Under the pieces are notes generated by a model. That model was not told the DNA's origin, did no database searches, and saw only the letters and a program-made list of their open reading frames with translations. From Naegleria gruberi (Eukaryota), in assembly GCA_000004985.1 (NCBI GenBank), contig GG738891.1: DNA of 64,000 nucleotides. The stretch is one strand, 5' to 3'. Positions 1 through 64,000 of the stretch are shown in pieces. The stretch's first letter is position 1; each line of letters opens with the position of its first letter. The position numbers were made by a program, and so were the translations under genes.

Positions 1-88
1 AAAGACAATACCACTCAAAGTTGACAAAAGCCGTGAAGATTTTCCTCCAACTCAAAATCCTCCAACTCCAGAACCTTAGACATTTGGG

Positions 89-796
89 TTAAAAGTGTTT
101 TTTTGATGTTTTATTGGAAACTTGATGAAATACCCAAAGTGGAAAGTAAAATTGCATTGTTGATTGTTCATCGTAGGCAAATGAAGCTCTCCTTCTGAGA
201 ACACTTCTTCTCTTTACTGTTTTCTTAGTTTTGTGAATAGCAGTTGGTTGGTTAGGTGTCGAATTGTCATTCAGTGAGGTGGTTCTAGTTTCAGATATCG
301 AATTGGAATCAACCACCTTACTTATTGAAAAAGAGGTCTGTACATTCTCTTCAATGATCTGTTGGTGCTTTCTTTCATCAAGGTGATGATTTGAATTTTC
401 TTCTGGCATTTCTCTCTCATTTGTCATGATTATTGAAATATCTTGATAATAACTTCTTATCAAATCTTCGTAATCTAAAGATAACATAAGCTGTGTATCT
501 TCATACTTGTCAATGATTGGTTCCCTGCTCACTGGATCCAACAGTGAAGATCTTGTGGTATTGGTGGACAATGGTGGAGAAAAGGAAGGAGATGGAAGGG
601 AAGAGCTAGCTGATGAAGTTCTTGTTGGGGCCAATTCATCACGAGAATAGTATTGACTGTTAAAAGAACAAGATAACATTTGGTCGCTATTGACATTTCT
701 TGGCAAATTTCTCTTATTAGTTTCCTCTCGAGACGAATCAATGACGGAAACAAGAAATTTCAGCATCAGGTCTTCAACAGAAGTAATTTTCGACAT
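89..796 (-). CDS. Hypothetical Ser/Thr-rich protein, about 235 aa. It has an RRRASF basic motif near the C-terminus.
   Basis: Long ORF with a real ATG at 796 in an A-rich context. Low-complexity S/T/N-rich composition. No recognisable domain. Confidence 0.35.
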   Translation of the reverse strand: MSKITSVEDLMLKFLVSVIDSSREETNKRNLPRNVNSDQMLSCSFNSQYYSRDELAPTRTSSASSSLPSPSFSPPLSTNTTRSSLLDPVSREPIIDKYEDTQLMLSLDYEDLIRSYYQDISIIMTNEREMPEENSNHHLDERKHQQIIEENVQTSFSISKVVDSNSISETRTTSLNDNSTPNQPTAIHKTKKTVKRRSVLRRRASFAYDEQSTMQFYFPLWVFHQVSNKTSKKHF

Positions 797-1803
797 CTCT
801 GTTGGGATTGTTGTATTAGAAGTGTATCAATTTTGTTTGTTTTTGAAAATTGCTATTGAGCCAAACGAATTTCATCGAAACCAAGCGAAACAATATGGTG
901 GGAAATTTTTACTTTTCTTGTCACACACCTTCCCTTTGTGAATTGTCAAACTGTGACAGCGCTAAATCCAAATCCATAAGCTAGAACAGAAAAAGGCTGA
1001 TAATACACCATTGTTGACACTAGTAGCATCTTTCGTCCACTTTAAGCTAAATTTCTCCACCAATTTCACTATTGTTTTGGATTTAAGCAACTGTATTGTG
1101 TAACCAACAACTTTTTAGAATCGTATGTCCACGTCTTTGATGCTTGTAATACCTTGAAAATTAGCATGAAACCAATTATGCATTTCGAATAACAAAAAAG
1201 AATAAAACTGACCATATAAAAGGAATTTTGAATGTCCATAACAACAGAATCAAACCATATTGTTAAATAAATCACACTGTCCTCTAATACCGAATTACTC
1301 CGTTTTCTTATGCATCCTTAACTAATACTAAAAAACAATTCTATTTAGTAATGTGCCATTTTGACAAGTTTGCATTTGTCTTGAGATTTCACTCAGATTT
1401 TTTCATCCCACTTAAACATCCAATAAATCATGAAGTGATTCTTGAAAATATTTCCAATTTGTAAAACGTGTCATTTAATCACAAATCTTCAGAATCCTGC
1501 AAAATTTCACTCTTTGCAATATTTTGAAGAAATTTCTTCTTTTTCTTAATATTTAGAGGTAAATTTTTATAAAAGATGGAGTGGTTCAATAGTATTTTCT
1601 AATTCTCAGTTTTACTGTAAATTTCAAAAGGAATGTTTCGTCAGCAGTTTAGTTTATAAAACTAAATGAAAAATGTTAATTGATTTTAAATTTTTGGAAA
1701 GTGGACGAATATGAGGAAAATCCAAAATTAAATTGAATGAGATTGATTTTCAAAGGTAAATAAGGGAGCGGTAAAAATAGATTTCAAACACATCCTTAAA
1801 AAA

Positions 1804-3306
1804 ATGAAACCGAAATGTTGTATTGGAAATGTTTCGAATACTACAACTTGGACGTTTAGTTCAATAATGAAGAGCATTCCGATAGAAGTTATACAACACA
1901 ATATTTTCCCCTATATGGAACATGCTGATTTGAAATATTGTAGATTGGTTTGTAAACTGTGGGACGAATTTTGCCGAAACACATCAACATTTATTCTATT
2001 GAATGTTCAATTAAAATTTGATGAAGAACTGTTTCATTTAAACAGAAAAGGATTCGGTTTCCACGATTGGACAATCAACAAATTGAAAATTGTAAATAAT
2101 AATATTGACTATGAATATATTTATCAGATTTTAAGAGAAATTAAACGAAAGAGCGATTTGGAACATTTAATTTTGGATAAAAGAATTGATTTCAATCAGC
2201 CAATGAGTCAACTGGTATTAAATTTCCCAAATTTGAAACATTTTTCTATGAACAGCACAAATCTCACCAATCATGCTGGTTTGATTCGAATAGTTTCCAA
2301 TCTAGAAAGTTTAAAACTAAGAGTAATGAATTTGGAAAAGGACTTTCTTCTAAACTTGACCAATAATTTTGGATCCAATTTGGTAAAACTCAAAATTGGA
2401 GCAAGTTTTATTGGAAATGAACATTTATCATGTTTGACAAGCTGTAAACAAGCAAGAAATTTGAAATGTTTAGAAATTGTTTCAAGGAGACATGAAAAAT
2501 TTAACATTGAGGCTAATTTTAGTAATTTTAAGGAAGTGGAAGAGCTGAGTTTGGAATTTGGTGATGCCAATGGCGAAGCTTGTTTGAATGAAATTGTAAA
2601 GATTGAGAATTTGAGAGTTTTATCCTTATCGAGGATGAATCTGGGTGATATTTCTAAACATTTTGAAAAACTGAAGAGATTAGAAAGTCTTTCACTTCAT
2701 AATTGTAATTTTAAAGGATTGAATCAAGTTTACAAATTGCAGAGATTGAAATGTTTGAGTATTAAGGGAGGCACACTGGATGAGCAGGATGTTGTGGGAA
2801 TTTCACAATTGGAGTTGACTAAATTGGCTTTGGATCGTTGTGGAATCTCTGCAGATTTGATTTGTAAACATTCAAGAATGAATTCTTTGAGGGAACTTTC
2901 TCTAACAGGAATTCCGCTCACTGAGGAAGCAATTTCAATAATAGGCAGAGAATTTACCCAATTGAGAACACTCTCCATTAGTTCAATATCAATGGAAAAG
3001 GAAAAACTTCAAAGATTGTTAAGAAATGATTTGTTTAGCTCTCTAAGAAATCTCTCCCTCATATCTTGCAATCTCAATGATGATCATTTGGAAACAATCT
3101 TGGACACAACAAGTATTCTTTCCAGATTATCCAATCTCAATATTGATTTGAATGATTTTTCAGAGAATTCCCTCAAATCTTTGCAAAATCAAAATGCTGC
3201 CTCAATGACAACCATTTCTACCCGATCTAGAAAGTCCAGTTTCAGCAATTCTGATCGACCTACCTCTCCCAAAAGAAGAGAAAAACAAGGATGTCTATTC
3301 CAATAA
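1804..3306 (+). CDS. F-box/LRR-repeat protein (FBXL/AMN1-like), 500 aa.
   Basis: Real ATG at 1804 after an A-run. N-terminal F-box-like segment (IPIEVIQHNIFPYMEHADLKYCRLVCKLW). Many Cys-containing leucine-rich repeats follow (LxxLxLxxCxxI pattern). Confidence 0.6.
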   Translation: MKPKCCIGNVSNTTTWTFSSIMKSIPIEVIQHNIFPYMEHADLKYCRLVCKLWDEFCRNTSTFILLNVQLKFDEELFHLNRKGFGFHDWTINKLKIVNNNIDYEYIYQILREIKRKSDLEHLILDKRIDFNQPMSQLVLNFPNLKHFSMNSTNLTNHAGLIRIVSNLESLKLRVMNLEKDFLLNLTNNFGSNLVKLKIGASFIGNEHLSCLTSCKQARNLKCLEIVSRRHEKFNIEANFSNFKEVEELSLEFGDANGEACLNEIVKIENLRVLSLSRMNLGDISKHFEKLKRLESLSLHNCNFKGLNQVYKLQRLKCLSIKGGTLDEQDVVGISQLELTKLALDRCGISADLICKHSRMNSLRELSLTGIPLTEEAISIIGREFTQLRTLSISSISMEKEKLQRLLRNDLFSSLRNLSLISCNLNDDHLETILDTTSILSRLSNLNIDLNDFSENSLKSLQNQNAASMTTISTRSRKSSFSNSDRPTSPKRREKQGCLFQ

Positions 3307-3370
3307 ATCAACCAACTCGAAATCCAATTTTAATTCTCATCCAACTCAATTAAAGTACATTTATTTACAA

Positions 3371-5029
3371 TTATTCCTCTTCCTCATCCACTACACATGC
3401 ATCATCGCTTTCATATCCACTTGTTGATTTTCTTGGCATACGATTACCAATAGTGCTCTGGAAACGAGGAGCATTTGGATTTGGGAGTGGTCTCCTAGAA
3501 TCACGAACAACAGCTCTCTTTCTAACTGGTATTTTGATTTTCCTCACTGTTTGTCCTTCATTGTCAACTTCTGCTGTTTGTTGTTGATTCACTCCTTCTA
3601 CTGTATTTGCTGTTGGTTGTTGACTCATTTCCTCATCACTATTCGATTTTACATCTTCCGTAGTATCGTATTGTTGTGGAGATTCTTGACGTTGATCAAC
3701 AACTGCTTGTCTTTGTTTTGGTGAAATATCCATAACTTCCATCACTGGAGGTTCTGTTAGATAAGTTTGTTTCGAATTATTCATCTCCAAAGGATTCAAC
3801 AAAACAGGTGGTTGATTAAACGAGGTTTGTGGAGAAGTAGGAGTTGGCAATGCTTTCAAATACCCACTATGTGTCTTTATGCCATTGTGTGGTGTTGTAC
3901 TAATTTGTGGAGGTGGTGCCTGTTTCTTCACTGGTTTATCCCAAGTTGTCGTGCCAGATTGTGCATGATGATAATAGTACTGATTGCTTCCGTAATCGTA
4001 GTAAGCTACCCAACCCTCTTCCAATTGTTCTTCCTGTTGTTGTTGTTGTGTTGTACTAGTAGTTGTTGTTGTAGTTGTTTGTGTGTTGGAAACAGTTGCA
4101 GTTGTTGAGGCAGTTGTTGAAGAAGAAGACGAATTATTGGAAGTGTTTGATGAGGATATTGAGGATGCTGATACTGATGATGATGATGATGTACTGCTGC
4201 TATTATTTGATGATTCATCATCTCCGAATATAGAATGTGCTTCAGCAATCAGGGTTGTCATTAAATTACTAGAATATTTGGAATCCTGGAGAATTTCCAT
4301 GTGACTTTGAGGAAGATCTGATTTTAACAAGTTAGGAGCAAAAACAATGGCCAAATTACTTGGCGACATTTTGTTAATACTTGAATTTGCAGCAACTTTC
4401 TTCAAGAATAAACATAAATTCTTTAAAATTGTAAAGTTTGTGGGTGGAAGAAACTTGATTACTTTTTGAATCATGACCAATCTTTGTTCTTCATCAGGAA
4501 TTCTCTGAATATTTGTGAATTTCATGAATAATTTTCATTTGAATTATATTTTCGAAAGTCAAATGATTCGAATAAGATCTAAAAACAAGTCTAAATAACA
4601 TACCTCAGCTGCCAAAAACATTCCATACTGTTCATATGTCAATAAAGGATCCATCAATTCTCTCAAATACAATTTCAGTAAACTACTCGCCAAGTGAATT
4701 TCATATTTCTCATACGGAACATCAAATTTAATATTTTGCTCTAATTGTTGAATGACTTCATCTTCATCTGATTTTTTAGGTGAAATTCTAAAGATACCTT
4801 CAATCTTTAGTCCATTTTCGTCTAGATAGGACATGGCTTTTAATACGAAAGGAGGTAAATCATTTGGATCGAGTGGAAGTTTCTTTGCAAAAACTTTGGA
4901 ATTTGCAAACTTTTCATTGGTTGGGAATTTTTGTGAACCTGGTGAGTTAGCAGCAACTGGTGATGATGGTGAGTTGGAATTGGTTGGTGGAGATGTCGAT
5001 TTCTTGTTATTCTTTTTAAAGATTTTCAT
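3371..5029 (-). CDS. RhoGAP-domain protein with a C-terminal WW domain. Two exons: 5029..4604 and 4504..3371, with a 99-nt GTATGT..CAG intron.
   Basis: Exon 1 carries GIFRISPKK and HLASSLLKLYLRELMDPLLTYEQY, the RhoGAP arginine-finger region. Exon 2 carries LCLFLKKV, NKMSPSNLAIVFAPNLL and the WW motif GWVAYYDYGSNQYYYHHAQSGTTTWDKP. The track start at 5092 is GTG, so I took the first ATG at 5029. Poly-T, Q and S tracts are present. Confidence 0.6.
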
Positions 5030-5672
5030 CCCTTCTTCTTTGTTTTTATACGAAAGTAAACTAATGCTATTAGAAATATGATGAACACACACTATTGTAT
5101 GGTCAATATGAAGATGTTGAATGGAAGATGATGACGAAGGCTTTGTTGCTAATCCGAAAGTCCCAAATGATACTGTTGTGTTTTTGTGCTATTTTTTTTT
5201 ATGCTTGTCTGAACATTCATTGGACATTTGACGTGTGAGCGGGTCAGCCAACAGAAACTTGATTCCTAAAAACCCGTAAGTCTGAGGATTCGTGAGACTC
5301 GAGATTAATATTGGCAAAACGAATCCACATATTTCATTGTAATCAAATGCCAAATGCCAAACTGTCGAGACAATAAAGAATATAATCAAGCAAAAACAAG
5401 AGAAGATGTAAAAAGAGACAAGATATAAATTTCTTCATTGTGAAAAACATCAAATATTGCAAACGAACATGAAAACAGCAAGTAACACTATTTTCTAAAT
5501 TTATTCTTATTGAGGCAAGCTTTGATAGCATGAATTTTATTTCCTTTTGGGGATTGTTGTAAAATTAAAAGGAACAGGAAGTTTGGTAGAATGTCATGAA
5601 ATGCTTGCCGAATCTATTCGAATCAATTTTATTATTAATAATTCGAAATTAGGATCTTTTTTGTCGTGTCTG

Positions 5673-6350
5673 TTAAAACAACTTTCGCACAGATTTAATA
5701 ACCCAAAACGAAACTACACTTCCCACCAATACATTAATCAATGAGTTTACAATTATTGTAAAGGCATTCATCAAGACAATTTCAATTTTTTCAATGAAAA
5801 TTGGAATTATAATTTGAGAGATTGAATCTCCTAAAACTTCACTAATTGTTTTTCCCAATAATTTGCTCGCAATTTTCAGCTCAAAATCTTGTAACAATTT
5901 TAAAGAGCTAACGTTTACAAATTGTAATGGAAGTGAAGAGTTTGATAAATGTGGAATTGTAAAATAATCAAATTTCATAGAGATGGAAACATGTTCGAGT
6001 GATATTTTACCTTGATCCCAAATAAAATTCTTTCCTTTTTGGTTAATTCTTTGAATTTTGTAATCAAATTCCAAATTTGTTAATTTAAAGTGATTTAAAT
6101 TTTTCAAATCCAAAATAATAGTTGTATTTTCCACAGAGAAGAGTAAATTAGAATTGGAAAGTACTTGATTCAATAGTGAATATTTCAATTCGATGGATTT
6201 TTCAAATTTAATTGAAGAGAGAAAGTAAGATGAGAAACTTTCCGAAATGGCAGTTGAAGTTTTTGAGAGGAAGGTTGTATGTTCCAAGCCTGATGAATTT
6301 TCCAATAGAAAAAAACAAGCAAGCAACATTAGCAAAAACACGTGTTTCAT
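5673..6350 (-). CDS. Secreted hypothetical protein, 225 aa, with an N-terminal signal peptide.
   Basis: ATG at 6350 after an A9 run. Hydrophobic N-terminus MKHVFLLMLLACFFLL. No recognisable catalytic motif. A lipid-binding (BPI/takeout-like) fold is only a guess. Confidence 0.35.
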   Translation of the reverse strand: MKHVFLLMLLACFFLLENSSGLEHTTFLSKTSTAISESFSSYFLSSIKFEKSIELKYSLLNQVLSNSNLLFSVENTTIILDLKNLNHFKLTNLEFDYKIQRINQKGKNFIWDQGKISLEHVSISMKFDYFTIPHLSNSSLPLQFVNVSSLKLLQDFELKIASKLLGKTISEVLGDSISQIIIPIFIEKIEIVLMNAFTIIVNSLINVLVGSVVSFWVIKSVRKLF

Positions 6351-6793
6351 TTTTTTTTGAAATTAGAAACTTAAGTTTATGTAGTTTACAATGAAGAATG
6401 GTCCCTGCCATGAAAAATTGGATAGTAATTGCAATTGTTAGTTTTTGGAGTCATCTTAATTTTATTTTAACAAAGAAACAAAAAGACTACAGCACCACAG
6501 GTTCCCAAGTTGTCTCCAACCTCAGTACTGATGTGGCTCGACGATGCTTAACTTCTCAAATCGGACGGGATGAGGTGCATTCATCGTGATATGGCCGTAG
6601 CCATTCAATTACTAGATTTCTGAGTTATAAATCAAAGTTGCAATCAATTTATTTTCGCAACTAAGCTTACCATGCAATTACAAAATAAAGTTGATAGACA
6701 ATTGGTGAAACAGACCTGCCTTTGAAGGATGTAAATCTTTATTGATCATTCCATCAGGTCTCAAAATAATCCTACCCTGGAAAATTAAAAATA

Positions 6794-6866
6794 TGCCGAC
6801 ACCAGGGATCGAACCAGGGACCTTAAGATCTTCAGTCTTACGCTCTCCCAACTGAGCTATGTCGGC
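6794..6866 (-). tRNA. tRNA-Phe (anticodon GAA).
   Basis: The reverse complement reads GCCGACATAGCTCAGTTGGGAGAGCGTAAGACTGAAGATCTTAAGGTCCCTGGTTCGATCCCTGGTGTCGGCA. This is a canonical cloverleaf with a 7-bp acceptor stem, a GTTCGATCC T-arm and a CTGAAGA anticodon loop. Confidence 0.9.
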
Positions 6867-6978
6867 TTCTTAATTCATATGTGTAAGTATTAAGGTTCCT
6901 TATATAAGAAAATGGAACTTTAGCAAAGTTGCCTCTAAATTGGTTAAATAAAAAAACCTTTAAACTGTTAGAAAATGT

Positions 6979-9273
6979 TTAATAAAATGGTTCCCCTCCA
7001 TTATAAACGTCCAAATATTCGATTCCCTCGAACTGTCTAAATCTGAAGTAATGAGCACCTGCAACTGATTGAATTAGGGCAGGATCCATCTCACTTGAAA
7101 CTATTGAGGCATCAGGAATCATTTCTGATGTTACCCTTTCAACAATCTCTTTCAGTTTTGGAATGTTAAAAGTACCTCCGGAAAGGATAACATGCTTAAT
7201 CTTTGGTACTCTTCCATATGGCGAAGGAATCATTCCCTCTGTGATGGATTCTCTTAGTAACTTCTCAAAGTTTGCAAATTCGTTTTCACATAGAGTGTAA
7301 AATTCATCCCTTGTAACTGTAACAGAAGATCCATTTGAAAGTTCTACGATTGTGGAATTATTGATAGAAAGGGAACCCTTTACCTTTTCACATTGCTTAA
7401 GATCGATTGAGGAGCTGTGCTTTTCTTCCAAATGCTTCAATAAAATGAAACTGAAATCCTTTCCATTACAGCATTCCAAAAACTTTTCAAATATAAGATG
7501 ACTGTAGTAGTATTGAGAAACCTCACTGATATTGACTACTGGCTTACTACTTGACCAATTAACCACTAGACAATCACTGCCCATAATTGATTGGATGAAT
7601 GCATAAGGTATAATTTCTCTTCCATCCTCACAACATTGCAAGACTGACAATCCACAAGCTTTAGCAGATTCTACAACTAGATATTTATCCTCTGTTGGGA
7701 CTAGTAATTGTACAATTTTGGTTGAGAAGTATTTCACATTACCATCAAGATTGATCCGATCACTTGCATAGCTTGTCTCCATGTGTTGTTTGAATTCTCT
7801 GAATAATTCCTTCATTCTTTCACTGTTCGAATAAATATTTTCATCATTCGTTTGAATAACTTTTGCTGTTACTCCAACTGAATTACTAATTGAAATTGAA
7901 GCTTTCCATCGAGTTCTTCCACAATCAATTGACCAAGGAGCATGATTAAATTTACATCTGGAAATGATATTGTCTCTAATAGCTTGATCTCTTAAAGTAG
8001 TAATTGCCCATGAAATAACAGGTTGAATTCCATCCAATTCAGGATTGTAATCAACTCCCATAAATCCAGAAATGTAATGAAACTCTTTCCACTTTTGATG
8101 ATTCAACACCTCGACACTTGTTGCCGTAATTGGATTAGGGAAGCATCCAATTTCAAAAGCCTCTCTCCATCTGAAAACTTTTGCAAGTTTCTCAACTTCA
8201 GACTCTCCAGTTTCTTCAAACAAGTAGCCCTGAGAGAAATCATCAGTATATGGTTCATTTTCAGCAAATTTAGAATCCATCTCGATAAATTTCTGTAAAT
8301 GGTATGAAACTCTGTTCTCTTTATCATATGGGAAGAAGTAATTGATCCATCCAGAAATGAAATCAAAGCCACTGCTAGAATCAAAGAGAGCAATACCATT
8401 CCAAAATGTTTTCAACTCTTCAGTGAGAGTTTCTTCTTGGGCTGTTTTGATAATCCTATCAAGAATGAGTGTCAAAACCTTTCTCCACCAAGCCATATCA
8501 TATTCGTCAAGGAGTTTGAGCTTCTCTCTCATTCCCAACCAGTCATCCATAGTTCCCAAAATTGTAACACTTGGAAGACCACATAAGAAATCATTCTTAT
8601 ACGAATAAAAATCCTTAAAAGCTTCCATCAACAACATTTTCGAGGCAACTTTCTCAACTTGGGTAGAAGTTGAAAAGTTGTGATCTATAAAGTCCATCAA
8701 TTTGATTTTTCTCTCATCTCCCTTATGGGATGAAACATCATTTACAATTGCCTGATGAATTTCATTCACAACTCCCTCCCAATTAATCTCAGCACTCACT
8801 GGATCAATATATTGAGGCATAGCAACAACAATATCCATCTTGTTTTGCTTTTCTTCAGCATTGCCAATCAATTCAGGTCTCAAAGCCAAATGCTTTACCA
8901 ATCCCTGTGTAATCATCATCCAAATGTGATCAGGACTCACAATCAATGGATAATGTTCACTGTAAGCAGTACAATAACAAGCAACAACAGGATGAGGTCT
9001 CACCAATAGATTCTTCAATGCATAGACATTATCGGGTGAGTGTATGACACTGTAACGGGATCGAATTAAATCCTGATCAACTTTATCTCCCTTCTCAATG
9101 GTATTAGTAAATAATTGATTTAATAAAACTCTTTCAGAAGGCTGACTGTAGAGTTTGCCAATTTCATAGGGTTTGGCTTCTTCTTGTTCATCCTCATCAA
9201 TCGGATGCTTCTTCTTTGGAGTCCATGATGAAGCATAGAAGGGAGTAAAATCCCTCTTACAAAGAACCTTCAT
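6979..9273 (-). CDS. Fusion protein. About 440 aa of an uncharacterised domain sit upstream of an Hsp70-like actin-fold ATPase domain. There is no Hsp70 substrate-binding domain.
   Basis: The C-terminal half aligns by eye to Hsp70 NBD blocks. SIDCGRTRWKASI matches the IDLGTT phosphate-1 block. LVVESAKACGLSVLQCCED matches ATKDAGVIAGLNVLRIINE. HVILSGGTFNIPKLKE matches IVLVGGSTRIPKVQ. DPALIQSVAGAHYF matches DEAVAYGAAVQAAIL. The phosphate-2 DLGGGTFD block is degenerate. The track start at 9342 is TTG and the first ATG is at 9273. An upstream exon was not excluded. Confidence 0.5.
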   Translation of the reverse strand: MKVLCKRDFTPFYASSWTPKKKHPIDEDEQEEAKPYEIGKLYSQPSERVLLNQLFTNTIEKGDKVDQDLIRSRYSVIHSPDNVYALKNLLVRPHPVVACYCTAYSEHYPLIVSPDHIWMMITQGLVKHLALRPELIGNAEEKQNKMDIVVAMPQYIDPVSAEINWEGVVNEIHQAIVNDVSSHKGDERKIKLMDFIDHNFSTSTQVEKVASKMLLMEAFKDFYSYKNDFLCGLPSVTILGTMDDWLGMREKLKLLDEYDMAWWRKVLTLILDRIIKTAQEETLTEELKTFWNGIALFDSSSGFDFISGWINYFFPYDKENRVSYHLQKFIEMDSKFAENEPYTDDFSQGYLFEETGESEVEKLAKVFRWREAFEIGCFPNPITATSVEVLNHQKWKEFHYISGFMGVDYNPELDGIQPVISWAITTLRDQAIRDNIISRCKFNHAPWSIDCGRTRWKASISISNSVGVTAKVIQTNDENIYSNSERMKELFREFKQHMETSYASDRINLDGNVKYFSTKIVQLLVPTEDKYLVVESAKACGLSVLQCCEDGREIIPYAFIQSIMGSDCLVVNWSSSKPVVNISEVSQYYYSHLIFEKFLECCNGKDFSFILLKHLEEKHSSSIDLKQCEKVKGSLSINNSTIVELSNGSSVTVTRDEFYTLCENEFANFEKLLRESITEGMIPSPYGRVPKIKHVILSGGTFNIPKLKEIVERVTSEMIPDASIVSSEMDPALIQSVAGAHYFRFRQFEGIEYLDVYNGGEPFY

Positions 9274-9442
9274 GTTGCGCAATTTTTTTGGAATTGTTCC
9301 ATCTTGTTCCTTAACAACAATATCTTTGATATCTGCTTCCAAAATATTTGTGCTTTCCCTTGTAAGGTGTTTTGTACAGTCCGCAGAGCAAAGATTGAGA
9401 AATTACAAAGGATTTGAAAATCATAAAATATATCTTACACGT

Positions 9443-11299
9443 TTATAACTTAGGGGTAGTGCTATTCTTTCTTACAGTAATTTCCTCATTTAGGTTTTCT
9501 TGTATGCATGCTAAAATCTTAGATTTGTTTTCAATGGCATAAAATTGTGACATTAAGTGAATTTGTTGAATTGGAGAATAGATTCTTATATTAATTCTTG
9601 CTTGAACTAGATCAAACCAATTAATGGAAGGGGGTGGAGCTAGAATTCCTGTAGTATATTCAGCAAGTGATTTCTCATCAATACTCCAATTATGTCTATA
9701 AATTTCTTTCCATATAACATCAGACTTGGCAGATTCGTACCAATGTCTACAAACAGAGAAACATGTCAATAAATCAGGTATATCCAAAAAGAGGAATATA
9801 TACACTAGGGAATCTGTAGTAATACGTCTATTGAGTTCACCATTATTCTTCTTTGATCCTTGCTTAATTGTAAGTTTAAATCCTTCAATGCATTGCATTA
9901 AATAGTCAGATGAAATATATATACAATTATCAGAATTATTTGAGAAGGTTTTCTGAATATTTTGTAAACTTAATACTTGAGTGTCTGATCCTACTGGAAG
10001 TGTGACAATCTTTCTATGTTTGGGTTTGCTTTGAATGACAACAGGTTTTTCTTCTTCTGGCACATACTCATCATCGTCAGCTTTTCTCTTTCTTTTACCT
10101 TTTCCAGTTCCAACAATTGTTAGTTCAGATTCCTCATCCATCATCTGATCTGCATCATCTGTACTTGATTGAGGTGCACTTGGAAGTGGTTTAGTTCTTG
10201 GTCTACCTCTTCCTCTCTTCTTTTCCACTTGTGGTGGTGATGGAGGTGGTAGTTCAACACTTGATGAGGCAGAAGCTACAATTGTTTGTACAGTTGCTTC
10301 CAAAGGAGGTGCTGGTTTTTTCTTGTTGGAAGAACCTTTTGGACGACCTCTACTCCTCTTTCCTTGTTTTTCAGGTGTTGAAACATTAGTAGATGTTGTT
10401 GTGGCAGCTGCTTCCAATGATGTTTGTGTGTTTGTCAATTGTGAAGAGGTTGCAGATTCCTCAGTGCCAGTAGTACTACTACTAGAAGATGATGGTTTGC
10501 TTTCATCAGTTGCTTTAAGAGATTCGGAAACAAGATGGCCTGCATCATTGTACTTGATAAAAGGTCTCACTCCCTGTTGGGCTCCTGTACCAGGATCTAA
10601 AAAGCCTACATTAGTGGAATATTTAATACCACAAGCATTACATAATGTTCCTGTTCCAAGAGGTCCCTTTCTCCAAGTAGGAGTATCCATACATCCACAA
10701 TTAGAGCAAACAGCCTTCGCTTGAATTCTCTTCACTTTCAATGAAGAAACAATAGAATCTCTTTCACCTTCTGCCAATTGTACAATTTCACCCTTCTTGC
10801 CAGGCTTCTTTTTCTTTTGGTGTTCTTCTGTGGTTGCTGTTGGTACTGTTGTGGATGCATCCTTGTCCCAAATTAATTGTAGTGTGGTTGGTGCCTCTGT
10901 ATTGATTGTTGTTGGTGGTAAATTGTTACAAGGAAGGGAGGAAGAGGCTGGATCTTGTCTGCCAACTTGTCCTCCTGAGGCTGAAAATACATTGGGAATA
11001 ACAGATGATCCATTCACAACACTACTAATAGAACCCTTCTCGGCACTAGAGGTTAATTGATCCAGAATACTACCGAGTGTTATTTCATTGGTGTTATCTG
11101 AGGTCATCCCGACAATCCCTGGCGTGTTAGTATCAACAGATGAAGCAGTTAGGGGTGTACTAGACTCTTGAACCTCTAGTTTGACTGTAGAAGATGACAA
11201 CACGTCTACAGCTGCTGGACTAACAGTGTTAGCCTCCTGAGTTGTTGAAGGAGGATGATTCAGCTGTGTTTCTTCTTGGTTTTCGGAGGCGAGGCTCAT
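9443..11299 (-). CDS. GATA-type zinc-finger protein with two AT-hooks and a C-terminal F-box-like motif.
   Basis: The GATA zinc finger reads CSNCGCMDTPTWRKGPLGTGTLCNACG. The AT-hooks are KRSRGRPKGS and KRGRGRPRTKP. The C-terminus reads DIPDLLTCFSVCRHWYESAKSDVIWKEIYRHNW, which is F-box-like. The track start is GTG. A real ATG (MSLASENQ) sits at 11299 after an A-run. Confidence 0.6.
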   Translation of the reverse strand: MSLASENQEETQLNHPPSTTQEANTVSPAAVDVLSSSTVKLEVQESSTPLTASSVDTNTPGIVGMTSDNTNEITLGSILDQLTSSAEKGSISSVVNGSSVIPNVFSASGGQVGRQDPASSSLPCNNLPPTTINTEAPTTLQLIWDKDASTTVPTATTEEHQKKKKPGKKGEIVQLAEGERDSIVSSLKVKRIQAKAVCSNCGCMDTPTWRKGPLGTGTLCNACGIKYSTNVGFLDPGTGAQQGVRPFIKYNDAGHLVSESLKATDESKPSSSSSSTTGTEESATSSQLTNTQTSLEAAATTTSTNVSTPEKQGKRSRGRPKGSSNKKKPAPPLEATVQTIVASASSSVELPPPSPPQVEKKRGRGRPRTKPLPSAPQSSTDDADQMMDEESELTIVGTGKGKRKRKADDDEYVPEEEKPVVIQSKPKHRKIVTLPVGSDTQVLSLQNIQKTFSNNSDNCIYISSDYLMQCIEGFKLTIKQGSKKNNGELNRRITTDSLVYIFLFLDIPDLLTCFSVCRHWYESAKSDVIWKEIYRHNWSIDEKSLAEYTTGILAPPPSINWFDLVQARINIRIYSPIQQIHLMSQFYAIENKSKILACIQENLNEEITVRKNSTTPKL

Positions 11300-11562
11300 T
11301 TTTTTAATTAAAAATAATAAAATATTTGTGATGATGATAGAAAATTGTTCATCAAAGGACAACCTGTTGTGATCTTTGTTGTAACTTGAATGGAACACAA
11401 TTTTAGATTAATGGATTGTGTTTATTTTGTGGTGGTTGTACTGTGTCGGATGATCGTATTGCAAGACTTTCATTATCTAACTTTTGTCATTTTCAAATAT
11501 GTTGATTATTATTGCAATGTTGAACACAATTTGGATGAGAACAAGGATTAGATTCTTTCTTG

Positions 11563-12831
11563 ATGATGGAAAGAGAAAGAAGTGAACTTGCTATTACAAT
11601 AAAGTTTAAAAAAATGACTTCGGCTCTGCAGCCAGGGAAAATGCTCAGCAACAATAACCAAACATCAAGTTGTTGCCCACCATCTTCTCAGTTGCAGCAT
11701 CAGCAAGGAGGTACAATGACTATCGGAAGAATGTCTTCAGTGGCCAATCATCATAAACGTGGTGGAGCTAATAGCAATGGAAAGAGAGGACTGAACATGA
11801 CTACAACAAGAATAAATCAACAGAAAGAAATTAATGATGGAGAGGGTATGAGAGATGATTCATCTCTCATTAATCAGAAGCTTCAAAATAGTAGTAATGA
11901 TAATAATAATTCGGAAAGGGAGAAGGAAACAATTGTTAATTCAGATCGTTTGAGATTATTGCTTTTTAATCATAAAAGCAGAAATACAATTTATAATAAT
12001 TCTCTAAATAAGCAACAAGTAACTGTTAAGAACTTGGTCCATGTCGGTGTTGAACAACAGCCAGCAAAAAAATATAATCATTCTCAATCAGAAAAATCAG
12101 ACAATTGTTTTGATGAAGGAAATCAAGAGAAAATTAATAGTACTGTGGAAGAAATGAATTCTATTATAAAACCGAAATGGTTAAAATCTATTGTGGATAA
12201 TCAGTGCGATTTGGGTTTTGTGAAGGAAAATGGAAATTGTACAAATATGAATCATTACCCAAAGATAAGGGAAAATAATTCTTTTATGGATACCAAATCA
12301 AAGAAAGTTTCAAAAGAGTCAATTAATGTGAAAAAGAAGAATGGTTCCAATAGGAAAATTGAAAGGACAGAAAAATCCTTTAATAATGTAATGTTGGAGT
12401 TATTCAAAGAAAGGTCAACCGAAATACAACCTCCACAAGATATTCAAAGTAATGACACAATGTTTACAAAGCTAACCAAGTCGTGGAATAGATTCTTATT
12501 CTGGTGGATTAAATGGAAGAGGGATTTCACCACCAACACCATTCACCAATTTTTGAGTTCATATGATCCAGTGATGAGGACATTTGAGTGTGTTTTCATA
12601 TTTTTCGAAACTTTTAGAATACCCTATCCTATTCGATATGCTGTTCATCGAATCAGACACTTTTTATATTTGATATTTCAATTTGTGTGGACATCCACAT
12701 TTCTCTTTGAGGAAAATTCAGAATTTGAACGTGAGCTTTTATCTCACAACAATAGAAGAAACGACTCTCAAATCTACAATGCCGATCCAAGATATTATTA
12801 CGATGATGTAAATTACTATTCACAAAATTAA
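11563..12831 (+). CDS. Hypothetical Asn/Ser-rich protein with a hydrophobic Trp/Phe-rich C-terminal region.
   Basis: Long ORF with ATG ATG at 11563. Poly-N and poly-S low complexity. C-terminal segment WNRFLFWWIKWKRD...FIFFETFRIPYPIRY. No known domain recognised. Confidence 0.35.
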   Translation: MMERERSELAITIKFKKMTSALQPGKMLSNNNQTSSCCPPSSQLQHQQGGTMTIGRMSSVANHHKRGGANSNGKRGLNMTTTRINQQKEINDGEGMRDDSSLINQKLQNSSNDNNNSEREKETIVNSDRLRLLLFNHKSRNTIYNNSLNKQQVTVKNLVHVGVEQQPAKKYNHSQSEKSDNCFDEGNQEKINSTVEEMNSIIKPKWLKSIVDNQCDLGFVKENGNCTNMNHYPKIRENNSFMDTKSKKVSKESINVKKKNGSNRKIERTEKSFNNVMLELFKERSTEIQPPQDIQSNDTMFTKLTKSWNRFLFWWIKWKRDFTTNTIHQFLSSYDPVMRTFECVFIFFETFRIPYPIRYAVHRIRHFLYLIFQFVWTSTFLFEENSEFERELLSHNNRRNDSQIYNADPRYYYDDVNYYSQN

Positions 12832-13144
12832 TTTAAGATTATAAGATATAATAAGAAAATTGGTAGTATTAATATGAATTAGTTTATGCTCAACGTTAAT
12901 AGCTAAAGTAATAGAAAATATATTGAGAATAGGGAAGAACGCCTTTTATTAACGTTAAATATTTAAAAAAAATATTTTAAGGAAACTCAAAGCCTTAGAA
13001 AATTTCTAACCGACGAAAATTTTCATCCCTCAATCAAGCGTTCTATCATTGTGATTATTATATATATTGCGTGTATATTTATACTGTTGGAAATTGTAGG
13101 ACCAATCCGTTGATGATCTAATATTCACTCACAATTCGAGGAAA

Positions 13145-14173
13145 ATGATAAGCAACAACAAGTTACCATCATCCATATTATTATCATCATCTTCAAATTC
13201 TAATAACAATAACATTTCAACAACACCACGAGGGGAAATGCTTACCATCAATGATTTGCAATCACCTTCTCCGAATAGATCTGGAAGAGTAGCCTCTTCG
13301 GGTTTATTATTGGCAACATCAACTCCTCCTCCCCTCAATATTTCAAAGAAGCTGAATAATTCAACGATGGGTTTAGCAAATAGTAATAATAATAGCAACA
13401 ACAATAGTAGCAACAATAGTGCTCGTGTGAGTCCCCTCGTTGAAAGATTGAATGCAGTTAAGAACACAGCCCAATCATTTAATGGAGGATTAATGGAAGA
13501 TTTAAATTCTAGGAAGGAAGTAGAACAAACCAAAGTGTACGAACTAAGAGATACTGTATCTAGATTGGAGAAGGATTTGACTATGGAAATGAGGAAGAGA
13601 GCAGATGGAGACAAGGTCTTACAAACAATGTGTGATAACAAGATAAATACTATACAGGATTTGATAGAGAAGAAAATGTCTGAAAAGTTTTCTCAAATGC
13701 AACAAACTGTTGATACTCTCACTAAACGTGTTCTAAGTCTGGAAAAGTGTTTGGCTGAGGAGAAGGATTATTCATCCAAGTTTTCAACCTCTATGAAATC
13801 TGGTGTTTTGGGACAATTGGAAGAACTCAGAAATCTAGTTGAGGACGAAAGATTGAATCGATTGGATAGAGAATCTCAAATGATGAGAAAGTTCAATGAT
13901 GAATATTACAAACTCTCTCAAAAGTTAGACACTGAAAAGAAATCTAGGGAAATATTTATGAATTCCACACGTGAGGAAATTGAAAGAATTGAACAAGCTA
14001 AGGCCAAAATTGATCAGGACTTTAGAGCTCAACTCTTTGAAGAAATTGATTCGATTCGTGATGAAATCAAAGTTGAAAAGGAACAACGAGAAATTGTCGA
14101 TGAGCAAATAGTTTCTTCCTTAGATACGATTATCAAGGAAGTCCACGACTCTCTCAGATTAGTTACTAAATAA
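13145..14173 (+). CDS. Coiled-coil protein, 342 aa, with an Asn/Ser-rich N-terminus.
   Basis: ATG at 13145. The C-terminal 230 aa show strongly heptad-like charged patterning (EKDL, EKCLAEEKD, ELRNLVEDERLNRLDRE). Confidence 0.4.
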   Translation: MISNNKLPSSILLSSSSNSNNNNISTTPRGEMLTINDLQSPSPNRSGRVASSGLLLATSTPPPLNISKKLNNSTMGLANSNNNSNNNSSNNSARVSPLVERLNAVKNTAQSFNGGLMEDLNSRKEVEQTKVYELRDTVSRLEKDLTMEMRKRADGDKVLQTMCDNKINTIQDLIEKKMSEKFSQMQQTVDTLTKRVLSLEKCLAEEKDYSSKFSTSMKSGVLGQLEELRNLVEDERLNRLDRESQMMRKFNDEYYKLSQKLDTEKKSREIFMNSTREEIERIEQAKAKIDQDFRAQLFEEIDSIRDEIKVEKEQREIVDEQIVSSLDTIIKEVHDSLRLVTK

Positions 14174-14283
14174 AAGAAACAAACCTGTACTTCATTGATA
14201 CAGTATTTTACTAATGATATTTTTGATATCTAAGCTTTTCAATATTTCAACAAGATTCGATTACATTGCAATGGCATTTCCAG

Positions 14284-15531
14284 ATGGCGACAATGGCGAC
14301 TTTTTTATCAAAATTAGAAAACCTTCCATACCAGTTTGTATTTAAATTTACTAATCTCTCCAAGCAAAGATATCCAAAAAGTTCTTCAAAAAAAATGTCA
14401 TCAATACTCCACCTAGTTTTTAGATCAATTTTTAGAGTCTCTGTTTGGTGTTATGGTTGTTATCGATTTGTCACTGGTGCCTCGTCATCATCAAATAGTG
14501 ATGTCTCCTCGGAAACCTTGCTATGGAATAAATTTATATCTGCTGGAATGGATATCAAGTTTGAAGAGGTTGAAAAGTTCAGACAACAGTCCAGAACACT
14601 CATTCCTATCATGTTTGCTCCAATGGATAATTCTCTATTCGGATGTGCTGATAAAATTGAAAAAATTGAAGAATTGAGAGGTTCCTATTGGATTTCATTG
14701 GAAAAGAAACAGGGAGCAGTTATGGTATTTATGCATGGAGGTGGATTCATCTCTGGTCATCCAATTGGAATGGATTGTCAATCGATAGTGTATGCTTTAA
14801 AGGATTTCAATAAGAAGAATTCGACAACTCAAAAATGTAGTCACGTCTTGTCAGTTGAATATAGATTATGTGATGATCCAAATAATAAGGATAGAATGGA
14901 TAGAAATTTGTGTACAGATAATTTGAATGATCAATTGGAGGATTGTTATGAAGCTTTCAGATGGTTGATAGAGGAGAAGGGAATTAAGGCAAGTAATATT
15001 GTGCTTGCTGGTTATTCTGCTGGTGCTACACATGCTGCAATGCTAGTTTTGAAAAAGTTGATGAATAGTGAAAATCCAGAAATGTGGCCAATTCGATCAG
15101 TTGCCATGTGTTCAGCTTCATGTGATCTCTCCAATCGAATTGTTAACTCTGATGAGAAAAAAGCTGGTGGAGTAACAATTATTCATCAAGGTTTGAGAAA
15201 TCTCATTACCAAGTGCGTTCCACAAGAAGAAAAGGACAAGTACTCTTTGATAGGAACAATGAATGAAATGGAAAAACAAGATTCTTCCTTCTTTTCTAAA
15301 GTATTAAGCACCAAATGGATTGTCAATTATAGTAGTGATGAAGAATTGGCAGCTTCCAATTTATATCTTGTGGATAAATTGCAAATGAAAGCTCAGGAGT
15401 TGAATCTACCAGATCATCAAGTTGTAGAAATTGCTGAACCAAACCAAATGCATTGCTATTTAGTTGGTTATTCTGTTCTTCAAGTTGCCAAACAATCAAT
15501 GAGCAGATTCCTTGAAAATGCCTTCAATTAA
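14284..15531 (+). CDS. Alpha/beta-hydrolase fold-3 esterase/lipase (arylacetamide deacetylase / HSL-like).
   Basis: Oxyanion-hole motif HGGG (VMVFMHGGGFISG). Nucleophile elbow GxSxG (LAGYSAGATHAA). The track start is TTG and the first ATG is at 14284. Confidence 0.55.
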   Translation: MATMATFLSKLENLPYQFVFKFTNLSKQRYPKSSSKKMSSILHLVFRSIFRVSVWCYGCYRFVTGASSSSNSDVSSETLLWNKFISAGMDIKFEEVEKFRQQSRTLIPIMFAPMDNSLFGCADKIEKIEELRGSYWISLEKKQGAVMVFMHGGGFISGHPIGMDCQSIVYALKDFNKKNSTTQKCSHVLSVEYRLCDDPNNKDRMDRNLCTDNLNDQLEDCYEAFRWLIEEKGIKASNIVLAGYSAGATHAAMLVLKKLMNSENPEMWPIRSVAMCSASCDLSNRIVNSDEKKAGGVTIIHQGLRNLITKCVPQEEKDKYSLIGTMNEMEKQDSSFFSKVLSTKWIVNYSSDEELAASNLYLVDKLQMKAQELNLPDHQVVEIAEPNQMHCYLVGYSVLQVAKQSMSRFLENAFN

Positions 15532-15657
15532 TAAACCTGTACATACTCCTTTTTATTCTAATAAGATATTAAGAAAAGTTTGTTGGACCATTTTTAGCTA
15601 CCTTAGCACCTTAACAAGGATAATCATTATTTATAATTTTGATGTTGATGTATGTAA

Positions 15658-15728
15658 TCGGGTGTGGTATAGTGGTAGCATTCCAGACTGTCACTCTGGC
15701 GACCCGGGTTCAATTCCCGGCACTCGAG
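15658..15728 (+). tRNA. tRNA-Asp (anticodon GUC).
   Basis: TCGGGTGTGGTATAGTGGTAGCATTCCAGACTGTCACTCTGGCGACCCGGGTTCAATTCCCGGCACTCGAG. The acceptor stem TCGGGTG/CACTCGA includes a G-T wobble. The anticodon loop is CTGTCAC. The sequence is very similar to metazoan and fungal tRNA-Asp. Confidence 0.85.
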
Positions 15729-16358
15729 TAACAATTTTATTTTATCCAGTTTATTTCTTTTTTTTTGTTTACGATTTTTATGTGTAATGTACTCCAGATA
15801 TCTTACTTCTTAAGTACGTTTTTATTTTTTAAAATTCTTTTTATTTCCATTTTTGGAAACCTCGGCTTGAAGGTCATTTTTTTTACATCCAAACTAGCTG
15901 AGTATTTTGGTAAATTCAAATTATTTTTTTAAACTACTTGATTTGTGTTTGAAAGAGTATGAAAAATGTCTCTTCTGTTACTTTCACCAACACTAGTAAT
16001 CGAGTTAAATCCTATCACCTTCCTCTAATCTCTGATATAAAAGCAGAGAAATTCAAAACATCCTTTTCCAAATAACAAGCTTCATCGAATTCATTAAACC
16101 ACTTTGGTTGCATTTCTCTTTTTTATTAGATTGATGAATTTTCAATCAAAAATCCTTGATAATTAGTTATGGCTTGGTCACATCCAGGGATTTGGATTTT
16201 ACTATTCATCATTTAATAATGATTAATTAAAAAGTAACCCAATAAACACAAAATTATAAGTTGACCCACTTGTTTTTGTACTATTTCCTCTTTTGTCAAT
16301 TAACATTTTGAGAAAATCATTAAAAAATAAAAATTCAAAATAACCAATTTTAAACAAA

Positions 16359-16753
16359 ATGAAAAAACTATCAATAACAAGCAAACTATTTACAAAGAAG
16401 TGGAAATTTTCCCAAAATCAAGTTCGATTTGTTCAAGTAAGTTTCAAACCCCAAATTAATTCACACAATAATCTCTGTTTTTGACAATGAAACTCACACA
16501 GACCGCATTGGTCACTGAGGAGGGAGATCGATTTGAACAGGAGGTTCAAAAAACACTCAAGGGAGATGTTGCCAAAACCATAATTGACTATCAAGGATGG
16601 AATGAAACTTTAGGATCATCCAGTGAGGCAATCGTTAAAGCAGAACGTTCAGAACAATTGAATGGACCAACGATGGAAGACCTTCAAAAACAAACCATTG
16701 AATTTCTTCATGAGAGAGAGGATAAGAAACAATATCCATTCGATAAAGAATAA
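16359..16753 (+). CDS. Small two-exon protein of about 110 aa with a basic, presequence-like N-terminus. Function unknown. Exons are 16359..16436 and 16502..16753.
   Basis: The ATG exon reads MKKLSITSKLFTKKWKFSQNQVRFVQ. It ends at a GTAAGT donor. A 65-nt intron ends in CACAG and joins in frame to TALVTEEGDRFEQEV...KQYPFDKE. Exon 2 has a visibly higher GC codon choice (gag, gga, cag, ctc) than its neighbours. Confidence 0.3.
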
Positions 16754-17035
16754 TCAATATGGAGATGAAATAAATTATTGTTCTACCTATTTCAAGCTCG
16801 AGAAAGGGATTTTTATTGAACATGAAAAGAACACGAATTGAGTATGAGAGATTATGAAGATATTCTGGTTAGGGATGATACAATACTTTAAATATCAAAG
16901 TTTATCCTCTTCAAATAGTAGTGCTGAGCTACTTAGTTGATTTTGTGACCATTAACTGAAATGTTACCATACTTGTAAATAATGACAAACAGAATAATGA
17001 AAGTAACGATACTACATGCAAGGAAACAGAAAAAC

Positions 17036-17852
17036 AATCCCAAACCAATAGCTCCAAACTATTACAATTTCAAATTCTGATCTACTTACTTTTCTTCCTC
17101 TACTGCTATACTTGGTACGATTTCTTGTAATGAAAAAGAGAACAATCCAAATGATTGGCAAACAAAATCCACCCAAGAATAACAAAAAGGCCATGTCATC
17201 ATTCTTGTTCATTTCAGAATTTTCATTTGGCATGAGTATTTCATTTGGTCTATTTTCTGTGAGTGAATGCTGAGTTTTCAATTGCTTACTTACTGGTAAT
17301 TGGTTTGAGAAGGGTAACCATTATTGTGAACGAGTTGATCTTGCATTCGATAAATATATTTGTTTTCTATTCAAATTTGAGTTTCTACCAGTGATTAGTT
17401 TTTTTCTGATAATTGTTTCTCAAACAGAGTGAATCAAACACTTGTAGTCAATTTTGGCCATAAAACAAGTAACCCTTACAGTCAACATATTGGCATTAGA
17501 TTTCAATGTGCTGCTCTTTCTTCCTTTTTACCTTGTGTAATCGTGATACATAATTATTGGAATGTTATTGGAAGGTTACATGAATTCACAGTATTCAAAC
17601 TCTAATTCTGAAGAGATTTGAAGTTGGCGATTTCACAAATAGAGACCAATCGAGAGAGTAACACCAATTCTTATACTGATGAGAGTACATGAATCTTGGA
17701 ATAATATCACTCTTAATCATATGAAGAATGATCGAGTGAGCCTCATCGAACACGTCCATTGTTAAAACCGACAAGATATTAGAGGTCGCATGTCACGCTT
17801 CATAGTATTGTTGTGAACTTTGAAAATTCCCAAACCAATAGCTCCACACTAT
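17036..17852. repeat. Element of about 0.8 kb bounded by 27-bp near-identical direct repeats (A[A/T]TCCCAAACCAATAGCTCCA[A/C]ACTAT at 17036-17062 and 17826-17852). It contains an inverted 147-bp copy (17641-17787) of an RGS-gene exon fragment (21786-21932).
   Basis: I compared the sequences directly. The copy is about 95% identical by eye to the reverse complement of coding exon 3 of the C2-RGS gene. A further dispersed repeat GGAAGGTTACAT occurs at about 17567 and about 18131. Confidence 0.45.
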
Positions 17853-18424
17853 ATCAATAATTCATTAATTAATCATATTCAACATCTTTAACAACTTACC
17901 TCTATCACCAGTCAATAAGGCATTTTGTCTTAACATTTGTTATAGTTTCGAAATTGCAGCAATCATCTGATACGTTTCCATAATGAGCATGTTAATATAT
18001 AGATCAGTACTTAAATGCTGACACTTGGTTAGGATAACAAATAGATTCCTTTTCAATTTTACAAATAAGGGATTGTAAAAATTATGTCATAACACCTATA
18101 GTCTATTATAGCACAGATTTGCTTTCTGACTAGAATGTTTTTGGAAGGTTACATACTTCTCCAGTGCTTTGAACCCTTGCTCTCAGTGTATTCATAATAT
18201 TCTTGTTATTAATTTCAACATTTAGTGAGCTGGTTAAACTTTTCATCAAAGAGGGGTAGAGCAGTACTTATTAATGAATATAGGTCAATACTATTTGTTA
18301 ATATTGAATCAAGAAAAGCATTGAAAATATTGTGGACTAAACCAAACTTTTGTTTACAAAAAATCAATCTGATCCTCTTTACTTATACAAATTGAATTAT
18401 TTGTACTTGTATATTATACATCAA

Positions 18425-19051
18425 TTATTCCTTAGTAAATTTACCATAAATAACTTTGGCATCATTGAAATCATCAACAACAACCTTTGAAGTAACATGC
18501 TTAACACCATCCTTTTCAACTTCTCTATATTTCAATGAACCTCTAATAGAGACAATGACACCCTTCTTGAAGAATTTAGTGGCAACCTTTGCCAAAACTG
18601 GATTGAAGGAAACTACACTGTGGAATGTAGATTGTTCTTCAATATTTTCACCCTTCTTAATTCTCTCCGAGGTAACAACAGTCAAACCAGTAAAAGTTCC
18701 ACCATTTGCAATTTCCTTTATAACAGCATCAGAAGCAAGAGTACCAATAAGATGAACAGAATTGACTGATCCTCTAATTTGGAAAGTTTGTCCTTCTTCT
18801 TGAGAAGGTGCTGGCTTTGAAGATACATTTGTCTTTTTGTATGAAGAATTTGATGATGATGAATAAGAAGGAGTATCACTATTTGATGATGAAGAGGATG
18901 AAGTTGTTGTTGTTGGTTTAACGCTCACTCTTCTGGTAACATCGGAGAGGGTTTGGCTTGTGTGATAGGAACAAGCAGAAGAAGCGAATTGATGGTGGTG
19001 GTGATACAAGGCTGAAGATCTGTTGCCAATAATTGAAATTCTCTTTAACAT
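18425..19051 (-). CDS. Mitochondrial single-stranded DNA-binding protein (bacterial-type SSB OB-fold) with an N-terminal targeting and low-complexity region.
   Basis: The OB-fold blocks match bacterial and mitochondrial SSB: NSVHLIGTLASD, EEQSTFHSVVSF, KGVIVSIRGSLKYRE and HVTSKVVVD. A real ATG at 19051 follows an A-run. The N-terminus is S/T-rich and basic. Confidence 0.7.
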   Translation of the reverse strand: MLKRISIIGNRSSALYHHHHQFASSACSYHTSQTLSDVTRRVSVKPTTTTSSSSSSNSDTPSYSSSSNSSYKKTNVSSKPAPSQEEGQTFQIRGSVNSVHLIGTLASDAVIKEIANGGTFTGLTVVTSERIKKGENIEEQSTFHSVVSFNPVLAKVATKFFKKGVIVSIRGSLKYREVEKDGVKHVTSKVVVDDFNDAKVIYGKFTKE

Positions 19052-19599
19052 TTTTTTAATTTTTTAAATTTTCCAAAGTTGAGCGGGAGAGTTTCATATC
19101 CTCGGAATTGATGAAATGATGATGATATTGATGATGGAATGAATAGGATGAGATTATTCATAGGAATGTATCAATAAGGTCTCATTCCGATTAAATTAAT
19201 TTTTCATCAAATCAATTATTAAAATTTCAGAGATGATGAAGAACAAAGTAATCTTTCCTTTCATCAAACATCTTTTCAACTGCAAGCAAATATCATTCTC
19301 TTTGCATATAAACTAATAGAAAATGAAAAGATCAAGATAGCCGTTGCCAACTGCAGTTGTTGTTTCCAAATAGAAAAAAATGGGCAACGTGAACAAGCAA
19401 TTGGATCGTCATCAATTGTTTGATATTCAAAAGAGAACAACCTGTAGGTAGAAGAATTATTGTTACTTTAAATGTATCTAATTTATTGTTGCTCCTATCA
19501 TGATCTTTTGGATTTTTAAATTCCGATACTTGTTCATGAATTATAATAATATTAATTTTAATAATGGGAATTTAATCATGATAATTTAATTTGGATAAT

Positions 19600-20463
19600 A
19601 TGATAATAGTATCGGCAAAGGAAATTAAGGAATGGTACTCGTTGTTTATGAAACAATTTCAAGATACCAAAGTTTCAAAGGATAAATACTTGCCAAGCCT
19701 AAAGATTCATAGTTTACCATCGAGTTATGAAAATACGACAACAATAATCACAACAACATCTCCATCTTTGAATAATAGTAATACTAATGGAAATAATTCA
19801 TCTTTAAATAATCAACAATTGGATTCTAATGAAATTAGTGATAAACAAGTAGAAATTGAAATTGTTGATAAGAAGGAAATGACAACGTCGACAGCACCAA
19901 ATCATGAAAAACAAGAACCAAAGAAATTGACAGATCTTACCTATCCAGAATTAATTTATGATACAACCCACTTGTCATTTCTCAAATATTTCTATTCGGA
20001 AGATTATCCAGGATCAAATTATAGGAAGAGTCAGTTACAGTTCGTACATTTCATACCATCGTATGAAATTTATTTGAAAGGTAATAGAGTATCACAAGCA
20101 GATTGGACCTATACAGCCATAACAAGCCAGAAGAGGATGGAAGATACAGAACCAGAAAAGAAGAAGAAGCATACACCATTTTCCATCTCCTTTCATGACT
20201 TGTCTGTATTCTTTGAAGTTATCTATGGATATCTTCAACTGAGGCCTTTCGAAATTGGAAAGCTGCCCAAACACCTGCACAGTCCAGAAGCATGTACAAG
20301 ATATGTTTTTCAAAATGTATTGAATTTTGTTGGAATTGATACTGATAATTTGGAAAACAAAGCAATCTCCAAACAACAATTTATGGATTATTGTTTTCAT
20401 AAATTGAGTCAAGAAAGTACTCAAGTATTGGAACAGTCGTCTCAAACCAACCTTGTCAATTAA
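19600..20463 (+). CDS. Hypothetical Asn/Thr-rich protein.
   Basis: Long ORF. The track start at 19591 is TTG and the first ATG is at 19600. No domain recognised. Confidence 0.3.
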   Translation: MIIVSAKEIKEWYSLFMKQFQDTKVSKDKYLPSLKIHSLPSSYENTTTIITTTSPSLNNSNTNGNNSSLNNQQLDSNEISDKQVEIEIVDKKEMTTSTAPNHEKQEPKKLTDLTYPELIYDTTHLSFLKYFYSEDYPGSNYRKSQLQFVHFIPSYEIYLKGNRVSQADWTYTAITSQKRMEDTEPEKKKKHTPFSISFHDLSVFFEVIYGYLQLRPFEIGKLPKHLHSPEACTRYVFQNVLNFVGIDTDNLENKAISKQQFMDYCFHKLSQESTQVLEQSSQTNLVN

Positions 20464-20656
20464 TTGTAAATTTTGTAAATATTTCAAAAACTCCCAAATT
20501 AAATTACATTTCAAATCAAATATTAATGAGCTTGGCAAGTTTATCTTTCCAAGAATTACTGAATCAGTGAATTGTAAATTATTCAAAGAATATTGCAACT
20601 AGTTCTTGCATGTCAACGTCAGAAATTCATCAGTGATTATTTCAATTTTAAAAAAA

Positions 20657-22236
20657 ATGGTGAATGGAATCTTTAATAGTGGCAGAGCATCTGTCGATTT
20701 TAATTACCGTCCTGGTATGCATCGGTTTGCAGATCCTTCAATGACCAGTGACAGAATAATGCTAGGAAGAAGTCCAGGAGCTGGTTTCGGAGGCATGTAT
20801 TTAATGTCAGGTACATCAGAAATTTCTGCTTTAACAACACCTTCACAATCCACAAAAACATCTTTTGATTCGATTGGAAAAATTTGGATTAATTTAATTG
20901 AAGCAAGAAAACTTTTGGCAGCTGACGTGAATGGAACCTCAGATCCTGTAAGTTTTTGTGTATTTCATATTTAATTTTACAAATTTGATATAGTATGCTG
21001 TTATATTGTGTAGGTGTTATGAATTTTAAATTGAGTTTAATAATAATGAAAGTTGGTGATATTCAAAAAAAGTCACGTGTCATGTACCATAATTTAGATC
21101 CAATTTGGAAGGAAGAATTTTATTTTGATATTTGTGAAACGAATGAAAGTTTAAAGATTTATATTATGGATAGTGATACAATTGGTTCAGATGATTTTTT
21201 AGGATTGGTTGAAGTGCCAATCAAGTCAATTGTTGAATCAAAAAATGATTTAATAGACAAGTGGTATAAATTGAAATCTACTTCAGTAAGTTTACAATTT
21301 TTCAAATCAAATGAAAATTAACTTTCTCAGTTGACTACTCGAGTAACAGGTGAACTTCATTTGCAACTCAAATTTTTACCAAACAATGCACGTCAAGCCA
21401 TAATGTCACCAATCACGCCAATTCCAACTTATTCGGATACTGATTTATCCAGTGAACGATCCACCGATTATATGGAACAAGTAGATGATCTGGGAGCCAA
21501 TTTTTCAATGAATACTGAAAAAATGTTGAGTGACATTCATTCAGCTCGTTATTTACATTCATTTATGAAGGAGCAATTTTGTGAGGAATGTTTGGAATTC
21601 ATTTATGCAGTGGAACAATTTAGGAAAATTTATAAAAATCGACAAGTGGATCCAAAAGAATTGAAGAAGGTTGCATTTGTAGTTTATGAGAGATTTTTAC
21701 AATTTGGAAGTCCACAGGAGGTTGCAATTCCGTTCATGATTAGAGTAGAGCTACAGGACTTTTTTGAGAACAAATTGGAAGATGAGACGTCTAATATATT
21801 GTCGGTTTTAACAATTGACGTGTTCGATGAGGCTCACTCGATCATTCTTCACATGATTAAGAGTGACATTATTCCAAGATTCATGTACTCTCATCAGTAT
21901 AAGAATTGGAGTTACTCTCTCGATTGGTCTCTCCAATTCCGAATGATGGAAGAAAAGAGGAGAAAGCAAAGTTTGACCTATCTCATTGAAATGATGGATG
22001 AGAAGAGTTTGCAATTTTTAAAGAAGAGAATTATTGAGAGACAAAAGAAAAAGAATTCCTCCAATAGTACTTCTTGTAATTCTGCATTTGATGATTGTGA
22101 TTCGGATGAGGAAGGAATTTTGGAAGAATTGAATTTGAGTGATTTCAAATCAACTAAATTTTCCTCAACCCAACAAGCTCAACAGGGCCAACAACAACCA
22201 ACAATTGATATGGGAGAGTTTGTTTTAACCTTGTAA
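20657..22236 (+). CDS. C2-domain plus RGS-domain protein with three exons. Exons are about 20657..20957, 21014..21285 and 21331..22236.
   Basis: The C2 blocks are GTSDP, KLSLIIMKV, DPIWKEEFYF and DSDTIGSDDFLGLVEVPI. The RGS block is SFMKEQFCEECLEFIYAVEQFRK with VAFVVYERFLQFGSPQEVAI. Intron 2 runs from GTAAGT to CTCAG and is 45 nt. Intron 1 fits only with a GTGTAT donor (56 nt), so that junction is less certain. ATG is at 20657 after an A8 run. Confidence 0.6.
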
Positions 22237-22382
22237 ATAATAAATAAGCTCACAGAATTTGATTTATTTCCCTTTTTTCACTTTTTTCATTAATAATCAG
22301 GATGTTGGTTGCGTGCTGGTATCGTTTGGGTTAACGGAATGGTCAAATGTCTGGTCAAGGTAAAGAGCATTTATACTCAGGT

Positions 22383-23482
22383 TTAACAGTATCTAATGTC
22401 ATCCTCATCTTTTTCATAGACAAGTACTTCATAAATCAACGTTTTCAACTTGGGAGCTAGTGCTAATTTAATTTTCTCAATGTGATCTTCTTTAAAAATT
22501 GTTCCATCCAAGTCCAATGTTGTCAAGCTCTTCATGAGACATATAACTTGTAAATCCAATTCTGGATCACTGCCAATCTGTGAACATCCCCTCAATGACA
22601 AACAGCTTAATTGACTCAATTTGGCGAGTTGTACTAAAGAATCATGAGTTATTGATCCATTACATCCCAGGTTTAGTGAGGTCAATTTTGGCAGCTTTTC
22701 ACAAATTACTTTAACTTCCGAATCTCCAATCCAGGTACTTCCAAGGTCAAGGCTTGTGAGATTTCTCAATTTTGAGCAGACAAATGAAAGCAAATCCTTG
22801 TTCATATTTGATAGTCCAATATCAAGAGATTGTAAATCTGTTAAAGCGCAAATATTTCTTATATCACCATGGTTGATTTCAGTACGACACAATCCAAGAG
22901 ATTTCAGTTGTTTCATTGAGCTGATTATTGTTGTGCCAACATTTCCAACTTTGGTATGTCTCATGTTTAATTCAGTTAAATTTTCCAAGTTTTGTATGTA
23001 TTTCAAGTTCCTTGGATTTATACTACAAACTTCCAATGTTAAGGAGTGTAAAAGTTTCATATTTTGGCAGAAACTCATTCCCTTTTCATCTATTGAAGCT
23101 CCATACAGAGACAAACTTGTTAATTTATCCTTCAAACAATCACTCAATATCTTAAAATAACTACTATCAACAGTAACAAGCCAATTACTTCCAATTCCAT
23201 CATAATGATAGGCAAATGATGTGATATTTGCATGTTGCTGCAATCAAGAGAAAGAATTTCTTGAAATGGTTCAAAATAGAACGATTTCACCTTCAAATGA
23301 ATAGGAAATTGTCTAATTGCCACCAAATACCACTGTTTTGATACGAGAGAATACCTCTCCATCACTTCTTTTCTATCCAAAAATTTTAATATTTCATAAC
23401 AAATATCATCGGGTATGATCGGTGCCTCACTACTTTCAAACTTCTTTACAGGAGGAGAGGCAGATAACCCTTGCTTGTCCAT
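22383..23482 (-). CDS. F-box/LRR-repeat protein with two exons. Exons are 23482..23291 and 23237..22383.
   Basis: Exon 1 carries the F-box IPDDICYEILKFLDRKEVMERYSLVSKQWYLVA. A 53-nt intron from GTGAAA to TTGCAG joins in frame to Cys-containing LRRs (LTSLDLGSTWIGDSEV, LSLRGCSQIGSD). Confidence 0.65.
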
Positions 23483-24060
23483 GTTTTGTATTGGATTTTG
23501 CTGCTTTTGGGGGTTTTGATGGTTTACTCATTTTTTTATTGAGTGAACTTGAACCTCCTTAATAGAATTTAGAGATTTAATGAGAGATAATTGTTGATTA
23601 CAATAATCCATGGTCATTTAGTAAGGCAACGCCTCTCTCTTATTAATTTACTTAATTAGTGTAGGGCAGAGTGTGATTTTAACCTGTCCCTTCAATCAAG
23701 GTACTTATCATTGTTCTGATACACGTATTCAATGAAACAAAAATATTGTGAAGATTTCTTGTTTTTGGATTCTTATTAAGTTGGTAGATTGAAGTGTATC
23801 AAGATTAGAGAATAAATTGGAATCAAACTTTTATACAATGTTCTTGAAAAGAAAAGTCGATATTCCTGTATGAATCTATCAAGTGCAGGTTTAGACTCAG
23901 AAAACACCATTTCAATTAAAATAAACAAAAATACAAACACCACATAAATGACTCATTAATCCAAATTGTAATCAATTTTTGTAAACTTTCCAAAAAGATC
24001 TTTAATTGTACAGTTTTCAAAAACAACTCCTAAAATCACCATATTTGAAATTGTAAATCC

Positions 24061-24180
24061 AAAAGGCGCCAAACAAATGAGTTCCATCGAGCAAATCCAC
24101 GAAAAATCATCAAATCTCAATATTTATTTTTAGAAGCAACATTTGAGTCATTATTGCTTTCTCTGAAAAGTGCGCCAAAA
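24061..24180. promoter_or_regulatory. Two E2F-like sites in a divergent promoter region: AAAAGGCGCCAAAC (24061-24074) and AAAGTGCGCCAAAA (24167-24180).
   Basis: GC-rich 8-mers (TTTGGCGC on one or both strands) match the E2F/DP consensus TTTSSCGC. They stand out in about 75% AT intergenic DNA. They lie between the F-box gene start (23482, minus strand) and the 24420 ORF. Confidence 0.4.
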
Positions 24181-24419
24181 AAACCTTCCAATTTGAACCT
24201 CAATCTTCATCCCTTCAAATATGACACGTTCTCTTCACCACATCATAATAAGCAGCACTTGCTGAGTTTTATTAATAACCAAGGAATAAAACTACTAGTA
24301 GCTGTTGGGCAAGGGCATTTGAATAAAACGGTTAGCAAGGGAGTGGTGACTCGAACAATTTTCCATAATAAAAAAAGATAACAACTTGAATCAACATTGA
24401 TTGTAATATAATAATAGAT

Positions 24420-24692
24420 ATGGCTCAAAGATCTTCATTGCCACTTCATAGTCAAGAAGAGGAACAAGCTTCCTTAACTGCTAATGCTGCTCCTCATCAT
24501 CATCCTCATCATAGAATTAAACAACAGGATGAGTCACATTTTGTGATATTAGAGAATGGATCTTCTGTTCCATTGTCAGATGTGATGGATAAGGAGGAAA
24601 GAGAAAATCCGAGTGATTTGTTGTTGAGAATGATGAAGAAGAGAGCTGTTGCATCACTACTCGATTCACGAAGGAATACTTTGAAGCAATAA
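24420..24692 (+). CDS. Small hypothetical protein, 90 aa.
   Basis: ORF with ATG at 24420. Acidic and His-rich. No homology recognised. Confidence 0.25.
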   Translation: MAQRSSLPLHSQEEEQASLTANAAPHHHPHHRIKQQDESHFVILENGSSVPLSDVMDKEERENPSDLLLRMMKKRAVASLLDSRRNTLKQ

Positions 24693-24943
24693 TTGAGTAT
24701 TCTTTCGAATGTATTTGTATGGTATTCTTCATAGTATTGGAATACATTGGATAACAATCAACATGCATAATGTTGATTTTGTATAATATAGCACATCGAG
24801 TATAGCAACACCTCTAACTTATCTAACTAAATAAAAACGTTTTAATTATTTCAATCATTCTCTATTCGAAATGTTTCTTTTGAAATTTCAGGCTTTGATT
24901 CCTTGTTCCTCGTTTCGAATGAAAAGAAAATAAAATTCAAGTT

Positions 24944-27763
24944 CTAAAAGCTTTCAAAACTTGCCTTCTGATTTGACTTTCTAATTCTTCTTCCCAAATC
25001 CTTGTCTAATGGAACGTTACTGGCACGAATATTCTTAAGATTGGGTGATCTTGCAACAAGTGTCTTGATACTCTTTTCATTAAGACTAGTTCCTCTAATG
25101 TCAACAATTGCCAGATAGGGAAGTGTTGATTTTTTGGATTGGAATTTGAGTTGTGTCAGTTGAGTACATGAAGATACATTCATCTTGATGAGAGAATTAG
25201 ATCCTTCAGGTATTATTATTGATTTGACATTTCCACTATTCATGCTTAATACCCTCATCGATGGAAGAATATTAATTGAAGGAATTTCTCCATCAAATGT
25301 TAAACTTTCCAAATTTGATAACTCACTCAAAACCTCTTGAAATTTCGGTCCAACCTTTCCCTCATGAATTGCAATCCTTTTCAGATTTTTAAAGAGTGGA
25401 ATACTTTGTCTAAAATTCACAATGTTACAACTCCTTAATGTTAGAGAGTGGACGCTAGAGAAGGCGTTTTCCTTTGCCTCATTTTGTACGACCAATTCCT
25501 TAATTTCACAATTGGTTGCATTGATATCTTTCAATAAATTAGATTTCAGATAAACGTAGGAGGTATAGGTAATGTTCAAGCTTTCAAGAAGTGGTGCAAA
25601 TATTGAGAATTTCACATCGGTTGCCTGCTTTAGTAAAATCTCCAATCTTCTCAAATTCTTGTGGTCTATATTGAAAACGAATGAGTCATTGGAAAATCTA
25701 GATGACAAACCAAACTCCTCTAAATTATTGATATTCATCAATAAACGTGACATTCTCACCGATGAAATGTGTTTCATATTGCTTTCAATGTGAAAGTGTA
25801 GCTTCTTCAATGCCTTCATGTTTTCATATTGATTTGACAGATAGGTCCACAGAGGTGACTCAAAATCTCCATAATAGAACAGTGATTCGAATGTATGCAT
25901 CATTGGTTCTGGTGTCATACTTCTCAATCCATTACAATTGGAAAGTTTGATGTGGCGAATTTGTGGATAAATCTCACGATCTCCCAATTCAAAACTGAAT
26001 TCTCTTAGACTTTTTACATGTTTCAGGGAGAGTTTCTCGAGAACTATTCCATTATTTTCAATTAAATGAAGTCCCACACAAGCAATTGATACCTTTTCGA
26101 GTTGAGGCATGGAAGAGATTTTCAAAGTTCTCAGCTGTACAAAATTATTCACGTATGGATCTTTGAGAATATGAATCGATCGAATATTAAAGCAATCTCT
26201 AATTCTAAACTCAGTCAAAGAGTCAGAACATTTTCCAAGCAGTGCATTCAAGTGTCCATTGAACATGAAAGAATTTGCAATTCGTAAATTTTGTAATTTT
26301 TTCAATTCACTCAGCACCATGAGCTCTCCAAAATTTTGAAGTATTAACTTTTCTATATTTGGTAAATCCAACTGTACAAGACTCTCTCTACAGCAAACTG
26401 GATAGTTAATGAAACGTAGCTGTTTCAGAGAGTTGCTTTTGAGAATTACTTTCCCATCTACTTCAGTGTTAGAATCTGGTCGAATTATGGAAACATTGAG
26501 GTATTGTAAATTTGGAAGATTATTGAGAATTTTCTGAATATCTCTTGCTTCCTTTGTGCGAAATGCTTCAATAACCATCTTGGTTAAATTATTTCTTGGA
26601 ATGGTTGGTAAATTGAATGGCTGTATGCAATTCAAACCCCCAATCAAAATTTCTTCCATTTGTGGCAAAACTTCTTCTCTTTCAATTTGGAAAAATGTAT
26701 TCACAAAATCTTCTATTGTAATATTTTGACATCCAAAACTCTTCAATGATGTCCCTAGTTGATTACTGATCGCCAATAATTCATTCTTACTAAACTCATA
26801 ACATGTTATGTTTCCCCTCTTGTTAAATCCAAAATGTAAAGATTCCAAACTATTTAAACTCGATATAAACTCATTAAACCCCTGATTGGCAATAAATGAT
26901 AAATTTTGATTGGCATCATTTGTGAAAAATGAAATTTTCAATCTTTTAACATTGGTCTGAGCTAGAAATTCCTTAATAATCCTCAATTCATTCGAAACAT
27001 CCTTAAATTTAATATTCAATAATTGTAAATCACACAACTCGGTAAAAGACTCTGCCAAATATTGAATATCATTCCTTTCCAATGAAATATACATGTACTT
27101 TTCAAAATCCAAAACCAATCTCGTCACATTCACTAAAAATGGGAAATGTTCCAAATAAATTGAAAAGAAAGACCTCAAGGTTGTGAAATTACTAATAGGA
27201 AGAGAAATATTTGACAAGATTGCCATTCCCAATGTTGAACTCGTCGAAGAATCAAACACCAAAGCATTTGAAATTGTTGGAAGGAAATTCATTTCATCCA
27301 ATCCTTGCCAAAACTCCTTTCTCATCAAGTATTCACTCCTCAAATAGGAACACGTTTGAGAGAATTTCAAAATTGAATTTAAATCCAAATAACTGACAAT
27401 AATTCTCATCTGATAGAGGGGAATATATTGGAAAAAGTACTTTTCGGAATTGTTAACAAGATTGGGTCTTCTTCTTTTGGCTTCAATTTCTGTAATGTCC
27501 ACTTCTTCAACCTCGTAGTCATCATCATCTCCTACTACTACTAGTTGATGATTAATTTCATTATTTTCCTCTTGATGATTATTGGTTTTACTATTTTCTT
27601 GGAATTTTCGTTTTAGTGGATTTTCATTATTTTCATCATCATCATCGGAAATGACCACTACATCATCATCACTACTACTTTCCGAAGAGGAAGATGAATC
27701 TTCATCCTCCTCCTCATCACTAAAATCCAAGTCAATTTCGTTGCTTACTTGACTTTTAGTCAT
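24944..27763 (-). CDS. Large F-box/LRR-repeat protein, 939 aa, with an acidic Ser/Asp-rich N-terminus.
   Basis: ATG at 27763. An F-box-like segment (QYIPLYQMRIIVSYLDLNSILKFSQTCSYLRSEY) is followed by more than 20 irregular leucine-rich repeats. Confidence 0.55.
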   Translation of the reverse strand: MTKSQVSNEIDLDFSDEEEDEDSSSSSESSSDDDVVVISDDDDENNENPLKRKFQENSKTNNHQEENNEINHQLVVVGDDDDYEVEEVDITEIEAKRRRPNLVNNSEKYFFQYIPLYQMRIIVSYLDLNSILKFSQTCSYLRSEYLMRKEFWQGLDEMNFLPTISNALVFDSSTSSTLGMAILSNISLPISNFTTLRSFFSIYLEHFPFLVNVTRLVLDFEKYMYISLERNDIQYLAESFTELCDLQLLNIKFKDVSNELRIIKEFLAQTNVKRLKISFFTNDANQNLSFIANQGFNEFISSLNSLESLHFGFNKRGNITCYEFSKNELLAISNQLGTSLKSFGCQNITIEDFVNTFFQIEREEVLPQMEEILIGGLNCIQPFNLPTIPRNNLTKMVIEAFRTKEARDIQKILNNLPNLQYLNVSIIRPDSNTEVDGKVILKSNSLKQLRFINYPVCCRESLVQLDLPNIEKLILQNFGELMVLSELKKLQNLRIANSFMFNGHLNALLGKCSDSLTEFRIRDCFNIRSIHILKDPYVNNFVQLRTLKISSMPQLEKVSIACVGLHLIENNGIVLEKLSLKHVKSLREFSFELGDREIYPQIRHIKLSNCNGLRSMTPEPMMHTFESLFYYGDFESPLWTYLSNQYENMKALKKLHFHIESNMKHISSVRMSRLLMNINNLEEFGLSSRFSNDSFVFNIDHKNLRRLEILLKQATDVKFSIFAPLLESLNITYTSYVYLKSNLLKDINATNCEIKELVVQNEAKENAFSSVHSLTLRSCNIVNFRQSIPLFKNLKRIAIHEGKVGPKFQEVLSELSNLESLTFDGEIPSINILPSMRVLSMNSGNVKSIIIPEGSNSLIKMNVSSCTQLTQLKFQSKKSTLPYLAIVDIRGTSLNEKSIKTLVARSPNLKNIRASNVPLDKDLGRRIRKSNQKASFESF

Positions 27764-27826
27764 TTCAATTTTTTTTTTGTTTCAGATTTTAAATTGAAGA
27801 TAGAAAGTAAATTTTATGAAACAAGT

Positions 27827-29613
27827 TTAAAGAACAGTGACAGTCTTGGCCAAATTTCTTGGTTTGTCTGGATCGTGACCACGGAGAAGAGCCAATTCGT
27901 AAGCAACCAATTGGAGTGGAATATTGGCCAACAAGGCACTGAAAATACCATTAGATGGAACATCAATAACATAGTCAGCTTCATGGGATGGAATCTTATC
28001 TGGAATATCAGTAATAGCTACAGTATAAGCACCTCTTGATTTGATTTCAGCAGCAGCTGTCATATTCATCTTAAAGTACTTGTCATCAAGAATGAAAACA
28101 AAAATAACAGTTCCTGGTTCAATAAGGGCGAATGGACCATGTTTCAAGGCACCAGATGAGTAACCTTCGGCGTGAGTGTAAGTAACTTCCTTAACCTTCA
28201 AAGATCCTTCATAAGCAACAGCTTCACCATAACCCTTACCCAACATGAAAAGAGTATTGCCCTTCATGTTATAAATATGTCTGGCAATATGTCTACACTT
28301 CTCTCTAACTCTGCTCAAAACCATACCTGCACTAGTTGGCAAACGATGGAGGTATTGAATAATGGCTTGACGATGTTGAAGTTGGAATTTTGGTGATCTG
28401 TTTTGAGCAAACCACAAACCAATCAATGCCAAAACAGTAACTTGGCAAGAGAATGCCTTGGTTGAGGCAACAGCAGTTTCACGACCAGCATTAATATACA
28501 CACCACACTTTGTAGTTCTAGCAATAGTTGAACCGACACGATTAACGCAGGAGAAGCTTGGAACGCTCAATTGTTCTGCAATATAAATACATCTCAAAAC
28601 ATCAGCTGTTTCACCACTTTGTGATAAAACCAAAAGGCCAGAATTTTCAGGGCAAAAATGTGATTCCTCAAGTTCAGCACCATCAATAACTTGGATAGTC
28701 TTGAAGCATCTCAAATCTCTGAAAATTTGAGCACCATAGAGACCAGCATAGTAACTAGTACCACAACCAGCAATAACCAAATGTTCAATACCAGATAACC
28801 ATTCCTTATTATCATCCAAACCACCCAATTTAACATGACTATCATCACTAATTCTACCACCAAAATTCAAAGATCTTGAAATTGATTCAGGTTGCTCCAA
28901 AATTTCACGAATAGTCCAGTGAGCATGTGGATGAGGAGTCTTTTCAATCTTTTCTTCTTCAACAACAATCTTTCTTTCATAAGGAAGAGTAACACCTTCA
29001 GAGGTAATGACAGCAATTTCATTATTTTCCAAACTGATCATTTCTCTAGTGTACAATCCGAATGCAGAACTTTCGGAAGCAACAAACATCTTACCTTGTG
29101 AAACACCGACCAAGAGAGGAGAACCATTTCTGGCTACAACCAAACGATCTGGTTCAACTGTAGACATAATAACCAAACCCCAAGTACCTTCCAAATGTTT
29201 AGTAGTCTTGAGAACGGCCTTTTCAACAACATCTTGCTTCATTCCATCCTTTAACATTTGGTCCAAATAGACACCAATCATTTGAACAATAACTTCAGTA
29301 TCTGTTTCACTCTTGAATTTAATTCCGTGCTTTTCTATCAATTCCTTTTTCAATTCACCAGAATTTTCAATGACACCATTGTGAACAAGAATCACACGAC
29401 CAGATTGATCCATGTGAGGGTGAGCATTCATATCAGTTTTAGCTCCGTGAGTAGCCCATCTAGTGTGAGCAATACCAATACTATCATTTCCGTGTGTATG
29501 TAAAGTTTCTCTCAATCTCTTAAGAGCATCACTTGTTGTTTGAGAACTGGCATATTTAGTTGTGTGGAAGCAAGGTTCTCCCTTATCGTTTTGTCTTAAG
29601 NGTTGCAATACCT
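27827..29613 (-). CDS. GFA1: Glutamine--fructose-6-phosphate aminotransferase (GFA1/GFAT). The 5' end is truncated by an assembly gap.
   Basis: Diagnostic blocks are present: GIAHTRWATHG, the SIS-domain blocks CGTSYYAG and LSQSGETADV, and the C-terminal block LAKTVTVL. The N-terminal Cys1 glutaminase region lies in the N-run. The expressed-gene codon bias is strong (ggt, gct, aag, ttc). Confidence 0.85.
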
Positions 29614-29663
29614 NNNNNNNNNNNNNNNNNNNNNNNNNNNNNNNNNNNNNNNNNNNNNNNNNN
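29614..29663. other. Assembly gap. A run of N is present, plus an isolated N at 29601.
   Basis: Ambiguous bases in the sequence. Both flanking genes lose their 5' ends here, so the true gap is larger than 50 nt. Confidence 0.95.
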
Positions 29664-30738
29664 GAAGATGTGGAAGTCACCAAATGGTACTATTAGAAAC
29701 ATTTTGGGTGGTACTGTCTTCAGAGAACCTATTGTTATTGAAAACATTCCAAGATTAGTTCCTGGATGGACTCAACCAATTGTTATTGGTCGTCACGCTC
29801 ATGGTGATCAATACAAGGCTACTGACTTGGTTATTGGCGAACCAGGAAAGATGGAACTTGTTTTCACTCCAAAGAATGGTGGTGAAACTCAAAGATACAC
29901 TGTCTTCAACTTTGAAGGTTCTGGTGTTGCTATGGGAATGTACAATACTGATGAATCTATCAGAGATTTTGCTTACTCATGCTTCCAATTGGCTGTTGAC
30001 AAGAAATGGCCATTGTACTTGTCCACCAAGAATACCATCTTGAAGGCTTATGATGGTAGATTCAAGGATATCTTCCAAGAAATCTATGAAAAGGAATTCA
30101 AGACTAAATTCACTGAATTGGGTATCTGGTACGAACACAGACTTATTGATGACATGGTTGCTCAAACTTTGAAGAGTTCTGGTGGTTTCATCTGGGCTTG
30201 TAAGAATTATGATGGTGATGTCCAATCCGATATTGTTGCTCAAGGTTATGGTTCTTTGGGTTTGATGACTTCTGTCTTGTTGTGTCCTGATGGTAAGACT
30301 GTTGAAGCTGAAGCTGCTCACGGTACTGTTACTAGACACTACAGAGAACACCAAAAGGGTAAGGAAACCTCCACCAACCCTGTTGCCTCCATCTTTGCTT
30401 GGTCTCGTGGTTTGGCTCATCGTGCTAAGCTCGATGGTAATGCTGAATTGGCCAAGTTCTGTGATGCTTTGGAAGCTGCCACTATTGAAACTATCAGAGC
30501 TGGTAAGATGACCAAGGATTTGGCTATCTGTGTTCACGGAAACAAGTAAGTTTTTTCACACACGACAGATTTTCTAATTATTATTTTATTATTAATTATT
30601 TGATATTGTGATGATATTAATATTGAAAATTTGCATGATTATTATGGATAAACAGTGTTGATCGTTCTCAATACCTCAACACCAATGATTTCATGGCTGC
30701 TATTGATGAAACTTTGAAGAGTAAGCTCGGATTGTAAG
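29664..30738 (+). CDS. IDP: NADP-dependent isocitrate dehydrogenase. The 5' end is truncated by the gap. Exons are 29664..30545 and 30655..30738.
   Basis: The protein aligns by eye along its whole length to eukaryotic NADP-IDH ([54 protein letters not shown]). The last exon ([27 protein letters not shown]) is joined across a 109-nt GTAAGT..ACAG intron. It matches the conserved IDH C-terminus. Confidence 0.85.
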
Positions 30739-31049
30739 CATTTAATTCTTGATCACATTCTTTAATTCAAAAAGATTAAATTTACCAAAACAACGAGCAT
30801 CCAAACTGTAATAAAAAAGTTTAAAAATCCCTCCGAATCATGGACAATTGAGATGATCATCCTTCCCTTGTAATTTAAATTTATTTATTCTCCACCATTA
30901 TTTGTAAATTGTTAATCCTAGAATTTAGTCAATTAGTATTAAATAGTATTATTGAAATTTGTTCTTAGTTCTTTTTCAAAGGAATATCAAATTATTAATT
31001 ACAACCAATTAAAATCTAAATAATTAAAAACAGTTAAAAAAATCGAAAC

Positions 31050-33570
31050 ATGACAACTGAATTGGCTGATGAAGTAGAAACCATCAGAAAGACCTTTCCA
31101 ATTCTATTACACGATGAGGAATTTTCAGATGGAGCCATGCACGTCTCTCTTCGTTATTCGGAACGTGGTAATATCGTAGAGGCTAATCTGTGTTGGGATT
31201 GTAACATGTCATTAGAGGATTTTGTAAATAATACTTGTTGTAATGAATATCATTTGCCAATTTATTTAAAAGATAGTATTACTCATCAATTGTATGAATT
31301 AGTTAGAGAGAGACAATTAGTGAGAAATGATCAAATTACTTGTGATTTTTTCCAATCAACTTTTAGACATCAAGATGATGATGATGAGGAATTGAAACAA
31401 CAAGAAGAACAACAGGCACATGTACAATTTGGACAAGCAATTGATGATTATCGGGATGATGATGATGATGAAGAAGGAGAAGGATGTGATGATGATGATG
31501 ATGATGATGATTATTATTACGATTCGGAAGATAATGAAGATGATGTGGAACAAGACAATGATGAAGAAAATAATGATGAAGATTATTCGGAGGAGGAAAT
31601 TACAGAAGAAGAGGCAACAACTGAATCTGATATTGGAACTTATACAACAACTGAATCGACAATAATAGAAACTGAACAGCATCCAATGAACTTTTCACAA
31701 TTTTACAAGGTTTTTCATTCAAGTGCTACTAGTCAAATTACCTTGACCAAAGTAGCAAATGATTTAAAGTGTGTATATCAGGATAAATATCAAGAAAGAG
31801 ATAGAGGCATTAATCAAATTCAAAAAGAGTATGTTTTATTGAATTTTGAACTCTGAGTCATTTATCACAATTTTATCTAAATTTCACAATAATTATTATA
31901 GACATAGAGATGGAGTTGAACAAAATAATGAAAGAATTGATCAGGTTCAACAAATGGTTCTTGATCACATGAAAGAATTGGAAGAATTTGAGGAAAGATG
32001 GAATTTAGAATTGAGTGAATTGAGAACGAATATCAAACAAACTTTTTGGAATTTTGTGCATGATTTTGAAAAGGATGAAGATAAATCCAAACCAAAAAAC
32101 AAGCAATCCAACACTGTTAGGAGTAAGGAAGAACTCCTACTACCAGGATTCAGATTGATGGAACCAAGAGGCAAACAATTTGAACTTTTATTGAGAAATG
32201 AATTACAAGAAAAGTCAAATACTCAGATTGTTTCAAAATTCGCCTACTTGAAAAGTATTTTAAAGAGAATTAAAAAGAAATCTAATTCTCCAAAGGTTAC
32301 TGTCAATGATCCTTGGACCGTTGTTGAGGATTATGATGCCATTGAACATGTTCAATCAAGTTCGAGTACTCATTCTAACAATCCAGCATCTAGTCAAGAG
32401 CTTGCTAAATCTGCCCTCAACTCTATCAAAATATTCATGAAGAGTCTTTTCAGGGATAACAGATTACTGACAGATATTCCACGATTGATTCAAAATGAAA
32501 GATTCCACGTCTTGTCCTTCTACAAGAAGATTGAACGAATGTATCTCGAGTCAGATGAAATTTTCAGTCCATATGATGATTCATTTGTTTTCATTGAGGA
32601 TGAGAGTGAGAAGGAGGATCCAAACAAGAGATTGTGTGGAAGAATATTTGTAATTTACACTGCTGATATGAGCGATTGTATTTCTAAAAACTACAAGAAG
32701 GATGAAGAGGAAAGAGACTATGAGGAGGAGTATCTTTTATTCAAAACTAGACACTTGTACAATTTGTATCAATCTAGATTGAGTGCACTTGTGGTGAGTA
32801 GTTGCATTCATGATGATCCACAGGATGAGAATGATTCTACCATGAATCAACAAGTTCTCTCTTGGACTATGAGGGACATGGAGAGAATTTCATTTGAGGC
32901 CAATCATGGACAAGGCCCAGATTTTCATTTCCCATCCCTCAATGATCAAGTTTCCCAAATGAAAAGAGACATTAGAAGAAGGTTGAAGAGACAGGAGGCC
33001 ATTGATTTGGGCGAATATTATTTGACCAAACATTCAAATCTGAGTTATGCCAATTGCCTATTCCATATGGTTGCACAATTGGATTCCAAAAAGGAGCATA
33101 ATCTCGACGATTACAACAAGATTCTTCAAGCATACTCAAATATTATAGATGAATGTAGAAATATGGGTATTAGAAATTTATCTATTCAATTACCACTCTC
33201 ACTATCTTACAAACATCCTAAAATTGATGGAAATTTACCAAATGGAGATACTATTATATTGCAAATTAGGGATATTATGAAGATTTATTTAAAGAAACAG
33301 AAAGAATATGGATCATGGTTCCTCCCTAATCTATTCTTCTATTGTCCAAAGAATCCAAAACATTCATCAGGAGATTTCCAATGTCAGTGTCACTATTCCA
33401 TTCTCAAAACATCAGATGATATTTTACATGTTTCAGGTAGTGAAAATTCAGACAATCGCTATGAAGAAAGTCACAATGAGAATGATAATCTTCACAAGTA
33501 CATTGTTGAACCATTCTTCAAATCTTATTTGAATTCCAATATTCAATTACCACCTTCATGGATGCAATAA
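31050..33570 (+). CDS. Hypothetical acidic protein of about 830 aa with a poly-Asp tract. Exons are 31050..31838 and 31902..33570.
   Basis: The two track ORFs are joined in frame by a 63-nt GTATGT..TATAG intron. No known domain recognised. The (GAT)n tract encodes D8-D9. Confidence 0.45.
31486..31512 (+). repeat. (GAT)9 coding microsatellite, giving poly-Asp in the acidic protein.
   Basis: Direct tandem triplet in the sequence. Confidence 0.9.
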
Positions 33571-33663
33571 AACTTGAACAACGTTTGTTCTTAAAATATC
33601 TCATTAACTTTTTCATGTTAAATTGAAAAGTGTGTAAATGTACATTGTGAGTTAATATTTATT

Positions 33664-34728
33664 TTACAAATCATCATTAAATCTATCCAATCCAGCATCT
33701 TGATTTGAATGCATTGATGTAAACATGGATCTAATTGACTTTTTAGGTTTTGCTTGTTTAGAATTAGGATATCTCCATTCAGGATTCGGTTGATAAGTTT
33801 CAAAAGTTCTCAATACTTTTACCAAATGTTGAAAACACTCCTCAACATTCTTTCTAGTTTTTGCCGAAACATAATAAATCGGACATGATAATTTCAATTC
33901 ATTCTTGACAATCATTGAAATTGTCTTTTCTGGAATATGACTCATCAAATCACACTTATTTCCAACAATTACACATGGAAAATCCAAATTATCTAGAGTA
34001 GGACATGGCCTATATTTATCATTCTTTATCGATCTAATTTGCTCAATAAATGGTTGAAGTCTACGAAGTGATTCATCTGCTCGAGAAACATCAAAAACTA
34101 GAATAAATCCATAACATGATTGCATGTAGGATTGTCTTAGTGCCTAGTTTCGAATAGTTTCAATTGAAATAGATATGATTATAATCAGTCCATGAAATAT
34201 TATAATAATTGAGTAATACTATTTCAATATATATAGTTACCTTATAATCATCTGCATTACAATAAATTGTAAATAATTAGGATCATTATTATATTCGAAA
34301 GTATACTTACCTTGTCCGGCAGTATCAATAATTTCCATTTCCAAACTCAAATCATCATATTGTCTCTTTACATAAAAACTCGTTTCAATAGTTGGATCAT
34401 ACAACTATTAAATATTTAAATATTATTACAAAAATATTACAAAATATTGTAATTGGTAATATTGTTATATTCGAAAGTGATTATTTGAAAAGAAACCTAC
34501 ATCCTCTCCTTCAAATTTATTTTGTGTATACTGGATAGTCTTTTTTTCCGAAATACGTTTATTTCCACAACTTTCGAATAATTTATTGAACCTACCACCG
34601 ATGTTTTTCCAACTCCACCATCTCCAACCTAATTGTTATTATTATTCAGAATATATTTGATGATGAAAAATTAAAACACGTACGATGGCGACTTGGTAAA
34701 AATTTACATTGTCTTTGGTTTTTGGCAT
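33664..34728 (-). CDS. Ras-family small GTPase with six exons. Exons are 34728..34684, 34628..34596, 34539..34501, 34404..34311, 34251..34241 (an 11-nt micro-exon) and 34143..33664.
   Basis: The spliced product carries VGDGGVGKTSVTIQYTQNKFEGEDLYDPTIETSFYVKRQ (G1 and switch I), DTAGQDDYKALRQSYMQSCYGFILVFDV (G3) and NKCDL and SAKT (G4/G5). The donors are GTACGT, GTAGGT (twice), GTAAGT and GTAACT. All acceptors end in AG. Each junction restores Ras-like sequence. There is no C-terminal CAAX box; the protein ends in FNDDL. Confidence 0.65.
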
Positions 34729-35672
34729 TTTTTTTATAGTTTGGCAGATGACATGTTAAAAAGGAACGCGATTATGGCAACCAAAATAATCAGAATGGGA
34801 AGGTTCATCATATTGTAGTTAATTTTTCGTGATATTATATTGTACTTGTTTACAATAATACTATTTAATGTTATTGTAAACTATTGAATTGTGCGCGGGA
34901 GATGACCTTTCAATGGAAAGAATCTTATTTTGATTGATTAGAACTTCAATAGTTTTGTAGATCGTACACGTGTCTTGAAGTGAGGAGGTAGGTGTAGAAA
35001 CATTCAAATTGATTAGAAAGATATTCAGCTCAAAAAAAGACTTTGAGTTTCTGAATTGGCTATTTTTGAAAATTAATGAAAAACTGGTCATGTAGCTAAG
35101 GAGGAAAGCTTTAATCTTCAATGGAGCCCTGTTCATCAAGTAATCAAGTCATTTACATACAATGAAACTTCACTTTCTGATAGAAATTCGAAACTAGCTC
35201 AGTGATTGACTCTAGTTGTGTAGTCGTTATATCTCCATCAGTTCCATCAGTTATGGAACTTTTCAAAGCTGTCATTAATAGTACATCTCTTGCAACATGA
35301 ATTACAATGGTTCACTAAAAAGTTGAAATCATTTTACAATGACTATCTTTTGGCTTTTTTCTTTGAACAGTTCAACAATTTACAAACTTTTTCACAACTA
35401 CCAACACAGGTTGCCACATCAATTGATTCGGAATTCCAATTATTATTAATTTCACTACTTTCCAACTAACATTTCGCAATAGCAATAGGGCTAATTACCT
35501 GCGAGCTGTATTAACAAACACATCGTAGAATCGTACTTGATAGAGATTGTCCTCACCACATCGACTCTCACTTGACCACCAGATGAATTTGAATGATGAA
35601 ATGAGCATTGCTGCCTTGCACTTAATATCCATTATCGATAGTTGAAAGTAGTTGAAACGCTGTTGCTTATTC

Positions 35673-35802
35673 TTCGCGCACTTGGAGCACTTGCGGTATA
35701 GCATCTAAGTGCGCCACTGCTTTCTGCTCAAGAGAGAATCTCCTAGTGCTGCAGCAAGGACGATGTTCGGCAATTTTTTTCCAAACTTAAGTGCGCCAAA
35801 GT
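35673..35802. promoter_or_regulatory. Cluster of three GCGC-core E2F-like motifs upstream of the ABCB gene. They are TTCGCGCAC at 35673-35681, TAAGTGCGCCAC at 35707-35718 and TTAAGTGCGCCAAAG at 35788-35802.
   Basis: The same AAGTGCGCC(A) word is seen at 24167. The cluster lies 120-250 bp upstream of the ATG at 35919. A further GC-rich word TGTGCGCGGGAG sits at about 34885 near the divergent Ras-like gene. Confidence 0.35.
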
Positions 35803-35918
35803 CTTTCTCGAAAATAGATTCAAACAGAAAAAAAAAACAACGCCACATTTGTGTTGATATTATCTCATCTATATAATTGCTACTAGTTATTAGATAACAC
35901 CAAGAATAGAGAGAGAAA

Positions 35919-38059
35919 ATGGCTAGTGAAGTGAATATGTTGAGTGGCACATCGGTCGATTTGAATGATGAAAAGCCTTCGGATCACAAAGTACACGTAG
36001 AACCAGCACCACCACAGGCACAATCCCGAAATCCTTTCAAAAGACTTAAACAACGAAAAGAGAAGGCTAATTTGAAACATAATAGTGAAGAAATACCAGA
36101 TCCTAGGGACCCTAAAATTGGTTTTAAAGACCAAATGGTTCTATTCAAAATGTTTGGAGCAGCAAATTGGTTTTTAATCTTTTTGGGTAGTATTGGTGCT
36201 ATGGGGTAAGTAGTTTATAATGATATGATGATTCTAATGTATTTAGTGCTGGTGTTATTCCATTGACTTTCCAATTTGTTTTGGGAGATTTATTGAATTC
36301 TTTGGCTACTGCTTTTGCAGATCCTAATGCTTTGAGAGATAGTGTTAATACAATTGCTGCTAAATTTGCAGGTATTGCATTGGGTGCTTTGATTGCGAAT
36401 TTCATGATGCAATTCTTTTTGAACTGGGCTTCCGAACGTATTGCTGTTGCTTTAAGAGAAGGATATTTCAATGCTCTTACAGCTCAAGAAATGGCCTTTT
36501 TTGATATTAAGAAAGTTGGTACTCTTACTGTAGCACTCAGTGAGGATGTTGCCAAAATTCAAGATACTTATACTTTAAAGTTTGCCACATTTTTACAACA
36601 AATGACACAATCCGTAGTTGGTATTGTTCTTGCCTTTGTCAGTAGTTGGCAAATGAGTTTAGTCATGATTTCAACTTCACCATTGATGGTTGTGTTTGTT
36701 GGTGGTTTGTCACAAATGATTAAGTGGTTGACCAAAAAAACAAACGATGCCAATGAACACTCTGCTGCCATTGCTACAGAAATTATTTCTTCAATGAGAA
36801 CTGTTAGAAGTATGGCTGGTGAAATTAAAGAACAAAATAGATTTAAGGAAGATTTGAAGAAGGTTGGATTATTCGGTTTTTGGAAAGCAATGTTCCAAGG
36901 TTTAACATTTGGTTCAATTACCTTCATTCTTTGGGGTACTGTTGCTTTGGCATTTTGGGTAAGTAGTAGTATGCATTTATTTAATGATAACTGTTTATTA
37001 TTAGTATGGTGGTGGTTTGACTGTTGATAAAACTATCACTCTTGGTGATATGTTTAAGGTATTCGGTCTTATGCTTATGGGTGTTCTCGGTCTCTCCCAA
37101 GCAGGTACCTTCTTCCCAGATTTGAGTAAGGCAAGAATGAGTCAAGTTACTCTTTTGAAAGTTATTAGAAGAAGTCCAGAAATTCCATTCAAGGGTGGAA
37201 AGACTTTGGAAAATATTTCTGGTAATATTTCTATTAGAAATGTCGATTTTATCTATCCTTCTCGTCCAAATATTACTGTTTTGAAGAACTTCTCCCTTGA
37301 AATTACACCAGGTCAATCCGTAGCTCTTGTTGGTCCTTCAGGTTCTGGTAAATCAACCATTGTTGGTCTTGTTGAAAGATTTTACAATGCAAACTCTGGT
37401 CAAATCTACATTGATGGTGTTGATATTACTGAACTCGATCCAATGTGGCTTCACAGAAAGATTGGTATTGTTACTCAAGAACCAGTGCGTAAGTATCTTT
37501 TGTTTTTATGCAATTAACAATTTGGAAAATAGTTTTTGCTTGTAGTATTAGAGATAACATTGCCTATGCTGTTGGTGCCGAAAATGTTACACAAGAACAA
37601 ATTGAAGATGCTGCTAAAGCTGCCAACTGTCACAATTTCATTGTTGATCTCCCAGAAGGTTATAACACAATGTTAGGTGAAAAGGGTGTTTCATTATCAG
37701 GTGGTCAAAAGCAAAGAATTGCTATTGCTCGTGCCTTGTTGCAAAATCCATCTGTTCTTTTATTGGATGAAGCTACATCTGCATTGGATACTGAATCAGA
37801 AGCTCTCGTTCAAGCTGCTTTGGACCATTTAATGAAAGGACGTACTTCAATTTGTATTGCCCACAGACTTTCAACAGTTAAGAACTCTGACACCATTTGT
37901 GTTTTGGCTAAGGGTGTTTTGGTTGAAAAGGGTAAACATGAAGAATTGTTACAAATTGAAAATGGTGTTTACAAAAAGTTAGCTGAAAAGCAAATGATGT
38001 TTGGTAAATCAGAGAGTAAGATTGATTTGGAAGCAGTTATGGATATTATTGAAGAGTAA
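35919..38059 (+). CDS. ABC transporter, ABCB-type half-transporter (TMD-NBD), of about 670 aa. Exons are 35919..36205, 36247..36958, 37005..37488 and 37533..38059.
   Basis: Walker A reads GPSGSGKST. The Q-loop joins across the intron as [17 protein letters not shown]. The ABC signature is [14 protein letters not shown]. Walker B is [11 protein letters not shown]. The H-loop reads IAHRLST. The introns are 41, 46 and 44 nt and each restores conserved ABCB sequence. Confidence 0.8.
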
Positions 38060-38279
38060 ACAATTTTGATAGAGAACGATTGTAAATAAATATTACGAGT
38101 TATTTAATTCTTTTACAAACTCTGAAAATATTCCCATATTGAATGAACATGCAAATTGTGATTCATTTTATTCCACTGCCGTATTATAATATTGAAGACT
38201 ATTGTAAAAATAGCATTTACAATATACTACGTATTTCAAATACGCATTTGCTGGATTATGAAAATATTATTAAAAAAAA

Positions 38280-39458
38280 ATGTCATCACTCAATCATGAA
38301 CAACGATTTTCCCGAATTGAAAAATTATTCAAAAACTTAGCCTCTACCCACAATCCTTCCGGAGAAGAATCCAATCTCATGCTCGAGATTAAATCCTTTC
38401 TACTCGATCACCAATTGATTGACAATTCAAATAGTTGTCATGATAATTTCCTCCTCTTTGATACTCAAATTGGAATGATATTCAAATGTAGTACTTTCAA
38501 TGATGAGAATCAAAATTTCATTTCGGATGAAAATTCACCATCGATTTGTTTATTTGCTCATCTTGATAGTGATCACATTGAATTGGAACAAGAAAAATTG
38601 AAACAATTAATTTGGAGAAGAGATGAAAATCTTCTTTACTATTCAAATAATGAAGAAATTGTTGAGGTTGGACTTGATGATAAGAGTGGAATTTGTGTCA
38701 TTTTGGAAACCTTGTTGAGATTGAAAGAAATGAAGGGTATTAGAGTGAATGTTTATGTTTGTTTTTCAGTACAGGAAGAAACTGGACAGAAAGGAGTTAT
38801 GAGAATGGATCATTTGATGTTTAAATCAATGGTTGAGGATGGAGGAGTGGGTTGTGGAATTGCTGTTGATAGAATGACATATTATCATCCAGAAAATAAG
38901 AGACATTTAGTGGACGAATATTGCCGAATTCCATTGATACCCAACGATCAAAAAGACTCTTTCATGAATCAATTTAATAAGAGCAGTCAATTGGTGGAGG
39001 GATGCGACATTGATTTCATCCCAAGTGAAAATTGCAGTGATCTATTGGAATATAAAATCAAATTGGATTGTGAAATTATTGCACCAGAAATGTTAGAATC
39101 CTTAAACGCTCACGATGTTAAATTATTCGAAAAACTTTCAACTCTCTTAGAGAAATATGAAAATATCACGAGTGAAATTAAGAAAATTATGAATAACATT
39201 TCAGCAACGAGTAGAGTGAGTGGATTTAAAAGTCATCCAAGATTTACCAGATATCAACTGGCACATCAAATTAATTCATTGATTTACTCTGACAAGGTAT
39301 TGAAATTTTACAATGAAACATCATTGAAAAAGTATTTAAATGTTTCTTTTGTAAATTTGAGTTTGGATTATGATGACAGTTGTGGATTTGTTTCTTTGAA
39401 AGAATTGGATAATACAGCTGAAATTTTATTTGATTTTATTAGAAATTATCACCTTTAA
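38280..39458 (+). CDS. M42-family (FrvX/CelM/glutamyl-aminopeptidase-like) metallopeptidase homolog. Intronless. 392 aa.
   Basis: The motifs resemble M42/M20 peptidase blocks. LFAHLDS matches AHMDEIG. GLDDKSG matches ALDDRAG. FSVQEETGQKG matches FTVQEEVGLRGA. ATG is at 38280 after an A9 run. The identity rests on short motifs only. Confidence 0.4.
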   Translation: MSSLNHEQRFSRIEKLFKNLASTHNPSGEESNLMLEIKSFLLDHQLIDNSNSCHDNFLLFDTQIGMIFKCSTFNDENQNFISDENSPSICLFAHLDSDHIELEQEKLKQLIWRRDENLLYYSNNEEIVEVGLDDKSGICVILETLLRLKEMKGIRVNVYVCFSVQEETGQKGVMRMDHLMFKSMVEDGGVGCGIAVDRMTYYHPENKRHLVDEYCRIPLIPNDQKDSFMNQFNKSSQLVEGCDIDFIPSENCSDLLEYKIKLDCEIIAPEMLESLNAHDVKLFEKLSTLLEKYENITSEIKKIMNNISATSRVSGFKSHPRFTRYQLAHQINSLIYSDKVLKFYNETSLKKYLNVSFVNLSLDYDDSCGFVSLKELDNTAEILFDFIRNYHL

Positions 39459-39662
39459 AATTATTAATAAATTGATAGAATGCAAAACAATCCATTTATC
39501 ATTGTAATTTGAATACTAGTGCCATCTTCCTTGTGTTCATCAGGTATCCTTGATACATGATCTAAGACAATATTCTGAATTCTCAAATTGATAACTTACT
39601 GATCAGCCATCTTCATGATAAAATCTTTATTGATGGTTTTGAAACAACTTATTTTAAATAGC

Positions 39663-41558
39663 TCACTTGTATGAAATTTCTTTCATATCAAAGCTAGTAT
39701 TGATAAAGTCAATGATGTTCTTCTGAGTGTTTGTAATCAAGTGAGATTTACCTTGCATTGTGGTAATTCTAGATCTAAAGTCTCGTTCATCGAGTGATAA
39801 GTTCAGAATGGCATCTAAATTTAACAATAAATCAGAAGTATAGTCTTCCAAACGAGATAGATGGTCATTAAATAAATAACCATAGGTCTCTAACATTAAA
39901 AATTCCTTCTCTGACTTTTTGGTTGTGTTAAATTTGATTTTGAGTGTGTCAAATCCGAAATGAATGTAAGCAAATGCATAACATGAACGTAAGAGTCTTC
40001 TACATCTGTAGATATTTCTGAAAGAGTCGAGAAGGAATTTGAGATCCTTGGTTGGTCTAATATGGAAAAACTTTTCCTTATAATTTGCAATTTCGAGTCG
40101 ATAGTGACCTGTTCGTTTATGTTCCTCCAACCATTGATTGTGTCTTCTGTATAATGAGACGAATCTTCCATAAAGTTCTTCTGCTGCAGAGAATAATTTA
40201 ATATCTTCAGATGTTTTCACTGTCTTTGGAGCACAAACTGTTTCAGCATGAACGTAGGATGTATACTCTGAACCACACTATCGATGAAGAATCAAAACTA
40301 AACTCTCTTTGATGATGATACTTACAATATAACAAAATTCATGTCCACAAACACAATTAATGTGATTACATCCAACATCCTTAAATATAATTCTTTTACA
40401 CTTGTTACATTGTTGACTTGTTCTGTGAATAAACTCTTTCGATGCAAAATCATCCTGAGCAATAGTCAAGAATCTCTTATACACATCACATGAGCATGGG
40501 AAGTGAGGATCCTTATCACATTGGAAGCAACACTCTTCACCACACTTGCATTGAGCAATGTACAAACTTTCATCACATAGTTTCTTGATTGCATAGGGAC
40601 CATCACAGCCTGGATTAGGACACCACTTTAGTCTGTAACTTGAACCCACATATGAATCAATCTTTCTCTGGAAAAACTTTTCAAATAATTCCTTATCTTC
40701 CTTTGGATCCAATTGTGACAACATAAATGTCTCAGTAAGTGTAGTCTTACATGAATAGTCCATACACTTTACAGTATTATCATTCATTGCTGTTTTGACA
40801 TGATTGACAATATATTCCTTCCAACAAGTTCTACAGAAAACATGTCCACACATATCATATGCGTACAATGGAACATCATCTGAATAACAAGCATCACATG
40901 TGCCAATTGTTGAAGATGAACATGATTTTTTGAAATCTGGATTGAGTCCACACTTGGTTAATAAAGCATCCAATCCCAAATCACCATAATCTCTAATTAA
41001 TTTCTCTGTATTCCACTGATATTCCTTCAACATACATTCCACAAATACTTTACTCTTCAATTGAAGAGTTTCAGCTGCTGTCTTTACTTCTGCCTCTTGA
41101 TCTTGCAATAATTCCTTTGTATCAAGTACCTTGTACAATTCTCCTTTTGTTTTAAATTCCCTCGTCTTGACAACTTCTACAAAGGCAGATTCGTCCACTT
41201 GTTCACCAATATCATCATCAAAGTAATGTTCTTCTCCTACTATATCATCTTCATTGTATTCAATTTCCTCCTCCTCTTCATAATTTTCCTCTTCATGATC
41301 ATGATGATCACAACCACATTCCGGCGTCTCGTGCTCTTCTTCCTTCTCTTCATCATCAATTGAAGCTTCCAATAAATCACCATTCTCCTCACACATCTGA
41401 ATGACAGTCTCTATGGCAAGAGCCTCATCTAAATTACAATCCAAAACCACTTGATGGAGTGTTTGGAGGCTAATACTGGGAAAGAGTTCGTTCAATGAGA
41501 GAACGATTGCTTTTATTTTTTCCTTTCGTTTGTCCTTCTCGGATTGTTGTTGACTCAT
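39663..41558 (-). CDS. RBR (RING-between-RING) E3 ubiquitin ligase of the Ariadne type, with an acidic N-terminus. Exons are 41558..40326 and 40277..39663.
   Basis: RING1 reads CDACYSDDVPLYAYDMCGHVFCRTCW. The IBR reads WCPNPGCDGPYAI...CKCGEECCFQC. RING2 reads CNKCKRIIFKDVGCNHINCVCGHEFCYIC and joins across a 48-nt GTAAGT..GATAG intron. A C-terminal Ariadne-like domain follows. Confidence 0.7.
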
Positions 41559-41682
41559 TTTTTTATTTTGTTGATTTCTACGCTGTTTGTTTTCGAAATT
41601 GAAGTTGAGATGCTGAAAGTTCTTTGATAATGAAAAACAAACAAGAGTACTAAGTTACAAAAAAGGAAAACTTAAAAGGAAA

Positions 41683-42530
41683 GGGGACCAGTGGGAATCG
41701 AACCCACGGCCTCTCGCACCCAAAGCGAGAATCATACCACTAATTTTTATGAAAGGGATTTGTGAAGAAGGGATCTGTGAGGAAGGGATCCGTTACAAAA
41801 GGGATTCATTGAGAATGTGTTAGTTACTTTCGAATATTTAATTGAAATTTGATCTATATTAAAAAAAATTGCGGAAGGGGTAGTCTCTTTTTTGAAATTA
41901 ATAAAAATATACAATTTTGAAAATTAAAAATCAAGTTTTTTTATTGTTATTTGATGTTTGATTATTTTCTGTAAATTGATTAATTTCACATTTTCTATTA
42001 TGACAATAATGTGAATAATTAACACTTTTTGATGGTTTGTAATTTTGATTCATTTTCTTTTTTAAAATTTAATCTCATTCTAATTTTTAAAAATGTAATT
42101 GTTCATATTATTAAAATGTTATTTTTCTATTTACAATAAATTATTCTATCTCTCTTGAATATTTTTAATAATTGTAAATTTTCTAAAAAAAGGAAATAGA
42201 TAATATTCAATTAAATCCCTTCTAATTTTAAATTTTTTTTTGAGAAAGGGATTTGTGAGGAAGGGATTCATTGCAAAAGGGATCCGTTCTGAAAGGGATT
42301 CATTGAAAAATGGATTCATTATGGATGTGATAGTTTCAAATTTTAATTAATAATATAAAATTAACACAATATTTATTCTATTTATATACATTTCTTTTTT
42401 TGGTAATGGATTTCATTGCAAAAGGGATCCGTTAAAGAAGGGATTCATTACAGAAGGGATCTGTTACAAAAGGGATTCATTGTAAACGTGTTTCATTGAG
42501 AAAGTGTTTCTACCACTAGACCATGGTCCC
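41683..42530 (-). pseudogene. tRNA-Pro (UGG) gene interrupted in the D-arm by a 768-bp insertion. The 5' part is at 42511-42530. The 3' part is at 41683-41742.
   Basis: The 5' part reads GGGACCATGGTCTAGTGGTA. The 3' part reads TAGTGGTATGATTCTCGCTTTGGGTGCGAGAGGCCGTGGGTTCGATTCCCACTGGTCCCC. Joined, they give a canonical 72-nt tRNA-Pro that is very similar to animal tRNA-Pro. The 8-nt TAGTGGTA is present at both junctions as a target-site duplication. Confidence 0.75.
41743..42510 (-). mobile_element. Non-autonomous insertion of about 768 bp inside the tRNA-Pro gene. It is flanked by an 8-bp TSD (TACCACTA on the + strand).
   Basis: There are no terminal inverted repeats. In tRNA orientation the 3' end is A-rich (CATAAAAAT) and abuts the TSD, which is SINE or retroposon-like. 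There is no ORF. Inside are three arrays of direct 15-16-bp repeats with consensus AAGGGATYCRTTR (41751-41830, 42247-42335, 42404-42500). These are separated by very AT-rich spacer. Confidence 0.5.
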
Positions 42531-42787
42531 TTACGTTTAAAATCCATTATATTTAAAATTGGTGCCTATAATACGGACTACATCTATTTTCCTTGTGTGA
42601 TTCATTACAAAAGGATGGCTATTCAAAACTTTAGAAGGTTACAATTTTAAATGTACTTTGCATGTTACTCACTATTTTTAGTGTCCCAATAGATTTCACT
42701 CACATTCTATTGAAGGTGTTGTGAAAAAAAAAGCACCAACAACCAATACCTTTACTAATCGCTCACTGCCAGCAGTTCATTACCAAC

Positions 42788-43789
42788 ATGTTTACCTTCG
42801 AAGACGAAGAAGCTGAACAAGGTTTTCCATTTGAAAACTCAACCCCAGAGCAAATTATTAACCATCTACAAACTCATGACCATCCTGAAACAATCATCAA
42901 TTCTCAACAAGTGCTTATCATGGCTGTTGAGAATTGTAAAGATTGTTATGAACAGGGAGAAGAGGAAGACTACGTGGAATGGTTCAAATTATGTGAATAT
43001 TTAACATCCAAAAGTGGAGTTAATATTAATGTTTGTAGATGTATTGAAGATGACTATGATTATCCATTATCAATTGCCATTGAATCGTGCGATTTAAAAT
43101 TGATAGAATTGATACTCTCTCATGGAGCTGATCCAAATAATGGAGCTGGTTTCAGATGTAGAAATGTAATGATTAACCTTGCAATTCAAGAAGGATCGAT
43201 GGATATTTTGAAATTATTGCTAAAATATGGAGCTGATGTCAACAAATTCAATACAGTGCATTGTGGAAGATTCTCTCCATGGAATTGTGCCTATTCGAAT
43301 CAAGAGTTTGAAATATTGGATTTTCTCCTAAATCTTCCAAATATTTCTCTAAAGAATTCAAGAATTTTTCATGAAGCTTCTGCGAATGGAGATGTGAAAA
43401 TGGTTGAATTATTAATTAAGAATCATTTTCCAATTTTGGATTTGAATCATGGTAATTATTCAACTCCATTATTTGAAGCATGTAAGGGACAATTCGTTGA
43501 AGTTGTGAAATTACTTGTTCCTCTGCCAGGAATTGACATTAATTTGGGAAGCTATTCTGGAAGAATGGAAACACCTTTACAAAATGCAATTCGAAATTCA
43601 AATATTGAAATTGTCAGTTTGCTAATTTCACACGGAGCCATATTTACAGAATCTGATAGTTTGGAAGCACATAATAATGCAGGTATCAATCTTTATCAAA
43701 TCAAACTTCAAACACAACCAGTTTCGCAACTTCAAAAATTGCTACATTCTAACCTTGCACTTTCTGACACCACATTCGAATATCAATAA
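42788..43789 (+). CDS. Ankyrin-repeat protein, 333 aa.
   Basis: Repeated ankyrin blocks are present (PLSIAIESCDLKLIELILSHGADPNN, MDILKLLLKYGADVN, NIEIVSLLISHGA). ATG is at 42788. Confidence 0.6.
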   Translation: MFTFEDEEAEQGFPFENSTPEQIINHLQTHDHPETIINSQQVLIMAVENCKDCYEQGEEEDYVEWFKLCEYLTSKSGVNINVCRCIEDDYDYPLSIAIESCDLKLIELILSHGADPNNGAGFRCRNVMINLAIQEGSMDILKLLLKYGADVNKFNTVHCGRFSPWNCAYSNQEFEILDFLLNLPNISLKNSRIFHEASANGDVKMVELLIKNHFPILDLNHGNYSTPLFEACKGQFVEVVKLLVPLPGIDINLGSYSGRMETPLQNAIRNSNIEIVSLLISHGAIFTESDSLEAHNNAGINLYQIKLQTQPVSQLQKLLHSNLALSDTTFEYQ

Positions 43790-43835
43790 GAAGCATTCAA
43801 TTTAGTGTAAATATCAATAAATCTTTTTATATAAA

Positions 43836-44624
43836 TCAAACACTAACTTCCTTAATATTTGAATCAATATTTCTCAATCTTACAACACCAGAAACACAAC
43901 AAACAGTACAACAAATAACTCCAATGCATGCAAATATAGAAAATATGATCAAGAATGGAAGAAAGTAACGACCATGTGAATTGGGGATGAAATTATATCC
44001 AGTTGTGAAGAAGGAAACATAAATAAATATAAATTCCCATACGAAAACCAACATTCCCAAACTTAGAAAAACAACATGCAACAATGAAAATCTTGCAGTT
44101 TTGGTTGAATTTTGTTTGGTGGATAAAACTCCAAAAACACCACTCAAAATCAACAAGATTGCATTCAATGCCAACAATGGGAATTTCACAAAACTGACAG
44201 CAGGTGCATTGTGTGGACTTCCATTCGGATAAGTTGATGATGAATAATAAATTGCTCCAGCAATTAAATCTGCAAGAAGAAACATGGTAATAATTGCAGT
44301 TCCAATGAATAAAAGAATGGAGCCAATTGCAATGACTTTGGTTGTCTTGGGATTTTCATCATTTGCATTGTAAGCATGTTGAGGTGGTGAGGAGGAAACA
44401 ATATTCGAATCAATATCCGAATGAATAAGTGATTCTTGTTGATAGAGAAGAGGAGCAGAACTCTTCTCATATGGTTGTTGTGGTTGTTGTTGTTGATAAC
44501 TAACAGTATTACCTTGAAGATGTGGATACATTTTTTTTTTGACTTGATTGACAAGATTTGCTTTTCGTGCAGTTGAATTTATTTCACCTTCTTTATAAAG
44601 AATTAAAAAACGTTCTAAACACAT
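43836..44624 (-). CDS. Four-transmembrane membrane protein with a Gln-rich N-terminus. Function unknown.
   Basis: There are four hydrophobic about-21-aa segments. The last contains CCTVCCVSG. Two possible ATG starts exist, at 44624 and at a downstream MYPHLQ after an A9 run. Confidence 0.4.
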   Translation of the reverse strand: MCLERFLILYKEGEINSTARKANLVNQVKKKMYPHLQGNTVSYQQQQPQQPYEKSSAPLLYQQESLIHSDIDSNIVSSSPPQHAYNANDENPKTTKVIAIGSILLFIGTAIITMFLLADLIAGAIYYSSSTYPNGSPHNAPAVSFVKFPLLALNAILLILSGVFGVLSTKQNSTKTARFSLLHVVFLSLGMLVFVWEFIFIYVSFFTTGYNFIPNSHGRYFLPFLIIFSIFACIGVICCTVCCVSGVVRLRNIDSNIKEVSV

Positions 44625-45712
44625 TCTGTGCTCCTTCTAATGTTCCAGCTAGAAAGTCAAGCAAGTTATTGTAAGTTCGTCCACTACAGCAAAGTTATGA
44701 GAAAAAGGCAATCAATAAAATATTGTGATTTTTGACCAATCAATTTTTGGCTGGATTTTGATCATGATATTAAAGCTGTGCACTACTACATAAAACTGAG
44801 ACCAGGTAGGAGTACACACAATACATCAAATCGTTCTAGATGATCTCTAGAATTTGATTTTTGATAGCGTGAGATTCTAGTAACTATAATTTTGGAATTT
44901 GAATTGTTTTTAAGAAAAAAGAATCATTTTGGCCCAGTTTCTTGCTGAAGGTGAGTTTGGATGAAGAGTTAGAAACACACTTATATACGTAATACTGGTT
45001 TTGTGAAGAGGAGTTTTTCGCTCTTATTGAAATTTTAGAAGATCTTGCAAGAAAATAGAACCACTTTGGAAAGGGCAAGTAAATTTTGAAATAATTGACA
45101 AGAGAACCATGAGAAATCTTCAGACGGTGGTTGAAAAAATTGTTTTCAAATTGAGTTCAAGATCATTAGAAAAAGAATCGAAATTTACCGTGAAGTGGAA
45201 CATTGAAAAGTGTTTTCTCATATCTGATACCCTCCTATTATCACAAGCTTTCTCATCAAGACATAATGCCCTAAATCTTATAAGATTGAAATTCCTCTTC
45301 AAAGTCATCAATCTATTTCAATAAATAACAATAAAAATGGTTAAACTCCAACATCATGGTGATAAAGATAGTGAACTTCCCGATTAATTCAAGTATTAAT
45401 TTAAATCTGCATTTTGTAATTGCACTACTATTCATCCCCTTTGTAAACTCTCAATACCCATCCTTCAACAAATCCCATTGAATTTGAATTTCCAATCAAC
45501 ACCTATTCTTTCAAGATCTCTAAATTGCAATCAGATTCACAAATTCCATGTCACTTCATCATCAACTTCATATGAATGAATTAAATTTTCAATAAATATT
45601 TGAAAATGCACAATTTTAAAATAAAGGCCTCTCCTCAAAAAAATATCTCAACACCTTTAAACGCCACACTCCCTAACCGAGCAATATTAGTAGTCATATA
45701 TAAAACAGCAAG

Positions 45713-46635
45713 ATGAGTTCTCTCCCAACAACTTTCCCTACTGAATTTTTACATTCTCACACTCAAGTTAAGAAGAAGGAAGAGGATGTAACTACAAGTT
45801 TGTTCTCAAAGAAAGCCGAAAAGGAAAAGGAAATTGCTACAGTCCAAAGATTGGTTTCCTATGTTAATAATTTTAAAACTCCATCAAAGCAACCATTTAT
45901 TATTGGTGTTTGTGGTGGTAGTGCTTCTGGTAAAACAACTGTCTGTAGAGAAATTGTCAAGAGTTTGTCCGATAAGAGAGTTGTCGTTGTTTCTCAAGAT
46001 AGTTTCTATAGAAATTTGAATGAAGAAGAACGTGAACTTGCCAGAAATAACGTTTATGATTTTGATCATCCAGGTATGTGCTCTTGATTGTCATCATTTT
46101 GAAAATTAATTTTTCAATAATTAGATGCTTTTGATTATGAAGCCTTTGAGGAAACAACCAGAGAATTGAAGGCTGGTAATCCTGTCGATATACCAGTTTA
46201 TGATTTCAAGACTCACTCTAGAACAACTGAAACTGAACCTGTTGAAGGTGCCGATGTCATCATTATTGAAGGTATTCTCATCTTCTTCACCAAGGAAATG
46301 AGAGAATTGATGGATATGAAGATTTTCGTTGATACCGATGCAGATGTTAGATTGGCCAGAAGAAGTATGTAATAATTAGTAATATTAATAGTAATTATAA
46401 TAATAATATTTAAATAGTTAGAAGAGATACAAAGGAAAGAGGACGTGATCTTGAAGGAGTTTTGCTTCAATATGAAAGATTTGTCAAGCCATCATTTGAT
46501 GATTACATTATGCCTACAAAGAAGTATGCTGATATTATCATTCCAAGAGGTGGTGCTAATACTGTTGCTATTGATTTGCTCACCCAACACATTCATCTCA
46601 AGTTGTTGGTTTTGAGTGATAGTGCTTCTAAATAA
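45713..46635 (+). CDS. Uridine-cytidine kinase with three exons. Exons are 45713..46073, 46125..46364 and 46418..46635.
   Basis: The P-loop reads [21 protein letters not shown] and DFDHP|DAFD are joined across a 51-nt GTATGT..AATTAG intron. [11 protein letters not shown] is present. [11 protein letters not shown]|[25 protein letters not shown] is joined across a 53-nt intron. All blocks are classic UCK. Confidence 0.8.
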
Positions 46636-46712
46636 GTTTACAAAATTCTCATAATTATTTGAGAAAATGGAAAAGAATTCTTGTAAATAATTGTTTTAAT
46701 ATGAAATAAAAA

Positions 46713-47188
46713 ATGACAAATTCAACAACTCCAAAACAACCCTACAGAAGAGGAAGAAATTTTTTCACTAGAGCACTGTTTCATCCGAATACTTATTATC
46801 TGGTGCAATATGGTGGTTTGCTCACAATTTCTTATTTGATTTTAATTAAAACAAATTGGAAAGAAGGAACAATATTTTATGATGTGAGTTTTTGAAGAAT
46901 GAATTAGTGTACAATAATAATATCGGAAATTGGATTTTAATATTCATCATCATCTATTATAATTTATTTAATTGAATGAAAATATTTTGATTGAATTTTT
47001 ATCGGATTTAATTTTGATTGAATGATGTATTTAAATATTTGGAAATATTAATAATATTAATAACAATATTGGAAAAAATATAGTTTAAACAATATTTACA
47101 AGAAAAGAGAAGAAATTTACTTTCAATGAGTGAGGAAGAAATTCAAAAACAAAAGGAACTTCTCAAATTATCCAAAGAATCTAAATAG
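46713..47188 (+). CDS. Small single-pass membrane protein, about 92 aa, with two exons. Exons are 46713..46883 and 47084..47188. Function unknown.
   Basis: Exon 1 ends at a GTGAGT donor. A 200-nt AT-rich intron ends in ATATAG and continues in frame into FKQYLQEKRRNLLSMSEEEIQKQKELLKLSKESK, then stop. One TM segment is present (LLTISYLILI). Confidence 0.3.
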
Positions 47189-47216
47189 CCAATTATTATT
47201 AAATTATTTAAATCAA

Positions 47217-48633
47217 TTATTTTACATAAACTCTCTTCAATCTAGGTAATAAAGCAGTTACAACTTCATAGTTAATAGTATTGGACCAGTGTGACACCAT
47301 TTCACATGTCACTTCCTTACCATCTTGTTCACCAATTAAGACTACTTCATCATTGATTTTAACTCTATCTACAACAGTTGGAGAAATTTTAACTACAAAT
47401 TGATCCATGCAAATTCTACCAACTATTGGACACTCTTCACCTCTAATTAATACGTGGGCCTTACCAGTATTAATTCTCTTGTATCCATCTCCATAACCAA
47501 CTGGGACTAATGCAAGGGTTTCGTCATCCTCTGCAACTGTATAGGTATTTCCGTATGAAACTGGTGATCCCTTTGGGAATTTTTGAACTCTTCCAAGGTG
47601 CGAAACAACAGTGAGAGCAGGTTTCAATTTGAATGGAAGTCTTGGATCATCTCTATCATTACTTGGTGAAAGTCCATAAATTGAAATACCTGGTCTAATC
47701 ATATCCATGTGCATTTCTGGGAAGAATAGAGTTCCAGCACTATTGCAACAATGGTAAGTGAGTGGCTTTTCAAAAACTCTTGAAACTTGATGATTTTCAA
47801 TCATTTTCTTCACCTCCATGAATTTATAAAATTGCTCTCTCGTATAGTCTGGGCTCATCTCATCAGCACTTGAAAAGTGTGTAAATACTCCTGTAATTTT
47901 GATTCTATTGTACAATTTCATTGGATTAATAGTGAACCATCTCAAGAAATTTTCCAATTTTTCAGGATGAGCTCCAAATCTTCCCATTCCAGTATCAACC
48001 TTCAAATGTACATTAATGGTTTTATCTTGTTTTTCACATTCTCTAAACAGAGTTTCAACAATTAATCTACTGCCTGAAATAGTTGGAGTTAAATTGTAAG
48101 TGACACATTCCTTCACCTCCTCTGGAATGGCATAACCCAACACTAGAATTTCAATATTTGCATTTTCCTTACTCAAATTACTACGAATTTTAACACCTTC
48201 CTTCACTCTATTTACTGCAAATTGTTTAATTGACAATTCATTGTAAAGTTCCCTGACAACTGGTGTATCTCCGTGTCCTATAATATCATGAAATCATGAA
48301 ATTGGATTCGTCGTATGAGTGAAATTGTCATCACATCCGAAATTAATTTTTTCATCATTAACAAATATACATCATGAGAATATTTTCAACATCATGATTA
48401 AATATATTCCGATCCATAATTTACCTACCATAGGCATTGGCTTTAACCACTGGCATTACGTGAATATCCTGATTGTAGTTTTTAGCAAAATTTACAGTAT
48501 TTTCCACATTTTCAGTGATATTCCTCAAATTCACAATCGCACACGAAGTTGATTGTAGTTTTCGTGGCACATTGGACAAGGTTGTTCCCAAATGTTTTAA
48601 CAAGTTGGATGTTGTTGTTCCTTGTTTCATCAT
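47217..48633 (-). CDS. alr: Alanine racemase (bacterial-type PLP enzyme) with two exons. Exons are 48633..48429 and 48277..47217.
   Basis: The PLP-lysine motif VVKANAYG|HGD is split by a 151-nt GTAGGT..TATAG intron and restored in frame. HLKVDTGMGRFG, VPVGYGDGY and GRICMDQ are canonical Alr blocks. The protein is about 427 aa. Confidence 0.8.
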
Positions 48634-49282
48634 TTTTTTTCTGAGCAAATTGTTTGTTTACTTTCTTAAATTTGGACAATTTGTGAAAAGTTACTTATCG
48701 AGAGAAGATGATTGTAATTGCATTAGATTGGCATTGTTAATAGTGTGAATATTAAATGTTTATTTCAATAGATGTATTTATGAAATTGACTAATTCATGT
48801 TCATGTGAAAATTTGTGAATTTTAGTAGAAAATTGACTCAGTCAAGAAGAATTACACTCGTGAGGGTTGCAATCCTCTCAATAATATGGCGAATTTCATT
48901 TCATATTGAACTTTCACAATATGTTCATTGTAATCAAGTAATTTAATATATTTAAAAATCTTAACATTCAATCCTTTCCCATCTCTCAATTTAATCCATC
49001 CTCATGTCCCTTCCAAATTCTCCTATAATTATTCATCTCAATATTCTAAACATTTTCCTCCTCCCTAAACAGCAATTGCTTCTTCCTGAACATTCACCCA
49101 ACAAACCAACAGCAACAACAACCATATGAAAGATCATCATCCTCACCACCACCAACCAAGCAACCTTATCAACAAACCAATCAAGTCATTCACCACCCAC
49201 TCTCTATCCAACCACCAAATATCACTTCTTATCAAAAGACAAAGAAAAACCAATTGCTCTTGAATTTTTAAATAGATAAAAA

Positions 49283-50983
49283 ATGTTGTCATCATCATCG
49301 GGTGCTGATAATAACAACAAAAGCAGTAATAATAATAATAATAATAGAATGGATAATAGTACTAATAGCAATTGTAGCAACAACAACAACAGTAGCAACA
49401 GTAGCAATAATGTTGGTTTGGGAGGTTCTGGTAGTGCTCTGAAGGGATCGGAGGAGAAGAAGAAACAACAGGCTCCTATTAAAATTCTCAAGAAGAATGA
49501 TTTTAGACAGGATAATGATGAAGAGTTTTCAATGAGTCCAAAGTTAGTTACGAGAGGAGTTTTATCAGTTAAAATTCCACCTGCTAATGTTAATAGTAAT
49601 AATGGATCTCCCCTCCCTTCATATAAGAAGAGTTCAGCCTCGCCTTCAGCATCTTCACCACCAGCATCAGAATTATCTAAAGCTTTAGTATCATCGGAAG
49701 ATCATGATGGTCAAAGTCCATCACCAACAACATCTTCTTCTTATGAGGAGCAAGGAATTGCTGAAAATCATTTTATATTTCTTCCGAATCATAATGAATT
49801 GTTTAATCACTTTGCATTAGATATTGGTGGATCACTTGTCAAGATGGTTTACATGTTACCTTTTAGTGATAATGAATTTATTTATCAAACTCAAGATTCT
49901 GAAAGTAATGAACTTGAAGCTTATTATCATCAAGCTGTTAGTAGTGATGATGAAGAGGTTGATGGACAATTATCCATAAAATCACTTCCTCCACAATCAC
50001 CATTAATCATTTCAAAGGATGTTGATCATTTTTATGAATCTGAAAATGGTGTTAAAAAGAGAGGTTCTAAACTTTGTTTTGCTAGATTCCAAACACAAGA
50101 TATTGAACAATGTTTGAGTTTAATTGAAAAGTTACTGAAATTAGATGAATCAATAACTGGTTCATCAGAAGCTCCTTGTATTAAACATATTAATGCTACT
50201 GGTGGAGGTGCATTCAAGTTTTCAGCACTATTGAAAAATAGATTTGGTTTTGAAGTTAACAAGCTAGATGAAATGGAATCATTGATTAAGGGGTTAAACT
50301 TTTTATTGTTAAATATTCCAAATGAATCATTTACATTCACAAAGGAAAAGAAGAGAGAATACCTTTCTTTCCATGACAAGTTACATACAGATATTTTCCC
50401 ATATTTAATTGTAAATATTGGAAGTGGTGTGAGTATTGTTAGAGTTGATGATGTTGGTAAATTTGAAAGAGTTTCGGGAAGCAGTATTGGTGGAGGTACC
50501 TTCTGGGGTTTATCAAAATTATTAACAGGTTGTAATTCATTTGAGGAATTGTTGAAATTAACCAAGACTGGTGACAACAAAAAGGTTGACATGTTAGTTG
50601 GTGATATTTACGGAAGAGATTATGAAAAAATTGGTTTGAATTCTGATATTATTGCTAGTAGTTTCGGTAAAATGATTCAGTACAAAGCTGGAGAAGGTGA
50701 AGAACCAAAAGATGCCGATCTTGCTAAATCTTTATTATTTATGATTTGTAACAATATTGGTCAAATTGCCTATCTTAATGCTCTCAGATTTGGCCTTAAA
50801 AGAATATTTTTTGCTGGTTACTTTATCAGAAATCACGATGTCACAATGCACTACATTTCCTATGCCATCAACTTTTGGTCTAGGGGTGAAATTTCTGCCA
50901 CTTTTTTGAGACATGAAGGTTATTTGGGAGCAATTGGTTCCTTCCTTTCATCTCCTCAAAAAGATTCAGAAAATTCTGAATAA
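49283..50983 (+). CDS. Pantothenate kinase, type II eukaryotic PanK, with a long Asn/Ser-rich N-terminal extension.
   Basis: FALDIGGSLVKMVY, NATGGGAFKF and IVNIGSGVSIVRV are present. This is the actin-fold eukaryotic PanK (fumble) family. ATG is at 49283 after an A-run. It is a single exon. Confidence 0.8.
   Translation: MLSSSSGADNNNKSSNNNNNNRMDNSTNSNCSNNNNSSNSSNNVGLGGSGSALKGSEEKKKQQAPIKILKKNDFRQDNDEEFSMSPKLVTRGVLSVKIPPANVNSNNGSPLPSYKKSSASPSASSPPASELSKALVSSEDHDGQSPSPTTSSSYEEQGIAENHFIFLPNHNELFNHFALDIGGSLVKMVYMLPFSDNEFIYQTQDSESNELEAYYHQAVSSDDEEVDGQLSIKSLPPQSPLIISKDVDHFYESENGVKKRGSKLCFARFQTQDIEQCLSLIEKLLKLDESITGSSEAPCIKHINATGGGAFKFSALLKNRFGFEVNKLDEMESLIKGLNFLLLNIPNESFTFTKEKKREYLSFHDKLHTDIFPYLIVNIGSGVSIVRVDDVGKFERVSGSSIGGGTFWGLSKLLTGCNSFEELLKLTKTGDNKKVDMLVGDIYGRDYEKIGLNSDIIASSFGKMIQYKAGEGEEPKDADLAKSLLFMICNNIGQIAYLNALRFGLKRIFFAGYFIRNHDVTMHYISYAINFWSRGEISATFLRHEGYLGAIGSFLSSPQKDSENSE
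49327..49346 (+). repeat. (AAT)n coding microsatellite, giving poly-Asn in the PanK N-terminus.
   Basis: Direct tandem triplet. Similar AAT/AAC/CAA tracts occur in many genes (for example 13370-13430 and 4030-4070). Confidence 0.85.
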
Positions 50984-51038
50984 GCTGTAAATATGTATTG
51001 AATTGTATTAAAAGAAATATATTTATTAAATTTACAAT

Positions 51039-54000
51039 TTAAAAGTTCATTGTCATCTTTTTCTTAGGTTGTTTGGCAGCAACTTTCTTTTCTGTCTTGG
51101 CAACAGCTGCTTGTTGTTGTTGTTTTGCAAAATCTTGAATATCCAGTAAAACTGATGAAGGTAAGAGTTGTGAAGTGATTAAGGATTTGAATTGTTCTGG
51201 AGCAACTTTGGTCAATCTGTCAAAACATTGAACTCCAAGAAGGAAGAGTTTGGAAAGGGCATTATTCTTGGCAAATTTAGTTACTTTCACTAACATTGGT
51301 ACAATCATACTCAAATAGCTTTGAATACCTTGAGAAGGTGTATTCAATTCAGCCAAAAGTGAAAAACCAGCCAACAAAATATTGATTGCTGGAGGAGCAA
51401 TCTTATCTGCACCATTAACAACAAGAAGTCTCGATTCTGATGAAAGACTCAGAACAATTTCTTCAGCAATCTTCATAGAATAGAAAACTGAAAGTTTTGC
51501 AAGACCGTTTCTAGCCAAGAATAGAATACCATTCTGAATACCATAAAGTAAGTTGAAAACATTGTCAACTGATTTGGCTTGTTTGATTTGATCAGTTCCG
51601 TGAAGAATTTCAATGTCAGAAGTAATTGCCTTACGAATAGCTGAGACAACATTTTCATGGATTGAAACATCAGAACATAGAGATGAAGAAAGGAAAATAA
51701 ATAATAATTCAACTTCTGGATTGGTAATTAGCTTTCCAGAGGCAACTCTACCAATAATATTTTCAATAGAGGCACTGATTGCTACTTGCCAAATACTGAA
51801 TTTCTCTTCAGCAGAGATGGATTGATCTTTGGATTCACTTTCATTTCTCAATTTTTCGCTTACCTCAATTATGGCTGTTGTGGTATCTAGACCCATGTTT
51901 GATTTGGTGAATTGAATGACTCTACAGGTTGTGTACAACAAAGTTGGGACTACAGCACCAGTAATTGACAAGCCAAAGACTTTAACAATTGTTTTCAAGG
52001 ATTTCATACTATTAGCAATTAAAAGTTTTTGTTCCTTTTCCAATTCAAAAGATCCTAGTTCAAATTCACTGTCTTGTTTGAAGAGATATGGGAAATGAAG
52101 TCTCAATGGCTTTAAGCAAACTTCAGTACTGGTTGTCACAACTGCTTGAGCATTGACTTGATCACTTGAAACAAAGAGAGAAACATCTACACTACTCAAA
52201 ATCTTTTCCAAAAGTTCAAGGCATGCATTATGAAGTTGGAAATGTCTGACTCCTTGAATTTCAATCAATAGCAAGAATACTTCGAAAACTGCTCCAGGAG
52301 CATGGTGATGTTTTTGGAATTGTTTGGTGGCCATTATTTCACCAATAGCTTTAATACACTTGATAGCCTTATCCACATTTCTCTTGTCAGTTCCATATAA
52401 TCCAGAAATTGCAAGACCAATCAATAGAGAATCATTATAGTCAATATCTTCAGCTACAGCTTCAAGACCAGCCTTCTCCTTTGCAAGCGTAATACCATTC
52501 AAAACACTAGCATAAGCTTGCTTGTAGTAGTAGAGTACATTTCTTTCGGTACCTAAAGCAACATAGTAGAATCTGTTAAGATTTTCTTCAGCTTGTTCAT
52601 AAATTGGAGAATATTGATCAGAACTTGATCTGACCAAGATGTTGTCATCCTCTTCGTCTGTTACCACAATTGTCAAGTTGGCAAAATCTTGCAATAAAGT
52701 ATACCAACTAATAAATATATCCTTCATATTTGGTTTAAGGATTTCAATGAGTTCAGTGTTTTGAGTTTCTTGAGCAGCTACATAAATATCAGCAAGAGCA
52801 GCTAATACAGAAACCTTAATCATACAAGTAGTAACCTCACCGCCTGCATTAATAAATAACTTTTCATCAATAACATAATTTACAAGGTAGGAACACATTA
52901 TGGAAAGTAATTTGTTTTGATTTCTAAGCATCTTAGAAGGAATGATTATTGATGAAAGTTGACATGCAACATATACTAGTAGAGGCGAGTTGATTTGTGT
53001 GATAGTTTCACAAACAGCTGTTGTAAATCTAAGTGAATGTTGTTGAAGTAAAACTTCACATGGACTAACTGGATCAAGTACTTCTCCAAAGACATTGTTA
53101 ATATTAATCATTAACACAAGCCCAGCATGTTGAACTGAAATAGTTCCTTTGTTTGTTGCAATAGAACAAATATTGATTATTTTTTCCAAATGATTAACCA
53201 AACAATCCTTGTCAGTATTCTTTAGAGCAACAGCCGCATCAACATGATGTAACTCATCCTTGAGTGTTTCGATAAGTTGTTGTAAACACTTCATGGAGAA
53301 TACCTTTGTTTGCCAACTGAAGGCAACAACTACTGATTTTCTTTCAACAGGAGTATCATCCTTTTCATCAGTATCACTCAACATTACACTTTGACTCTTT
53401 TCTGCTTCTGCTATCTTAGTTTCTGAAGAAACAACTGTAAAAATCAAATTGACCCAATCCTTTGGTGGTATTAATTTGCTTGAAATTAAAGATAAAACAA
53501 TATTCTTAAAGTGATTTTCTTGGTTATTTCCAGAAACATAGCTATCATTTGAACTTTGCGAAAGTGATTGATAGGTGAGAGCTTGTGAAATACTAAAATC
53601 AATTGAATCAATGATTTGGAACAATTCTTCAGGTGAGAAGTATTTAGAAATAAGTTCTGGCCTTTGGTCACAAATAATCTTGATACATTGACCAATCTCG
53701 TTTTGTATGTTTTCTATGTACAATCTTTCCTTCTTTGTGGAGAGTACTTGCTTCAAATATTGAACAATCATTTCAAAATCAGAAATCATATATGGTGTAA
53801 AAATGATAGCTCTTTGCATCAGTCTAACAAATTCAATTAGTAATCCATCGGTAATATCCAATTCAGAGGTGGTTAAAGTGGCATTCATAATGTCAGTAAT
53901 AAAGTATTGGAAAATCTTATCGAATGGAAGATTTCTGAGTTGCAAAAGCTCTGGGCCCAAACCAATCAATGCTCGCATAATTTTACAAACTCCAGTCATA

Positions 54001-57000
54001 ATAGAGGTTGGAGAGTTTGGATTTTCAAAGAGAAGTAAGAACAAGTGTTGAATGATTGACTCAGTGTGAGGCACGAAGGCAACACCATTAGTCTCAATAG
54101 TCTGGTAAATTGATACGATTGAGCTCTTTTGAACGTCTTCTTCTATAATCTTTGAAAGAGCAAGCAAGAAGCTAACTGTTGATGGTAAGGAAGCTCTACT
54201 CTTAAGAGCACCAATGGCTCTATTGACTGAACCGAGAGCTAAAGCTAAACCAGATTTGAGGGCAATATTAGTAGTGAGGATCTTTTCCTGGCAACGCTTA
54301 ACAAGGTCATTGAGTAAAATATCTCCTATAAGTTTACCAAATGAGTGCATACATTCGGCAGCAGCAGCTCTCACAAATGAATCTGAAAACCCTAAAGCAG
54401 CATTCAGAATGGAATGTACTTGGGTGAAAAATTTGTGTTTCCTGTTTTCTTCAATATTTGTCTCTAAATTTCTGAGAATGCAATAAACAGAAGCAACAAC
54501 GTTACTGAAAATGCACAACCCAACATCGGCTGGTCCTGTTTCTTCATCAAGTCTACTTCTTAAAGGTGTTGATGATGGAGAGATGAAGTTATTGGCAAGA
54601 GCTGTTTTGATTTGTTGTACTAAATGTTCAATAATTTGGGTCTTGGAGTTTGGTTTGTGGTAAATAAATAATTTTCCTAACAATCTGATTGAGGAGTCAA
54701 CTAATCTGACAGCCAGTGATGGTAATTTCAAATAAATACTTTCAGAATAGAATAAATTAGAAATATTATCAAATAAAACACAAGCTGCATCTAAACTATC
54801 AACTGATATTGAGGTTACTTTGCTTTCGATTGCTTCCAATTTGACTTTAAGATCAACCATTGAATCAACAAGAGAAGTTCTAACTGGTACTGAATCTGTT
54901 GATGTAGCATCAGCCTCAGCAAATGCCATCTTGGTAACAAAATTGATGACGTGTCTATGTTGAGGTAATTGCAACTTGCTGTCAACAGATGGTACATATG
55001 CAAGCATTACTTCTGGAAGTTTTCCAATCAAGTTAAATAAATTCATCTTGAGTAATCTTATTGAGTATAACCCTATTGAAGTAGTAGATTTAAAGTTGGT
55101 AGGTAAACTAGAGAGCAACTCAATGGTGGAGGAAATATATCCGAAAATCAAGTTCATCTTTTCTGGTGTGAGTAAAGGAGCACAATTAGTAATAAAAACT
55201 TGCAATGAAAGAAGGCAGCAAGCTCTAGATCTGAGTCTATATGTAATAATTTCCTCCTTAGTTGTATAAGTAATAGGTTCTTCATACTTTCCACTCATTG
55301 TTTCATTCCATAATTCGAGAATCTTCTCTAAATTATTCTTTACCCAGTAATCATTGAGAGAAAGAACTGAACAGATAAGTATCCAACAAGATTCTTGTCT
55401 CTTCATAGATACATAAATATCATCAATATCTCGATGAGCTGCTTTACCAAGCAGACATGCTGTATCTAAAACAGCAGAGCACAAACTATGAGAAATAGTC
55501 AAGCTATGTTTGGCAGATACAGTAATTAACGCAGCCAAGGCACATGAATGTCCATGTAACGAATTAGCATAATTTTTGATATTTTCATCCCTCTTGGAAG
55601 CTGTTGCTAATTCACCATGATCAATTTGTACCATGTTCATCAAAGCACTAATTAGACCTGTTGAGTGTGATGGTAAAGCTTCCATGAGTTGCTTAATTGT
55701 CAATGCTCCAACATATCTCACATTTTCAGATGGATATTTAAGACTACATAAAATAGCATCCAAAATAGAATCTCTTTGTTTAGAAACACATTCTCCTAAA
55801 ACTCTACATAATTTTCCTATACAATATAGCACAGTTGTAAAACAACTCTCATTGGACAAAACTGTATGGCCAACAACTAATTGAACTAAATTTGATAGTA
55901 AAGAAAGTCTTCCTGCTTCTGTTAATCTATCAATAAGACCAATACTAATCATTTTAGTTACATAGGTTTGGGCATATTTCTTGTCATTGTTTGTAATGTT
56001 GTTTGAACTGATCGAGATGAGTCCTGTTAAATTTCTTACAATTGTATCCATATTGTTGATAATGACTTCCTCTGGGCATTTAGAGAAGAAATAAATGATA
56101 CATGATGAAATAGCTGCTCTGAGCTCTTTTGTTTGTCCAATTCTTGTGAAAGGTGCTGTAGCAACCATGATGGCATACAGACAAGTGTATTCTTTAGAAC
56201 GTTTGGCTGTACTTCTTGGAGTTGTTCCACCATCTTCATTACCTACGGAATCATAAACACCTGTGTCACTCATACATGATAGTAATAATTGTGCTGTGCT
56301 ATGACTAAACACTTCTCTAACTTCTTCATCCGTTTCCTCCATAGCTTTCAAAGAAATATTAAGAGAAGTTTCAAAGATTTTTAGATTAACATCCGAAGGT
56401 CTCGCATAATTGATAGCAACAGCAAGCATAAGTTGCCCACAAGCTACTTTCACTTGTTTGTTTGTTTCTTGTGTTCCTTTCATAATTAATTTCAAGTATT
56501 CAGTCCACTCATTCTTCACTCTCTTTTTAGAGTTTGCTACAAACTTTGTACATAATAATAACATTGATTCTTTCATCGGATCATCCTATAATAATCATCA
56601 AATATTAAATCCAAATAACAATAAAGTTATAACAATGTTTAAATAATTAATCAAATAATAAAGTATAATAACAATAAATCTATAATCTAACAATTAAAAA
56701 CAACTTACATTCAACTTCCACAATCGTGTAAAGAGGCCATTCATGATCAAATTAAATAAACTTGGAACAAGATGTGATTGTATCGAATAGGCCTCTCCGA
56801 GTATATCCAATAAACAGGAAATTTCGTTCAACTTTTGTGGATTTCTAGCAAGATTGGAGTGTTGTTCAAGTGATTGAATAATACGACTTGATCCGGATGG
56901 AATCAACGATGTTGGATTTATCCTATAAAATCTATTAAAACATCTACACAAAAGTCGTTTCGTGAGAGAAGGATTGCCAATATTTGTCAGAAAAGACACT

Positions 57001-57176
57001 GACTTTATCAATGTAACTTCAACATTCTTATCCAATTTATCATAACCAGTATTCTCCAAATAACCACACAAATCGGTGAATATCAGATAAATTTGTTGTT
57101 GTTGAGTACTATTTATCTTTTTGTTTTGTGAGGCAAGCGTACAAAACTGTGTTAGCTGAGAGAGACAGGCCTGCAT
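51039..57176 (-). CDS. HEAT-repeat protein of about 2000 aa, HEATR5/Laa1-like. Exons are 57176..56709 and 56585..51039.
   Basis: The two track ORFs are joined in frame by a 123-nt GTAAGT..TATAG intron (LWKLN|DDPMKESM). The size and all-helical repeat composition fit HEATR5B/Laa1. The N-terminal block PSLTKRLLCRCFNRFYRI resembles the HEATR5 N-terminus. The family call is from memory, at moderate confidence. Confidence 0.5.
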
Positions 57177-57435
57177 TTTTTATGATTTGAAATTGTCGTT
57201 GGATAATTTCCCTCTTCTCTCACCACTTATCACAAACAACAAACATATCATAAAAAAATTATTAAAAAAATATCAAATAATGAAACCTTAATCCCGAATA
57301 ATAATATTATTTCATTGTTTATGATGAAGACTTTGATTACATGACTGGTTTGTTGCAGAGACTGAAATCAAGAAATGAATATATTGCCAAGAAGTAGGAG
57401 GACTAAATTTAGTCATAATCATTCTTGCAATTTGT

Positions 57436-58998
57436 TTAATCAAATTTCCAACCAGAACTGAACATATTCTTGTAATTTCCTTCACTTTGAAAGATGCCAA
57501 AGGCCATATGATAAATACTATCAAGTATTTGAATTCTTTCTTTTCCAAAATCTGAGAATCTTCTTTTAAATTCATTCCATTCTAAATAATTAACCTTATT
57601 ATTGATAGATTTCAATCCAATCTTGAACAGTAAATATCTTGCCAATTTCATCTCTCCAATAATTTTTGTAATTCTGCACGGAATATTTGCTCCTAACTTG
57701 TATTGGAATGTGTTTATGACCTCATCCACTTTTTTACGGTCTTCTTCAGTTATTTGAGCAAATCTTTTTTCAAATTTCTCATCATTGTCATTCAATTCTT
57801 TCAAGTAAGCTCCAAGCTCCTCAGTTGATTTGAAATCATTAATGTCAATAAAAAGGCTTGAAGGAAAACCCCAATCCTTAATATTTTGAGCTCCTCTATA
57901 AATGATTAATAACTTGGCACCATTTTGAAGAGCTTTCACACCCTCAAAGAATTTCTCTGTAACGTAATCCTTTGAAATGGAATTCTCAGCAGCAAAATAG
58001 AATTTGCAATTATTCTCCAATTCAAATTGTTTTCCATCAGGGCCTTCTTGAGCATTTCTTCCACAACGTCCATACTGTCTTATTGGAATAAACTTGGATA
58101 ATGTGGTGAGAGTTTGATATCTTTCTTTTGCATAGGTTCCATCCTTGCAATTCGAAACAAAGGCACAAATTCCAGAATTTCCACTTCTTTTCTTTTTTCC
58201 AAAGAATGCACTCTTTGCCAACTCGATAGGATAATACAAATAATTTACCCAAACAGAGCAAGTTGACAAGTAACAAACGCTAATATCTGCAGTAGATTCA
58301 GAGAATCTCTTCATGGATTCAATATCTGAAACTGTTTGAGTGAGAGGTTGAATATTTTCATGAAGAACTGCCTCACTACACATAAAGATTGATAATCTTC
58401 TCATTCCTCTCCACATATTCTCACCATACAATTCATCAATTTTATGGGAACGAATCAAGCTTTGAGAACTTTCCAATTCTATAACTCTTTGAAATACTTC
58501 AATATTTCTCAATTCTTCCTCTTTTGTGCTGAGGAAGAATGGCTGAGAATATTCACACAACACTAAAACTGCATCCAAATTCAAACCTCTTTCTTTTGAT
58601 ACAATGTCAGCACTCTTATCTCCATATATTTTACTTGAATGTTGTCTAGTACATTTTGATGTATCAAAAGTTCTAAAATAGGAAAACATTGAATCACTTG
58701 TTGTCCAAGTATCTTGAAATCCTAACTTTGCCATGATTGGATCAGAAAATTTAGTATTTCCCAACATGTTATTTTCCAATTGTTTTCGGTACCATCCATA
58801 ACTTCCTTCGCTGTCTTGATATGGATTTGTTAATTGTAGAGCAATTGCTGTGAAAACATCGTGTGAAGGAAGGAAAATATTAGAAAGGAACCAAATTATT
58901 AAAACAGTAAAAATTATTATTCCATAGATCAAATGTTTCTTATTTCCAGTGATCTTTTTTAATAACAATTTAAATTTGTTGGTTTTGGCTTGTTTCAA
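57436..58998 (-). CDS. Alpha-1,3-fucosyltransferase of glycosyltransferase family 10. It is type II membrane topology. The 5' end is uncertain.
   Basis: The GT10 alpha-1,3-FucT motif is CKFYFAAENSISKDYVTEKFF (FxLxFENS...DYITEK). An N-terminal signal anchor is LIYGIIIFTVLIIWFL. The track start is TTG. There is no in-frame ATG between the upstream TAA (59074-59076) and the TM segment. An out-of-frame A-run ATG lies at 59093-59095. Confidence 0.65.
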   Translation of the reverse strand: MKQAKTNKFKLLLKKITGNKKHLIYGIIIFTVLIIWFLSNIFLPSHDVFTAIALQLTNPYQDSEGSYGWYRKQLENNMLGNTKFSDPIMAKLGFQDTWTTSDSMFSYFRTFDTSKCTRQHSSKIYGDKSADIVSKERGLNLDAVLVLCEYSQPFFLSTKEEELRNIEVFQRVIELESSQSLIRSHKIDELYGENMWRGMRRLSIFMCSEAVLHENIQPLTQTVSDIESMKRFSESTADISVCYLSTCSVWVNYLYYPIELAKSAFFGKKKRSGNSGICAFVSNCKDGTYAKERYQTLTTLSKFIPIRQYGRCGRNAQEGPDGKQFELENNCKFYFAAENSISKDYVTEKFFEGVKALQNGAKLLIIYRGAQNIKDWGFPSSLFIDINDFKSTEELGAYLKELNDNDEKFEKRFAQITEEDRKKVDEVINTFQYKLGANIPCRITKIIGEMKLARYLLFKIGLKSINNKVNYLEWNEFKRRFSDFGKERIQILDSIYHMAFGIFQSEGNYKNMFSSGWKFD

Positions 58999-59208
58999 GT
59001 CATGGAAGGAATGATCAGTACTTGGTTCGTGTGGTCTGCTTCTTCTGGTGAGGTTAGGAATAACACCACGATCTTAGTGAGTAGGAAGGTAACATTTTTT
59101 CACAACCTTTCAACTCTCTTTTGAAGTGTGACGCTGATAAAAGTCAAGACCGACTATTAAAAAGGAAATCGAGTTTAAAGAGCAAAATTCAAAATTAAAA
59201 TTGAGTGT

Positions 59209-61077
59209 TTAGTATTCAAAGCTTTGTACCAGGTTTTCTTCGTAAAGATCTTCCTCTTCTTCGAAACCATCAAACATTCTTCGAGAGTTAGATTCCTCAA
59301 TGTATTCATCCATTCCCACATTTACTGTACAAACTCTGCTGGGTATTGATTGTGAGACACTACTACTCTTATTGACATATTCCTCATCTTCTTCAGTTAA
59401 GCTGGCTAACATTGTGTTTCTTTCAATAAAACTGTCATGCTTTGATCTTTTTGGCTCCATATGGTCTTCATCCAACAGCACAATATCATCATCTTCAAAT
59501 AGTTGAGGATTATATCTCTTTTCTTCCTTAAATTTATAACTATTAATCGTCTTGATGCTCTTTCTTGGTGGGTATTGTAAGGAAAATTCTTCATTTGCAA
59601 TTTCTTCTTCCAGCTCATTGGATCCTTCTTCCTCTTCAATTTCCTCGTCACTAAAGTCTGTTTTTCCAAACAAGTCACTATTTGTATCCTCTTCATCTTC
59701 GTCTTCGTTATCCATTCCTCTAAATAACGTGTTCTTAGATGGTGTTGATCTAGAATCTTGTAACTTTACAGAGGTCAAACTCTTTTCCAGATTTGAGATG
59801 TTGTCATATGATTTTTGAATTGACTTTTTAGAGAAAGCTTCTGGAGGAGGCTGATAAAGAGGAGAATCGTCCAATTCATCGCCAATATCTTCCTCTGAAA
59901 TAATAATCATGTCATCATGAGAAGCAGAAGCTTGATAATGTTCTGGATGGTACTCTTCCTTTGGAGGTTTTTTTAAAATTCTTAATTCCTCTATTGAATA
60001 GTGTTGTGTGTCTTCTTCCAAAATATCGTCTTGTTCCTCTCTGTTTTCATACCTAGATATTTGAGAATCATTTGGGATATTGCTATGAGAAATTAATAGT
60101 ACATGATTTTGTTGCTTATTGGAGCTTCCTAGTTTGGATTGAACTTGACTCTTGTTGTTTTGTTTTGCAGTTTTGGTAATTGGTTTGGCTCCTTGCATGA
60201 CAAGAGCTTTGGAATTGGTTGGACTGGTGGTGTTTGGAGTTGTTATCATTCTTGGTAGAGCTGTTTGTGGTTTAGGTTCAGTTAGGAATGATGATTGGTC
60301 CAGTATCGATTCAGACATGTCAATATTGGTTGTGTTAGGTCTGTTTGAAGTTTTTGCCATTCTCCTTCCGAAGGCAATATGTGGTTTATCTTTTGATGTA
60401 TTCAATGGTTTCTCAATGGCGAGTGGTTTCTTCTTCAGAGCTAACTTTTCTTCTTCTGTCAGATATGAAGATGCATCTATCATGCATACGTTATTATCTC
60501 CCATATGTGTAAATGCCAATTTCTTCGGTATGAGTGCCTCCGTGACAGGATTCTGTCTTAGGGAGTATATTTTCCTTAACGTACAAGCTGGTCCAATACT
60601 AATCCTATCCATGCAATAGTACTCTTCCTTATCATTGAATGACATGGATGTCAGTTCTTGTAAATCAAAACATAAATTCATCCACTCTCCACTTTTTACA
60701 ACATCAGAAATTGGTATTTGCGTATGCAGTTGTGTCTTGGTAACAGTTTTAAAACTACTAGAGAAAATCAATCTCTTTTTGATTTGTTTTTTATCCCGAA
60801 TATGTATTTCTATTTGAAAAACTGATCCGATACAACATTGTAGTACTAAATATCGATGCATAATTTGTAGTGTTGATGTTGTCGATTTCGGAAGCTCAAT
60901 GTTCGTTGTATGAAAGGAACTTCCCTCAATACAAACAACAAACGATTTAACCTCTTTATCAAATTCTTTTTTTACCATCTTTGTATTCTTAATTGCAATA
61001 TTAGCAAGAGCACTCGATCCCTGAGTTGACAGCAATTCAATACTATCACCCGAACTTGAGGCAAGATTTGTCGACAT
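59209..61077 (-). CDS. CFAP20-domain (DUF667) containing protein, CFAP20DC-like, with a long acidic and Ser-rich C-terminal extension.
   Basis: The N-terminal about-190 aa align by eye with CFAP20: VVCIEGSSFHTTNIELPKSTTSTLQIMHRYLVLQ, KKRLIFSSSF, GEWMNLCFDLQELT and the C-terminal TLRKIYSLRQ against RIRRVYFSDR. ATG is at 61077. Confidence 0.55.
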   Translation of the reverse strand: MSTNLASSSGDSIELLSTQGSSALANIAIKNTKMVKKEFDKEVKSFVVCIEGSSFHTTNIELPKSTTSTLQIMHRYLVLQCCIGSVFQIEIHIRDKKQIKKRLIFSSSFKTVTKTQLHTQIPISDVVKSGEWMNLCFDLQELTSMSFNDKEEYYCMDRISIGPACTLRKIYSLRQNPVTEALIPKKLAFTHMGDNNVCMIDASSYLTEEEKLALKKKPLAIEKPLNTSKDKPHIAFGRRMAKTSNRPNTTNIDMSESILDQSSFLTEPKPQTALPRMITTPNTTSPTNSKALVMQGAKPITKTAKQNNKSQVQSKLGSSNKQQNHVLLISHSNIPNDSQISRYENREEQDDILEEDTQHYSIEELRILKKPPKEEYHPEHYQASASHDDMIIISEEDIGDELDDSPLYQPPPEAFSKKSIQKSYDNISNLEKSLTSVKLQDSRSTPSKNTLFRGMDNEDEDEEDTNSDLFGKTDFSDEEIEEEEGSNELEEEIANEEFSLQYPPRKSIKTINSYKFKEEKRYNPQLFEDDDIVLLDEDHMEPKRSKHDSFIERNTMLASLTEEDEEYVNKSSSVSQSIPSRVCTVNVGMDEYIEESNSRRMFDGFEEEEDLYEENLVQSFEY

Positions 61078-61479
61078 TTTTTATTCTTATTTTTAGATGA
61101 CAAACAGCCTCAATAGCAAACCTAAAAAAAACCGTAAATTCGCTTGATTGCTTGCGATTTTGATCATCATAACCTTCATGAAAAAATATATTAGAAAGTA
61201 AATATGGGAAATGAGAACACTGGAAGTGAAAAAAGCAATAAGGCAATTTTAAATAATAATAATAAATAATATTTAATATTAATGAACAAGTTTTCCCTCC
61301 ATCAAAAAAATGCCAGCAAAGAAAGTGAAGAGTAAAGACTCTACTACAACAACACAGCAACAACAGAGACATCCAAAACTAAGAAGAAGTCATCATCATC
61401 GAGTAGTAGTGCACCGAAAAAGTCTTCATCTTCGGGTAGTAGTGCTGCTACACCAAGTACTCCAACAATAGCATCGAAT

Positions 61480-62757
61480 GTGAATACAACATCAAAATCA
61501 TCATCAAAACAGGCATCAGCAACATCTTCTGTTGATTCTGTTCACAATTTATCATCATCTGTGGCTTCTCCTTCTCCCTCTGTAACAAAACCTAAAAAAA
61601 CAAGTAAGAAAACAAAAACTTCTTCATCTATAACTTCAGGCAGTGCTAGTAATTCTTCTGTTGCTGCTACAAGTGCTCCGATCATTCCACAAGCCTCTAT
61701 TCCTCCTTCCTCACAAATTGCAACCCCTGTAACTATAAATTATGCACAACAGGCAGTACCTCTGGCTTTTCCACCACAGTTTGCCAATAAGAATACCAAT
61801 CCTACACCACCATCAAATGTGGAGGTTCCATACTCGGAGGAAATCAGTAAAATGTTGATGGTATTTTGTTATACGAGCAGAATTGAGCCAAATGGAAATA
61901 GAATTATTGAAAGATATACTAGAAATCATTTAATTCAATTAATTTCAACAGCTTGTGAACAGATACAAAAATCAGCCACACAAACAGATAGTTCAATAAC
62001 TATTTCTCCAGATGACATTCTCTTCTTATTTAAAAATAATAGTCTAAAATTAGCTAGGATTGAAAATTTAATTAAAGTGAAGGAAATGAGGAAAAAGGAT
62101 GAAGAAAGTACATCAGAATCTGATCCAAAGAAGAGAAAACTTACAGCAATCCCATTATTAAAGGAAAAAAAGATTAAATATGATCCAATTTTAGAGATTG
62201 GACATTTTTCTGATGATGAGGATTTGGAAAATGAAAAATCAAGCTACGATCCTTTTGCCACATACATGCACGAAAAACGAAAGGCTGCTGATTTTTTAAC
62301 TAAATGTATGACAACAAATGAATATATGGAATTTACAAAGAATAGAGAGTCTGCAAACATGTTGACTAAGGGAACCAAAAAATTCAGACAATGGCTCGAC
62401 GTGTCGAACGATATCAAGATGAACGACCTTGTTTTAGAAATATTAGCAATGGAAGCTTTCGAAACTATTGGAATACTCTGTCAAGTAGCTCTCATAGTAG
62501 CTATCGATAGTCAAAATAGAAGAATATCACCATTCGAGGATGCTCTTTTCAAGTATGCTGGCTTACTGTCCGAGAGAGCCAGAAGGATGTACTCTCAACA
62601 TCCACAAGACCCGATAGACTTGGCCACTTCGAAACCAGTTCCAACTGTAAATAATAGTTTCCTTACTAATAATCACTTCCTTAGCGCAATCACCTTACTC
62701 CACCCACCAAGTTGCGGAAAACATTATAACCCTCTCAAATTTATTGTGAACATATAA
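61480..62757 (+). CDS. SPT3: SPT3/SUPT3H-like SAGA subunit (double histone fold) with a Ser/Thr-rich N-terminus. The 5' end is uncertain.
   Basis: ISKMLMVFCYTSRIEP...SPDDILFLFKNNSLKLARIENLIKVKEMRKK matches Spt3 IQQMMFV...LPEDVIFLIRHDKAKVNRLRTYLSWKDLRK. The track start is GTG. An A-run ATG at 61310 lies in another frame. Confidence 0.6.
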   Translation: MNTTSKSSSKQASATSSVDSVHNLSSSVASPSPSVTKPKKTSKKTKTSSSITSGSASNSSVAATSAPIIPQASIPPSSQIATPVTINYAQQAVPLAFPPQFANKNTNPTPPSNVEVPYSEEISKMLMVFCYTSRIEPNGNRIIERYTRNHLIQLISTACEQIQKSATQTDSSITISPDDILFLFKNNSLKLARIENLIKVKEMRKKDEESTSESDPKKRKLTAIPLLKEKKIKYDPILEIGHFSDDEDLENEKSSYDPFATYMHEKRKAADFLTKCMTTNEYMEFTKNRESANMLTKGTKKFRQWLDVSNDIKMNDLVLEILAMEAFETIGILCQVALIVAIDSQNRRISPFEDALFKYAGLLSERARRMYSQHPQDPIDLATSKPVPTVNNSFLTNNHFLSAITLLHPPSCGKHYNPLKFIVNI

Positions 62758-63319
62758 ACCCATATTCTTTTGAAGCGACATCAACTTTGAGGTATTTCAG
62801 TTTCTAAACAAGTTTTCAATGAAAAATTGCTTATTATACAAAAGAACTTAATCCTTAATGATGCTTAATGATGGAATTTACAGTAAAACAGAAATTTCTT
62901 TCCAAATATATAATAATAGAGTATTGAACCTCTAATGAGCAGATATATATTACATTTAATATTCTTAATAAATAGTTTCATTATTTGTAATTTCTATTTT
63001 TTGTAATATTTTTGGAATATCACAATTATCACCATCATTCAAATAACATTTACTTTTTAATGAATGAATATTATTTGATTGAGGTGTTGTATCAGAAACT
63101 CCACCTATTGTGGATGAAGAGGAGTGACGAATTGTAATCAAATTGTTTGATCAGATTTTAACTGAAAATCATAGTGAAAGTTCGTATGATTGTTGTAATA
63201 ATGAGAGCGGTTACAATTGATCATCCACCAATGGATTGGAAGGAGGGTTTCACCGCAAATTTTGCTAACTCCTAAACTTTGAATGCACATATTTGGAGAG
63301 ATTTTCAGCAAAAGAAAAA

Positions 63320-64000
63320 ATGTTTACAAACGACTTACTGTTTGTTGCATTGTGTCTTGTTTTCGCTCTTTATGTTGGTCAATTTGTCCATGTGACTAAT
63401 GGCCAAAATTGTTCAGCATCAAGTTTAGTTTCGAATTTCGCTATTGATCAAGCTGCCAATGTTCAATGTCAAATTGGCTACGCTCCAGACAAACTTTCAT
63501 TACAATGTAGACCCTATGACACTGTATTCGATGAAAATTATGGTAAACTTTGTAATGTCTCAAGTGATTGTCAATTAAGTTTCGTTTGTAGTGAATTGTC
63601 AAAGATTTGCGTTCCTTCCAAAACCAGAAGATTAGGAGACGCATGTCTTGCAAGAGAAAGTTGTGTAGAGCCATTCAATTGTTTTAACGGAGTTTGTTCC
63701 ATTGTAAAGGAAAGCAGTGATAGAAAATTTGGTGAAAAGTGCAATTTCATTGATTATGCCAATAATACAAAGCACTTATGTAATCCTACCTTTGCATGTC
63801 TAGCTGTTTCTTATCCAATTTATCACTGTTTTGAAAGAATAGAATCTGATATTGGTGGATTTTGTGGTCAGAACTCAACTTCTTTCCAAAGTGGTTCTTG
63901 TAAAGTGGGAATGTGCAATGCCATAACTGAACAATGTGTTCCATATCTTACCAATGCAACAGAAGGTCAAGGTTGTGAAATTATGACACCAAATTCGTAT
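63320..64000 (+). CDS. Secreted cysteine-rich repeat protein. It is 3'-partial and runs off the window.
   Basis: ATG at 63320 after an A-run. Signal peptide MFTNDLLFVALCLVFALYV. At least four repeats of G-x-C-x(5-8)-C-x(4-6)-C-x(4-6)-C modules are present. Confidence 0.45.
   Translation, partial: MFTNDLLFVALCLVFALYVGQFVHVTNGQNCSASSLVSNFAIDQAANVQCQIGYAPDKLSLQCRPYDTVFDENYGKLCNVSSDCQLSFVCSELSKICVPSKTRRLGDACLARESCVEPFNCFNGVCSIVKESSDRKFGEKCNFIDYANNTKHLCNPTFACLAVSYPIYHCFERIESDIGGFCGQNSTSFQSGSCKVGMCNAITEQCVPYLTNATEGQGCEIMTPNSY

Follow-up and report, generated by a model that had tools for sequence, protein, structure and literature searches.

A single-intron alanine racemase gene in the nuclear genome of Naegleria gruberi and its probable bacterial origin

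The alanine racemase locus

The stretch of DNA analysed here, referred to below as the window, is 64 kb (64,000 nucleotides) in length, and on its minus strand positions 47217–48633 are occupied by a two-exon gene for an alanine racemase (Alr), with a small conserved gene on one side and a pantothenate kinase gene on the other. The features of the locus are as follows.

46713–47188, plus strand: small conserved gene (exon 46713–46883, intron 46884–47083, exon 47084–47188)
48277–47217, minus strand: Alr exon 2, from the rest of the Gly69 codon to Lys421, with the TAA stop at 47219–47217; it encodes R168, H202, R263, Y310 (codon 47555–47553), M359/D360 and Y405
48428–48278, minus strand: Alr intron, 151 nt, GT-AG (GTAGGT...TATAG), phase 1, 26% GC
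48633–48429, minus strand: Alr exon 1, 205 nt, codons 1–68 and the first base of Gly69; it encodes an N-terminal extension of ~30 aa and the PLP lysine K64 (codon 48444–48442)
48640–48634, minus strand: run of seven A directly 5' of the ATG at 48633
49283–50983, plus strand: pantothenate kinase gene (PanK; Fumble, 439 bits), the divergent upstream neighbour of Alr

The spliced product is 421 aa long and matches, with 100% identity from end to end, the N. gruberi protein annotated as XP_002673400.1 / EFC40656.1 / D2VRE6_NAEGR in strain NEG-M and described as a "tentative alanine racemase". This match identifies the window as nuclear DNA of N. gruberi, with the gene inside a 339-kb scaffold; the existing annotation of the gene already equals our reconstructed two-exon model. 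An earlier note on this DNA had placed the gene at the same coordinates, with a 151-nt GT-AG intron running through the PLP-lysine motif, and had listed the motifs VVKANAYGHGD, VDTGMGRFG, YGDGY and GRICMDQ. Coordinates, intron and all four motifs are borne out by the translation, and the one correction concerns the spliced product, for which that note gave 427 aa.

The intron is in phase 1 and splits the codon of Gly69 in VVK(64)ANAYG|HGD, within the PLP-attachment motif and five codons 3' of the PLP lysine codon. It is poorer in GC (26%) than the exons (35–36%). If unspliced, the frame reads TAT GGT AGG TAA, with a stop two codons on, and removal of the intron is therefore needed to keep the Alr frame open. 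When the exons are joined, the junction is gap-free against all orthologues and bacterial Alr in a 12-sequence alignment, and it is probable that 48428–48278 is spliced out in the cell.

Enzyme family, active site and predicted fold

The product contains both domains of the family in complete form, the N-terminal alpha/beta-barrel (Pfam PF01168 Ala_racemase_N, E=3.7e-53, residues 34–273, profile positions 1–220 of 220) and the C-terminal beta-strand domain (PF00842 Ala_racemase_C, E=1.6e-40, residues 290–419, profile positions 2–127 of 127). It scores 324.7 bits with the NCBIfam 'alr' equivalog model TIGR00492, whose cutoff is 168, and its nearest solved structures are bacterial Alr enzymes such as that of C. 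difficile (4LUY, E=3.7e-61). The assignment to the alanine racemase family is far beyond chance.

For the active site we used as reference the Geobacillus stearothermophilus Alr sequence, verified as identical to that in PDB 1L6F. Geobacillus K39, Y43, K129, R136 and H166 correspond to N. gruberi K64, Y68, K161, R168 and H202; N203/S204, R219 and Y265 to N247/S248, R263 and Y310; and Y284, M312/D313 and Y354 to Y330, M359/D360 and Y405, and all of these are conserved. The catalytic lysine K64, in VVKANAYGHG, is aligned with K39 of 1L6F, while Y310, R263, R168 and H202 are the counterparts of the second base Tyr265' and of the Arg219/Arg136/His166 network, and are invariant in the 12-sequence alignment. 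An AlphaFold monomer model (pLDDT 84.4, pTM 0.84) leaves residues 1–27 unstructured, and the best Foldseek matches of this model are all Alr crystal structures, with TM scores of 0.84–0.90 (normalised to the target). The family searches, structure matches, active-site alignment and fold search thus agree with the view of the earlier note that this is an Alr of bacterial type.

Because the active site is fully conserved, we infer with good confidence a two-base PLP mechanism. Lys64 would bind PLP as a Schiff base and would also serve as one catalytic base, Tyr310 from the partner subunit would be the second, and the pair would interconvert L-alanine and D-alanine. Enzymes of this family form head-to-tail homodimers whose active sites are composite. 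Our literature search found no activity data for N. gruberi Alr.

Proteins of this fold do not all act on alanine, and the enzyme might instead work mainly on another amino acid, such as serine in the manner of VanT, or on many substrates in the manner of Bsr and Alr-like racemases. Among the NCBIfam models the second-best match, at 291.9 bits, is to the catalytic domain of the VanT-G serine racemase, and VanTg ranks high in the fold search of the model. However, the VanT-G score falls short of that model's cutoff of 460, whereas the alr equivalog is at almost twice its own, and lysine and broad-spectrum racemases are much weaker matches (E 1e-29 to 1e-34). Moreover Tyr354, which is substituted in VanT-type serine racemases, is kept as Y405. 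Because of these model scores and the retained Tyr405, a main substrate other than alanine appears decidedly unlikely.

Two particular subfamilies were considered and rejected. A VanT-type serine racemase is not indicated by NF033131 and NF033132 (291.9 against 460 and 167.1 against 900 bits), and the N-terminal membrane domain is absent; the model of the catabolic DadX subfamily (NF002970) has a cutoff of 600 bits, of which N. gruberi Alr reaches 154.8. If the enzyme does have a catabolic role, this does not derive from the proteobacterial DadX lineage. Among the NCBIfam models for VanT, DadX, bifunctional MurF-Alr and ornithine racemase, N. gruberi Alr is below every cutoff.

Residence in the host genome and conserved gene order

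Introns, host composition, eukaryotic neighbours and synteny in relatives all mark Alr as a gene resident in a eukaryotic genome. Its GC3 of 0.27 falls within the 0.22–0.35 spanned by the window's other long ORFs, in keeping with the host codon usage claimed for it earlier. The run of seven A before the ATG, which the earlier note took as a host feature, has its like at other likely starts in the window, among which an A-rich context is common and is seen at, for example, 38280, 41558, 49283 and 61077. The ORFs around Alr encode RhoGAP/WW, GATA/F-box, SF-assemblin, RGS, ankyrin, IBR, HEATR5, CFA20 and TFIID domains.

The small convergent neighbour encodes 91 aa with one hydrophobic stretch and has no Pfam match. 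Its stop is 28 nt from the Alr stop, and the 3' UTRs of the two genes therefore overlap or are extremely short. N. fowleri, N. lovaniensis and Willaertia all retain this tail-to-tail arrangement, and in the first two of these the called genes are 2 nt apart; the 91-aa gene belongs to the syntenic block and has no part in the enzyme. On the other side, PanK and Alr have a common 650-bp intergenic region, and PanK is a synteny anchor in three Naegleria genomes. The order PRK (uridine-kinase-like) – 91-aa gene – Alr – PanK – HEATR5 is found in the window, in N. fowleri and in N. lovaniensis, and Willaertia magna keeps the partial order PRK – small gene – Alr. The Alr orthologues are 64% (N. lovaniensis), 63% (N. 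fowleri) and 47% (W. magna) identical to that of N. gruberi.

These observations bear on the suspicion that a bacterial contaminant or an assembly artefact had entered the N. gruberi genome, a suspicion that might be raised by the typically bacterial protein family and by a gene model known here from sequence alone. Alr sits, however, between eukaryotic genes inside the 339-kb contig, has host composition, cannot be read unless a spliceosomal intron is removed, and occupies the equal syntenic position in three independently sequenced relatives. Because of the synteny and the intron, contamination is excluded, as the earlier note had maintained; the eukaryotic flanking genes and the gene order conserved in three other heterolobosean genomes place the gene firmly in its host.

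Three other parts of the window deserve mention. An ORF at 38274–39455 (plus strand) weakly resembles Peptidase_M42 (31 bits), a mainly prokaryotic family, and may be another gene of bacterial origin. At 27830–30546 two ORFs overlap, a GlmS-like one (glutamine amidotransferase and SIS) on the minus strand and one for isocitrate/isopropylmalate dehydrogenase on the plus strand; the overlap lies around an assembly gap, seen as a stretch of N near 29660, so the gene models there are unreliable. A large ORF at 6982–9402 (minus strand) has a strong DUF4419 match (230 bits).

Bacterial relatives and the origin of the gene

In sequence searches the four heterolobosean proteins come first, followed by the metagenome sequences P0005 and P0006 and then by about 110 Alr sequences at 40–47% identity. 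Beyond P0005 and P0006 the named matches, which are a minority, are without exception bacterial Alr, mostly from Chloroflexota/Anaerolineae, and an exhaustive search of representative sequences adds one more close relative, P0121. Among the best 120 matches of the sequence search and of a clade-profile search there is no other named eukaryote. When one genome per species is scanned across bacteria and archaea, the best named relatives are Anaerolineae MAGs (40–43%), then Acidobacteria and many Clostridia. A profile built from the seven eukaryote-like Alr sequences gives its members 600–757 bits, compared with 464 bits for the next best match.

Trees of 187 sequences and 366 columns were built by neighbour-joining (NJ), a distance method, with the heterolobosean and environmental sequences as their only eukaryotic or eukaryote-like members. 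Naegleria and Willaertia Alr group together in 100% of NJ bootstraps, and a seven-member clade of the three Naegleria, the Willaertia and three environmental sequences is recovered in 92–98%. Naegleria proteins are 44–52% identical to the environmental members of the clade, which is no higher than the 46–47% seen with the best bacteria, and for this reason it is the tree, together with shared insertions, that carries the monophyly of the clade. When distances are gamma-corrected, NJ on the full data sets the clade beside a 41-sequence group dominated by Chloroflexota, an arrangement with which 25–42% of bootstraps agree; in the remaining replicates it is attached to long-branch bacterial sequences. 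Kimura-distance NJ gave P0262/P0238 as sister, which we rejected as long-branch attraction, with 8% support and with P0262 located in a bacterial (Firmicutes-like) operon. The Anaerolineae (Chloroflexota) are the most similar bacteria and, as donor, the leading if uncertain candidate.

The distribution of the gene is narrow and, in these distance trees with the other eukaryotic Alr outside them, Alr is nested among bacterial homologues. These patterns support an origin of heterolobosean Alr by horizontal transfer from bacteria, as the earlier note had suggested, the Naegleria/Willaertia/environmental clade being small and set among bacterial sequences. They likewise support a transfer that predates the split between Naegleria and Willaertia, both of the Vahlkampfiidae (Heterolobosea), and that took place in a common ancestor of the two or further back. 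We find no broad, vertically inherited eukaryotic Alr clade; the gene is common to close relatives only, and because it is shared with them the transfer is older than the species. We propose the following: a bacterial alr would have been acquired and would then have taken on host base composition, an A-rich start context, a basic N-terminal extension and lineage-specific spliceosomal introns. The picture of an old, domesticated gene drawn in the earlier note is in line with the proposed age of the transfer and with the intron and host composition. Taking the evidence together, we put at roughly 0.85 the probability that the locus is a nuclear gene with one intron, that it encodes a PLP-dependent alanine racemase of fold type III, and that it derives from a bacterial alr by horizontal transfer.

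Alternatively, Alr could be ancestral in eukaryotes or in Discoba, or stem from the mitochondrial endosymbiont, with loss almost everywhere and no later transfer. Alr-family genes are reported in several kinetoplastids, which belong to the sister phylum of Heterolobosea, and three environmental eukaryote-like sequences join the heterolobosean clade. Yet the best 120 matches contain no kinetoplastid or other named eukaryote and more than 100 bacterial sequences, the bacteria closest in sequence belong to the Chloroflexota rather than to the Alphaproteobacteria, and shared ancient intron positions are absent. In a published tree-based survey, moreover, the Naegleria and trypanosomatid genes are separate transfers (PMC5169069). 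Ancestral descent is accordingly a highly improbable alternative to horizontal transfer.

That survey, of D-amino-acid enzymes in eukaryotes (Naranjo-Ortiz et al. 2016; PMC5169069), lists D2VRE6_NAEGR in its Suppl. Table 2 as a transfer from Bacteria to Naegleria under Ala_racemase_N, and treats the event as separate from those of S. pombe ALR1/2, trypanosomatids, oomycetes, diatoms and others. The earlier note's proposal of a transfer therefore stands, but not as a novelty. Alr-family genes are also less rare among eukaryotes than that note suggested when it named fission yeast and some fungi, as 14 transfer events are counted for Ala_racemase_N (PMC5169069).

The three environmental sequences come from contigs that look eukaryotic, and P0005, P0006 and P0121 have basic N-termini and insertions in common with the Naegleria proteins. 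The contigs concerned (L004, L005, L006 and L089) represent three clusters of intronless eukaryote-like Alr with a GC content of 38–51% that group with the heterolobosean clade, and their sources are possibly unsequenced Heterolobosea. On L005 a lysine-rich eukaryote-like fragment neighbours Alr, and on L089 the gene after Alr codes for a PH_36-domain protein of 1218 aa that has just two homologues among 5.8 billion proteins. The N. fowleri assembly contains a second, partial Alr copy of 258 aa (P0291; FDP41_006969, on a 60-kb contig), which clusters with the full gene at 90% identity and may represent a haplotig, a duplicate or a fragment left by the assembly.

Introns in different lineages

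The orthologues of N. fowleri and N. lovaniensis could not be fitted by a model with a single intron; they have two, at other positions. These two are common to both species, one in phase 0 between HLDM and VRPG and the other in phase 2 in VVG|RVCMDQ, and both must be spliced to hold the frame. The N. gruberi intron site is empty in N. fowleri, N. lovaniensis and Willaertia, N. gruberi lacks the two introns of its congeners, and Willaertia Alr is intronless. Because the ancestral gene was bacterial, the positions differ between lineages and Willaertia has none, all three intron positions were probably gained after the transfer; most parsimoniously the N. gruberi lineage gained one and the lineage of N. 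fowleri and N. lovaniensis gained two. In turn, such a pattern is what a gene without introns at the outset would be expected to show. A search of the window for further copies of the Alr intron, as would be expected of an introner-like element, found none.

The N-terminal extension

Heterolobosean Alr proteins extend ~25–110 residues past the bacterial start. Residues 1–32 of the N. gruberi protein include four R/K, one H, no D/E and ten S/T, with a short helix predicted at 8–20. Such a basic, acid-free extension is compatible with a mitochondrial presequence or organelle-targeting peptide and may be one. The C-terminus has no PTS1-like tripeptide. In N. fowleri (L001 6001–7677) and N. lovaniensis (L002 6001–7603) the extensions are much longer and rich in His, Arg and Ser, at ~100–120 aa depending on the putative start codon.

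Possible role of the enzyme

In a bacterivorous amoeba Alr would most plausibly be run from D to L: digestion of the peptidoglycan and teichoic acids of prey would release D-alanine, which would be converted to L-alanine and enter central metabolism. A catabolic or salvage racemase for prey-derived D-alanine is the best-supported reading of its role, suggested by lifestyle and by analogy. The analogy is with bacterivorous Euglenozoa, for which Butenko et al. (2020; PMC7052976) proposed that Alr disposes of D-alanine from prey cell walls, and the murein-degrading MurNAc-6-phosphate etherase is present in N. gruberi as well (PMC7052976). Among the long ORFs of the window there is no DAO, Ddl or peptidoglycan-related gene, and in the literature on Naegleria in connection with racemase, D-alanine or D-amino-acid oxidase we found no functional study.

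The alanine racemase reaction is freely reversible, and the enzyme could also be thought to work in the anabolic direction, turning L-alanine into D-alanine that the amoeba itself needs, for example in its cyst wall, in something it secretes, or as the osmolyte that D-alanine is in some marine invertebrates. That free-living and pathogenic species, N. fowleri included, have retained the gene with its active site intact would fit this idea. On the other hand, the window holds no D-alanine-using enzyme (Ddl, DltA-like or NRPS), the literature searched contains no report of D-alanine-containing structures in Naegleria, and bacterivory gives abundant D-alanine, making catabolism the simpler reading. 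We regard an anabolic role as unlikely. More speculative still, and quite improbable in our estimation, is that Alr additionally supplies D-alanine for an endogenous product (cyst-wall, surface or secreted), possibly in an organelle, a location hinted at by the basic N-terminal extension; we are just as reserved about the separate notion that the three introns represent independent, datable gains within Naegleria. Catabolism of D-alanine from prey is the role that we favour.

What is new, and what it may mean

The gene is annotated and its transfer is already published, and neither is new. What is added here is that the transfer appears to predate the Naegleria–Willaertia split and that intron positions differ between lineages, with the conserved synteny of the locus as a further incremental result. 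The gene as such matters little and these additions are of modest value. Naegleria Alr is an independent case beside those of fission yeast, kinetoplastids, oomycetes and others, and since no introns would have come with the gene, the three that now lie at discordant positions would be clear-cut cases of gain following a transfer. Alr is conserved in the brain-eating N. fowleri, where its dispensability could merit a simple test; this is worthwhile because the gene is kept in that species, the enzyme is to our knowledge absent from humans, and alanine racemase is the classical target of D-cycloserine.

Comparison with known systems

The bacterial enzymes (TIGR00492; G. stearothermophilus 1SFT/1L6F, C. 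difficile 4LUS) have the two-domain architecture and the catalytic and PLP-binding residues in common with N. gruberi Alr, which is 34% identical to the Geobacillus enzyme and 40–47% identical to Alr of the Anaerolineae type. Unlike them, the N. gruberi gene is nuclear, with an intron and a ~30-aa basic N-terminal extension, its protein has a short clade-specific insertion preceding the FTHFS motif, and the organism has no cell wall needing D-alanine as a product. The VanT catalytic domain (NF033131; 4ECL) has the same fold and scores in a comparable range (291.9 bits; E=8.3e-56 to 4ECL), but N. gruberi Alr differs from VanT in having no membrane domain, in scoring under the family cutoff of 460 and in retaining the alanine-type Tyr (Y405).

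Uo and colleagues reportedly showed in 2001 that S. pombe uses its Alr for D-alanine catabolism. In S. pombe Alr1/Alr2, as in Naegleria, a bacterial alr has become fixed in a eukaryotic nuclear genome (PMC5169069), although the S. pombe gene derives from an independent transfer (PMC5169069) and lies outside the 120 closest relatives of N. gruberi Alr. The Alr of Euglenozoa (Bodo saltans, Neobodo designis and some trypanosomatids; PMC7052976) has the same proposed role in D-alanine disposal as we suggest for N. gruberi, and Euglenozoa have it alongside the MurNAc-6-phosphate etherase that is also found in N. gruberi (PMC7052976). Trypanosomatid Alr is scored as an event apart from that in Naegleria (PMC5169069); the likeness drawn here is one of proposed role.
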